Below, piece after piece: positions 1-57,848 of a stretch of 57,848 nt of DNA. The DNA comes from Catajapyx aquilonaris (lineage: Eukaryota), in the NCBI GenBank assembly GCA_000934665.2, contig JYFJ02002389.1, positions 1 to 57,848 of the forward strand, given 5' to 3'. A program made the position numbers and the translations under genes. The notes below the pieces were generated by a model. The model worked only from the letters and a program-made list of their open reading frames with translations. It was not told the DNA's origin and searched no databases. Each line of letters begins with the position of its first letter. The stretch's first letter is position 1.

Positions 1-95
1 ATGCCAACATTGTATAGCCATAATTATTGCAAATCGATGAGTCACTCCTACGGAAAAGTATTTCATAACCCGAGCAACGCCGGGTATCCTGCTAG
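1..95 (+). mobile_element. 3' terminus of a Helitron-like element (truncated by the window start)
   Basis: Short GC hairpin ACCCG-agcaacgc-CGGGT (68-85) followed closely by CTAG (92-95) and then T, the canonical Helitron 3' end layout. Confidence 0.6.
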
Positions 96-224
96 TACTC
101 ACTAAAATAATGAATAGGGAGATCTGACCGGCCTCCTTTCACGTCATTCGCATTCTATGGAACTTTGAAGCATAAAGCCATATAAATAAAATCTGCAACT
201 ATACCAAGCATTATTTCCCGACGC

Positions 225-226
<2 letters not shown>

Positions 227-298
<72 letters not shown>
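227..298. repeat. (ATT)n microsatellite
   Basis: Direct reading, about 24 units. Confidence 0.95.
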
Positions 299-319
299 GA
301 GCATTTTGCTCCCGTATAG

Positions 320-338
320 TTATTCCTTGCTTAAATAA
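320..338 (+). CDS. Terminal coding exon of an upstream third copy of the orphan acidic-protein gene (rest lies outside the window)
   Basis: cccgtatag|T TAT TCC TTG CTT AAA TAA matches the terminal exons at 8272-8290 and 13161-13179. Flanking sequence at 130-170 and 340-640 also matches the other two copies. Confidence 0.5.
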
Positions 339-648
339 GACGTCCTTTCCCGTTATTAAAAGTGACTATTATTTCTTCCTTTCTTCCTGGAACTTAGGGT
401 GGGGATGATATACGGATCCCTGGAGGACGTGGGGACAGAATCTGACCGGCCGATATGAACAAGCTGTCGTGGGTGCCCAGTATATACCTCCAGGAGCTGG
501 GGATGGATTGTGTGGTGGAGGGTGTGATAGTAGTTGGAACGAACCCACATGTGCATGCTGAGGGGGAAAATAAGTATAACACTTAGAAGATAGTAATAAA
601 GCTTTTGGTGTTACCTTCATCGTCATTCTAATTAGTTGAAGATCATTA

Positions 649-1046
649 CCAGGAATTTGTCCGTTCGGACCCGGCCGGCCTTATACATATACGGCCATAA
701 AAGAGCTCATAACTTCCGTGTATACTGTATAAGCATACCCAGTTAATTAAAAACATGTCACGAGACGATAACTTCAGCAAGGAATATCATTCCATATTAA
801 ATGATTTAGAATTAAGGGAGATATTTTATTCCAATCGTTCTTATATGAACCCTGATGATACATGAGGTAATGTGTTTTTATGTTTTTCATTGGAAGTATA
901 ATAATAGTCGGAAAAGCATAAGAAAAACATGTCCTGAGGTGCATATCAGAGGTATAGTTTACAAAAACAAAACAAGAAAATATGTTACATTTGAAGAGAT
1001 ATTTTATTCGAATTATATTAACAGTGTTAACATAATTTATTCCTGG
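649..1046. mobile_element. Small MITE-like insertion with short TIRs
   Basis: TA|CCAGGAAT ... ATTCCTGG|TA. The paralogous block near 13520 lacks this roughly 400-bp segment. Confidence 0.5.
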
Positions 1047-2051
1047 TAACGTACCTGCCTGCGTGCTTTTCTCTTCCAACGGATTGCAAGGCGGGCATTA
1101 CACAATATTCCACAGTATCGGCAGCCGTCTTCACAGCAAAATAAGTATTATCCCACATACATGTATATCGCACGTATGATTGAGTCAGTCGAAATAAATT
1201 ATTCTAGTCACCATTGTAGTTGGAAGCCTAGTCGAATATTAAAGATTCAGGATATATGTCTCACTGTATCATCAAGCTTATTGCTACAATACAGTGTACA
1301 GTATTGCAAAATTATATCTATACTGTATAAAAAACTGCTTGTTGGTGCATCAGTGTTCCTGTATGGAAATTGATGTAAACATAACCTATACCAAATGGAT
1401 TTGTGTTGCCAAACCTGGATGTAATTTGCAGTTATCAGAAATGTTAATCGCAGGTATCATCATATTGAAGTGCGTTGTTTGGAATATGGAAGGATATTGC
1501 ATATCACATATCATTAGTACAGGTGTGTATGTGCATTGGATGAAGATAATACTTGCTAAAAATACTGAACAGAATATTACAAGAGTACAGTATTCTACAT
1601 GTGTTTGGGTTTGGGCACACATTTCTCTCAATATATTATTCAATAGTCGAATAGTGGGACAAGTACACGGGAAACTTGGTCCGTAACATTCTGTAATATT
1701 TCCCCTCCATACGTAATTATGATGGACCTTATTCATTACATGCTCAACCAGGTTTTTATCAGTTTCAGGCTGAAGCACATGCAATAAATATTGTTGATGA
1801 TTAAAGATGATGAGGACCGAAGTTCGGTCTCCCGATCAGGCAAATAGATTTTCTGAGCAAATATTGTATTGCTGCGTTGCCTATTCTCTTGTGTCAGTGA
1901 CAATGTAATCAGAAGTTCCAACAGAGAGTGTTTGATTAGCCCCGTTGGCTAGCAACAATCTGGCATTTACTTATATTACAGAGAGAGGGTCAGTGATGGC
2001 CTAAATTTTTTGAGTACTAATACCGAACAAGTTAGTGAAACCAATATAGCC

Positions 2052-4101
2052 ATGACGGATTTACCGGTGAGTGACGTCACACTATGAGTACCTAACCATT
2101 AGCTAGCACCCTGATGTAACAGTTGGGATGATGTCTGTTTCAGAATCATGACAAAAATCCAGTCAAGGATAGCAAAAGGATCATCTTCTGGAAACGGCCC
2201 ATTCAGTTGAGTTCGTGGTTGACTTTTTGCGAGAAAAGACAGCTGGCTAAGAAGCAGGTCAGTATTTAGAAGCTCAATTTGACATGTAAAATAGAGGTTG
2301 AAAATTTGGCTTGACTATGATTGTATGTGAATGGGCCGTGATTATTTGAAAACGGCGCTCGCATACACGCAGCGAAATATTCTGCGTGTGTCTGACAAAA
2401 CCGGACAAAACCGTGGAGAAAGGGAAATTGGTCAAGTTCATGTATAAGTTGCAGGTCACAGTGCAGTAGGCCTATTATATCGCCATTGACATCGCGTCTT
2501 GACTCTGTTGCAAATAAATAATCATTTTTGACGGGCTGGGTGCAAGAGGGGCCCATCCCGCTTATAGGCCAAAAAGACGTTTTTTACTGATTTGATAGTA
2601 AATACCATATGTGAGTGACATGAAAAACCTGCTCGAGTTTGCATTGGCCCTGGCGCCATTAAAAATCATTAAGACTACCCTGATCGGCAAGATGTAAGGA
2701 GATCTTAGCGGATTTGGTAAGAATGGCACGTATCCTAACCCATTACAAGATGACTGCAGCAACTGCCTATGACCAGAATTAATGTAATATAATTAATGCA
2801 TATGAATATATTAATTAATATGATTAGACTAAATATCCATCATATACTCAACAAACGATATAAAAGTTAACGCAAATAAGTGAGCTGGAATATTTAAGGC
2901 TGGGCCTATAATATTATCAGTAGCCTCAGGTAGCCTATATTTCTAAGGACCGTATTCATAATTCATTAGAATGCAATTCGCCCCCCCGAATCTACTATAG
3001 TCGAACCCCTCGCATTCAGCTGTCAAATGTTAACTCTGGAAGAATGCTTTCGATCTGATTATATTTTTCGTGTGTTATTAAAAATATATAAAAGTGGCAA
3101 TTTTTCCCTTTACATCATCATTTCTCAAAATGAATGTATAGGTTGAGATGGGTCCATCTTGCACCAATTTTACAGCTGGTCAAATTCAGCAGGGGGTGGG
3201 TGGGGAGTGACCTAACCTGAGTCTTCTACAACCATGCTCCAACTCCATGTAAAAACTGGCTTCAATTTTTCTTAGCAGTTATGTATCTAGTAGTTATATA
3301 GCAGATATCTTTGGTTGTGGGCCAGTCCACCGGCGGATACTATACTGTTTCTGTGGCCCCGAATGCTCCTGTACTATTGGTGTGAAAATCAAAGCACTGA
3401 CGCAAAATGCTCACTATCGACGTCTGTAATTCACGTGGCTGTTATTCTGAAGCGTTTATTTTATTTTATAGCAAGAGATGCTGGAGGAACTGAAATCTGG
3501 AAAACTGGATGCCGTCAAGCACAATTTCTCCTCCCTTGCAGGAACAAGCACTGGCAGTAGCAGCTGCTTGGAACATGGCAGTGGCAGCTGCTTGGAACAT
3601 GACAGTGGCAACTGCTTGGAACATATGCCAGACACTGTCTGGACCTCGACAATTCACGAGGGAGAAAAGGATGATTGCTCCCGGACCTCCAACCCAAAGT
3701 GGACTTTTAGCATCGCCTCTGCAGAGAATACACCGTCCATAATCGACCAGGTGTGGAGGCAGGTTTCTCAGCCGAAACATAAGCGGCCGTCCACTGATGA
3801 GCCAAAGAAGGTGCCTTTCATGACAGATGCAGACGACGACGCTGAGCCCAGCAAGGAATATCGCCTACACGTCAACGGGCGAAAGAAAAGGCCGTTCCTG
3901 ACAGACGATTTGGACGACGATGGGTTCGACGAGGAAGAGGACCAACACTACGACTGGGAGAAGCATAGGTGGGACCTTATCACCGTGGAAGACAGATATA
4001 GAACCTTTAGGAGGACTGGTCTATCCATCGACGAGGAAACCTTCGACGAAATGGTCCACAGGTGAGCATACTCTTGACATAACTAACTTAGGTGAATAGT
4101 G

Positions 4102-4154
<53 letters not shown>

Positions 4155-7100
4155 CCTTTCACGTCATCCTATGGAACGTTGAAACAGAAAGAATTAGATC
4201 ATTCGATGACTTTTCTTAAATAAAATCTAACAACTTATTATTTCCCCACACTATTACTAACACGAGCAAAAGGATGGCCCAGGCGGCTGGTTGTAGACTT
4301 GGTTTATTTTGCTTTGCTTTGCTTTGTTTTATTTTGTTAGTTAGAAAATTAATATTGCAAGAGAGGCGGAAACCGAAGCCACGAGGTCTAATAAATTACT
4401 GGTTTTCATGTGTTTTGGGGTATATATATATATATATATATATATACCCACAATTATATATATATAATAATTGAGGTGGTGAAAATCAAAAACCGACAGC
4501 TCCGTCATAAACGTAACGGAGAAAAACGAGAAAAACCTACAGTTTCGCCGTATATGTCAATGTAAATTCCTGACTTTAGCGGCTATTCTCATGTACATAT
4601 GTAGGGTTTTTGATACCATATTCAGGTATTATGTAGTCCATGGCATGAGGAATGCATTTCCGGCGCTAACTCATTTTTTTTTATTTTCTGGAGCTGTCGG
4701 TTTTTGATTTTCACCCCCTCAATTGTGGGTAATGCTTTCACCCCTCACGGGGTATATCGCATGAACCTTTATTTTCCAGTTTTTTCTCTTAACCCTTTAA
4801 TTGATAATGTCCCTCCCTTCACTCCGGTGCAAGGAATCAAGGAAATTGGGTAGGGATAGGGATTTATCGGGGAGGGGACACGGGTGCAGGTGCAATGTCG
4901 TTAAACGGGTCATGTGCAGTCCCCCAGGAGGCTAGGTTGCCAGACACCTCCTTGGTGCAGGTCAGAGACCCTCATCCCGACGCAGGTGAAAGGAAAGTTC
5001 CCCAAGCGGGGCTCGAACCTGGGGCCTTTCACTCAGAAAGCCGAGACGTTAACATCTCGGCCACCACACCTCCCTTATTTTGGGGTATACACTATGTACA
5101 GTACTTGTATTTCACAAGTACAATATAATATTATAATCATCGCTGATTTCAGAAGCAACTATTGCATAAATTCACGTATGCACAAAATCATGATAATCAC
5201 ACATCGTCGGCCATAATAGACCATTTTAGAAAAACAGGAGAGCTAATAATAATAGATTTAAAATCGCAGTGTCACTGTATTAGCCAAAAAAATATATAAA
5301 AAACCTTTTTAAGAACACGCTTTATATTTCCAAGTGCACTAAAAAGTAGAAAATAATTTCTTCCTCAATCTTCAGCTTTCTCTTTTACCTTGAACTGAAC
5401 CGAAGATTCATGACTTTCTTTCCATGGAATTCAGCTACTGCAGTATATTGTCTTGCTTTACTTACATTCTTATACGGCCTACATGACGAAAAATAAAGCG
5501 TGGGCACTAAAATTTTAATACTGTACATGGTTATATTTCATGCCATGGAAGTAGATAATGTGTGATTAAGTGCCCACGCTTTATTTTTCGTCCTGTAGGC
5601 CGTATAAGAATGTAAGTAAAGCAAGACAATACTGCAGTATTAGCTGAATTCCATGGAAAGAAAGTCATGAATCTTCTGTTCAGTTCAAGGTAAAAGAGAA
5701 AGCTGAAGATTGAGGGAGAAATTATTTTCTACTTTTTAGTGCACTTGGAAATATAAAGCGTGTTCTTAAAAAGGTTTTTTATATATTTTTATTTTAACTG
5801 GTTTTTAGTGATAAAGTGGAAGGAATGACAGATGGATAGTACATGGGGCGTAAGGTGAATGGTGCCAGCAGACTGTGATTTGTAATCTTTTCACTTTGTC
5901 ACTAAAAAACAGTCCAGGGGTTACTCCCTCCCTGTAGTTTGGAGGAAGCGAACTGGATACTGAGAGCCAGTAACTCCAGTGACTGGCGTGGAGATAGCTA
6001 ACAGACCGACTCACGTGACTACTACCGCTAGTAGGTATGGAAGTTGCAAATTCACCCATCATGTGACTACTACCGCCAGATGGTAGGGAGGTAGCGAACA
6101 CACCCATTCACCTGACTGCCTCCAGATAATGGTGTGGAAGTGGCGGATCAGCCCACGGACACTACCCCTATCTTCTGGGCTTATCACCTGCCGAGGGATT
6201 ACGCACCGGGTGCTCCCTTGACACCGCCACAAGACATTTCCCAGAGCATTTATGTGGCGACCCTACCGGACTAAGGCTGAACTTTATAGGTACGAAAGGG
6301 GAGGGCTACATTGGGGGGCCCAACATGGCCGCCGGCGGCCATGTTGGGCCAGCATGTAGCCCTCGAGCCCTCCCCTTTCGTACCTATAAAGTTCAGCCTT
6401 CCGGTAGGGTCGCCACATAAATGCTCTGGGAAATGTCTTGTGGCGGTGTCAAGGGAGCACCCGGTGCGTAATCCCTCGGCGCAGGGGGTGGGTGGGGAGT
6501 GACCTAACCTGAGTCTTCAATAACCATGTGGCGGATGACCCCCAAACGATGCGGTGGAAGACGAAGTGACCTCATAAACTAAAGTGACTACTACCGCCAA
6601 AAACGTTGAGGTTGCGAAGTGACCCCTAACGGTAATTGTGGAAGTTGCAAATCCACCGACTCACGACGGACTCACGTGACTATTGCTGCTAGATGGCATG
6701 GAGATTGCGAACACAGCCAATGACGTGACTACCTGACTAGGATGTAGGGGAAGTAGCGACGGAGATGTGCAGCGATGTGCGAAACTCACGTGACTACTGC
6801 CGCCGTCTGGCGTTGATGTTGCAAAGTCAGCGCTAATGTGAATACCAACCGCTAGATGGTGTGGGAAGGCGCGAAATCAGCCCTAACGTTAATACCTAGC
6901 GATAGATGGTGGGGCAATGCTACTACTGCCAGATGGGTAGCCAATCACGTGACTACCTCCCGATGATGTGGTGGAAGGAGCGTCGGAGATGTGTAGCGAT
7001 GGTAGGGAGGTAGCGAACACAGGCAATCACGTGACTACCTCCCGATAGCGATGGGGACCTCACGTGACTATTGCCTCCAACTGGCGTTGATGTGGCATAG

Positions 7101-8290
7101 TCACCCCTAATGTGAATACCAACCGCTAGATGGTGTGGGAAGGCGCGAAATCACCCCTAACGTTAATACCTACCGATAGATGGTGGGGCAATGGCGAAGA
7201 GAGGGGTGGACAAAGCGACAAACACACAAATCTGCTCACAGACAAAGTGAAGCTAATATAAAGCGTGTAGGCTATATATCTGGCGTTGAGGTGGCGAAAG
7301 TGTGGAAGTAATGAATTTCATTGGGACAATGCATGGCAATGCATTGATTTTCTTTGTCTGAGAAAATTATTAAATTTAATTCAGTGTAATAAATTAAATG
7401 GATATTGGTATTTGGTACCAGCCACGGTCCAAGCTGTAGATCGATGAAGTGCGGCGTTGCCACGTTCATGAGGCTAGTAGTGTACAGTAAGTAGGCCTAC
7501 CCGTTTTACGCCGTTCCATTTTACGCCGCTTCACATTAACGCCGGATTGAAAATGACGCCTTTAAAATTTTTAATTGAAAAATTGTAAACCATTTGACGA
7601 TAGCAACACAATCTGAACATACACACATCAGTGCATCACTTCTGAGTCCAAACACACGACCGTAAATGCACTTTTTCGTTTTTCGTGGTACTTTGTGGCG
7701 GGGTCTATTGATAAGTACAGTACCGTATTGTTGAGCTGGGCCTAAGACCGCATGGGCTCGTCACTCTCCCTACGTGCTACGTCTACTGCATTTCTTGCCA
7801 AAAGAAGGGAAAAGAGGCCTCAGAACCCGATGGCCCTCAACCTGGAACCTCCCATTAAATGTGCATAATAAATGTTTCAAAGAGTCAGCATTAAAAACAG
7901 CAATTTACGTAAGTAGTGTCTGAGGGATTTTTTTTTGTGGAAATCTTGGAACCTATCTCATTTGCTTCCATTATAATTTTGTCTCGTTTTACGCCTTTTC
8001 ACTTTATGCCGCATTTTGCTGGAACCAATTACCGGCGTAAAACGAGTACTATACCTTGTATATTCCGGAAAGACACCACCTTGGACAAGGGGTTGTTATT
8101 CACTAAGGGTAGTCCGTGTGGCGTGTACACTTTCGTAGGTATATAGTCCGGGGGTAGTCCGTGGTAGTCCGAGGGTAGTCCGTGTATGCAAAAAATGTAA
8201 GTGAATAACCCTTGTTTCATGTCGGTGGATATTCCCTCTTCTTATAAGGCTTCTTATAATTTTTCCTATAGTAATTCCTTGTTTAAATAA
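2052..8290 (+). CDS. Orphan acidic low-complexity protein, tandem copy A (4 exons, about 245 aa)
   Basis: Exons 2052-2066 (MTDLP|gtgagt), 2144-2257 (NHDKNP...AKKQ|gtcagt), 3472-4061 (QEMLEEL...DEMVH AG|gtgagc), 8272-8290 (S-NSLFK*). All junctions are GT-AG and phase-compatible, and the structure is conserved in copy B. No recognisable domain. Confidence 0.7.
4104..4150. repeat. (GA)n microsatellite
   Basis: Direct reading. Confidence 0.95.
4473..4720. mobile_element. MITE, Sola-like termini
   Basis: About 30-bp TIR GAGGTGGTGAAAATCAAAAACCGACAGCTCC / GGAGCTGTCGGTTTTTGATTTTCACCCCCTC flanked on both sides by AATT (4-bp TSD, GAG...CTC ends). Confidence 0.75.
4810..5074 (-). mobile_element. tRNA-derived SINE, family 1
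   Basis: Minus strand has A-box-like TGGCCGAGATG and B-box GGTTCGAGCCC. Second copy at 53318-53477; the 3' part matches the insertion at 30270-30405. Confidence 0.75.
5287..5790. repeat. Long inverted repeat (about 220-bp arms, about 60-bp spacer), foldback element or inverted duplication
   Basis: 5287-5508 is the near-perfect reverse complement of 5569-5790, with a few substitutions and small indels. Confidence 0.9.
5940..7270. repeat. Degenerate tandem-repeat tract (CACGTGACTAC... units), probably the body of a non-autonomous Helitron/HINE-like element
   Basis: Recurring tcacgtgactacNNccg...gatgg units; 6787-6920 is duplicated at 7061-7195; the tract ends in caaagtgaagctaatataaagcgtgta (7243-7269). 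Confidence 0.6.
6190..6480. mobile_element. GC-rich 290-bp palindromic (foldback) element
   Basis: gccgagggattacgcaccggg... / ...cccggtgcgtaatccctcggc with a perfect spacerless 34-bp core at 6317-6350. Confidence 0.85.
7490..8050. mobile_element. Degenerate pogo/Tc1-mariner-type MITE
   Basis: Inverted ends cgttttacgccg (7502) / cggcgtaaaacg (8032) with sub-terminal ttttacgcc repeats. Internal 7843-7878 recurs at about 53968-54002. Confidence 0.55.
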
Positions 8291-9089
8291 GACATCTTTT
8301 CCCGTTACAAAAAGTTTCTTTACCATGTTAAATTACAATATTATTTATTTATTCCTCTCTTCCTGGAACATAGGGTGAGGATGTCGCAACTCTAAAACGG
8401 TAGGATGAGGAACCCTGGAGGACGTCAGGACAACTCCTGACCGGCCGACATGAACAAGCTGTACCTCAAGGAGACTGGGAATGGATTGTGTGCAGGGGGG
8501 GGGGGGGGGNGGTAGGGGGTATGTGATAGTTGGAGTGAACCCATATGTGCATGAGGGGAAAATATAAGTCTGAAAATTAGAAGTAATAAAAAGCCTTTGG
8601 TATTATCTTCATCATCATTCTTATGAGCCAAGATTACCTGTCAGAGCCGATACACGCCTCATATGCAGGTGGTCATGAGTTATTGTGTGCATGATTCGGG
8701 ACCTTCTTTGAACATATCTTCTCCATATGCCTATGTCAGCGTGGATTACGACTCACTGGCTATCTTCTTGAGGCAAAAGCAGAATTTCAGCACCGCGTAC
8801 TGCTCCACACATGTCGATTCCATGACTCGAGAGACGACAAAATAAGGGGGGGGGGGGNGGGGGGGGGGGATGTGGTGTTTGTGCTGCCACCACACCCACA
8901 TGATGCGCAGTAGACTTCTGCGCATAAGCATGCACATCCATTTTCGACAAGAGTACTTGAATATATCACCATAATGATAGTACTTCCTATAATATTTTCT
9001 CATTTAATAAATCATGGTCAGTCTTTATTGAAAGGCGCCCTTATAGATTCCCCCAAGTGGCCACACCATGCACATAGAATACTAATTAG

Positions 9090-10095
9090 GGAACTTCGCA
9101 CATTACAAATTGATTTTCTGAATGAAACCTGGCACAATAATAGAGGCAAGTAAGTAATTCATCAAAATGCAAACCATTTCGGTTGAGCGATACAAGGTCA
9201 AAAGTTATGCCCTCTCGAAGTCATCCCTCACAGCTTATACCTAAGCGGGAAGGGTATAAATCACTGGCAGATGAAAAGAAGCATAGCAAATGAGCATTTG
9301 AAGACCTATAGTAAAAAAGGTAGTAAGTGCCATTTTGGGAGAATTCAGAAAATGATGTTTTTCTCGTGGCATCACTATGAGGTGACATAATTATGAAATA
9401 ATATTCTATTGACTGCAAGGAAAACTACTACCGGTTGCTTCTGGCACTTGATGCCTATTTTACAATATTGCCCTAGACATTTACTACTGTTTTTACTTCA
9501 TATCTCCATTTTCGCATTTTTGGCACTTACTACCTTTTTTACTATAGGTCTTCATTTATGCATTTTTAAAATTATGTGTTCAAAACAAAATAAGCAAATA
9601 TGAATTTTAAGGTGTCGAAAACCTATATTTTCATACGCCAGTCATTCCAGGTATGTGACAAGTACTAGCTCTAACATGATGGTGACAAAAAGTTATTCTT
9701 TACATACACGTGGGTTTCCAACAAGTTTTCAACACCTTAGAATTCATATTTGCTGTCAAAAATGCAAAAGAGAGATTAGGAATGTGGTCTTTCTTATCTG
9801 AATCCCTCAGTGGACTACCCAAACCTGTGCATGTTGCCATATTGAGAGCTCTACTGATCAGAGTAATTAGCCCTTTCCAATTATGTAATAAAATGTATGG
9901 CTTTTTGAGCACAAAATCCGAAACTTCGCTCGTAAGGTAAGCAGTCCGGGATGACTTGGAGAGGTCATAAGACTCATAACTTTTAACCTTGTAGCACTCA
10001 GCCGAAACGGTTTGCATTTTGGTGACATGACTTACCTGCCTTAATATTGTGCCAAGTTTCATTCAGGAAATCCATTGACACATTCGGGAAGTTCC
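9090..10095. mobile_element. About 1-kb non-autonomous DNA transposon with about 120-bp imperfect TIRs
   Basis: ggaacttc...gaatgaaacctggcacaata...caaaatgcaaacc...aaaagttatg (9090-9209) mirrored by cataactttt...ggtttgcatttt...tattgtgccaagtttcattc...gaagttcc (9975-10095). Confidence 0.8.
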
Positions 10096-10348
10096 ATTGT
10101 AAGTTTCTATGGCCAAGCTATTCACGATGACTTTTTAAAGTTTATTAGTCTGAGTTTCACTAAACGTGGGAATAGCGTATGTTGATATGTAAGGATTTTA
10201 ACCCATCTTAATATTATTGTGAACTCCTTCAATATAGGAGATTTCTATAAGATTACAATGAGATAGGCATGACATCTGAAGGAATGCTCACTGAAATGCT
10301 GAAGATGACAGGTGGCTTACATGTGGAGGAGTCTTATAGCATCTACAC

Positions 10349-10697
10349 CATGGGTGGGCAAATTTTTTTCTCCGTGGGCCGCATAGAGATTTAAACAAAA
10401 ATTGACGAGCCGCATCTAACAAAAAAATTTTAACTTATAAAAAAGTTTACAATTATATATCCATCGTTTTAAATGAACTTCCATTAATCGCACAAATTCT
10501 CTGAAAATCGATAAAATTAGCTAAATATATAAATGAAAATGGCATGTATAAACAAAAAAACAATATTTTTGTGAATTTAATTAAAAAGAAAGGCACTGGC
10601 ATATTGCAATTTTAATTTTTCAGCATTTTCAGGAATACCGAAATTTTTCCGCGGGCCGCACAAATTGTCTTCGCAGGCCGTAGTTTGCCCACCCCTG
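10349..10697. mobile_element. hAT-family MITE
   Basis: TIR CATGGGTGGGCAAA / TTTGCCCACCCCTG, perfect 8-bp TSD ATCTACAC (10341-10348 and 10698-10705), internal gggccgca motifs. Confidence 0.9.
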
Positions 10698-10932
10698 ATC
10701 TACACGCACATCGGTATTTTGGGTCAGACTTGATAATACTATACTGTATAGCAGCACCCTTTGTGTGGCACTGACAATGTATTAATATCAGAAATGCCAA
10801 CAGAGACGGTTTGAAGAATTGGCCCCGTCGGCTAGCAACACACTGGCACATAATATTATTTATTACGGAGAAAGGTTGACGTATGGGTTGACGATCAGTG
10901 GCTTAGACCCGAATGAGTGAAACCAATTAGCC

Positions 10933-13179
10933 ATGGCGGATTTACCGGTGGGTGAGAGGTCGCACTATGAGTACCTAACCATTAGCCAAGCACCCTGATG
11001 TAACCGTCGATGATAATGTCTGTTTCAGAATCAAGACAAAAAGCCGGTCAAGGAGAGCAAACAAAAAATCCCATACTGGAGAAGGCAGCCCAAGTTGACT
11101 TTCTCTGAGAAGATTAAGTTGGCTAGGCAGAAGGTCCAGGCAGAGAAGGAGAAATACCTAGAGGAAATAGAGGATCGAGTTAGACAGGTATATTCACCCT
11201 TATATTAGTACTGACGTCGTAGTGGACAACAATGACTGTTAACAATATCAATATTCAGTATCTCAATTTGGCATGCAAAGAGAGGTTCCAAAGGTTTGTG
11301 TGTGTGAATGAGCCGCGATAATATTTTCAACGACAACGGCCCCCATTCACGAAATAATATTAGCATGATGACTGGAAAGTGGAAACACATTCCCATCTTT
11401 GCTTTTACTATTACTATAGGATACTTTTGCGACTACTAATAACAATCACCATGTATATCAGCACATCAGCAACAAGGTAATAAAGGTGAAGAGAGAAGAA
11501 AACACCAAATATAGATATATATATAGTATATAGTATATAGTATATATAGTATAGAGCCAGTATACATTAATTTATACAGTATACATTTATCCTAAGCCTA
11601 TTTGACTTTATATAGTATAGACTACTTCAGAGTTATATTGGGTGGAATTTTCGTCCCACTGCAAGTTACTACTAACTTACAAGTGTCATGGGCCCATGGC
11701 CAATACTGGTAGGCCTACATCTTAGTTAGCAGTAACTAGCAGTGAGACGAAAATTCCATCCATTATTTTGAACAAAAAACTACAATATTATGCCTGTTGG
11801 TATGGCGTCAACACCCAATAAGCATGAGTGTGATCCTCCATGGTACATGCCGAAAACCACAATGGTCGTCTGAAAAATCAGATGTGGCCTAGGATGTGGC
11901 AGTGGCATGTTCCGTTTTATTGTTTGCTTCCATATTATCAGCATACAGGAAGATGCGTTTTAAACCCCACGCCGCACCGTTATGTTTGACTGAATTGCAG
12001 GAGGTGCTGGAGGAACTGGAAGGAAAGTACCTGCCTGCCTACAGAGACCCTTTCTCCCATCGTACAGGAACCAGCACTAGGAATTATTACAGATGGTTCG
12101 AAGAGATGCCAATGACTGCCGGAACGTCGACAACTCACGTGGGAGATGAGGAGGATGAGGGGGACAAGGAGGATGACTCCTCGACCGCCACTCCAAAGTG
12201 GACATTTAGTACCGCCACCACAGAGGAGGATGACTCCTCGACCGCCACTCCAAAGTGGACATATAGTACCCCCACTACAGAGGAGGATGAACCGGCCATA
12301 ACGCGACAAGGGTGGCAGCCGTCTCTTCAGGTGGAATATCAGCCGTCCACTGATGGGCAAGAGAACGTGACTTTCGTGACGGATGAGTACGACGACGTTG
12401 AGACCAGTGAGGAATATCTCTCACGCATCAATGGACCACAACGAAGGACGTTCCTGACAGACGATTTAGACGATGACGTTGAGACCAGTGAGGAATATCT
12501 CTCACGCAACAATGGACCACAACTAAGGACGTTCCTGACAGACGATTTAGACGACGACGTTGAGACCAGTAAGGAATATCGCTCATGCATCAATGGACCA
12601 CAACTAAGGACGTTTCTGACAGACGATTTAGACGACGATGTGTTAGACGAGCAACGGGCCCAACACTACGATTGGGAGAAGCATAGGCGGGACAATGATG
12701 AAAGCTTCGACGAAATGGTCCGCAGGTGAGCATACTCTGGACATCACTAAGTGAATGGGGGGGGGGGGGGGAATTTCCTGATCTCCTTTCACGCCATTCT
12801 ATATGGAACGTTGAAGCCGGCAGAAAGTTGTTAGAACATTTGCTGCCCTTTCATAAATAAGATTTACAGATTATTGGCCGACGCTGCAGGAGGTATATGA
12901 TGTACAGTACTATCCCGAGAAAAAAATATAGATGCAGCTGGTTGTAGGCCGTTTGGTTTTTTAAATTATTGCAGGAGTAGCCGTAACTGCGGCCACGAAG
13001 TACAGTATATTCACTGGTTCTCAGGTGTGACTTTGGCATACAGGGACTTTCACAAGAGTACATAACGTCATCTTTTATTTCAGAAGTAGCTAATGCAGGA
13101 ATTCATGTTTGCTCAAAATTATGATAATCACATACGTATTAGCATTTTGCTCCCGTATAGTTATTCCTCGCTTAAATAA
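10933..13179 (+). CDS. Orphan acidic low-complexity protein, tandem copy B (4 exons, about 305 aa)
   Basis: Exons 10933-10947 (MADLP|gtgggt), 11029-11187 (NQDKKP...DRVRQ|gtatat), 12001-12725 (EVLEEL...DEMVR AG|gtgagc), 13161-13179 (S-YSSLK*). Paralogous to copy A (PKWTFS, PSTD, FLTDDLDDD, QHYDWEKHR, FDEMV). Confidence 0.72.
12373..12642 (+). repeat. In-frame coding tandem repeat, 81-bp (27-aa) unit, about 3.3 copies
   Basis: FLTDDLDDDVETSEEYLSRxNGPQxRT units start at 12373 (78 bp), 12451, 12532 and 12613 (partial). Confidence 0.9.
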
Positions 13180-15208
13180 GACATCTTTTCCCGTTATTAA
13201 GAGTTACTTTACCATGCTTTAAATTCCAATTTTTTTTTCTGGAACATAGGGTGGGGATGATACGCATCCCAAATAAGATGATGGGGAGGAGGTATCCTGG
13301 AGGACGTGAGACAGAATATGACCGGAGGACATGAGCAAGATATCATGGGTGCCCAGTACCTCAAGGAGTCCGGGGCTGGATTGTGTGGAGGGTGGGGTAA
13401 GGGGGTAAGTGATAATTGGAGCGAATCCATATGTGCATGAGGGGGAACAAATAAGTTTCAAAATTAGAAGTAATAAAGCTTTCGGTACTATCTTCATCAT
13501 CATTCTAATTAGCTGAAGATTACCTGCTTTTCCCTTCCACCGGATTGCAGGGCGGGCATCACATAAGTTATGCACAATTTTCCAGAGTAATAACGACAGC
13601 CGTCCTTCCATACTGAGTGAAATAAGTAATAAATAAGTACGCACTTTATATAAATAAATATAACGAAAGCGGGACCACACTCTTCAGGATTAGACTAATG
13701 CAGTATATTGCAGGAGTCATGAAGCCAAGTAACTCGAAATCTTTGCATATTGCAGTTATGAGCTAGCGTGTTTGAAGTCTTCTAAATTATTAATATGTGC
13801 AGGAGAAATGAATGAATATGCCAGATTCAGGCAGCAAGGTTACACAAGGTTTATAGGCAAATTAGTTTCATTCAATTAGTGATAAGCAAAATAATAATTC
13901 ATTCGAGTGAACGATCACTTATTTCCGGTTTGGACGCAGATTACGGCAGCTTGCAATAGTTTATTCAGAGAGAGCGTGTCATTAAAAGAATAAAATATCG
14001 ACGGGATTGGTGTAAATCTGTAGGTAAAGAATACTGATAGAGTAAAGTGCCAGAATATCGGATACATTTTAAAATCTGGTTGTCTATTACAACAAAAAAT
14101 AATTAACCGTGAATGGAAAATGGATGAGATTACAATTTCCAGTTGGGTTCTTGGAAAAAAAAACTGCTGACACAATGATAGGCCTATCTTTTATTGAGAA
14201 GCTGGCGTAAGGCAATATATTTTGGGCCTAGTGAAAAAGAGCCCAATCCCAAAATTTCAATTAGCTTATTGATCATTAGTAGGCCCCTATACCGGAATTT
14301 ATTTATACTATATTTTTGAAATGCTGTCCTTCTTGGTTCTTGCATTTGCCGTTCAATCTAACAATTTTTTAATGAATTTGGTGACATATATTATGAATAA
14401 ACGTGCTGCAAAGGACTACTGATATACAGTATGTAATTCTTCTTTGCCAGATATACTGGTAGGCCTACTCTAAAAAATCAGGATTGAGAAAATGGTAGCT
14501 TAATAATATGATAGTATATAATATAAACCGACTAAGCGAAATATTATTTCAGCATAACATCAGCATATACTAAACTGAGAAAGCAAAGTTGGTCGTCCAG
14601 ATTATTTTGAGCACACCTCACACATGGTGGCCTATTGTGATACACGGGTATTGACACCCAGCAAGGACGCGTCCCATTTCTGTCTACTCAAAGTAGCATC
14701 GCCTTTGGCAATGCCCTTCTGCTAACATGACATCACAAACTCAATGGCACATCCCAAATGAACCCAAATTAGGCCGTTATAAATAAAGCTTGACAAACAG
14801 CGCGAAAGTTTGAAACTCGACCACAAGCCCCATATATGCGTCTGAGGTATTATTTACGACTAACGGGGCGTAGCTTATATACCGCCTTGTAACATAGATG
14901 GGGCGGTGCAAATGCCAACTCCTGGGTTCAATTGTTGAGAAGCTCTCTAGATGGCAGATAAGCAGCCCGGCTGCTGGTAAGCTTTCATAATAACGAAGGC
15001 ATTGGCGCTCTGGGCAACAAGTGAGATCTATCCGGCATAGGTCCGCAGCTGGAAACATCTGATTCCGACCTTTCCACCGCAATCTGGCCTTCAGGTAATC
15101 TCTGTACAAACTTACCGCCATCAACCTTTGGAATTCCTAACTGTAGATAAAAATAGAGATTATTGTGTTGGCACGTGGTGGCGGAACATTATCGATGACA
15201 AAATAATC

Positions 15209-15282
15209 ATGAGCGAAAAAGAGAGGTTGACACAGGTCGAGTCTGGCACCGAATATGGTGCAGTGCCTCCAAATGGTCGAAG
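15209..15282 (+). CDS. Candidate distal first coding exon (possibly of the aminopeptidase N gene)
   Basis: ATG in ataatcATG context, MSEKERLTQVESGTEYGAVPPNGR then AG|gtatgt. The phase-2 donor fits the phase-2 acceptor at 39575. Confidence 0.35.
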
Positions 15283-18200
15283 GTATGTTTCAATCAAGTT
15301 TCGCAATCTGTAATTTTGGTTGGAGTTACGCCGGATTTCAAACGTCACATGTTGGAGCAAGGGATTAGCAGACGTCTTGCTAAGCGTGTGCGCAATAGAG
15401 CCTCGCATTTTTTTGTTGTTGTTGTAATTGGCTGGACCACGTAATTGACACCGGTCATTCGACAACCCTGCGGTTTTCAGTAACATGAATATCATATTTG
15501 TCCCATTTTTTTAATGACAGGCGCATATGTTCGTTACTTCCATAAGACAACATTGCCTAATAGTGGCTGTAAACGACACCGGTCAGGAGTATGCGCATAC
15601 CATTCCTAATTGTCGAAAAGTAGCTCAGTTGTTCGAGCCATTATCTGCAGGTGTACAATGCAAGCAGTGTTTCTTCATGTTACCGTGATATAGGGCACCT
15701 TCCTTTTTTCTTTTTTTTTGATAGTGATATGTTGGTTTTTTTTCGCCCCTGGCATTGCATCCGGTTGCACAATCGTTAAACGGCTTGGTCATAGTATATC
15801 AATTAGTGGTTTGCCGGTACAGAGGCTCAATCTTGTTGCGCCAACAATGGTTAAAAATGTCATTGAATATTTTTGACCGCAACCAAGTTGCACAATCCTC
15901 ATTTTTTTGCAACCGGACTGCAACCCTGTCCTCGTTTTTTTTTGCGGTAATTAAATGCAATTCGGGCTTGCCATGGGAAAAAAAATGCTGCACACATCAG
16001 GTAACCAGCGAAGGTCATACATGAATGTCACAGACACAAGTGCTATCAACTATACAGACCCACGTGCAATACAATATGCAGATGTCATTGTTTTGCATGA
16101 ATTGCGTCGAGGCCAAATTTGTTGATTATGGAAATCACAACTAGGTGGTTGTTGATTATATTATTATTATAAACCAGTAATAATTACTATTTGGAACAAT
16201 TATGTTACCGGCATATCTACTTGCAGGTATGGGAATTATGCCTCAGATACGGGCTCCTTTGATGTGGTGGGCGACATTGTGTTTCGATTCTGTTGTTTCT
16301 TGGGAACACCATACCATTATTCCTGAAAACTTGCTGGAAAATTTATTATTCCCCTCTCACCCACCCCCTCCCAGAGTTTGAAGATGGCAATGACTTCTAC
16401 AGAATTTGCAGTCTTCACTATCGACATTGTTGTGGGAACACGTTTCTATTTCCTTTACCCTTGAAGATTCCCCCTCCCCCCCCACTCTATTCAGCCTCCC
16501 ATCCAGAAGTCCTCGGAGGGAGCGTAGGTTGAGATAGAATGAGAGAGAGAAAAAATATATATAGTGAGCCTGCAACCGCGTTCTTCCTGACCTCCTTCGC
16601 AAAATCGCTTGACCCACTTTGTACGACTCTGGCGAAGGAACTGGGTTTTCGTTTTTCGGACCTCTATTTTTAAAGCCGACCAAGCGCGCGTCTTGAATGA
16701 CACTGGCGCGGTCGCCGACTGACCTCGTTCCTTGCTGACCCCTAGCCCTAAATATAGTCTAGTCTTCCAAGTCTTTTCAGGCTCGAAGCAGGCCAGCGGG
16801 GCCACGGCCATGGTCAACCCCGATATGGATGCAAGATGAGCGGGGATCTCAAACAATTTCACGGTTGTTATAGGTGGTAGACCTAAGTATGTCGTGTTGT
16901 TGTTGTTGTTGTTGCTTAGGACCAATCATCAAAAGTTTCGTGGTCGAATCATGTTCCGATAGTCATTGTTATAAATTGTTAAGCAACAACTGGCTGGTAA
17001 CAATAAAGAAAGCGATATGTCCGTACCCTTATAATAATCGGAGACTTCCGTGTGCTATATTTCCAGTAATGAGTATAGAAAAAATGGGTGTTGTACTTTC
17101 AGTTATGTAGTCTGTGCTCATCAAGTGAAAGCTACTCGATGTGAAAAACCGGTTGTGAGTATTAGAAGCGAACTTTCATATTTGCCTGAGCTTTAAGACC
17201 GCGTTTTATGGCTGGTGAAAATGACCTCGTAATACCGGTGCTATAGACCAGGCCAGCAGTAACTGACTTCTACAATGCAATGCTTTCAAATATACCGTAC
17301 ATTTACTACGCTTACAATTACATTGTGAATAACTATACAGGGTGGTACACTACTCAATTCCAAGTTCAAGGAAATAAGAGTGTACTGTTTAGCCCAGCAA
17401 GTAGTTTAAATAAAAGCAACAATTACAGCCTCATATACCGGTATATGTCTTGTCGTGAATAATGTACTGCTTTTTATAAACTGGTTTGCTCGGATAAACA
17501 ATCCATAACTTTTTTCCTAGAACAGAGGACCTGGGAAATGGATTATCTTGAATACTAGATATTCAGTTAAATTATGCAAGGCGACAAGGCCTGAATTAAT
17601 GCAGAACAATCACATTATAATGATTTAGAGCTGTGATAGCTTTATGTTTGATGATTTCATTATCCCATATGGCATAACCTTTTTTGAAATATTTACGGAA
17701 ATGTAATAATTGCATGACCAAGACTTTAAGCATCGGAGAGTACGTGTCAATGACTATATTACACAATATGTCTTACTCAAATGACCAAAAATGTGACTCT
17801 GATCGTGCTCATATGATAAGAAGAATTAGTTATGGTGCTGATTCGATATATGATATACAGTACAGGAAACATGCGTATTCCACAGTTTAAGCTGAATGCA
17901 CGTCTAATTTGAATATGAATTAATCTGATTTACATGCAAGTTTCTGCAATCAGCAGAGGGTATGAATCATCCTGAGCAAATTACTTACGCATTAGCTGTG
18001 TTTCAGCAATGCAGAAAAGTGGCTTTCAATTGCAACTCATAATGACTGGAATTTTTAAATTAAACCTCTTGCTGTTGTAACAGGCACCAACCGTGCCCAT
18101 ACAACTGTAGCGTTGCGCTGTCAGAAATCACCGAGAGATTGATTACAAAAAACTTATTATAGAGTAGGCCTGCACAGCTTTCTCTATTAGGTCCTTGTCC

Positions 18201-18335
18201 TGCATGAGCGCAAAAAAAAGAATGCACCTGTTTTGCTGATCTCATTTCACGTATTAATCAGCACCACAAGCTGTATGTCATTGTGTGACAGTCACACTGA
18301 CCCCTATTGGACCATAAGTCCAAACAGCCATTCAT

Positions 18336-18336
18336 T

Positions 18337-18379
<43 letters not shown>

Positions 18380-18381
18380 TT
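18336..18381. repeat. (TTTA)n microsatellite
   Basis: Direct reading. Confidence 0.9.
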
Positions 18382-21300
18382 TTATTCATTCGACCGTTTG
18401 GCCATCCTAGTTTGAATAAAATAGCGCGAATACAGTGTAACGTCCTCATTCTTATGGTCAATCACGTGACTCCATGTTGCGTAATTGAACTAGCAGCCTC
18501 CAGATGTGCATTTCCAAGTTAGCAGGAGATAAGCTCTATAGAAGGTGAAAAAGATCAACATGTCAAGTCCTCTCGTGTCGTTGGTTCGAATCGATCGAAA
18601 GTGAACTTGCTATACACACTGTTCTCGATCAATGCTTAGGAAGTGTGGACAAATTTGATGTCGTTATGTCATAAAGCTAGGTTCACACTGGCGTCGTTGT
18701 TAGGTCATTCCGGTTAAGACGATCCATCAATCACACATTTTTTTTTACAACATTCGATTAAGTCACATTATTGCAACATTCTGTCAGATAAAAAAATATT
18801 GTACGGTATGGCCTGTACCTGCGGCCAAATTCATGTGTGCTGTCACTATCTACATCAATTTTATCAGCCCCAGGAGTGGTTATGTTAATGAGGCGCTGGA
18901 CTCACATCGATCAAGAGCGTCCATATGGGGCAGCCTGGAGCTGGAAGAGCTGGATGAGGTGGGGGAAGGCGGGGAGGGGGGGGGGGATTTTTTTATTTTT
19001 TTATTTTTTTTTACGGCGCCGAGAGAGGTAACCTTCGGAAAGACGTCGCTATGAATTATGCAGGTACACGCTGTTCCAGTAGGGGAAGCACACAAGCTCC
19101 GGAGGGAGGCTGGATATTATTGAGGCGGATAGTAACGTTTTTGTGGGGGAAAAAGATGGGTTATTCAAGGCACATAACTCGTGAGTTTCATTCGGTTTGG
19201 GCCATAAAAAAAAGGAACGTACAATTTGTCGCACTATGTTAATAAGTTACCCGCCATGATGAGCTCGAGAAGTCTTTTAGCCAATCAGTAGCCCTCCCGC
19301 CACCTCAGCATCCAACGATTGGTTGCTATACCTGCCACCATGAAATATGATAATTATTGTCGCACAAAATATACCGCTCCAGTTGAGCCCCTCCCAAGCG
19401 GAAAGATTGGATCGGCTAATTTGATGGATGCTGACTGCTTTCGAAATTGCAATTTAGGGACAACAATGTGTCCAGCAGTTTGTATTGACCGTCCAGATAG
19501 AAAGGAGGGGGGGTAGAAGAAAAGGAACGTGCGTCACAGGGTTCTCCTTTAGCTTTCCCTTCTGAGCTGAAGGAACAGTACAAACTTGATTCCACAGGGT
19601 CCTGCCAATGAGATTAGGAAGAGAGTTTAGGGGGACTAGAGAAGCATGCTGGGAGAGGGGAGCATCTGCAATTTTCCGGGTGGCCACCTCGAGTAAGGCT
19701 GCCCCCACTATGTAAGACACACGCATAATAATTTCTTGTAGAGCCCGTAATTTTCCACTTGAGATACCAGTATGGTAATTCGTTGCGCAGTATATTCCAA
19801 GAGGGATTAGTAGTACTTTCATAATTAGGGGAATGGTTAAAAAGCAGGTTGCATGAGCAAATAATATTCAACTGACTGGGGTCAGTTAGCAGTAGAGATT
19901 TTCCTTTCCCTGTCGGATTGCGTAAGTTGATGTCAACCTTCGAACATGCGAGTAATCTGGTGAGAATTGTTTCGTCGCGTGCGGGTACTTCCTTACATTC
20001 GTCTTTAGGAATGGGCAAAAGGTGTCTGGAACAGGATGTAGTGTTTTTTTTATTATTGCTGTCTCATGTGATTAAATAATATGATCGTCAATGTAGGATA
20101 TTATGGCGATGTTAGTCATGAACAGTAACATTTGAGCCATTTTTTATATAGATTGAGAATGTGCCCTTCATGCGTGTGAGAACACATCAGTACGCCTTAG
20201 GTGCGTAAACAACTTATTAACGCAGAACGAGCTGGGTCGTCATAACATTGGAGTTGCAAAAGTACCGTATACTTAATCATCCTCATCGAATCCAGTTAGT
20301 CTACCATCAGCAGTTTTTGTCTTAGTGCTTATGCAAATTATTATATTGATTGTGCAATTATCTTAAACATATTCTAAGAGACATTTTCCAATATAACATG
20401 ACACATGAGGCACCTTGGCATGTGTTCCGCAAGTAAAGGCCTAAAATCACGAGCAGAAGCCATTGATATTTTCAGAATCATTCCCCGCATATTTTCTACG
20501 TCATGTGCTTTAAAATAATTTTGAGGTCTTAATGTTTCGTTCACTAGAAGTTATGTGGCACTATTAATAGAGAGCATGGAGCTATTCCCATTGTTATAGA
20601 ATGGAGGAGCGTATGAGCTTCAAGTGAAAACACGGAGATAATCGTTTGCATACGGATGAAACAAAAATTTTGTGATAAGGATTAGAAATAGTCAACTTTT
20701 TGTGATAAGAGAACACCTCGTGTTCCCTGTCAGCGCACTGGGAATTTCCAGCTCATTGAATTGTGGGAACTGATCACCCTGTACGTTATCGTGCGTTTGA
20801 CCGATAACACTAATATTATTGCGACGCTCTCCTGTACGATGAGTCACTCGTTGTATGAAACTGCGATAAAACTGCGACATATCGAAACAATGTGACAAAG
20901 GCTGTGAGAAACTTTCACATTTCCCTGATATCGGTGTCAGGTGCCATGAACAATGCTGAGTCTTTTGATATGTACTCTACGTACTATACATCTCCATATG
21001 CATATTGCCGTGACCTTACCTGTATAAAGTGCTTTAAAATACAGGTAAAATCCATGCAACAATTCTGACACAATAATGTGACTAATGTCGTTTGCACTAC
21101 TATTTTTCAGTAACAACTAATATTTGCATACAACCTCTTACCAACAATAGAACCTTAATTATTCCAGCTTGAACCTCCTGTACAGTAATCATTTCCAATG
21201 TAGCTCTTTACTCTCAATACATCGCAACTAGACGTGAGAAGAGGGCGTAACCTTACTTCATATCAGGGTTCCTCTAGACTCTAGAGTAAATAAACTCGTC

Positions 21301-23771
21301 CCCAGTAAAAAGGAAGCCGCCCTTTTCTGCCGCTAAACTGGCGCATCCAATTTAAGCCACGCGTACACTGGTTTAATACCGGTAGGGAGGGAGAAAAAAC
21401 CAGCTTTATCACTTTGTGCGAAGCAGCTCGGAGAGGGCTGAAGTACTTAAACGAAGTATGGTGTAAATTACAGAATAGTTGAGTCACTTTTTTTTTGGAC
21501 GGATCGATAGGTATGGGGTTGGACCGCATTTTTGTGCATTTTGACAAGCAAAGCGGTAGTATAACATTTTTGTACAGAGAATATTATGCGTCAATAGGCT
21601 GGAGTTCATTGGTGGGTACTTGGCTGATATGCTCCATTTAGTAGTTGAGCTGATGTAGTTTTTAATTTTTTGGTCATTTAAAATTTTGCCTGTGAAAAAT
21701 GGGCTGCCACAAAAGAGCGGCAACCAAGCTTCATGTGCACAAAAGAAATTTGTAATGAACTTAACATATTTTTAGCAGAAGAAAGGCTTTTCATGCGCTA
21801 TTTTAACCGCTCATGTGTAACTGGCCTTGTGTAATAAGACTTGCATTTTTGATATCTATATTATTAAAAAGCCGACTCTCATGGAAACTCCTCCCGCATC
21901 GTACGGCCTACAGCTTTGGGAGTGATGTCAAAATTTTGGGCGTCTTTTCTATATTTGCAAACCACTTTTGGTTTTTTTTTTGGAAACGGTGCCGGGGGAC
22001 TTTGTAAAACTCAAAAAACGAAAAAAAAAGCCGACTGGTGTCTTTCCACGGAATTCCCATTTCCGCCGTTCTGGGCGCGGGGCGCCACCTCATCGGTGGT
22101 GACTCGCTTACTTCTGCACTTCACCGTCTTAATTCTGCACTTCACCATCGGATGTCGCTTCGATGCTGCTGCCTGGTGCGGATCTGGGATCTCTCTCTGT
22201 CCACTTTCGCACCTTTGCCAAATTTTTTGCCAAATTTTGGCAAGATGGTGTCTAGTTTTACATTATAAAGGAAATATGTCCCTGAACAATAATTGACGTG
22301 TAATTACGCTGTGGTGCAGTTTTATATGATTTTTTATTGGCTACTCTAATAATTATGGTACAACTTATGAACCAATTAAAGCACCGGATCTCCGTCGCAA
22401 AGCTGCTTATAACAAGTTAAATTTTAAGCATGTTTTAAAAACACACATGTCTATATTGACACTGATCAATCAGGCATCGTGCATTTTAAATACCCAATTT
22501 GGATAACGGTAGACCGAGCAACAATGTTTTATTTACCATTCCGAAACTGCCCATGGAAAATCCATTTTTCGCCTGCATTTTTTTCTTCCACGAATGCAGC
22601 AATAATGAGAAAATAAATACGCAGAAAAAGGCAGGCAAATTCCTGGTAGTGTAAACAATCAGCGTGATTGCAGCAGCAACCAGGCATGCTGTTATGTTTG
22701 CGGAACCGAGCCGGTAAATAAAGTTGGGCCGTTGAATGAAACTGTGGATATAGCTGGCGCACACACACACCCTTTTTTTTCAAAAGAGTTAACAAAAAGA
22801 GAGAGGACTAAAAACCGGTGAACTGGTCCGGATGACCTTCCTTGCAGGGTTTGATCAGCAGCTAACCCCCACCATAGTCTGCGGTTGAGATGGCGTACAG
22901 GACCGTCCACTAGTGACTTTTTCGTCATTTTTTTTGTGTGTGGTTAAACCCCTAAACGGCAATAGAAGCATGAGTGTCGGCGTGCGCAGACGATGGAAGA
23001 AGGAATACCATATGGAGGATGAGGAAGGGTAAGGACTTTTGCAGACATTTGCAGTGTACCGAACGACAGCTGTCGGAAGCAATTTATCCTCGTCCTAACC
23101 ATGGGACTCGTTCATTTCGTCACCACTTTATTTCCGAGTGTTGCCTTGGCATCCCCAACAACGTACTGTGTATGTAAAAAAAAATAGTGCCTGATCGCAC
23201 ATGGTACCTGACTGTGGATAAAAAATTGCCAACTAGGTGAGGAATGTTAGCAACACATGAGGGTGCATATGATCGCTTTATTTGACATGGACTTGATGGG
23301 TGCGCTGACCTCGTTGTTCTTCAGGTATTTGCACGACCACGAGGCCGGAGAGGTGAAACGTGGCTGCCATTATTGCCGATTCGATCTGGCCAAATGAGTC
23401 GGTCAAGTCATTTTGGGGATGGCATTACGGGAAAGGAGATCGTGGCGGAATGACTTCTGGATCTAGTGTGGCGAACTGGTTCTGGAAGGCGTAACGTTTA
23501 ACATGGCTGAATGCATGGATTGGCCAAGGAAGCGGGAAATGAAGGACTTTTCAGCCTGGCAAGCACAGTTTTTTTTTTTTTTTGTTCCAAGTGGTTGCCA
23601 GGTTTGAAACAGTGGCTATGTTTTTGCACCTAAGGATAATAAATATTGCACCACTGCCCTTTCATGGAAAGTGATAACAAGCTATGTCTTATATAGAGAC
23701 GATATCGATTCGGAAGCAGGTGCTTAGGATGTACGGTACAGTATTATTGACTACCATCGATATAAGGACTA

Positions 23772-23895
23772 CAGTAGAGCCTCGATTATCCGAAACAATG
23801 GGGGACTAGGTGTGTTCGGATAACTGATTTTTCGGATAGCCGAAAAACTGTACATTTTCGGTTAACCGAGGTTTCGGATAATCGAGGCTCCATTG
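23772..23895. mobile_element. pogo/Tigger-type MITE (124 bp)
   Basis: TA|CAGTAGAGCCTCGATTATCCGAA ... TTCGGATAATCGAGGCTCCATTG|TA with internal ttcggata repeats. Confidence 0.88.
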
Positions 23896-24354
23896 TATTT
23901 ACAATTATTGGAAAGCTATCATGCTGTAGCAGCTGGGAATAATTAATAAAAATATTCCACATTATACTATGCAATGTGTTAACTCCTTCATAATTTTGTT
24001 ATCAAAATACATGATACAGGATGGTTCCAAATGAGGGACTGCACACGACCCCCAACTTGAGACATTGCACCTGCACCAGTGTCGTCGTCCCCCCCATCAT
24101 TATCCCTATCCCATCCCCTTGCACTAGATGAAAGAAAAATAACACAAGAAAATTGATGGTGGTGTACCACCCCCCCCCCCCCAACAGGGCCCATGTATGC
24201 CTATCACGGGGTAAAACCAATTTTTTAAAAATTGTGCGCATTTACTTTCAGACCTATGTTTCATGTTATATCCTAAAATTATCCTATACTTGATTATGGC
24301 GATTTCGGCTCCATTACAAAGATAATCGCATATTAAGTTTAGGCTGTACTTGCT

Positions 24355-24565
24355 CTTACTGGCGTGCGGGAGGGTAGTAGTCGGTGGGGGCAGCGGGCTG
24401 TGTCGCTCAGGTAGGTCTGTATCCGCAAGGAAGGAAGGAAGGTTAGGTTAGGTTAGGTTGGTACAGCATACCCCTTTCAAAATCCAAAAAATCAATCTGC
24501 CTTTGCGACATAGCCAAGCTGCCCCCAGCCACCACTCCCCCTGCCGCGTCCCGCACGCCCGTAAG
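24355..24565. mobile_element. MITE with long imperfect TIRs and internal (TTAGG)n
   Basis: cttactggcgtgcggga...gggggcagc...tgtcgc / gcgaca...gctgccccc...tcccgcacgcccgtaag, with central ggttaggttaggttagg. Confidence 0.7.
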
Positions 24566-26419
24566 TCTTTCCTAAGTTTACAGTAAAAGTGACGTGCTGG
24601 TCATCCTCTGCTTCGGGCGACCCATCTAGCAAGGGAGGTTATTGGGGGTTGGCATAGCTTCCAGGATGATCCCCCATTGCGTACTTGTGTAACCCTAATA
24701 TGCAATTAGCTCAGTAATGGATTCTAAATTGCCAAAATCAACTAGGGTAATATCGACTCAATGAACCTACAGGAACTCCGCACATTTCCCACCACCATGC
24801 TGGTATAATGATAGCTACGTGTAATGACTTTCTCAAACACTTCCAGATTAGGTGATTTCACTGCGTAATCATGAACCATAAATCATTCACTGTAATCACC
24901 CATCTTGAACCACTTTATTATTTTAAAAACCTTATTCACCAGTTAATATCTAGCTACAAATCGAGAAAATTATTTAGAAAATTACCCGCTTTCCTAGGCA
25001 AAAAAACCAGCCCTTAATCTCACTTTCTGAAATACACATAGTGGTCAACGAAATCAGGGTCCGTTTGTTGGAAATCACAACCATTCATCAAGAGGGAATG
25101 CATGACCCTTCACCTTCATTGTCCCATCCTTCCACGGGAAATCACCGGATCTTCCGCTTTCGACAAAGACACGCTGATGCCGCGTCCTGAAAAATGGTGA
25201 CATTAAAAGACACTATTGGAGGAAAGGTCAAGAGGGGTCACCACGAGGAAGCCCTCAAGGGCGCCTTTGGCCATTCACTAGCACTATACTTTTGGATGCA
25301 GCTGCTGTCCCGCTTCCTGATCTACGCTACTCTCCATATTATCAGCTTCAAGCTTTTACTGGGCTGTTTTTAGAGTACGTACTGTATACATGTACCGGTA
25401 TAGTGTAAAGGCACCTTGAAGGACAGTAGGTTCACTGGTTGAGCAGGTTGAACCAAGGTCAAAATATCGGCTAATTGTGCAGCTTTTGTTGGGCCCGCTT
25501 TAATTATGTGATGGGAAGAATGCTGTAGTGCTATGTCCTGAGTTCGACCCCAGGTGTACCGTTTTGTTATATTGTGCTGTACACTCATTGTCGCTTGTTT
25601 ATATACTGTACATTCCAACATACGTTACATTATTGGGAAGTGCGACCATGATTTCGTGAAGAACTATTTTCGTTGATCCAGTATGACATATTGTGAAGAT
25701 AAGGCTACACACGCGATGCATACTGGGCTGCTTGTGATAGCTTCACAAAGACCATTGTTATTACTGTCCATGAGCTGCACACATCAGGCTGACCAGCACA
25801 CTCACATATTTTCTTCACTGATAAATAGAATGTCCATGACACTGTTTTGTCATCATGGTGTCTATAAAGGGGGTGAAGTCCCATTTGCCTGATCTGACTC
25901 ATGGCAGATGTCTTTCACAATGTGGCAGCAGTTGTTGGCGTTTTGGGTCAGAATGTGCATGTAGACGTATTGTGCAGTACATATGCAGAATGAAGAATAA
26001 TTGGTGAGGTGGTAATGTGGCGGGCGAAAGTATAGTGAACAGCTTCCGATCACGCGAATATGTTTGCATTGCCCTCTTTCAGAAATAGAACTAGATGCCA
26101 GATTAAATAGCCGCTTTATAATACCGCAGTTAACATGCAATGCTCCTGATAGTAATATTTATGAATAATAGTCAAATGAATGATAGTTGATCATACAAGG
26201 TAATGTAGATGAAAGTGGGGAAATTTCCCAGATAATAAATTGCCAAAGATAATGACAACAATCAGGTGCTGACAATTGCCCAATTGCAACATACCAACTG
26301 TGGCGGTCTTCCACAGTTGGTATGTTGCAATTGGGCAATCTTGGTGTGCTCATGTAACACGATTATTAGGTACATAATTATTATGGTCATATAGCGTTTA
26401 ACTTCATGACTTCCTGTAA

Positions 26420-26480
<61 letters not shown>
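26420..26480. repeat. (AAT)n microsatellite
   Basis: Direct reading, about 20 units. Confidence 0.95.
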
Positions 26481-26620
26481 GTGGGGGTATGTGCTTCACC
26501 TTTTCGGTATCTTGCACGGACCTTTATTGTTGTTAATATTCGTACATTACGTACGCGTACATATTGGAACCATTTGCGAAACGCCCGGGTCCACGGGCGG
26601 GATGACAGGAGGCAGACAGG

Positions 26621-26828
26621 AGGGGATGTGCAAGATGCAGTGCAATGTCGTTGCTAATGTCGTTTTTGAACTCCCCAGGGTGGTTTGTCTTATCGGAAAT
26701 ACCACTCGAGACGAAGCCAGAGACGGCCCAACTCTGCACGAGATGAAGGGGGTGTCCCAGGGCTGGGATCGAACCCGGGACCTTAACATCCGTGGGCGCA
26801 TACGTTACCGCAGCGCCACTTCGCCTCT
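26621..26828 (-). mobile_element. tRNA-derived SINE, family 2
   Basis: Minus strand A-box-like GTGGCGCTGCGG and B-box GGTTCGATCCC; closely similar to 38560-38766. Confidence 0.8.
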
Positions 26829-29466
26829 CTCGACTTCCTGAATAATCACAATTTTGCAATATCTGTATTTTTTTGTGTTCAACAAAAGGATGAATGATAT
26901 TGTTAGCATTCAAAACAATGTATTTCTAAGAGGGAATGGAACATTATTTTTGTCTTATCTCCGCAGTCAAATGCTAAGGACCGGATGTACCCACTTAAAT
27001 TAAATTGAAAATCTTTTATGCATTTTAAATAGCCTACTTATGAATAATTTGAGATTTTCCCTTAACTTACGTTCATCACTTAACCAAGCATTTAAGTTAT
27101 GTGATATACCCTATATACTATAGCGTTTGAAGAAATTTTATTCTCAAGTTTTACTCTCCCGCACCCATTTTCCGCTCACGTCGCGTCACGTCGCATCGCG
27201 TCGGTAGAAATCCCGTCGATATATACCATACAATGCGGGCCATTAATTGTTTGCACCTGCCTATACTTATCGGAGTTACATAAAAATGTGTGATACAGTG
27301 CAGATGCAGGGTGCATTTGACAGTCCTTGTCTCAGGGCGAACCCATCACACATAAATATACGTATGGAAATAATAATGGTACCCTGATGATATTTCCCAC
27401 GTACTCTGTCAGTCATGCTTATTCACAGGTCAACTTGTGAAACTTCCAGTACTTTCAGCATGGAACCAGTTTTATTTTTGCAAAATGCGCATACAATCAT
27501 GATCATGACTGAAATGTGCGATCCATCACAACAGCATAAGACGAGGCGATGCTTTCATCCGATTTCATTGTGGTGCCTCCTATATCCTTCCCAGATCCTT
27601 CCAGTGTCGCCATGTTGACTCGATCACTTTACCGGACACTCAAAAAATACTGATAATAATGTATTGTACCGTGCGTAACAAAAATAAGTTTACATTTATA
27701 TAGATGGAAATTTCCCTGATTTTAAGGTACTAGACATATTCCACTGATTCCAATGTAAGCTACTTGCCATTGCACATGGTGTAATACTGGTATTATGATC
27801 TCGTTTCATAGGCGGCAGATTCCACAACATGATTAATGCAACCTAAATTATTTATAAATTCATCTTGTACTGTAATACATGCTTTATATCAGGTTTATTA
27901 ATTTGTGGATACAGAATTTCACTACCCCTCGATAAGTATCTAGTGTTGCATGTGTTATGCTGTAATTATAAAAGCGAGGAACAAATGGAGATAAATGAGC
28001 AAGCGTGATTTTTTTTGCTCGCAGTGCTACCAAGTTGCGGCGGTAATTTTTAAACACTTATTTTTAAATAGCTTATAAAGCTCAATTTTAATAATGATTT
28101 CAAACATTACACAGGTTCATAATTTTTTGGTACAGAAATTATTTACCTATCTCAAATAAATATTAATACGAAGATATAGCGACATTCTCCATACATAATA
28201 TTAGTCCCTGGCGCAATGTTATTTTCATGTCTATAACAAAAGAATGGGAGTCCCCACTACTTATAGCCCTGCTATTGGCAGATTCCACCCACCTCCTATT
28301 CCGTCCACGGATTCCGTCATTCCGAATCACACACTGAGGGCGATAATATTATAGGGTCGGAAAGACGTGGATTTGCCATATGACATGCATTTGACAGAAG
28401 TTACCTCGGAAATATTATTATCATACGCAAGGCATGACAACTTTCTGATATCTCGCTCGGTGGGTTGTCGGTAGTGGATGGCGTTCAGATAAGGCAGTGG
28501 GTTGGATCTGGCTTAATCCTGGAGCAGGACTGTAATGCTATGGAAAATTGCTAGGGATTTCATGGCAATTTAAGGATGATCAATTATGGTGACGAGGATG
28601 GCGTGCTTGTGTAAGAATGTCACAAGCCCAATCGTGCATGATTTTTCATTGATTATATATCTATGAATGGTGTCAAATGTGACTCTTCCGTCTGACTGGT
28701 TTAGGGTGTGATTCATGTGGGAAGAGTGAAATGGATAAAGCTGTCAAAAGTGCCCCAGAACTTTAAGTCAGTGTCAGTTCAAGTTTGGAGTTGGAACCAA
28801 AAAGTTCGAAGATGGTTTGGATTCTGGTGGATCATCCTAAATTCGGGAATCCTGACCCTGGGTAAGAGCCAGTTAAATTTTGCTAAATAATCCTGGGCAA
28901 AATATTTTTTGGCACTATAATATTATATTGGTCGATTCATTTAGAAAAAATAGCTTAAAAGTATTTGACTTAATGTGACAGTGGGGGAAAATTTGTTGCT
29001 GTAGAAATGTAGGATATATTGCCGCATCTCTGACATATATGGTACAACTCCGAGCGTGCATTTTATGCCGAATATCCTTATCTTGGTACAATACTGTACA
29101 TGTATACGTCACTTGGTGTATCGATAACATCGGCAAAAAGAATGTCAGACTTGTACTTTATGTTTTGTGTATTTCATTCCGGTCAAATGATCTGTACAGG
29201 ACATTACGTCTGTCCGGCCCGGTGTCTCAGATGACCAGGGTGGTAATGTCACGCGATGCTATACTTTGCCCCTACATGTTATGTGTTCGGATTTACTACT
29301 GGTGATAACTAACTCCATGAAAACAACAATTAAGAAGCATGATAAGTAATGAAAACATGTCAAAACAAAGGTGGGTTCAATTTTATTCAGAATCAATATA
29401 CTGTAGTAATTATCCGATCTATGAATTATTAGTGCTGACATTCAATAATTACTAATGATTACTGTA

Positions 29467-30507
29467 CAGTAGGGTGGAGCGAAAAAAAACAACTAAAGTT
29501 GCCCGATTAAATCGCACGGGGTGTCAGAAGTTGTGTATGGACAAGTACAAGTAGTATAACACTGGTGATTCTTTTAAAAGAATTTTCGTACTTCATCTTC
29601 ATTTGTCGCCAGAGCCTTCAAGTTTCGCCATTTTTGCGAGAACAACACATATATTAGGCCTACATTATGCAACACGATTTTTGTCCATGGAAATTCATCG
29701 CTATTTCCATGTTGCTTACGTCGCTGGTAACTCATAATTGACCATTCATTTTGTGTGGGATTTGTTTTTGACCTTGGGGCAGTTGCAGTCAAAAAACCAA
29801 ATTCCTCGAAATACTGCATATCAGTGGATCATTCCGAATCAAGTAGTCCGAAATGTTGCTAGACCATCTCGGAATTTGCTGAAAAATATCACCGCTGTGC
29901 ATGACACGCCATGTCAAGTTTCAGCCAAATTACGCAATACCGTAGGGAGAGAAAAAAAAATCGCGAAATTTAGGAAAATAGTGAAAATCAGACCCTTTCT
30001 GATAATTTTCTCGATTAGTGGAAATGGTCAAACACCAATAAACAATACATCAAATGAAAGAGGATGACGAGGGGAATGCGGCTATGGAATTAGTTCCCCT
30101 CTAAAGTGTAACCAGAAAATTGTGCGTGGCATTCCATCGGTCACGTGCTCGGTCACATGTCCAAGAATTTTGAATTTTTCTGGTTACATTTGAGAGGAGA
30201 ACATACTAATTCCAGAGACGCATTCCCCCCGTCATCCTCTTTCATTTGATGTACTATATGTTTATTGGTCCCACCCTTACCTTATTTCCTAGTAATCCTT
30301 GCACCGGAGTTCGAAGTAAAAATACAATCAGAAAACTGTATGGTGGTCTGCCACCCTCCTATAACGACCAAGTAGTTGTATGACGGGGCAAATAAAATAA
30401 AATAAATATGTTTATTGGTGTTTGACCACGTCCACGAACCGAAAAAATTATCCGAAAGGGCTTGATTTTCACTATTTTCCTAAATTTCGCGATTTTTTTC
30501 CCTACTG
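29467..30507. mobile_element. Non-autonomous DNA transposon whose right half (29942-30505) is a long foldback
   Basis: TA|CAGTAGGG ... CCCTACTG|TA; 29942-30122 is mirrored by 30172-30269 plus 30420-30505. Confidence 0.7.
30270..30405 (+). mobile_element. 5'-truncated retroposon (SINE/LINE 3' end) inserted in the foldback arm
   Basis: 14-bp TSD ATATGTTTATTGGT (30256-30269, 30406-30419) and (AAAAT)n tail; ccttgcaccggagt is the reverse complement of 4821-4834. Confidence 0.8.
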
Positions 30508-33500
30508 TACAGTAGGCTTTGCTAATTTTGAATTAACTTAACACCTGTGGTACTCCACTATAAATAGCCCGTTTAGTCTGCACAAAAAGGGATTTACGCG
30601 ATAATACGGTTAAAGAGTTCACGTGCTTTGTGGTGCTGCCAAATGACCTTCATTAATGACGCGTAATAATTCTAGTAGGTGACCCCAAGTTTAGTGGCCC
30701 CATGGCGTGCCCCTTTCAAGCGGTTGTAGATCCGCAGACGAATGATTACATTTCCATGTTTCCATATACCACGCAACGATTGCGCAAGGGTGTCTCATCC
30801 TGAAATATCTGTTCACCTTGGGGGGAAAAAACACCGGACACGAACCTCATTTTGGTGTTAAGGATGCGGAGAATTAGCATACATGTATATTCCGCATGCG
30901 AGAATGTGGCCTGTTGTGAATGAATCATTTTGCTCAATGTTAACTGATATTGCACATATCCTATTTATTCGCACGGAGTTGCTTAATCCTACTTTCCTTA
31001 TAAATAAGGACTGAAACAGGCTATAGTGTTAGAAAAGCATGCGCTCTATCAGTGGCTGATAGTTATAGTTTAGGATGCGAATAATCGAGTGAAAAAAAGC
31101 TGGCTTTAACTGATACATCTTGACCGCCGTACTTTAACAGAGAGGACAAACTTTAAAGGAAGTTCCCACGTTACCATGTGTTGATACTTGCCCTTATTTG
31201 CGTAAGAAAATTATTGGCATAGGGATGGGTGGGAGGTGCAACATGGAACTCTTGGCATATTCAAGTGCACCTGGCAACATCAAGTCGAACAGCTGCTACG
31301 TACAGCACCTGGATAAAACGCGCAGTACCTTAATAAGCTTCATACTACTTGCCAGTTACTTCCTTCCTACACTAAGAGGCTCTACATATCTCGTTACAGT
31401 ACAGGTAAATACCACAATTTTTGACACCTTCTAGAAATTTATTCGCGACCATTTCATATTCTATTACATGCACATGAAATTGGCTTTCCCAGCTCGGATG
31501 TACTATACACAAAAGATTTCACCTCTTCAACCACGAATCAATATTTGTCTTTTCCGAGCATACTGTGTATAGGCCTCTAGAGTTCTATATACCTATAGCA
31601 GTTGGCCCCAAATTGTCATAACCACCCCTTCCCGCCTGAAGCTGGAAATACGATTTGAGCAATGAAATTTTAATGCTTATATGCGGTTATACGACAAGTA
31701 TATTCCGGAGGTGGAACTGGTCACATGACAATATCCGGAGGAAAAGGATGGAAGGGCAGGGGGATGGGGAATAGGGATGGAAGAAATGCGCAGTAACATC
31801 ATATTCCCAGATGGAAGTCGTTTTGAGGGAATAAGCAAATCCGAAATGGACTTTTCTTTTTTTATATATAAATTTCCTCCAGGGAGAGACGGATTTCCTC
31901 ATAACATGTACCGATGAAGCCATCTGCTTCATCCTTCAGGCAAGTAACTTTTTCCATGGTTTTAGACTCTATACGATCGATCCTTTTTTTAAAAAAAAGA
32001 AAAAAAAAATCCATGCAATCCGAGGTTCTCAGGGGCATTAAGCTGATCCCTAAAGCAACCTGTTGCTGTAACAGGCAAATGAGAATAATGAGACTTGAGC
32101 CGCTCAACCCATATTACAGTCGGTGGCTAGGAAATATGGGTCAGTGCCAGCTTCACCTTGCCCTGTTTTTATATGCCTATAGCCCTATGTTTTTTATCTT
32201 CATTCTTTTTAGTGTGGGTAGGGTTAAAAGCAAGTACATCAAGCTGAGTCACAAGCTGAGTCGCCCAAAATCGGGGCTTTTGTATGCTGCTTCACCACCT
32301 GCCCCCCTCTAGTCTCACCCAGCTCGATACTTGCAGGCTATAGCCTTCAAACTCGACCAAAGTCAAGCTTCCTGTTTTCGTCCAGCATCAGTTCAATCCC
32401 TCACTATCCGTACACACAGAGAGTCCGGAAAAAAAAATCCAGGTAATCCGGGCTTGTGATGACTAATTTATAGGCGCGGACTGTAAAAGTGTAAATAGAT
32501 TGCGAATAGGGTAATGCCAACACTGGACACGGCGCGGCGTGGATCAAACGGGTTCAGGAATATTTTAAGAATTATAGTAATTTATATGTCTGATCACGCA
32601 CCTGTCTCGAGTGGGTACCACTGTATGAATTGCAGTGTCGAAAGTTTTTTTTTTCAACCGCAGCATCCCCACAGAATTTTGTAATATAGGTACTGTATAC
32701 TTTCACATGTGACCACTGTACCAACAGCAGGGCAATCTGTAGAGGATTGTAGTTTCCGTTCCAAAAAAAAATCGGATTAACTGTTGTAGACACGTCATGA
32801 AAATTTTATCCGCTCGCGTGAGGAAAATTATAAGGATAAGCAATTTAACCGCCACTCAGTTTCCTTGTTAATTAACCCCCATACGATGTCGTCTGGACCG
32901 GAGATTACCTGGCACCAGCCCATACTTCGCATCGCAATCGCAGGAAAAAAAAAGAACCATTGTCATTAATGAGTCTACATGATTATTACTCAAAATTATA
33001 TCCTCACATACCGCTACTTCAAAAGAAACACCGCAAACATGTAGTGGTATACCACCAGCTTCACAAGCGCATTTTACAGCCCCGGAATGGTCACAACTTG
33101 CATTTCTCGGAAGACTAACTTTGCAACCACCTAAACAGTATACAAACACGGAACCAACAATCCGTGTACAAAACACACAAAAAATTCATCCCTCAAGTCC
33201 ACGTGCACCTTACATTCCAGAGTCCAAAATTTGGTCAGATTTTACACAAAGGACTACAAATCCGGTTTGTGCATGTTTACCGTACCACGAACGTGTTTCC
33301 CATCCCATAAGCAGGTCCGGACCAAGGGGAAGCACACCCTGTCCTTTATCCGTACTTTTTGGTGGAGCCCCTAGAATAGTCGGCGCAGTGAAAGGCAGTA
33401 GGCAATGCAGCAGAGCACGCCAGCAGCAGCAGCAGGCCGCGCAACGAAAAAAAAAGGGGGNGGGGGGGGGGGACCCCATACTAGACCATATAGTGTATAG

Positions 33501-35054
33501 GGGGAGCTCCAGTGGCGGGAGGGACGGCTTGGCGGCCACACTACTGTTCTTCGGACTGCTCACATGGTCATACTTCTCACTTGCTCTTAGTTAGTGGTGA
33601 GTAGATTATTTTGAGGGTATATAGACATGGGGGGGGTGAGATTTGCCGCCATTTTTTTTTCAAATAGAAAAACGTGACAATTTTGTTATGAACACCTAGC
33701 AACTATGTAAAAAATATGACAGACAATTTGGTATACTCCAAGTTCACCATGCACGGTCACACTGGAGATCAAAACCAGCATATGATTTAAGAGTGTAAAC
33801 TTCGCTCTCCTGACAAATTACACTTATGAGGGTTGTCACGTTTTTCCACCACACCCCCCAAAATGTTTGGCGCCAACTAAGTGTCCATTAAAAAAAATTA
33901 CCACGGTGTTGTAATATGGTTGAAATAAATGTAGGCTGAAAAAAGGTGTAGGGTTGGTTGCAGCCGTGTGAGGATAAATTCGGCGGTGACCTTGAACGTA
34001 CAGTCGTCTTATGTAGGACCATCGGATTTATCGCTATAAATTGCAAATTCGGTTGGAACTTGCGGAAATATATACAGTATACTCTGAGAATACAATACCT
34101 CGGAAGATGATAGTGAGGGCGAGGACGCTTGCCTTTGAAAGTTTTCATCAAGGACGGGCAAAACCCTGCCTCCGTGCTTTTAAACTTTAGTATTGCCCTC
34201 ATGACCTAGGGCAAGTTTTATTTTTACGTATTCATTAGTCGTGAACATTTCCGTAAAGTTTAAGCGCGAGGTTCATGCAAGGACTGTTTCACATTCATTA
34301 GGGCATGCGAAACGTACAGATTTGCATGCACTAATAGAGTGAGCTTTGTTGATCACTAGGTAGCTGTGTGTTCATATATCCTGGTCGAAATTAAGTGACA
34401 AGGACGTTAAAATTGGGGTGGGGTGGGGGGGGGGGAGGGGGAAGTAATAAATTCTGCCCGACTGACTATATCATATTTTCCACCCACTTGATCGGTAATC
34501 AGCACCGTTTTGTCCAAAAAACGACCACTTGTGCCCCTTCACCTAGTAAAATCACAACGGTACTGGGTATCGACCGTCATCAGCATGAACCCTCATTATC
34601 TTCACGGTTGAATTCGCCGTGGATTGGCCTCAGAGACAGGTTTTACGGTTTGATTTTTTCGAGAGTGAAGAGTGATGGGGATTTGGAGGACTGTGTTGGA
34701 CCCACGTTCTTGCTATTAGTCGGTTGATGATTAGTTTTCGGTTTGCTGAATTCGTATTAACTTAAATGATTTTTTTATAAATATTATGGAAGTCTCTTAA
34801 GAGTTTTTTTTCATAACCCATTAACATGTCGTGGACTTATACATTGAAATAAAAACAACAACAACAACAACAACAATACCCAGCAGTTTGATATCTGCGG
34901 GCTGTTAGAGGATACTCTTTTAAATACCCGACTTTGTGTCTCTGCACTTCTGATGGATATTGATAGCGGCCCGAGGAAACGGGATAATCTCGAGAACAGT
35001 CGCGCAGACATGTCGAGAGAACCTAAACTTTTTAAACTTGTGAAATTCCACTCT

Positions 35055-35120
35055 CAGACCCGGTGATCGAATTCGGGACCTCAAAGGCGGAAGGTTGTGG
35101 CGCTATAACCACTACACCAC
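35055..35120 (-). mobile_element. SINE tRNA-like head fragment (same family as 36330)
   Basis: Reverse complement gtggtgtagtggttatagcgccacaaccttccgcctttgaggtcccgaattcgatc aligns to 36334-36390. Confidence 0.6.
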
Positions 35121-36329
35121 TCTTTCATACAATTTGTTATATTTGTTACAACTCCAGGGTGATTAATCCACAACTTGGCCCTCCTGATGTAGTCGTCAGG
35201 TTGGTCAAAGGACACCTTGAATAACTCTCTGGCACTATGTTGAAGATGAGGCGGCTAGAGACCGTCCGCAAAATCTCTACCGTACTGATGTCAGTTGCCT
35301 TTTGTTCCACCTGGTGTATCCGCCATGGGCGTGATGATGAAGGCTGCCAGAAGTTTACTGATTTATGGACTCCATTGTTTTTTCGTTAAGACACTGTAGG
35401 TGGTTAATAAAAATCACATCTTATTACGGCACCCAAATATATTAGCACAAATTGATATTCAAATTAATATTTCAGACGCCGGAAGTTAATAATTATGTAC
35501 CAGCATGCGCCGGTATACGTTATGGTAAATACGAGTGTACTAATTAAAATAATTGCTGTGTAAGTCACGTTCTCTTGCATTGCTAGCAGGGGAAAGGCAT
35601 AATTACAGCATATATTATTATAGCCTATAGCTAACATTGTTCACAGTGCATATGTGACAATAAGCTCGTTGTCCATTCAGATGTCTAGTCATCGTCAAAG
35701 GAGAATTATTTTCATTATTAGGGTGTTTTTCTGCACAAGTTGACGGCCCCATCAGCGGGAAAGAGGATGGATAAATCGCCCCATGGCGATATAAATAAAG
35801 CCATGAACATAATCCCACTTATCGTCACCCAAGCCGAGCGTACGCGAACCTAATTAAGAATCACAAAAAAATTGTTCGAAAATTGGTCTGCAACATAAGT
35901 GCGGGACAATAGGCTATACGAGATAAAAATAAGTGACTCTTGTATTATAGGTGCAGTCAATAAAAAAACGAGCCGAATTGATTGTGACCAATAACGCATA
36001 TTGGCATGTATAACCTTCGAACCTTAAAAGAATCACTGCCGACAGCGGTACTCGTTGGACATATACATTCTCCCAGTATTTGACATCAAAAAATTTCTTG
36101 CAAATGTGCCAATAAGGCCTTCAGCTAATGTCGACATCATAAAAGTGACTCTGAAACATTCCTAAAAGCTACGATAAAAATTAATCCGTGTTGCCTAGTT
36201 CGTTTATAGACTACAGTAGAGCTTATTCATTCCTGTAAATGTTGAGTACTTGTGAGCGAAATTATGCACCATTCTTGAACATTTTAGCAACACTTTTGCA
36301 CTATTGTTCATGCAGGGCAGATCATATAA

Positions 36330-36495
36330 CACTGTGGCGCAGTGGTTAGCGCCGCAGCCTTCCACCTCTGAGGTCCCGAGTTCGATCCCCGGGTCGGACA
36401 GAGGATACTTATGTGGATAGAGTTTTGATGGGTTCTCTCCGTGTTCGCGTGGGTTTTCTCGGGGTTCTCCCGTTTCCTCCCACATTCAAAATCCA
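36330..36495 (+). mobile_element. tRNA-derived SINE with V/Meta-type central domain
   Basis: A box TGGCGCAGTGG, B box AGTTCGATCCC, then gcgtgggttttctcggggttctcccgtttcctcccaca, which resembles the conserved V-SINE/MetaSINE core. Confidence 0.75.
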
Positions 36496-38272
36496 TTACA
36501 GCGCAGCTTCCATGATTAAAGATGGTTCACGAAAAGATGGAACGGCAACTAATGTACTACAAATCCCAGCATGCTAAATGAAGGTGACACCTGCACGTGC
36601 GGCTGCACCGGTCTTAGCAGTATGGACTAACTTCTTGAAAACACGCGCCAAAGTGACAATGCGCACAAACCGGAAAGTAGCCCTCTGCTGGCGGATTTAC
36701 AAACTTCGATGTATGATACCTTTACCACAGAGATGCAGTAACCCTAAGTGATTCTGACTGTGCTTATTACATGTAGTTAGTATCGTTACCTGCCATCTTA
36801 TGCATTTTTGAAGTACTTGGTACGTGCTTGGACCAAAGTATTTAAAGTGCGTCACAAGGTGGATAATAATTCTGCCATAGCGCTCGCTGTGCCAAAATAA
36901 ATCGGCCAGGTGATGTGACCCCACTGTAGTAGGGAAAATTGTACAGGATATGAAAGTTTGTCATTGGCATTCTCATCATGTATCATAATTATGGACATCT
37001 TGTCATACGTATAAACATGGTACTTGGAAGATTACTTGGGGGGTGAAATCTTGAACGTTCACGAAGATGACAAATCCACGCACACCATGGCAAGACAACA
37101 TTGGGCCACTGTGACAGGCAAATGACAATCCGTATCAACGTGCCGACATGGCTACATATGCAGGGATATGACTTCTATCAGGCAAATAAGGATGTACTAC
37201 GTTAAAAAAAATCAGACAAAGTTACAGGTCCATAACAATTGCTCTATTGTCAAAAGGGGGGAAAAACTAGCATAAGCGAAAGAGAGAAGGAAATTAAGGA
37301 AAGCGATCTGGTCGAAGGTCATTTTTAGTTATGAGTCTATGTTAGAGGTCAGCCCTGGTGGCAACCCGGCTGCGGATTCGGCGCACCAAGTGAGATACGT
37401 ATCTTTCCATACAATAACAGCGCTAATACCTACGGAAAAAATACCGGACGGGATAAAATACCGACGGGAAAAAAGTGGAAAGGTATATGTTCTGTGTATA
37501 TTTTCGGTAATAAAGCTGTCGGAAATTTATTCTGTCTGTATTATGTCTTTCGGTATTACGTACCAGACCCCCTTTTGTACACTTTGGTATTGGAAAAGGT
37601 GCACCACCTTTTCCAATGCCAAAGGGTACAAATTGCTTACATGTTCCCTGCAGGGAGGCGACTGTCAGACTATGTAATAAGCATACTATTAATAAATTAT
37701 AGTACCGGTACATTAAGGCATTATTATCAAGATTGAAGAGACAATTGATGTGCTCAACAGTATAGCCCTAGAAACCTTTTACACAAGTCACCGCCGCTCA
37801 TTAACAAAAATATTAGCCTGTCTTCCTTAGAGAAATGCATTGATCAGCACACCAAAACTTGTGCTTCACTATAGAACATGGAGTGTCAGTCAGTGGAATT
37901 GCCCACAAACCCATTTTATGATCGACATTCGCTCGGGCTCGGTAGAAAAAACGTGGCCGAGATACAAATTGACTTTTCTCGGATATGTACTTATTTCCCC
38001 TTGTCCTTTGCTGGAAAAGTGTTACTTATAGATCAGGTGGATAAACAATAATTAGCCTACTGTGTTTCTTGCCAAATAAAACCGAGGGAAAATGCCACCA
38101 AATTCCCTAATAACTTTCCTTACCGTGACGTACGGTACGGCATTTCAAACCTAAGCTAAATTGCACTACCGTCCAGACGCTCTCATGTATTACCCTGGAA
38201 CTTAACCCTGTAACCGTGACGTGGGGTCTTTTAGGACCCCAAAGGAATTAAATGCATTAAAATGATAATTAC

Positions 38273-38420
38273 TTGCGGTTCTCCCGATCATCTATAGCTG
38301 TTTTAGGTTTATTTTTACAAGTTTTAATTTAGTTCATATTTTGGGTTAGCTTGTGGCTCCCGTCATCGCTGACAACCCCTTATAGGGAAATGGCGTGATG
38401 AACTGATGATGATGATGATG
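38273..38420 (+). mobile_element. LINE 3' fragment with (GAT)n tail (RTE-like)
   Basis: Ends in ...ggcgtgatgaactgatgatgatgatgatg and is flanked by the duplicated target AAAATGATAATT. Confidence 0.55.
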
Positions 38421-38432
38421 AAAATGATAATT

Positions 38433-38766
38433 TTTTTTTCATTACCCCACGGGGGGAGTTATGCTACTCCTTAGGGGGGGGTGGGTTACCACCATTGGAA
38501 TTTGATTTTTTGGAGCGAGTTTAAGAAGATCTGAATTAGTGTACTCCAAGGGTGGGTGGGAGGGGATGTGCAAAGTGCAAGTGCAATGTCTCTAATCGTC
38601 ATTTTGTGAACTCCCCCGGGTGGCTTAGTCTATCGGAAATTGCCACCCGAAACGAAGCCAGAGATGGCCCAACTCTGCACGAAAGAAGGTGGGAAGGTGG
38701 GGATTGAACCCGGGACCTTAACTTCCGTGGGCGCGCGCGTTACCGCGGCGCCACTTCGTCTCCCCA
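38433..38766 (-). mobile_element. Full-length tRNA-derived SINE, family 2
   Basis: 15-bp TSD ATGAAAATGATAATT (38418-38432, 38767-38781), poly-T on the plus strand (A tail), A/B boxes at the right end, homologous to 26621-26828. Confidence 0.85.
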
Positions 38767-39575
38767 ATGAAAATGATAATTACAATGAACTTTTGCCATT
38801 TAAAAAAGTATAACAGGAAGTGCATGTTTATTTTGAATTAGCGATCATTTTAGTCATTGTTCAAAGAATGATTGCATATAGTCAATACATTGAAAAGCAT
38901 TATATAATAATCAAAATTAAAATATGGATGGGGTCCTAAAAGACCCCACGTCACGGTTGCCGTAACTTTCAGGCACGTCACGATTCCAGGGTTAAAAACA
39001 TGTTTGAAGCTAATTTAGAAAGGGAGGTGGTTTTAAAGTATTTTTCTCACAACGAATTTTTTGCTGCAGGAATCGGGTAATGTAGTACAGTATTTCTACT
39101 ACACAACAACGAATTGATAGAGAGATGCAATGTTCCTTCCTATAATATTGTTTGTGGCCCACATGTATGGGAGAGTGGAGATGAATGGGACACAGGAGGA
39201 ATTGAGTGTATACTTTTTCTCAGACCGTGAAACAAAAAATCTTCGCGTTTTTTGGTATGACGAGACTGAGTGGCCCCTTTGTCCCATGTAATTACAGTGG
39301 TGTACCTGGCAGCCTAAAAATTGGAGGAAGAAAAAACTGGTTTCTGTCACTTCGGTCGACATTATTTTTTTTGTACGCCTGATGCACCGCTACTATAAAA
39401 GTGATTCATTCGTGACACTATTCAGTGAATAGTCATACCACTTAATGCTATTGTTGTTGATGTTACTTATGCATGATTTTAAGCACGATTTTTTAAAAAT
39501 ATCCCTGAGAAGCCAAAGGTTGCACACAAAATCGTGAGTCCTACTCTCCTCTAATGGTGAAATTTGACCTTCAGG

Positions 39576-42500
39576 ATGTCCCAGTCGCGCGAGGCCCTGG
39601 CCATGGACCTGGCGCGATCGCAAAGTTCCATCACCTTCGGGAAGAGCAAAGGCTGTTTCCTCAGCCGCGGCCTCGCATTCTTCCTGGCCCTACTCTTCAT
39701 CGGGGCTCTGGTACTGACAGGCTTACTTGTCTTCTACCTGGGAACATGCGGAGAAGGACGGACTGGATCTTCCCACTCGGAGTCATCGTTGTCCGACAGT
39801 ACGTCGACCGAGCCGTCGGAAGATTCAGACACTTCGGTCAAGGACGTACGGCTACCTACCAGCCTCTTGCCGGACCTCTACACGGTGCACCTGATACCCT
39901 TCATTCAGGAAGGGAACTTCTCCATTGCGGGACAGGTTTGGGTGCTGCTCAATTGCACCCAAACTACCAACAATATCACCTTGCACATCAAGGACATCCA
40001 GATTCAGGAGGCTGAGGTCGAAGTGCAGGAGGCGGCCACTAACCGCAGTCTGCAGGTCACTCAACACAAGTACGACAAGGACAGAGACTTTTACATAGTA
40101 ACCCTGGACCAAGATCTGGAGGAGGGCAAGCAGTATCAGCTATACATTCCGTTCACAGGCGAGCTGAATGACAAACTTCGAGGGTTTTATCGGAGCAAGT
40201 ACACCGACAGTGCCACCAATCAGACCCGGTGAGACACCGGTTGAAGTGAAGAAACAGGGCGGGAATTTATTTTTTATTTTTTAAATTCCATCGACAGATG
40301 GTTGGCCACGACTCAGTTCCAGCCGACTGATGCTCGTCGTGCTTTCCCTTGCATGGACGAACCGGCCCTCAAAGCCCGATTCCAGGTCAGCCTCGCGCAT
40401 TCCAACAATTACACGTCAATCTCCAACATGCCGATCGAACGGACCGAACCAATGTGAGTGACACAATGTGCTCTAATGATTTCAGCATCCTAAGACAAAG
40501 TGTCACCTGAATATATATTTCAGAGACGGCATGACTGGATGGGTTTGGGACCACTATCAGGTGTCGCTGCCCATGTCTACTTATTTGGTGGCTTTTGTGG
40601 TGTCTGACTTTGCAAATAAATCCTCCGATAAAAGTCTGAGCAATACACCATTCAGGTGAGTATACCACAGATAAGAATGGATGGAAAAATGGCATTGATG
40701 ATGTCTTGTTGCAGAGTTTGGGCTCGAGAAGGTGCCATCGCTCAAGCCGAGTACGCTAGGAAAATAGGTCCACAAATCCTTGAATTCTTTGGGACTTACT
40801 TTAACATACATTTCCCGCTTCCAAAACAAGACATGATAGCTCTGCCTGACTTTAGCGCTGGAGCTATGGAGAACTGGGGACTTATCACGTTCAGGTGACA
40901 ATACGTTGTGTATAGTACTGTCGTTATTAAAATACACCATTTACATAGCCATCCTTTTCCTACAGGGAAACCGCGATGCTGTATGACGACAATGTGTCAT
41001 CAGCCATCAACAAGCAGAGAGTAGCTACTGTCATATCACATGAGCTGGCACATCAGTGGTTTGGAAACCTGGTCACCCCCAAATGGTGGACTGATTTGTG
41101 GCTGAATGAAGGATTTGCCAGCTATGTAGAATATCTAGGAGTTGATAATGTAAGTAAAGTAGTGAAATGATGACTCAAGATGATGCCTCAATTGCACTCT
41201 TCTTTGCCACAGTGGGCTAGCTCAAATATGTATTTACAAAGCTATCGGGAAAGGGCGAGTTTCTCATTTTAGTTTGCGAAGTCAAAATTAAGCTATGCTT
41301 TGCTGAATATGCAAATTTTGTTTGTTGAATCACTCAGGCTGACTGGCATAGTAACGCTACTGAAATATTAATAAACAAAATGTTGAACAGGTGGAGCCAG
41401 ATTGGAAGATTCTGGAGCAGTTTGTGACTGCGGAAATACACAGCGTGTTTGGACTAGACGCCCTTGAATCATCACATCCTATATCAATCCCAGTAGGAAA
41501 TCCCGACGAAATCAATGAGATATTCGACCGCATTTCGTACGGAAAAGGTGCACAAAACTCGATCGACTCTTCACTGTACCGAATCCTGGTACATCTCTTA
41601 AAGCTCCACTTGTTCCGCAGGTGCATCCATTCTCCGAATGATGAATCATTTCCTCACGGAGAAGACCTTCAAAGCGGGTCTAGCGAACTACCTGGAGCAA
41701 TGGTAAAGCTTAAATATGTGCAACCACATTGTTAATACTATACATTTGTTGTAACTTGCAGGAAGTACAGCAGCACCGAACAGGATGACTTGTGGCGTGC
41801 GTTGACGGACAAGGCACATGCCGACAACAACCTACCAGCTGACCTGAACGTGAAGGAGATCATGGACACATGGACGATCCAGATGGGCTTTCCTGTCATA
41901 AACGTGATCAGGGACTACGACCGTGGTACAGCTGTAGTATCTCAGGTATATCGCACTCCCACGATTCACCTGAACTCTCCTTGTCACTTGGTTTAAGCGT
42001 GCAGCGTCTCCGTAGCTCAATGGCAGAGCACTGGCCCTTCTTTCTAAGAATGGGCGGGGTCCCGGGTTCGATTCCCGGCGGGGATAAAGCACAAGGTCTT
42101 TTTCCTGCAATTTAGATGGATATACATATATATGGATAGATGTGGCTACCTGCCAGTGTTGACGAATCTCTTGCAGACTCGCTTTTTGGTAGTGGAGCAA
42201 ACCAACTCGACGGACCGGCACCACTATTCGTGGTGGGTACCGCTGTCGTACACGTACCAGGGAGAGGGCAACTTCAGCGTAGCTAACACCAAGCCAAAGT
42301 CCTGGTTGGGCAAGAATGAAACGGAGAAGACGCTGACGGGATTTCCAACCGGAAAGGATGCCTGGGTTTTGTTCAACATCCAAGAGACTGGTATTGTGAA
42401 CAGGGTTTTTCAATGTATTCTGGGTGAAGATAGACGAGCCAAAAATGCCATTTTTTGATCGTTACTATGCTAGTTTCAGGGCGCTAGTGGTTGACATTCT

Positions 42501-45500
42501 TTTGGTTGTCTGACATATTTCTTCTGCATGGTATATAAAAATACTTGCCTAATTTCAGGATATTATCGAGTCAATTACGACTCCAGAAACTGGGATTTAT
42601 TGGTGGCACAGCTGCAGAACGATCATAAGCAGATTTACGTCATAAACCGCGCTCAGCTGCTAGATGATGCCCTAAATTTGGCTTGCGCTGGTCTCTTGCC
42701 ATACGAAAAGGCTCTGGAGGCTACCAAATACCTTCGTAATGAAACCGAATTTCTTCCCTGGGATGCAGCCTTTAGTAGCATACGTTATCTCAGCGACATG
42801 CTTCTCCGTACTGAAGGATATGGCCTCTTTAAGGTAAGTAATGTAACCAGGAAGCAAGACCACTGGGACATTACACTCTCCCTTGTCAGATATACGTTTT
42901 GGATCTGCTAAAGCCACTGTACAAACAAGTTGGCTTTGAGAAGAAACCAGGAGATGGTCAGCTTGAAATCTACAACCGGGTGAATCTCCTAACCTGGGCC
43001 TGTGCCTTGGGTATGGACGATTGCATTAATCGAGCTTCCGATAGCTACCGTTCGTGGATGAACCAATCTGATCCAGACGCCTATAACCCGTGAGCATACA
43101 ATTAGCACTTACGTAAGCAACGGGTACTGATCTTCTGGTTTTGCAGAATTCCTGTGGACCTGAAACGCTTGGTGTACTGCACAGCAATCAAGCATGGCGG
43201 CGAGCAGGAGTGGGAATTTGCATGGGAGCGTTACCAGAGGGCCAATGTTGGTTCAGAGAAAGATACGCTTTTGTCCGGTATGGGCTGTTCTCGTGAAGTG
43301 TGGATACTAAGCAGGTACAGTACACACATCTACTGTACAAACCAGGCTTACTTATAGACCTTGGGTCTTTCAGGTACCTGAACTGGTCCTTGTCTGAAGG
43401 CTCCGGGATTCGCAAGCAGGACGGATCCACCGTGTTCCGAGTGGTGTCCAGCAACCCCATAGGCCATTACTTGTCCTTTGATTTTATCCGAGACAAGTGG
43501 CAACGGATCATGGAGTAGTGAGTTTGGTGTTGGGAGAGGGGATTTTCATTCTAGACTGTCCTCCTCCATACCTCTACCTTTTTGCCCCCCTCATGGCAAG
43601 GCTGGGAAGGGGCAGAAAAAGAAGGCATTTTCACCACACCTTACTTCCACTTATCCTATTTAACTTTTCTTTAATCTTCTGTTGCTTCCTGATTCTTGGT
43701 GTGACTAACATTTTTATTATAGTTTTAAAACTAACGCATGTGTATTATAGCTCATAAACTATATTGCATAGTTGAATGTCAACAATCAATTCTTGCTTGC
43801 CCTGCTAGCTGGGAGGATATGCGCTTGTAAATTAAAATGGGTTAACTTGTACTGTGGTATCACGTACTGTGCTTATCAAGAATACGGAATGTGCAACCTT
43901 GGGATCAGGCATGATGATGAGAATCATTCTTGCATGCGCGGCTGTATTCCAACCGTTTCCTTGGGACGAACGCAGTTAAATCTAATTATTTTTTAACTAA
44001 CCAGGCAAAATTTAGCTCATCAGTAGTATGTGACGAGGAGTAGCATATACGGCTAACCAATTATTCAAAGATAGCGTGGTTTTTGCAAAAATAATTGACC
44101 TAATCAATACTGCATGGTCATAATGTAAAGATAGAGCTCAAAACCGTATTGTTGTAAATAAGCTTATAGCAGTGAACTATAGTCATAAATTAACGTAATG
44201 CCTGTGCAAGGAACAATAATTTTGATGTCTATTAACACTATCATCCTTCTGTATTTTTAGTCTGAGGTAGAAATTATTGTAATGGGAAAGTAATTAAGGG
44301 GATATGTGTGTTTTCCGTGGATATTACTTGATGCACATGTCACTTACAATGAGAGAGATTCCTTGTTAGTAGGGCGGTCTAAAAAAAAATAACTTTTTTG
44401 AAACCATCTGCGTTCTTGGGAATATCCCCCTAACCCTGTGTTCTACCTTGCTTACCCTTCCAGTTACGGCACCGGCTTTTTCGCAATTTCCAGCATGATC
44501 GAAGGTGTCAGCCAAATTCTCAACACCCCCTTTGAATTGCAACAGGTGAGTTTGAAATGCTTGTTGTTTTTCTTCACCCCTTCCCTACGGCAAAAATAGG
44601 CAGAGTTTGAGGAAAATTGATCAGGTATTTTTTTGACTATGGAAAAAAAAAGAGAAACTGTTCATCTCAGGAGGAGGGCAGTAAGGATATTTTTGGGGGC
44701 GGAGCAGGATATCAACTTTTGGGTTAAATTGCAGTTACGGGGGTGCAGGGCCTGGCCGATCTGGAATTTCTACCCTCAGTCGCCGATTTAACACGCCATT
44801 CGAGTTGCGGCAGGTAAGAGATGCACGTAGATTGGAGGTCACTTCGTAAAAGCTGTGGGACCACTTTGGTGTTTTTTTTTTAAACAATGAAATAATGGGC
44901 GCACACGTACATAAGCCTTATTCTGAATTTTAAATATGCCTTTATTACGTGCTAAATTCGGGCATGTTATGGGGCGAATACATGACATATTTAACCGTAT
45001 ATCCTTTAGAGTGAATATGGCTGCAAAGACTCGGAAGGGACAAAAGTGATACTGTCACTTAATAATAGGATTCCCTGTGGTTATAGATCATTGCTGCTTG
45101 AAATTGTTGCTATAAGTACAGTCTGAACGAGCTAAAACGGTAGATTAATTTCAATGGATTATGTAATTGAGGAAATTAAGCCTGGTTGAAAACTTTTCAG
45201 TTTTGATATTTTTCAGTTTGATACAGCCACAAACGAGTCGGAAAAATATTTAATTACTTGCTATAGGAAGACATGTAGGCCTATTGGTCATTGATAACTG
45301 TGTAGTGTTTATTAATTTTGACTTTTAATAAAATAATTACGGTCGTGTGTAGGAAGGATGAATTTTTCTCGGGCTCTTTCGGATTATTATTTTGATCCTG
45401 GGCATTCAGCATTAGTAAATGCCAATCCATTTGTGCGTAAATTTCTAAACTAGTTAGAAAATTATCAAAACTAATTTTTCTCTATGCAATAGCTTACTAG

Positions 45501-46086
45501 TTACTATGGTCAGTGAGATTTAAAAGTAGCTATCCAATTTTTAAAGTTCGAACCGTCACTGTTATGGTTTGCTTGTTAAAGTTCTATTATTTTTATCAAA
45601 TTAAATTGGATTCTAGCTCTATTAAAGCTGATTAAAGTTCCGACTTACGTCACCTTGTTATCATTGATAAACTGTAACAAATGACAACAATGGTGACTTA
45701 TGTCCGAAATTTAAAAACAGGAATACACTATGTTGTAGGAAACTGCATATTTCCTAGCTTTAATGAATTCGATGTACAATAGAGTTTTGGCGCGAAGTTT
45801 TGTTAGCCTCATAACATACGAACTTGCACGTAATAACAATTCGTCTCTGTAGTTGAGGGACTTTGGAAAGATGCTGCACTTGCTAACTACTGTCGTACCC
45901 AGATAATGATGATGTTGCCTCCCTCTTTAGATGCAAGAATTCCAGAACAGAAACCGAGGTTCCTTGGGAACTGCCAAGCGAGCCGTGGAACAGTCATTGG
46001 AAAAGACTGATGCGAACATTCGCTGGATGGAACAAAACTTCCAGGCCATCTTGCAATGGCTACGGAAGAATCAGCCCACCGCCTGA
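39576..46086 (+). CDS. APN: Aminopeptidase N-like M1 zinc metallopeptidase, type II membrane-anchored (about 988 aa)
   Basis: Exons 39576-40228, 40298-40453, 40524-40655, 40715-40894, 40966-41149, 41391-41547, 41621-41702, 41762-41945, 42177-42390, 42559-42833, 42890-43089, 43147-43314, 43374-43517, 44464-44545 (or 44735-44813), 45931-46086. All GT-AG and in phase (2967 nt). N-terminal TM helix, Ser/Thr stalk, [19 protein letters not shown] (40860-40874), HELAH-x18-E (from 41039), ISYGKG and an ERAP1-like C-terminal domain. Confidence 0.96.
42006..42086 (+). pseudogene. tRNA-like sequence (SINE head or tRNA pseudogene) in an APN intron
   Basis: A box TAGCTCAATGG, B box GGTTCGATTCC, pairable acceptor stem, but an oversized irregular anticodon arm. 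Confidence 0.6.
44735..44813 (+). CDS. APN: Alternative (mutually exclusive) penultimate exon of aminopeptidase N
   Basis: ttgcag|[27 protein letters not shown]|gtaaga; same phases and same ends as 44464-44545 ([27 protein letters not shown]). Confidence 0.8.
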
Positions 46087-47240
46087 AACCAGGGCAGAGG
46101 CATCTACTGGACAAGTCAGACATTTGCTCTGACCAATACCCGCTGACCCCAACTTTTGTGGAGTGTGCGGGAAGAACTGTTCTAATTTTTCTCTGTTTTA
46201 TTTCTTTTCGTGGAATTTTCTTGCACATACAAAAAAAAATGCCGTAGAGGACAACTTTTTCGTACTTGTCTTGCCAAATTAAGAGATAAGTGTTAGCCAT
46301 GTTCATTTCTTTCTCGTGATTTGTCACACTCGGATGATCCATTGCTATCCCACTCATGCATGTCTTTCTCCATCAATCACTGCTGCTCAGACTACAAAAG
46401 AAAAACACACAGCGCTAAGGAAGACTCTGATGACGTGCCTTGTAGATAAGCCACAGTTGTAAGCATTGTTGCCCGAAATGGAGGAATACCACAATAAACA
46501 GTACGTACAGAAAAAAATAACACCCCGAGGCAGGGAATGGCCAAGACAGCTTTCTGTGGCTTGCCATTATTTTTACACGTGAAAAAATAATCACCTTCAT
46601 CATCATCGTCACCACCATCATCGCCATCGGCCCATCTTCGGCACATCTTCGCAATTTTTGGCACAGAGATTGAGTTGCAATCGCTGGTACACGACAATCG
46701 GAATATTCCCTTATATTATAGTGCAAATTTCCAGGATCGGCAACTCTCCGACGTGCAAGTGTAAAACTGTACAGAATGGCTTGCAACAACAACAACAACA
46801 AATGTATGCTGCCTGCGCAAAGCCAGTGAACGGGGGGAAAACATTCTATAAATAATAAATAAAAAAAGTGGAGCTTACATGTGAGATTGCCAATTATCAT
46901 CTTTTTTGAATATAATATTGTATCGTGTCATCACTGTCGAGGAGCTTGTGTGTAAAGCAGCCATAATAACGACGCTGGCAAGCGTTAAGAAAAATAAAGG
47001 CGAGAAAATGAAGAATTGGAGTTTTGCTACTTCTCACATATCTTTATTGACGACAGTCACATACAGGGAGAGAGCCCATCCAGAGTGGCCAAAAAGTCGA
47101 GGTGTTTCCAAATTCGGGGCAGAGGGGTCATCCAAGGTAAGGGGCGAGTAGTTGAAGCGAGGGGACTCTCATCTGTCCTTCTGCAAGTACATCAGGATTA
47201 GTTTCTACCACCAGGTCACCAAACAAGACTCACCGTCTGA

Positions 47241-47619
47241 CTAGTTTTCGGGGGGAAACCAGGCAGAGCAGGTGTCATAGGCGATCTCGCAGAGAGCCGT
47301 CAGGGATTTGGTAGCTCCTTCATAATCTAGGAAAGAATAGATATCAGGACACTAACGACGGAAAACAACGCAGAGGCGTCGCTACACTACTGTCTTCAAA
47401 AAAAACTTGGTGAGAAAATCTCACTCATAGCAGCAGTGAGACGACGCCTCTGTCAATGACCCTGCACGTTTTAGGATGCGACTCACCAGCTGATGAACCA
47501 CGCTTTCCGAAGATGCTCCCGTTGAAAGGTGGCTTGCGGTAAGCTGCTGCCGTGTCCTGGCTAAGGACCAGAACCAGAGCCACAACGGCCAGAAGAATGA
47601 AGGTGCGTACTGATGCCAT
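47241..47619 (-). CDS. SIFa: SIFamide neuropeptide precursor (72 aa)
   Basis: Coding exons 47619-47487 and 47326-47241: signal peptide MASVRTFILLAVVALVLVLSQDTAA, then AYRKPPFNGSIF-G-KR, then GSSADYEGATKSLTALCEIAYDTCSAWFPPEN* with the typical two-Cys tail. Non-coding exon about 47923-47859, 3'UTR intron 47233-47181, AATAAA at 47048-47043. Confidence 0.97.
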
Positions 47620-47736
47620 AATACTGTCGGGAGACAAAGATGAGCAACAGTATGTTTGTGGCCACTTGTACAGAAAGCCACTACTATATGACACTGAGTA
47701 TGGATGAAGGAATGGACAGAGTGGTAGATCCAAAGG

Positions 47737-47810
47737 TCCCTCCGCCGGGGGTCGAACCCGGACCTCGGACTTAGCAAAGTCCGCGTCCTCACCACTTGGA
47801 CCACGGAGGC
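47737..47810 (-). pseudogene. tRNA-like sequence (SINE head) in SIFa intron 1
   Basis: GCCTCCG TGGTCCAAGTGG ... CGGAC-tttgctaa-GTCCG ... GGTTCGACCCC ... CGGAGGG; the anticodon loop is 8 nt. Confidence 0.6.
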
Positions 47811-47919
47811 CACCTCTTTGGCAACTCGGTAGATTAGACAGACAGGACTGGAGCTTACCTGAAGTGTTGGGAGATGTGAGAGCTGAGAGAAGATCTGCTG
47901 ATGACTGGATCTGGCACCA

Positions 47920-47954
47920 CACTGGCTCCGGAAGCGCAGATGCTGGCTTTTAAA
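47920..47954 (-). promoter_or_regulatory. Putative SIFa core promoter (TATA-like plus Inr-like)
   Basis: Minus strand TTTAAAAG (47954-47947) about 30 nt upstream of CCAGT (about 47923), followed by the donor cag|gtaagc at 47859. Confidence 0.5.
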
Positions 47955-48756
47955 GGTCCGCGCCGACAACCCAGGGCCCCAGAGGTTAAGAGGGAAGTTA
48001 ATAGTCTTTGAAACCCTATATTAGTCACCTCCCTGGCGTTATGATTCAATTAAGTAGCTTGCAAAGAAGTTTGGGTTTGGCCAACTTGGACCTTTCTTCC
48101 GCGCAGTCGTCTAATGGAGCCAAATGAGTTTGGATTGGCACTCACGCTGCCTTGATTGGGTTACGGCGGTCGAAGATTGGATGATGAAAGAAATGGAGGT
48201 GGGCCTTACTCTTATTCATTTGTATTCTTGCGCGGGTGTAGGCGGACGTGTCACCTAGATGTGACATCTGTGTCCCCATGCCCACCAGGCACTAAAAGGC
48301 ATTGGCAAGGAAGTATCGAGCTGATTTCTCCAGAAAAATTGAATCTGCAGGGCAGTTATCTGAGCTAAAATTCAATATTCTTTCCAATATTATTTGAGAT
48401 TGGGAACGATCTTGGCAGGACTTTACTTTGGCGGGTCATGACGCACTTTGTGGGCAGAAAACATGCTTGATATATGTAATAGTTATGGTAGATCTTTGAT
48501 CTTCGAACGAATGGATTGCATGGTTCAGAAGAAATTTAAATAAATTATAGTCCTCATTTAGAATTTACTGATTAGTATAGGCTACCTTGGCTTGTTTGGC
48601 TGAAGCAGTGTATATGAAATGTGATGTGACGCCACAAATGAAGCTGAATTTTGATCTCAATGTTTATAATTTTTATAATACACGATTTCTTTGGCCTACT
48701 CACTGTCTTACAAAATAATATATTCTCTCCCATAATGTTTGTCAAACACAAAACAG

Positions 48757-49083
48757 CAGTGGTTCCCAACCTTTTCGGGCCTTCACATCCCTTTGAGAGC
48801 AGTTGGTCCTTCTCGTACCCCCTATATACCAGGATGACAGATTTACCGAATCCTTGACATTTAACTAATCCGTGATAATCGTGATAACTACCTTATAATC
48901 AATATTTTGGGACCAGGAATATGATGAAGTGAAAGAAAATTTAGTCATTTTTAAGCCACTTATGGGTAGTACTATGTCCAAAATTGCTCGATTTGGACTC
49001 AGGGGAACTTACCTCTGCACCCCCGCCAAGAGGGCCACCTCGCACCTCCTGGGGGTACGGGTACTCCTGGTTGGGAACCCCTG
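48757..49083. mobile_element. hAT-family MITE in the SIFa-ETH intergenic region
   Basis: TIR CAGTGGTTCCCAACC / GGTTGGGAACCCCTG; TSD not preserved. Confidence 0.8.
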
Positions 49084-49645
49084 ACCTAGGGTCTGTTTCA
49101 TATCAATACTAATTAAGTTCCTATTGTATACTGCATGTCAAAATGTACTGTATAATCGAAGACTTTCCCTTGACACAATCAATTCTTTATTCAATTACTG
49201 AGAAGTTTACGAATAGGCGGGTGAATGTACCTTTCATCGCATTGCCATTGCGGAAGGTGCTTTTTCTTTTCCTATATGATGCTCACTCTGCAAAACATGC
49301 AAGTGCTAATTGTATTTCCATGTAGCCACCAGCTCGCGAAGTGAAAAGCGTATCACAATCATTATCTTTTTTTCGCGAAAAATATTGTTGCCTTTCACTG
49401 TGTGAACAACAATAGCAGAAAAAATAATCTCATATTGATTTTTAATGATACTTTACCATAATTCTGTATCTTCTGCTCAGCTTTATTTGACTTTGGGGCA
49501 GGGGAGGATGATGTGAGGCTTTGAATCGCAAATTTTGCACATAACAAAATTTGCAAATCGGAAGGAACAGGTGCATGGATGGTACGGGTTTATGCTGGTC
49601 TTGTACTACCCACATCCATCCATCCTGACAGATAAGACTAGTGGT

Positions 49646-49727
49646 TATAAAATGGCTTGTGGTGCCCGAAACAACAATCTCCTGGTTGAGAGCGTTCAGC
49701 ATACATCTATCGTTCCAAATACACAAG
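49646..49727 (+). promoter_or_regulatory. Putative ETH TATA box and non-coding first exon
   Basis: TATAAAA at 49646-49652; strong donor caag|gtaagc at 49727; next acceptor ttctag|50179 precedes the ATG at 50224. Confidence 0.55.
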
Positions 49728-49890
49728 GTAAGCTTGTGGACATTGCCACTTCTTGATTATTTGCACTGGTCTGAGGAAGCGCACTATTTAGTGGCGACAA
49801 CTGGTTAATTAGTCGGGAGAGGTGTGGCTGCCTTACTTGCCCGGTTGCCCACGTAGGAACTTTCCGGTTGAAACCCTGCATTTAGAAACA

Positions 49891-49900
49891 GTGACGTCAC
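49891..49900. promoter_or_regulatory. Perfect CRE/bZIP palindrome in putative ETH intron 1
   Basis: GTGACGTCAC. Confidence 0.35.
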
Positions 49901-50223
49901 TCAGCTCATGTGATTTTGATCCCGTCCATAACCACGCAAAATTGGCTTCTATCCATCCGTAATCAAATTTGGACACGTCATCCGGATGTAAGTACGCGGG
50001 CCATTTTCTCCTCTCCCGAACACTTTCCACGCTCGCCGTACTTTTAACAAAAGCGCTTTTGTCGTCAAATGCAATCACGCTAAACAACTTGCCGTTAAGC
50101 TACCAAGGCCTTGAAGTGGCCAAATTGCGCAGCGTTCTTAAACCCGAAATAAAACTCGCATTACCAATATATTTCTAGTATCTTCGGGAGATAATTATCA
50201 TCTCATTTCCAACACTGATCAAC

Positions 50224-51167
50224 ATGAGTCTTTCTGGATACAAGAACTCAGGTAAGTTGTTTCAGTGTATGTACCCACACACCACCACCACCACCACCAT
50301 GAATAAAAGAGCAGGTTATATAATAATTGTCTTGTTGGGCGTAATCAGGAACTGCTCGTAAATTAGCAGCTAAAGGCCCATCCCCTCTTCGATTGCCTTT
50401 AACAAATTTGCCTTGGCTTAGAGGATTCGATTAAGGCACTTCCGCCGCCTTTCTAACCACAAAAAATTTCACAATCCCATTTGGTGTGGGAAGCGGAAAT
50501 TACGTCTCCTCACCTTTTGCTAGCATAATGAAGTAACTAATAACGACTTCAATCTATATGTGGTCCATTGAGAAGGAAAACCAAGAAGGTCAAGGTTAGG
50601 ACGGATTTTACAAATGCCAAAATATGATTTGACAGTGTGCTGCAAATGGTACGTGACACTGGTGATGGTGTCCATGGCACTGATGGTGGCCGGAGACAAC
50701 TCACAGTTCTTCCTGAAGACTTCCAAGAGCATCCCTCGCATGGGCCGTCGCGGTGACCCTAATGCCCAAGAACCTGTGTCACCTTTCTTCCTCAAGACCA
50801 GCAAATCGATCCCCCGACTAGGTCGTCGAGGTCAGCCGGAATGGCCACTGAACCAGGTACCTCCATTGCAACATTGTCGACACTTCTTGCACAATTTTGC
50901 ATTTTGTGGGAGGACATGGACTCATGCGAATCCCTACTGTGGGGTCTTACATACGCTCGTGTATACCTCGTATCAAGTCACTACAGTGTATTTTTATATT
51001 AGGATTCGCAGGAAGGACAGGCTCCGTCAGAAGAATTGGTTCTAACTTCAATGCAAGATATTCCTCCAGCTATCCGAGACAGACTCCTGACTCTGCTGTC
51101 TAATACAGAGGACAACAACAACAACAGTAACAACGGCAACAACAGGGGAATCTGGTGGATGGGATGA
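50224..51167 (+). CDS. ETH: Ecdysis-triggering hormone precursor (about 137 aa, two paracopies)
   Basis: Exons 50224-50251, 50636-50856, 51003-51167: signal MSLSGYKNSVCCKWYVTLVMVSMALMVAG, DNSQFFLKTSKSIPRM-G-RR (50695-50742), GDPNAQEPVSPFFLKTSKSIPRL-G-RR (50752-50820), then an acidic tail. FFLKxxKxxPRx-amide is the ETH consensus. AATAAA at 51428-51433. The middle exon is secure; the flanking exons are less so. Confidence 0.92.
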
Positions 51168-52844
51168 AGGACGAAATGCGACCAACTGTGGTGGTGGGAT
51201 CAACTGTAGTTTATTTATCAGAAACCCAATTGCGTTAATACGGAAATAGCGGTGTTTGAAATGTAATAATTTATTCCAGCCGGATATTCTCAAGCGTTAG
51301 TTTCATGACGTTCCATAACTTATGCGGCATTTTGTCATGGAATTTTTCTCTTTAGCGGTGCTAGTGAAGCATGGTATTTACGCCAGTATTAAAACTATAC
51401 CTTCATTGTCAATCATCAACTCATTCAAATAAATTGCATATATAAAATTTGCGTTTTATTTAAACAGCTCCATTTGTGGCTAATTTAAAGCAGCGTTGGA
51501 AAAGGTATCAAATTGCATGTCTTGTCCCTGGAAATGAACTTGTCGCATAAATAAATTAACTATCAAATTTTGTTCAACCCCTGAAAGCAGAACTTGGAAA
51601 AATATTTGACCCAATAACAGGCAATTGGGGCCTATTTGGCATTTTTTGGTATGCTTTTTGAGCAATTTCGGGGCATTTTGGGTATATTATGGACCTATTC
51701 CTTCAGAGGCATCTTTGTTTTTTTTTTGCCGAGTATTTTTTGTGCTCCTGAAAGCTCATTCAGAAGTAATACGACACAGTTTCACTAATGAAAGTCTAGA
51801 AAAATGCCTGTGCAAGTGGAAATGGGCTATAAGCGGTATAGAGTCCAGAACTAGTGATATACTTGCTTGGGCTTTGTCTTTTTCTCACGTTTTGTGATTA
51901 TCTGTCAGTTATTTTTTGTTATTCGGTTTTTGCTCTGGTTTGTGACCTTATATTTCATACTTTAGGCATATAAAATTTTTTCTAGCTTTTTGATTTTCTG
52001 TACCATTATTCTCTGTACACCTGCAAAAGCAAGGTTTTTGTGCCTAATTGAGGTTTTTTCGATTATATTTCAGGGTTTATTTGCGCATATTTCAGACTGT
52101 TTTCTTGCCTAAAAATACAGGCTTTACTACTTATCCTCCTGAGACCCGAGAAGTATTGAGTAACGCAATGTCAATTCCTACTGCATTTTTTTCTGAACAT
52201 TTTCCCAATAAAAAGTGTGAAAAAATTATGGTTCGAAAATATTGACAAAAATAATGACAAACAACCAATGAGAACATTAGGACCCAATTGCTGCTACAAA
52301 AGAAAAATGGATGAAAGCTGACAATTTAAATGCCACTCAATGGATCACTTACATAGTGCTCTATCCCCCAAACAAAGTTTTAAAAATTCATTTGTGGAAT
52401 ACGTGGTTGAAATTAGTATCAGAAGACAATATATTAAGATAAACTGCAATTCTTTTTGAATGCCACCACTCCAGGTATGGGGATTGCTCCTTCTCTGCTT
52501 ACCTCCTAGCATGGTACCTCGTTATTCTAGATTTTCAAACTGAACTGTAGTGCAAAGCACACTTCCTTGTGGGTGTACAGGTTCAGGCATTTAAAGAAAA
52601 GTCACAGCCTATTCAGCTGAAAAAACTTTTTTTTTCGAATGTCCATTTAAATGGGCATTTGGTCTCAGGAAGAAAATAAAAACCCCAGTTCTCGACAGCA
52701 ACAAAGATTGTCACATAGCCTACACATCTTTTCGTATTTCATAATGCACATTCCTTGCGAATCCCAGGACATTCACTGATTGACGAAAATCGCTCTCTAT
52801 AAATATGAGTAAAAAAATAAAACTTATCAGATGAGCGCCTATAT

Positions 52845-52932
52845 AATTTAATAACTCATGAAAATGGCGTATGCCGCTGCTGAAGCTATAGCTTCAGCAG
52901 CGGCATACGCCATTTTCATGAGTTATTAAATT
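52845..52932. repeat. Perfect 88-bp spacerless palindrome
   Basis: aatttaataactcatgaaaatggcgtatgccgctgctgaagcta|tagcttcagcagcggcatacgccattttcatgagttattaaatt. Confidence 0.95.
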
Positions 52933-53317
52933 TTCGCGGCCAAAGTCAGATATTCGACACTAGGTGGCTACACATATTGAGGCCAGATTGTAATCATGGG
53001 ATAGCAACAGATTACAGTTCTGTTGTCATCACTATAGTTGGCGCCAAAAAGTTTTTTTCCTGATGTCGACAACATCAGGTCTCTGGAGGCTATTATGAGT
53101 ACAGCAATTCCCGCCGGTACTGTGTTCCACGACGGATCTACGAAAAGACTGTAAAAAAATAATAAATGTGACAAGAAAATTCGAAATCTATAGGCAGCTT
53201 ACAAAATTGGATGGACAAAATTGATGGGCAATAATCTCAATATTATTGAGCTTATTGCCCATCCATTCGAAGATAAGCTCTGAGCTTCGCCATAGGTATA
53301 TGTCTTGAAAAGGGGGT

Positions 53318-53477
53318 TATGTGCTGTTCCCCAGGAGGTTAGGTTGCCAGACACCTCCACGGTGCAGGTCAGAGACCCTCCTGACGCAGGTGAAAGGGAA
53401 CTCCCAGGCGGGGAGCGAACCTGGGACCTTTCACTCAGCCAGCCGAGACGTTACCATCTGGGCCACAGCACCTCCCC
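53318..53477 (-). mobile_element. tRNA-derived SINE, family 1 (second copy)
   Basis: Aligns with 4912-5074 (ccccaggaggNtaggttgccagacacctcc...gacgcaggtgaaagg...gccgagacgtta). Confidence 0.8.
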
Positions 53478-54324
53478 GCAGGTCACCTATTAATATTAAT
53501 AATTTGACATTTCCTAACAGTGGAATATAATAAGAACTTTATAATGTGCATTAAAAGCCCATAAAATTGTGAAAAAAGTAAATATGTTTGGAGAAAAACC
53601 CATTCCAAGTAATCAGTAATTGCAAAATGGCCTTCCCAAAGCTGCGTTGGCCTTTGCATTAGAAGATTGTGGTAAGGGTAAATTTTAAAAACACAATTAG
53701 AAGCTAACCGTTTTACTGCAAAATATTAATGATACAGGTCAAATCTCGTTACAACGAAACCGGCGGGAGAGGGCAAATGTTTTCCTAATAATAACGAAAT
53801 TTCGTTACGTTGAGATAGGTTATTTTTATTTCCCCTGCCACCAGTATGTCCGAATCTGTCAACTTCTGGCATGTGCGTCATACCTGATTTTCAGACAACC
53901 CAGTTCACAACTGCATCAGGTATACTATCAATCTCGTTGAACCATTCGCAATGATTAATTGTAACCAGGAACCTCCCATTAAATGTGCATAATAAATGTT
54001 TCGAGCAGTCGGCATTATGATTAAGTTATTATGTTTTCTTTTAACTGATCCATGTTCATATTTTTAGATACTTTTTTTGGCAATTTTTAATCCTTCATTT
54101 TGTACTCGTCAACACTGCAGGATTGTAGGTGAGCGCTTCCTGCACATATACTCGAGCAGAGTTAGTTATCTTTTCTTCATATTAATTTCTTCACATCAAT
54201 TTATTATTGGCTCTCGCAGCGATCCACAAGTATTTTTTTCAATAGAGCAGGATTTTATCTATGACAAGTTTTAAGCGCCCTAAAAACAATGTGTAGGCCC
54301 TATGCATGGTATACACAGCAAATT

Positions 54325-55415
54325 GTGTACTGCATTGTACTAACTAATAGATCAAAAACTTTCCCTTCAGTAAAAAAAAGAGAAGTAAGACCTCCGCGGC
54401 GGAATGAAAGTACTGAAACAAGGCAGGCGCACGTAAGACCTTCACCAATAAGGGGTTAGTGCCATAACGTGCTAAGCCACACTTTTGTGTTTTTTGAGCT
54501 TGCACGTGTCTGAAAGTCCCACCATCGTGCTTCACAAGTGGGCATCACGTAGTTAGAAAAATTCCCCATAGATCACGAGAAAATCACGAATAATGTTCCT
54601 TGTTTTGTATGATTTGCCATATTAAGTCAAACTTTTGAAAGCCCATATCTCAGAATGAAGGTTTTGTGGCTTAGCCCATTATGGCACTAACCCATTCTAT
54701 TGATTTAAGCTGTACCATAGGTCTTACTCAAGCAATTACCAATTTACTATTCATGAAATCTTCTTTCTGAACACAAATTTGTGGAATTTCTGTCGTACTA
54801 CTAGTTACTTCTAACTTAGCAGTACCAGTGTAGTGCAATGGTACCGCTAAGTTAGCAGTAACTACAGACTTATAGTTAATAGTAATAGTAGTAGTACGAA
54901 AATTCCACCCATTCATTTTCCATGAGCCACTCCATATTAGCGTTTTATGAAATATTAGGAACTTCAATATTAAGCACCTTGATTTTCTATGCGATTGGTG
55001 CGAATTATTGCCATGAAACATTCATGCAGAATCGGCACCCCTTTTAGATGCTGATTTTAACTCTCACGTTTAATTTTTCACATGTAAACGTTAATTGGAG
55101 AATTTTAGAGGGTCTTTTCCGATTGGGCCAAGTCTGTTAGAATGGGTTTAGTTTTTCCCCCATTTTTTTTCTTTTCATAATAAAATCCTACCTACTGCTC
55201 TGAGTAGTTTGCAACAGTCATTTTACGAGACGTTCCATACCGTACCTGAGAATTGCTTGAGTAAGACCTATGGTACAGCTTAAATCAATTGGTGAAGGTC
55301 TTAGGTGCGCCTGCCTTGTTTTAGTACTTTCATTCCGCCGCGGAGGTCTTACTTTTCTTTTTTTTACTGAAGGGAAAGTTTTTGATCTAATTTCAGTTCT
55401 TTTTTGACAGTACAC
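54325..55415. mobile_element. About 1.1-kb non-autonomous element with about 140-bp TIRs, left TIR interrupted
   Basis: 54348-54449 plus 54699-54737 together mirror 55251-55390; outer ends gtgtactg / cagtacac. Confidence 0.8.
54452..54694. mobile_element. MITE nested within the left TIR of the larger element
   Basis: TIR gggttagtgccataacgtgctaagccaca / tgtggcttagcccattatggcactaaccc. Confidence 0.7.
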
Positions 55416-55582
55416 GTAACTTATGCTCTACACTATACAGTCTGCACTATGAATCCATTGGAGACGATTTTCGTCGCTTAGAAGTCCCTAAAATTATTTT
55501 CACAGAGATAGTCGTAAAAAAACGAAAGTCGAGTGCTACCAGCCAACGGTTAGTCTGATTTAATTAGTCTGGCTTAATAGTA

Positions 55583-56022
55583 CAGTTGAATCCGGATAAA
55601 ACAAACTTCAAGAGACTGCGGAAAAAGTATGTTATAACCGAGGTCTGTTATAGCCGAATCGTCACGCAACGAAAACATAAATTTCTGATTTCAGTATGGC
55701 TGTAGGCTACTATGCACTATACTAGACACCATACTGATTAATGAAATCTGTCACAAATGCAATATTGGCTGACCCGAAAATTATGCAGGACCAAATTATC
55801 CGAAATTTCCTTCTGCCGTCTCCTTTTTGCATTTTATACCTGGAAAACAATAGTGTATTTTCCCACTGAGGGTCCAAGAAATGGTCTGTTAAACCCGAGG
55901 TGAGGTGAAAATGAGTATGTTATATCAGGAGTGAAAATACACAGTGCCTAATGGAAGCATGACGGGACGGCCTTTATAACCAAGTCTGTTATAGCCGAGG
56001 CTGTTATATCCGGATTCAACTG
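55583..56022. mobile_element. pogo/Tigger-type MITE (440 bp)
   Basis: TA|CAGTTGAATCCGGATA ... TATCCGGATTCAACTG|TA with sub-terminal tgttataNccga repeats. Confidence 0.9.
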
Positions 56023-57255
56023 TAAATCTGTAATAAGTGCAATGCGTTCACACCAGCGCAGCGGCAGGGTAACATTTGGCTAATAACAATATGGCGAGGT
56101 GGTAAATAAGTATTGACGTTTCTAGGTGATGGCGTCATGAACAAATGAAGTAATGACAGAAATATTGAGAGGTAAAAAAATCCCAGCTCCAATCCTGTAG
56201 CAGTGGGAACTGTGATATTTTGAACATAGATCCGCACCATCCCACTGCACCTTCGGCCCTTTGATGAAGGAACCGAATTCCGAATAGTTATTGAGCAAAA
56301 AAATAGAGACATATTTTTTGGTGGTTTTAAATTTTTTGCGGCGTTTTGAAGAGGAATTGAGTTTAGTCGTAAATGGTAGGAATGCACTTCACGACGGTAG
56401 GCATCTGTGTTAAAAATGTGGAAGCTCTAACAGCAGAACTTGAGTTAGGGCGAATAAAAAAAGCGTAACAACAACAACAAGAAGAAGATGTTGAAGAAAT
56501 TCGTTGTTGAAATCTATGCTACGGTCTTACTAAGGGGCTATCGCCCCTTAAATGTACATAATGCAGTACACAATGTGCATTTTTTTAAAATCGCAACGCT
56601 GTGTACCATGGATACACGTTGCTTTTGAGAGAGTAGGCCTACCCCTTGAAGTATCAGTTCGAGAGTAACATCCTGTGATGATGGGGGTGGCGTACTGCAG
56701 ACAGAATAATTTGGGAACATGCGCAGTTTCTTATCATTATTTGTTTGTTTTTGACAAGTGTGAGAGTCGATGCTCTTCATGTATGGGAATCTATTATTTT
56801 CTTCTAGTAGACATGTCCCTTTTAGGCCTTCTGTAGCAGGTATAGGGTGGCCATTTCCAAATCTTCAGAAAGAAGGACACAGCTGGTAGGTATATCGTAT
56901 ATGTTTTATACAGTACAATACATTGTGTGACCCATGACCTCGGGTCACACCCTGACTAGCTCAGTAACGCAGGTTCAGTTGGAGAAAAGATATCAGACTG
57001 TGAGACTGGGAGAAAAGGGTGGAAGAAGTGGCGGGGAAAACTGGAAAAGCAGCGAAAATAATGGTTTCTGATAACATACTGTATAATGAATATACCTTTT
57101 TTACTTGATATAACTGAAACACAATTTTTTTACTTATTAGCACACTAATAAGGCTTAAAAATGTAACCTAAATCAAATATTTTATGGTGATTGTTGAATT
57201 TTGTGGCGCCCTTTCTTTACAATAAGTACATGCTGGAGAGAGTGTCAGTATCGAA

Positions 57256-57325
57256 GTAGCGCAGTGGTCTAGTGGTTAAGACTCTCTCTTCGTAACCTGA
57301 AGGTTGAAGGATCGAATCCTGAAAT
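57256..57325 (+). pseudogene. Degenerate tRNA-like SINE head
   Basis: A box TGGTCTAGTGG, B-box-like GGATCGAATCC; stems do not pair properly. Confidence 0.45.
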
Positions 57326-57456
57326 GAAGACGGCGTTTCTTTTTATCGCTATGGACCTTTCCCGCTGTTACTTCATCTCTCATTTCACATTTATTTCTCT
57401 TTTAAGTGCATCTGGTAAATAGGCTAGACCCTTCCAACACTCACACTCTCGTTGCA

Positions 57457-57530
57457 GCATAGCGTGGCTGTGTGGTAACGCATCAGACTCTCAATCGGGA
57501 GATGTGGGTTCAAATCCCTTGTCTCCTTGG
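57457..57530 (+). pseudogene. Degenerate tRNA-like SINE head
   Basis: A-box-like TGGCTGTGTGG, B box GGTTCAAATCC; acceptor stem broken. Confidence 0.45.
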
Positions 57531-57848
57531 TTGAGAGTCAGAAAAAAAAATTTGCAGCCGCCATCTCTGGCCAAGATGGCGACTGTTCCTTCGCAGTTTC
57601 CCCAACACTTTCTTCAGAGGTGTCGGAGGAGCAGCGAAGAGGAGCAGCGAAGAGGGGGAGAGGGGTGGAGAGGGGGAGGAAAGGGGGGAGGGGAGAAAAG
57701 ATTTTTTGAAATTTCTAAGACACCTGCTTAATGGGAGGGGGCGGTCACTTTTTTCGAAGAAAAAAGTCTGAAATTTAATCATTCAAAAATTCCGGTTTGT
57801 GTGGGCCATCGTACTCCAGTCGTCCAGAGAGGCAGACAATGAGATAGT

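Follow-up and report, generated by a model that had tools for sequence, protein, structure and literature searches.

SIFamide and ecdysis-triggering hormone genes are neighbours in Catajapyx aquilonaris and in distant hexapod lineages

Several neuropeptide genes occur as conserved linked pairs, including AstC/AstCC, the two bursicon subunits, and GPA2/GPB5. These are secreted-peptide genes that have long been kept adjacent, and the members of each pair are paralogs or heterodimer partners. A second familiar arrangement is the bidirectional-promoter pair, in which the starts lie less than 1 kb apart, TATA boxes are often missing, and orientation is conserved. Here we describe a pair that resembles each class in part. 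The genes for SIFamide and ecdysis-triggering hormone (ETH) lie side by side in the window, a 57,848-nt stretch of DNA from Catajapyx aquilonaris (the host; contig JYFJ02002389.1). Like the linked neuropeptide genes, they encode secreted peptides and have stayed together, but they are neither paralogs nor heterodimer partners. To our knowledge, SIFamide and ETH share no sequence or receptor family and are made by different cells in insects. There, SIFamide comes from brain neurons and ETH from ecdysteroid-responsive peripheral cells. As in bidirectional-promoter pairs, transcription diverges from a short interval; unlike them, the host pair spans ~1.75 kb, has two TATA-like boxes and an inserted transposon, and does not keep its orientation in relatives.

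The first-pass annotation had described a head-to-head pair, SIFamide on the minus strand and ETH on the plus strand. Both genes were found to be intact and divergent (Table 1), and each was single-copy in the host assembly (one match each). The putative starts proposed for SIFamide (~47923) and ETH (~49676) are predictions, and are compatible with the TATA-like boxes. Both genes were also represented in run X1, whose contigs skip introns and which we therefore took as transcript-like; its library type and tissue are unrecorded.

Table 1. Features of the SIFamide-ETH locus, in window coordinates
Feature	Position	Strand	Basis
M1 aminopeptidase gene, tail-to-tail with SIFamide, limits approximate	39561..47004	+	Pfam PF17900, PF11838; spliced contigs of run X1
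SIFamide exon 4 (3' UTR), AATAAA at 47048, end approximate	47030..47180	-	joint 47180/47234 in run X1; motif list
SIFamide exon 3: two-cysteine associated peptide, stop 47241	47234..47326	-	gene model, run X1, tblastn
SIFamide exon 2: ATG 47619, signal peptide, SIFamide peptide and GKR	47487..47623	-	gene model, run X1 splicing, database match
tRNA-like element, undefined anticodon, within SIFamide intron 1	47735..47810	-	ARAGORN
SIFamide exon 1, non-coding, 5' end putative	47859..47923	-	donor at 47858; joint 47623/47859 in run X1, 55 nt on shorter side
SIFamide TATA-like box TTTAAAA	47948..47954	-	sequence; function inferred
hAT-like MITE, 327 bp, lying between the promoters, with intact terminal inverted repeats	48757..49083		dispersed copies in host assembly
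ETH TATA-like box TATAAAA	49646..49652	+	sequence; function inferred
ETH exon 1, non-coding, 5' end putative	49676..49727	+	donor at 49728; indirect fit from 744-nt transcript-like contig
Perfect cAMP-response-element palindrome TGACGTCA in ETH intron 1	49892..49899		motif scan
ETH exon 2, ATG 50224	50179..50251	+	in-frame GT-AG model
ETH exon 3: encodes the signal peptide and a pair of ETH paracopies, GRR after each	50636..50856	+	gene model; motif agrees with published ETHs
ETH exon 4: stop 51167 and 3' UTR	51003..51418	+	gene model; 744-nt contig (record 4, run X1) covers 51001-51418

The SIFamide precursor comprises 72 aa interrupted by one GT-AG intron. Its hydrophobic N-terminus (best 11-residue hydropathy 3.6, from which alone the signal peptide was judged) is followed by the single PFNGSIF-amide peptide AYRKPPFNGSIF, a GKR site, and a two-cysteine C-terminal associated peptide. 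The same plan is found in SIFamide precursors of Rhodnius, Strigamia, and thrips (a signal peptide, then a single xRKPPFNGSIF-amide copy with GKR, then a C-terminal peptide with two cysteines; ~72-79 aa), from which the host precursor shows no substantial difference. Exon 2 gave one database match, to a beetle sequence named SIFamide (68% identity, E 5.4e-5), and exon 3 gave tblastn matches in seven SIFamide loci of the metagenome set (L002, L005, L013, L018, L021, L022, and L025). Three introns were spliced out in run X1 contigs (47624-47858, 47327-47486, and 47181-47233), the last being a 3'-UTR intron absent from the earlier annotation. The tRNA-like element in intron 1 is probably a tRNA-derived repeat; no second copy of it was found within the window. 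No SMYamide-like paralog was found in the host assembly.

The ETH precursor (137 aa) is predicted to combine a signal peptide with FFxKxxKxxPRx-amide peptides at G-R-R sites, its main exon carrying two FFLKTSKSIPR(M/L)-GRR copies. The motif and the G-basic-basic site agree with the precursors of Anopheles, thrips, and Strigamia, although the first host copy ends in PRM, in contrast to PRI or PRL in insect and myriapod ETHs. Table 1 of PMC4770511 likewise gives two copies for Protura, Diplura, Archaeognatha, and Zygentoma. As the precursor matched no Pfam family and no Atlas entry at 0.9 or above, the assignment rests on the motif. Although no ETH joints were among the splice joints listed for run X1, its 744-nt contig aligned to the last exon from base 327 onward, so that 328 nt of it precede 51003. 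The three upstream exons of the prediction sum to the same length (221 + 73 + 34 nt), in agreement with four exons.

We then asked where the two genes lie in other animals. In the cricket Gryllus they are immediate neighbours, both on the plus strand, with a gap of 98,498 bp (GBI_07129 and GBI_07130). In the thrips Frankliniella they are again immediate neighbours, both on the minus strand and 1,067 bp apart (FOCC005838 and FOCC005837). In two Anopheles species their gene IDs differ by six (five IDs between), and in Rhodnius the genes are on different scaffolds. Overall, the six published species with both IDs divided evenly into adjacent (2/6), six IDs apart (2/6), and apparently apart in fragmented assemblies (2/6).

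A metagenome set of 24 loci extended this comparison. We retained 21 as SIFamide; L007, L019, and L020 were dropped as chance matches, their sequences not being readable as SIFamide. Thirteen loci with less than 3.3 kb downstream of SIFamide were uninformative for a tandem ETH. Among those with at least 3.3 kb, ETH was adjacent in 5 of 8 loci, corresponding to 3 of 6 organisms. These were tandem immediate neighbours in a hymenopteran-like group (L021/L025/L005) and in two probable springtail contigs (L002 and L018), with 1.9-3.3 kb between the peptides in a hymenopteran-like contig and the two springtail ones. No ETH motif was found near SIFamide in three unplaced contig groups (L009, L017/L008, and L023). 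Single PRxG-like matches in L014, L017, and L023 were rejected as ETH, being without a dibasic site and with ~3 estimated to occur by chance.

L002 and L018 were at one point considered crustacean, an identification that was dropped as later evidence, including a KCTD3 tree, pointed to springtails. L018 grouped with Collembola (100/100) in this tree, a placement made uncertain by its long branch and by the lack of a named crustacean. The host fell outside both Collembola and winged insects, on a short branch. As both contigs are probably from springtails, all positive evidence for the pair comes from within Hexapoda. Elsewhere, the Ixodes supplement included SIFamide and no row under 'ETH' or 'ecdysis', and the Strigamia supplementary files searched gave sequences and no gene positions. 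Gene positions for the pair were also absent from PMC9151784, PMC4237046, and PMC2575521.

Conserved microsynteny, one of the two interpretations first offered for the locus, was thus borne out across hexapods, where SIFamide and ETH are adjacent or near each other in distant lineages. The broader notion of an ancient neuropeptide cluster was not borne out: these two genes were the only ones linked in the loci examined, and the evidence is from Hexapoda alone. Outer neighbours vary by lineage, with an aminopeptidase in the host, Ssu72 and CD36 in L002, and an HMG-box gene in thrips. The aminopeptidase was rejected as a member of a conserved block, since none of the 24 metagenome loci contained a match to it.

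A single genome is little proof by itself. Assuming 15,000-25,000 genes per genome and 40-50 neuropeptide genes, we computed that some adjacent pair of neuropeptide genes would arise in 6-15% of random genomes, and the host interval contains a repeat. Coincidence or an assembly artefact is nevertheless exceedingly improbable as the source of the adjacency. For one given pair the chance expectation of adjacency is about 1e-4 per genome, and this pair recurs in five other lineages, which makes the adjacency non-random. An artefact could affect orientation at most. The adjacency is thus not incidental, and the pairing looks very old.

Orientation, in contrast, is not conserved. All five oriented relatives carry the genes in tandem, SIFamide then ETH on the same strand, and none is divergent. 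As tandem order occurs on both sides of the host, it is the parsimonious ancestral state, and the head-to-head layout most likely reflects a local inversion in the host, which is probably a wingless hexapod outside the insects. The opposite polarity, with a head-to-head arrangement in the hexapod ancestor and separate origins of tandem order in springtails and winged insects, would be in keeping with an early-branching host on a short branch of the KCTD3 tree. We judge it very improbable, since it needs two inversions rather than one and the interval itself bears a sign of rearrangement. This sign lies in the MITE, which we take to be hAT-like from the 8-bp target-site duplication of the family and which has at least 45 other matches in the host assembly (40 scored of 202 candidates). 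Six to eight of the eight duplicated bases match in all five fetched copies, whereas the copy between the promoters is mismatched. No second MITE copy or partner breakpoint was found near SIFamide.

The other initial interpretation, shared regulation through the head-to-head layout, fared poorly. In its strict form the host interval would be a bidirectional promoter or shared enhancer co-expressing both genes. We consider this improbable, despite the divergent layout and the occurrence of both genes in one run of unrecorded tissue. The TATA-like boxes are ~1.7 kb apart (~1.4 kb without the MITE), so that each gene has its own box with a transposon between them, and the predicted starts are further apart than the usual 1-kb definition allows; relatives, as noted, are tandem. 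A common origin of the two promoters was considered from a 12-base stretch with one mismatch and similar first donor sites, and was rejected because 218 of 1000 shuffles scored equally high. The ETH promoter held no ecdysone-element IR1 with 0-1 mismatch. One two-mismatch site lies at 49219, and the two observed on both strands are at chance level (1.7 expected). No words of at least 9 bases were common to four SIFamide-ETH intervals (host and relatives), a comparison in which motif scans are weak at such evolutionary distance; common 8-mers numbered 8 (shuffle mean 5.6, maximum 10). The cAMP-response-element palindrome in ETH intron 1 is a candidate site and a lead only, with 0.0 expected in 100 shuffles of the intron, as it came from a scan of 6 motifs across 5 regions.

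Regulation of the two genes looks separable, given the TATA-like boxes, the transposon, the lack of shared 9- or 10-mers, and the five intervening IDs in two Anopheles species.

With moderate confidence, we favor a model in which SIFamide and ETH are ordinary, separately promoted genes that have been side by side from the hexapod ancestor or earlier, at first in tandem. A small inversion in the host lineage would have turned SIFamide round, placing the promoters back to back. Each gene would be driven by its own TATA core promoter and cell-type enhancers, with expression, by analogy to insects, of SIFamide in brain neurons and of ETH in ecdysteroid-responsive peripheral cells. The pair may have been kept mainly because rearrangements have rarely split these two genes, and not through a common promoter.

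Adjacency could instead be held by cis-regulatory selection. One gene might have an enhancer within its neighbour or on the far side of it, or the two might share a regulatory domain for peptidergic cells, perhaps inherited from an ancestor with neuronal ETH; orientation would then be free and adjacency constrained. We regard this as possible but less probable than passive retention. Immediate adjacency persists in five relatives and the host despite different outer neighbours, and the pair has come through an inversion and through spacing that varies roughly 100-fold. The changing neighbours and the consecutive cricket IDs over 98 kb favor selection over passive retention. Such constraint is harder to reconcile with the looser arrangement in mosquitoes, the separate Rhodnius scaffolds, the three contig groups with no ETH motif near SIFamide, and the lack of conserved non-coding words between intervals. 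A more specific proposal, that selection has maintained the pair as a regulatory block predating hexapods, a relic of ancestral neuronal ETH co-regulated with SIFamide, is doubtful.

The head-to-head layout is specific to the host lineage and of minor significance by itself. The linkage is apparently a deep, conserved, and previously undescribed association of two unrelated, well-studied signalling genes; we found no description of it in the open-access literature. It has practical value. Similarity searches seldom pick out ETH (Pfam blank, one database match), but SIFamide is easy to locate, and searching next to it turned up two divergent ETH genes split by introns. In species with a tight pair, a large deletion at either locus, or a transgene inserted there, can disturb the neighbouring gene. 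If the linkage is constrained, it would offer a handle on how ETH expression moved between neurons and peripheral cells. A pre-hexapod regulatory block, if real, would tie a brain behavioural-state peptide to the trigger of moulting and would help to explain the shift of ETH from neurons to Inka cells.

The head-to-head pair described in the first-pass annotation, SIFamide on the minus strand and ecdysis-triggering hormone (ETH) on the plus strand, was found where it had been placed, and each gene has one match in the genome assembly of the source animal. In the 72-aa SIFamide precursor, the peptide AYRKPPFNGSIF is followed by a GKR site and a tail with two cysteines; the sole database match of the precursor is a beetle protein named SIFamide. 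The predicted ETH precursor is 137 aa, with two FFLKTSKSIPR(M/L)-GRR copies in its main exon, and was assigned as ETH because this motif fits published ETHs (Anopheles, thrips, centipede) and that of a relative, P0001. Pfam returned no family for SIFamide or the ETH peptide exon. Contigs from one public run with spliced contigs (library not on record) contained three SIFamide splice joints, one being a 3'-UTR intron. The same run contained a 744-nt ETH contig, and its unlisted 5' part (328 nt) equals by arithmetic the predicted upstream exons (221 + 73 + 34 nt).

Features of the SIFamide-ETH region, in window coordinates
Feature	Position	Strand	Basis
SIFamide coding part	ATG 47619; GT-AG intron 47327-47486; stop 47241	-	sequence model
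SIFamide TATA-like box, predicted	47954-47948	-	sequence
MITE, 327 bp, terminal inverted repeats	48757-49083		repeat matches in the assembly
ETH TATA-like box, predicted	49646	+	sequence
Perfect CRE palindrome, ETH intron 1	49892-49899		motif scan
ETH	ATG 50224 in 73-bp exon; main exon 50636-50856; last exon from 51003, stop 51167	+	sequence model

Two mutually exclusive exons (44464-44543 and 44735-44811), both spliced between 43517 and 45929 in the run, lie near the 3' end of the neighbouring M1 aminopeptidase gene. As both are in frame with similar end residues, they probably arose by exon duplication. A 1,077-nt contig extends from the last aminopeptidase exon (45929) to 47004, its strand not being given by the contigs, and the SIFamide polyadenylation signal lies at 47048 on the strand opposite to the aminopeptidase; the two 3' ends overlap or stand within tens of bases. 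Two tRNA-like elements, one within SIFamide (47735-47810, without a valid anticodon) and one within the aminopeptidase gene (42006-42086, called tRNA-Arg), are probably tRNA-derived repeats. Elsewhere, acidic open frames at 3472-4065 and 11893-12729 (the latter with internal repeats) are related (34% identity, E 6e-13), match no Pfam family, and are candidates for a duplicated gene or repeat. Long palindromic or fold-back stretches at 5288-5790, 6190-6480, 30034-30269, and 52845-52932 (a perfect palindrome with 44-bp arms) are probably transposon remnants.

A degenerate SIFamide pattern matched 24 metagenome loci, 21 of which were kept; L007, L019, and L020 were dropped as chance matches. In eight of the 21 the contig continues for 3.3 kb or more past the peptide, and five of these eight carry ETH downstream on the same strand, at peptide distances of 2.5 kb (L002), 1.9 kb (L018), and 3.3 kb (L005, L021, and L025). 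The last three are 98-99.7% identical and therefore represent one organism, which we take from the L021 peptides to be hymenopteran-like; the L005 contig ends inside the ETH exon. ETH in L002 (4298-5125) and L018 (3255-3987) is single-copy, with a signal-peptide exon preceding the peptide exons and an intron that interrupts the mature peptide midway, a split that defeats single-exon motif searches. The L018 model is complete and open; a start codon was not located in the L002 model. Judged from sequence, both loci are probably springtail: they share a CD36 neighbour, single-copy ETH is the springtail pattern (PMC4770511), and KCTD3 beside L018 groups with Folsomia and Orchesella (100/100), on a long branch in a tree without a named crustacean. 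The unplaced loci L009, L017, and L023 showed no ETH motif within 7.0 kb downstream, 3.3 kb downstream, and 10 kb on either side, respectively; the L009 SIFamide may be a paralog. Head-to-head ETH was absent from all six loci with at least 3.2 kb upstream (L004, L008, L017, L021, L023, and L025; four organisms).

Published gene tables place the pair together in Gryllus bimaculatus (GBI_07129, Scaffold39 4382305-4384876, +; GBI_07130, 4483375-4511070, +; PMC9960350) and Frankliniella occidentalis (FOCC005838, Scaffold45 1771911-1780164, -; FOCC005837, 1767431-1770843, -; PMC7570057), SIFamide being named first in each. The Anopheles pairs are AGAP007056 and AGAP007062 in An. gambiae and AALB005004 and AALB004998 in An. 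albimanus (PMC9387463), and AGAP007058 is DLX (PMC13640935). Identifier order suggests that these Anopheles genes are close together; across AGAP007056-AGAP007063, Distal-less (DLX) falls between SIFamide and ETH, and Orc4 is next after ETH. In Drosophila, we take both genes to lie in band 60D-E of 2R, with Orc4 adjoining ETH and Dll nearby. NPVF and NPFF, relatives of SIFamide in vertebrates, sit near HOX clusters, and a deeper homeobox-linked neighbourhood around the pair is possible. Rhodnius and Litopenaeus, whose assemblies are presumably fragmented, lend the pairing no support. In Rhodnius, KQ034462 carries ETH and KQ035590 carries SIFamide (PMC6993403); the Litopenaeus genes, LOC113828029 and LOC113820189, are distant in identifier order (PMC11673531). 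The parts of these tables covered carry no linkage remark beside the identifiers.

All five oriented relatives are tandem (SIFamide then ETH, same strand) and none is head-to-head. Tandem order occurs on both the springtail and winged-insect sides of the source animal, and the simplest account is that a single local inversion in its lineage turned SIFamide, converting a probably ancestral tandem order to head-to-head; inverting ETH instead would give a tail-to-tail pair. That the head-to-head layout is itself ancestral is unlikely. In a one-marker tree, KCTD3 of the assembly falls outside both Collembola and winged insects. The incomplete assembly has no PDF match, one weak odorant-receptor-family match, and one weak odorant-binding-protein match, and the animal has two ETH peptide copies; Protura and Diplura are described as missing PDF with two ETH copies each (PMC4770511). 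The source animal is therefore probably a wingless hexapod outside the insects.

Between the promoters lies a hAT-like MITE with at least 45 other matches in the assembly (40 scored of 202 candidates). Its 8-bp target-site duplications nearly match in all five other copies compared and do not match in the window copy (48749-48757 side), pointing to a subsequent deletion or rearrangement at the SIFamide-side end. A deletion or an inversion may have had its breakpoint at this left end; the search near SIFamide gave no partner site. The predicted TATA-like boxes are ~1.7 kb apart, and a bidirectional promoter in the interval is unlikely: the two promoter regions resemble each other no more than expected by chance, 218 of 1,000 shuffles scoring as high. 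No excess of ecdysone elements was found in the interval. ETH intron 1 holds two further CRE half-sites besides the palindrome, which as a regulatory site is a lead only; Drosophila ETH is presumably under ATF/CREB-type control. Of the two readings first proposed, conserved linkage is supported, as the pair recurs in relatives; head-to-head shared regulation gained no support, the relatives being tandem and the promoters unlike.

Under assumed gene numbers, chance alone would place some two neuropeptide genes side by side in 6-15% of genomes; for one given pair the figure is only ~1e-4. Coincidence or artefact is very improbable. Outside the pair the flanking genes vary: M1 aminopeptidase in the window, Ssu72 and CD36 in L002, and in thrips an HMG-box gene. 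What is conserved is therefore the SIFamide-ETH pair itself. That the pair outlives its neighbours and a ~100-fold change in spacing favours cis-regulatory constraint, as does neuronal ETH in decapods (PMC4888303), making this a serious, if tentative, rival. Recurrence across lineages, which do not count as independent trials, shows inheritance rather than selection. We lean towards passive retention, each gene having its own promoter: mosquitoes tolerate other genes between the two, and the pair varies in orientation, spacing, and interval sequence.

No description of SIFamide-ETH linkage was found in the open-access literature covered. SIFamide, ETH, and conserved microsyntenic pairs are all known; this linked pair appears to be new, and its interest lies in the old linkage rather than the head-to-head layout.
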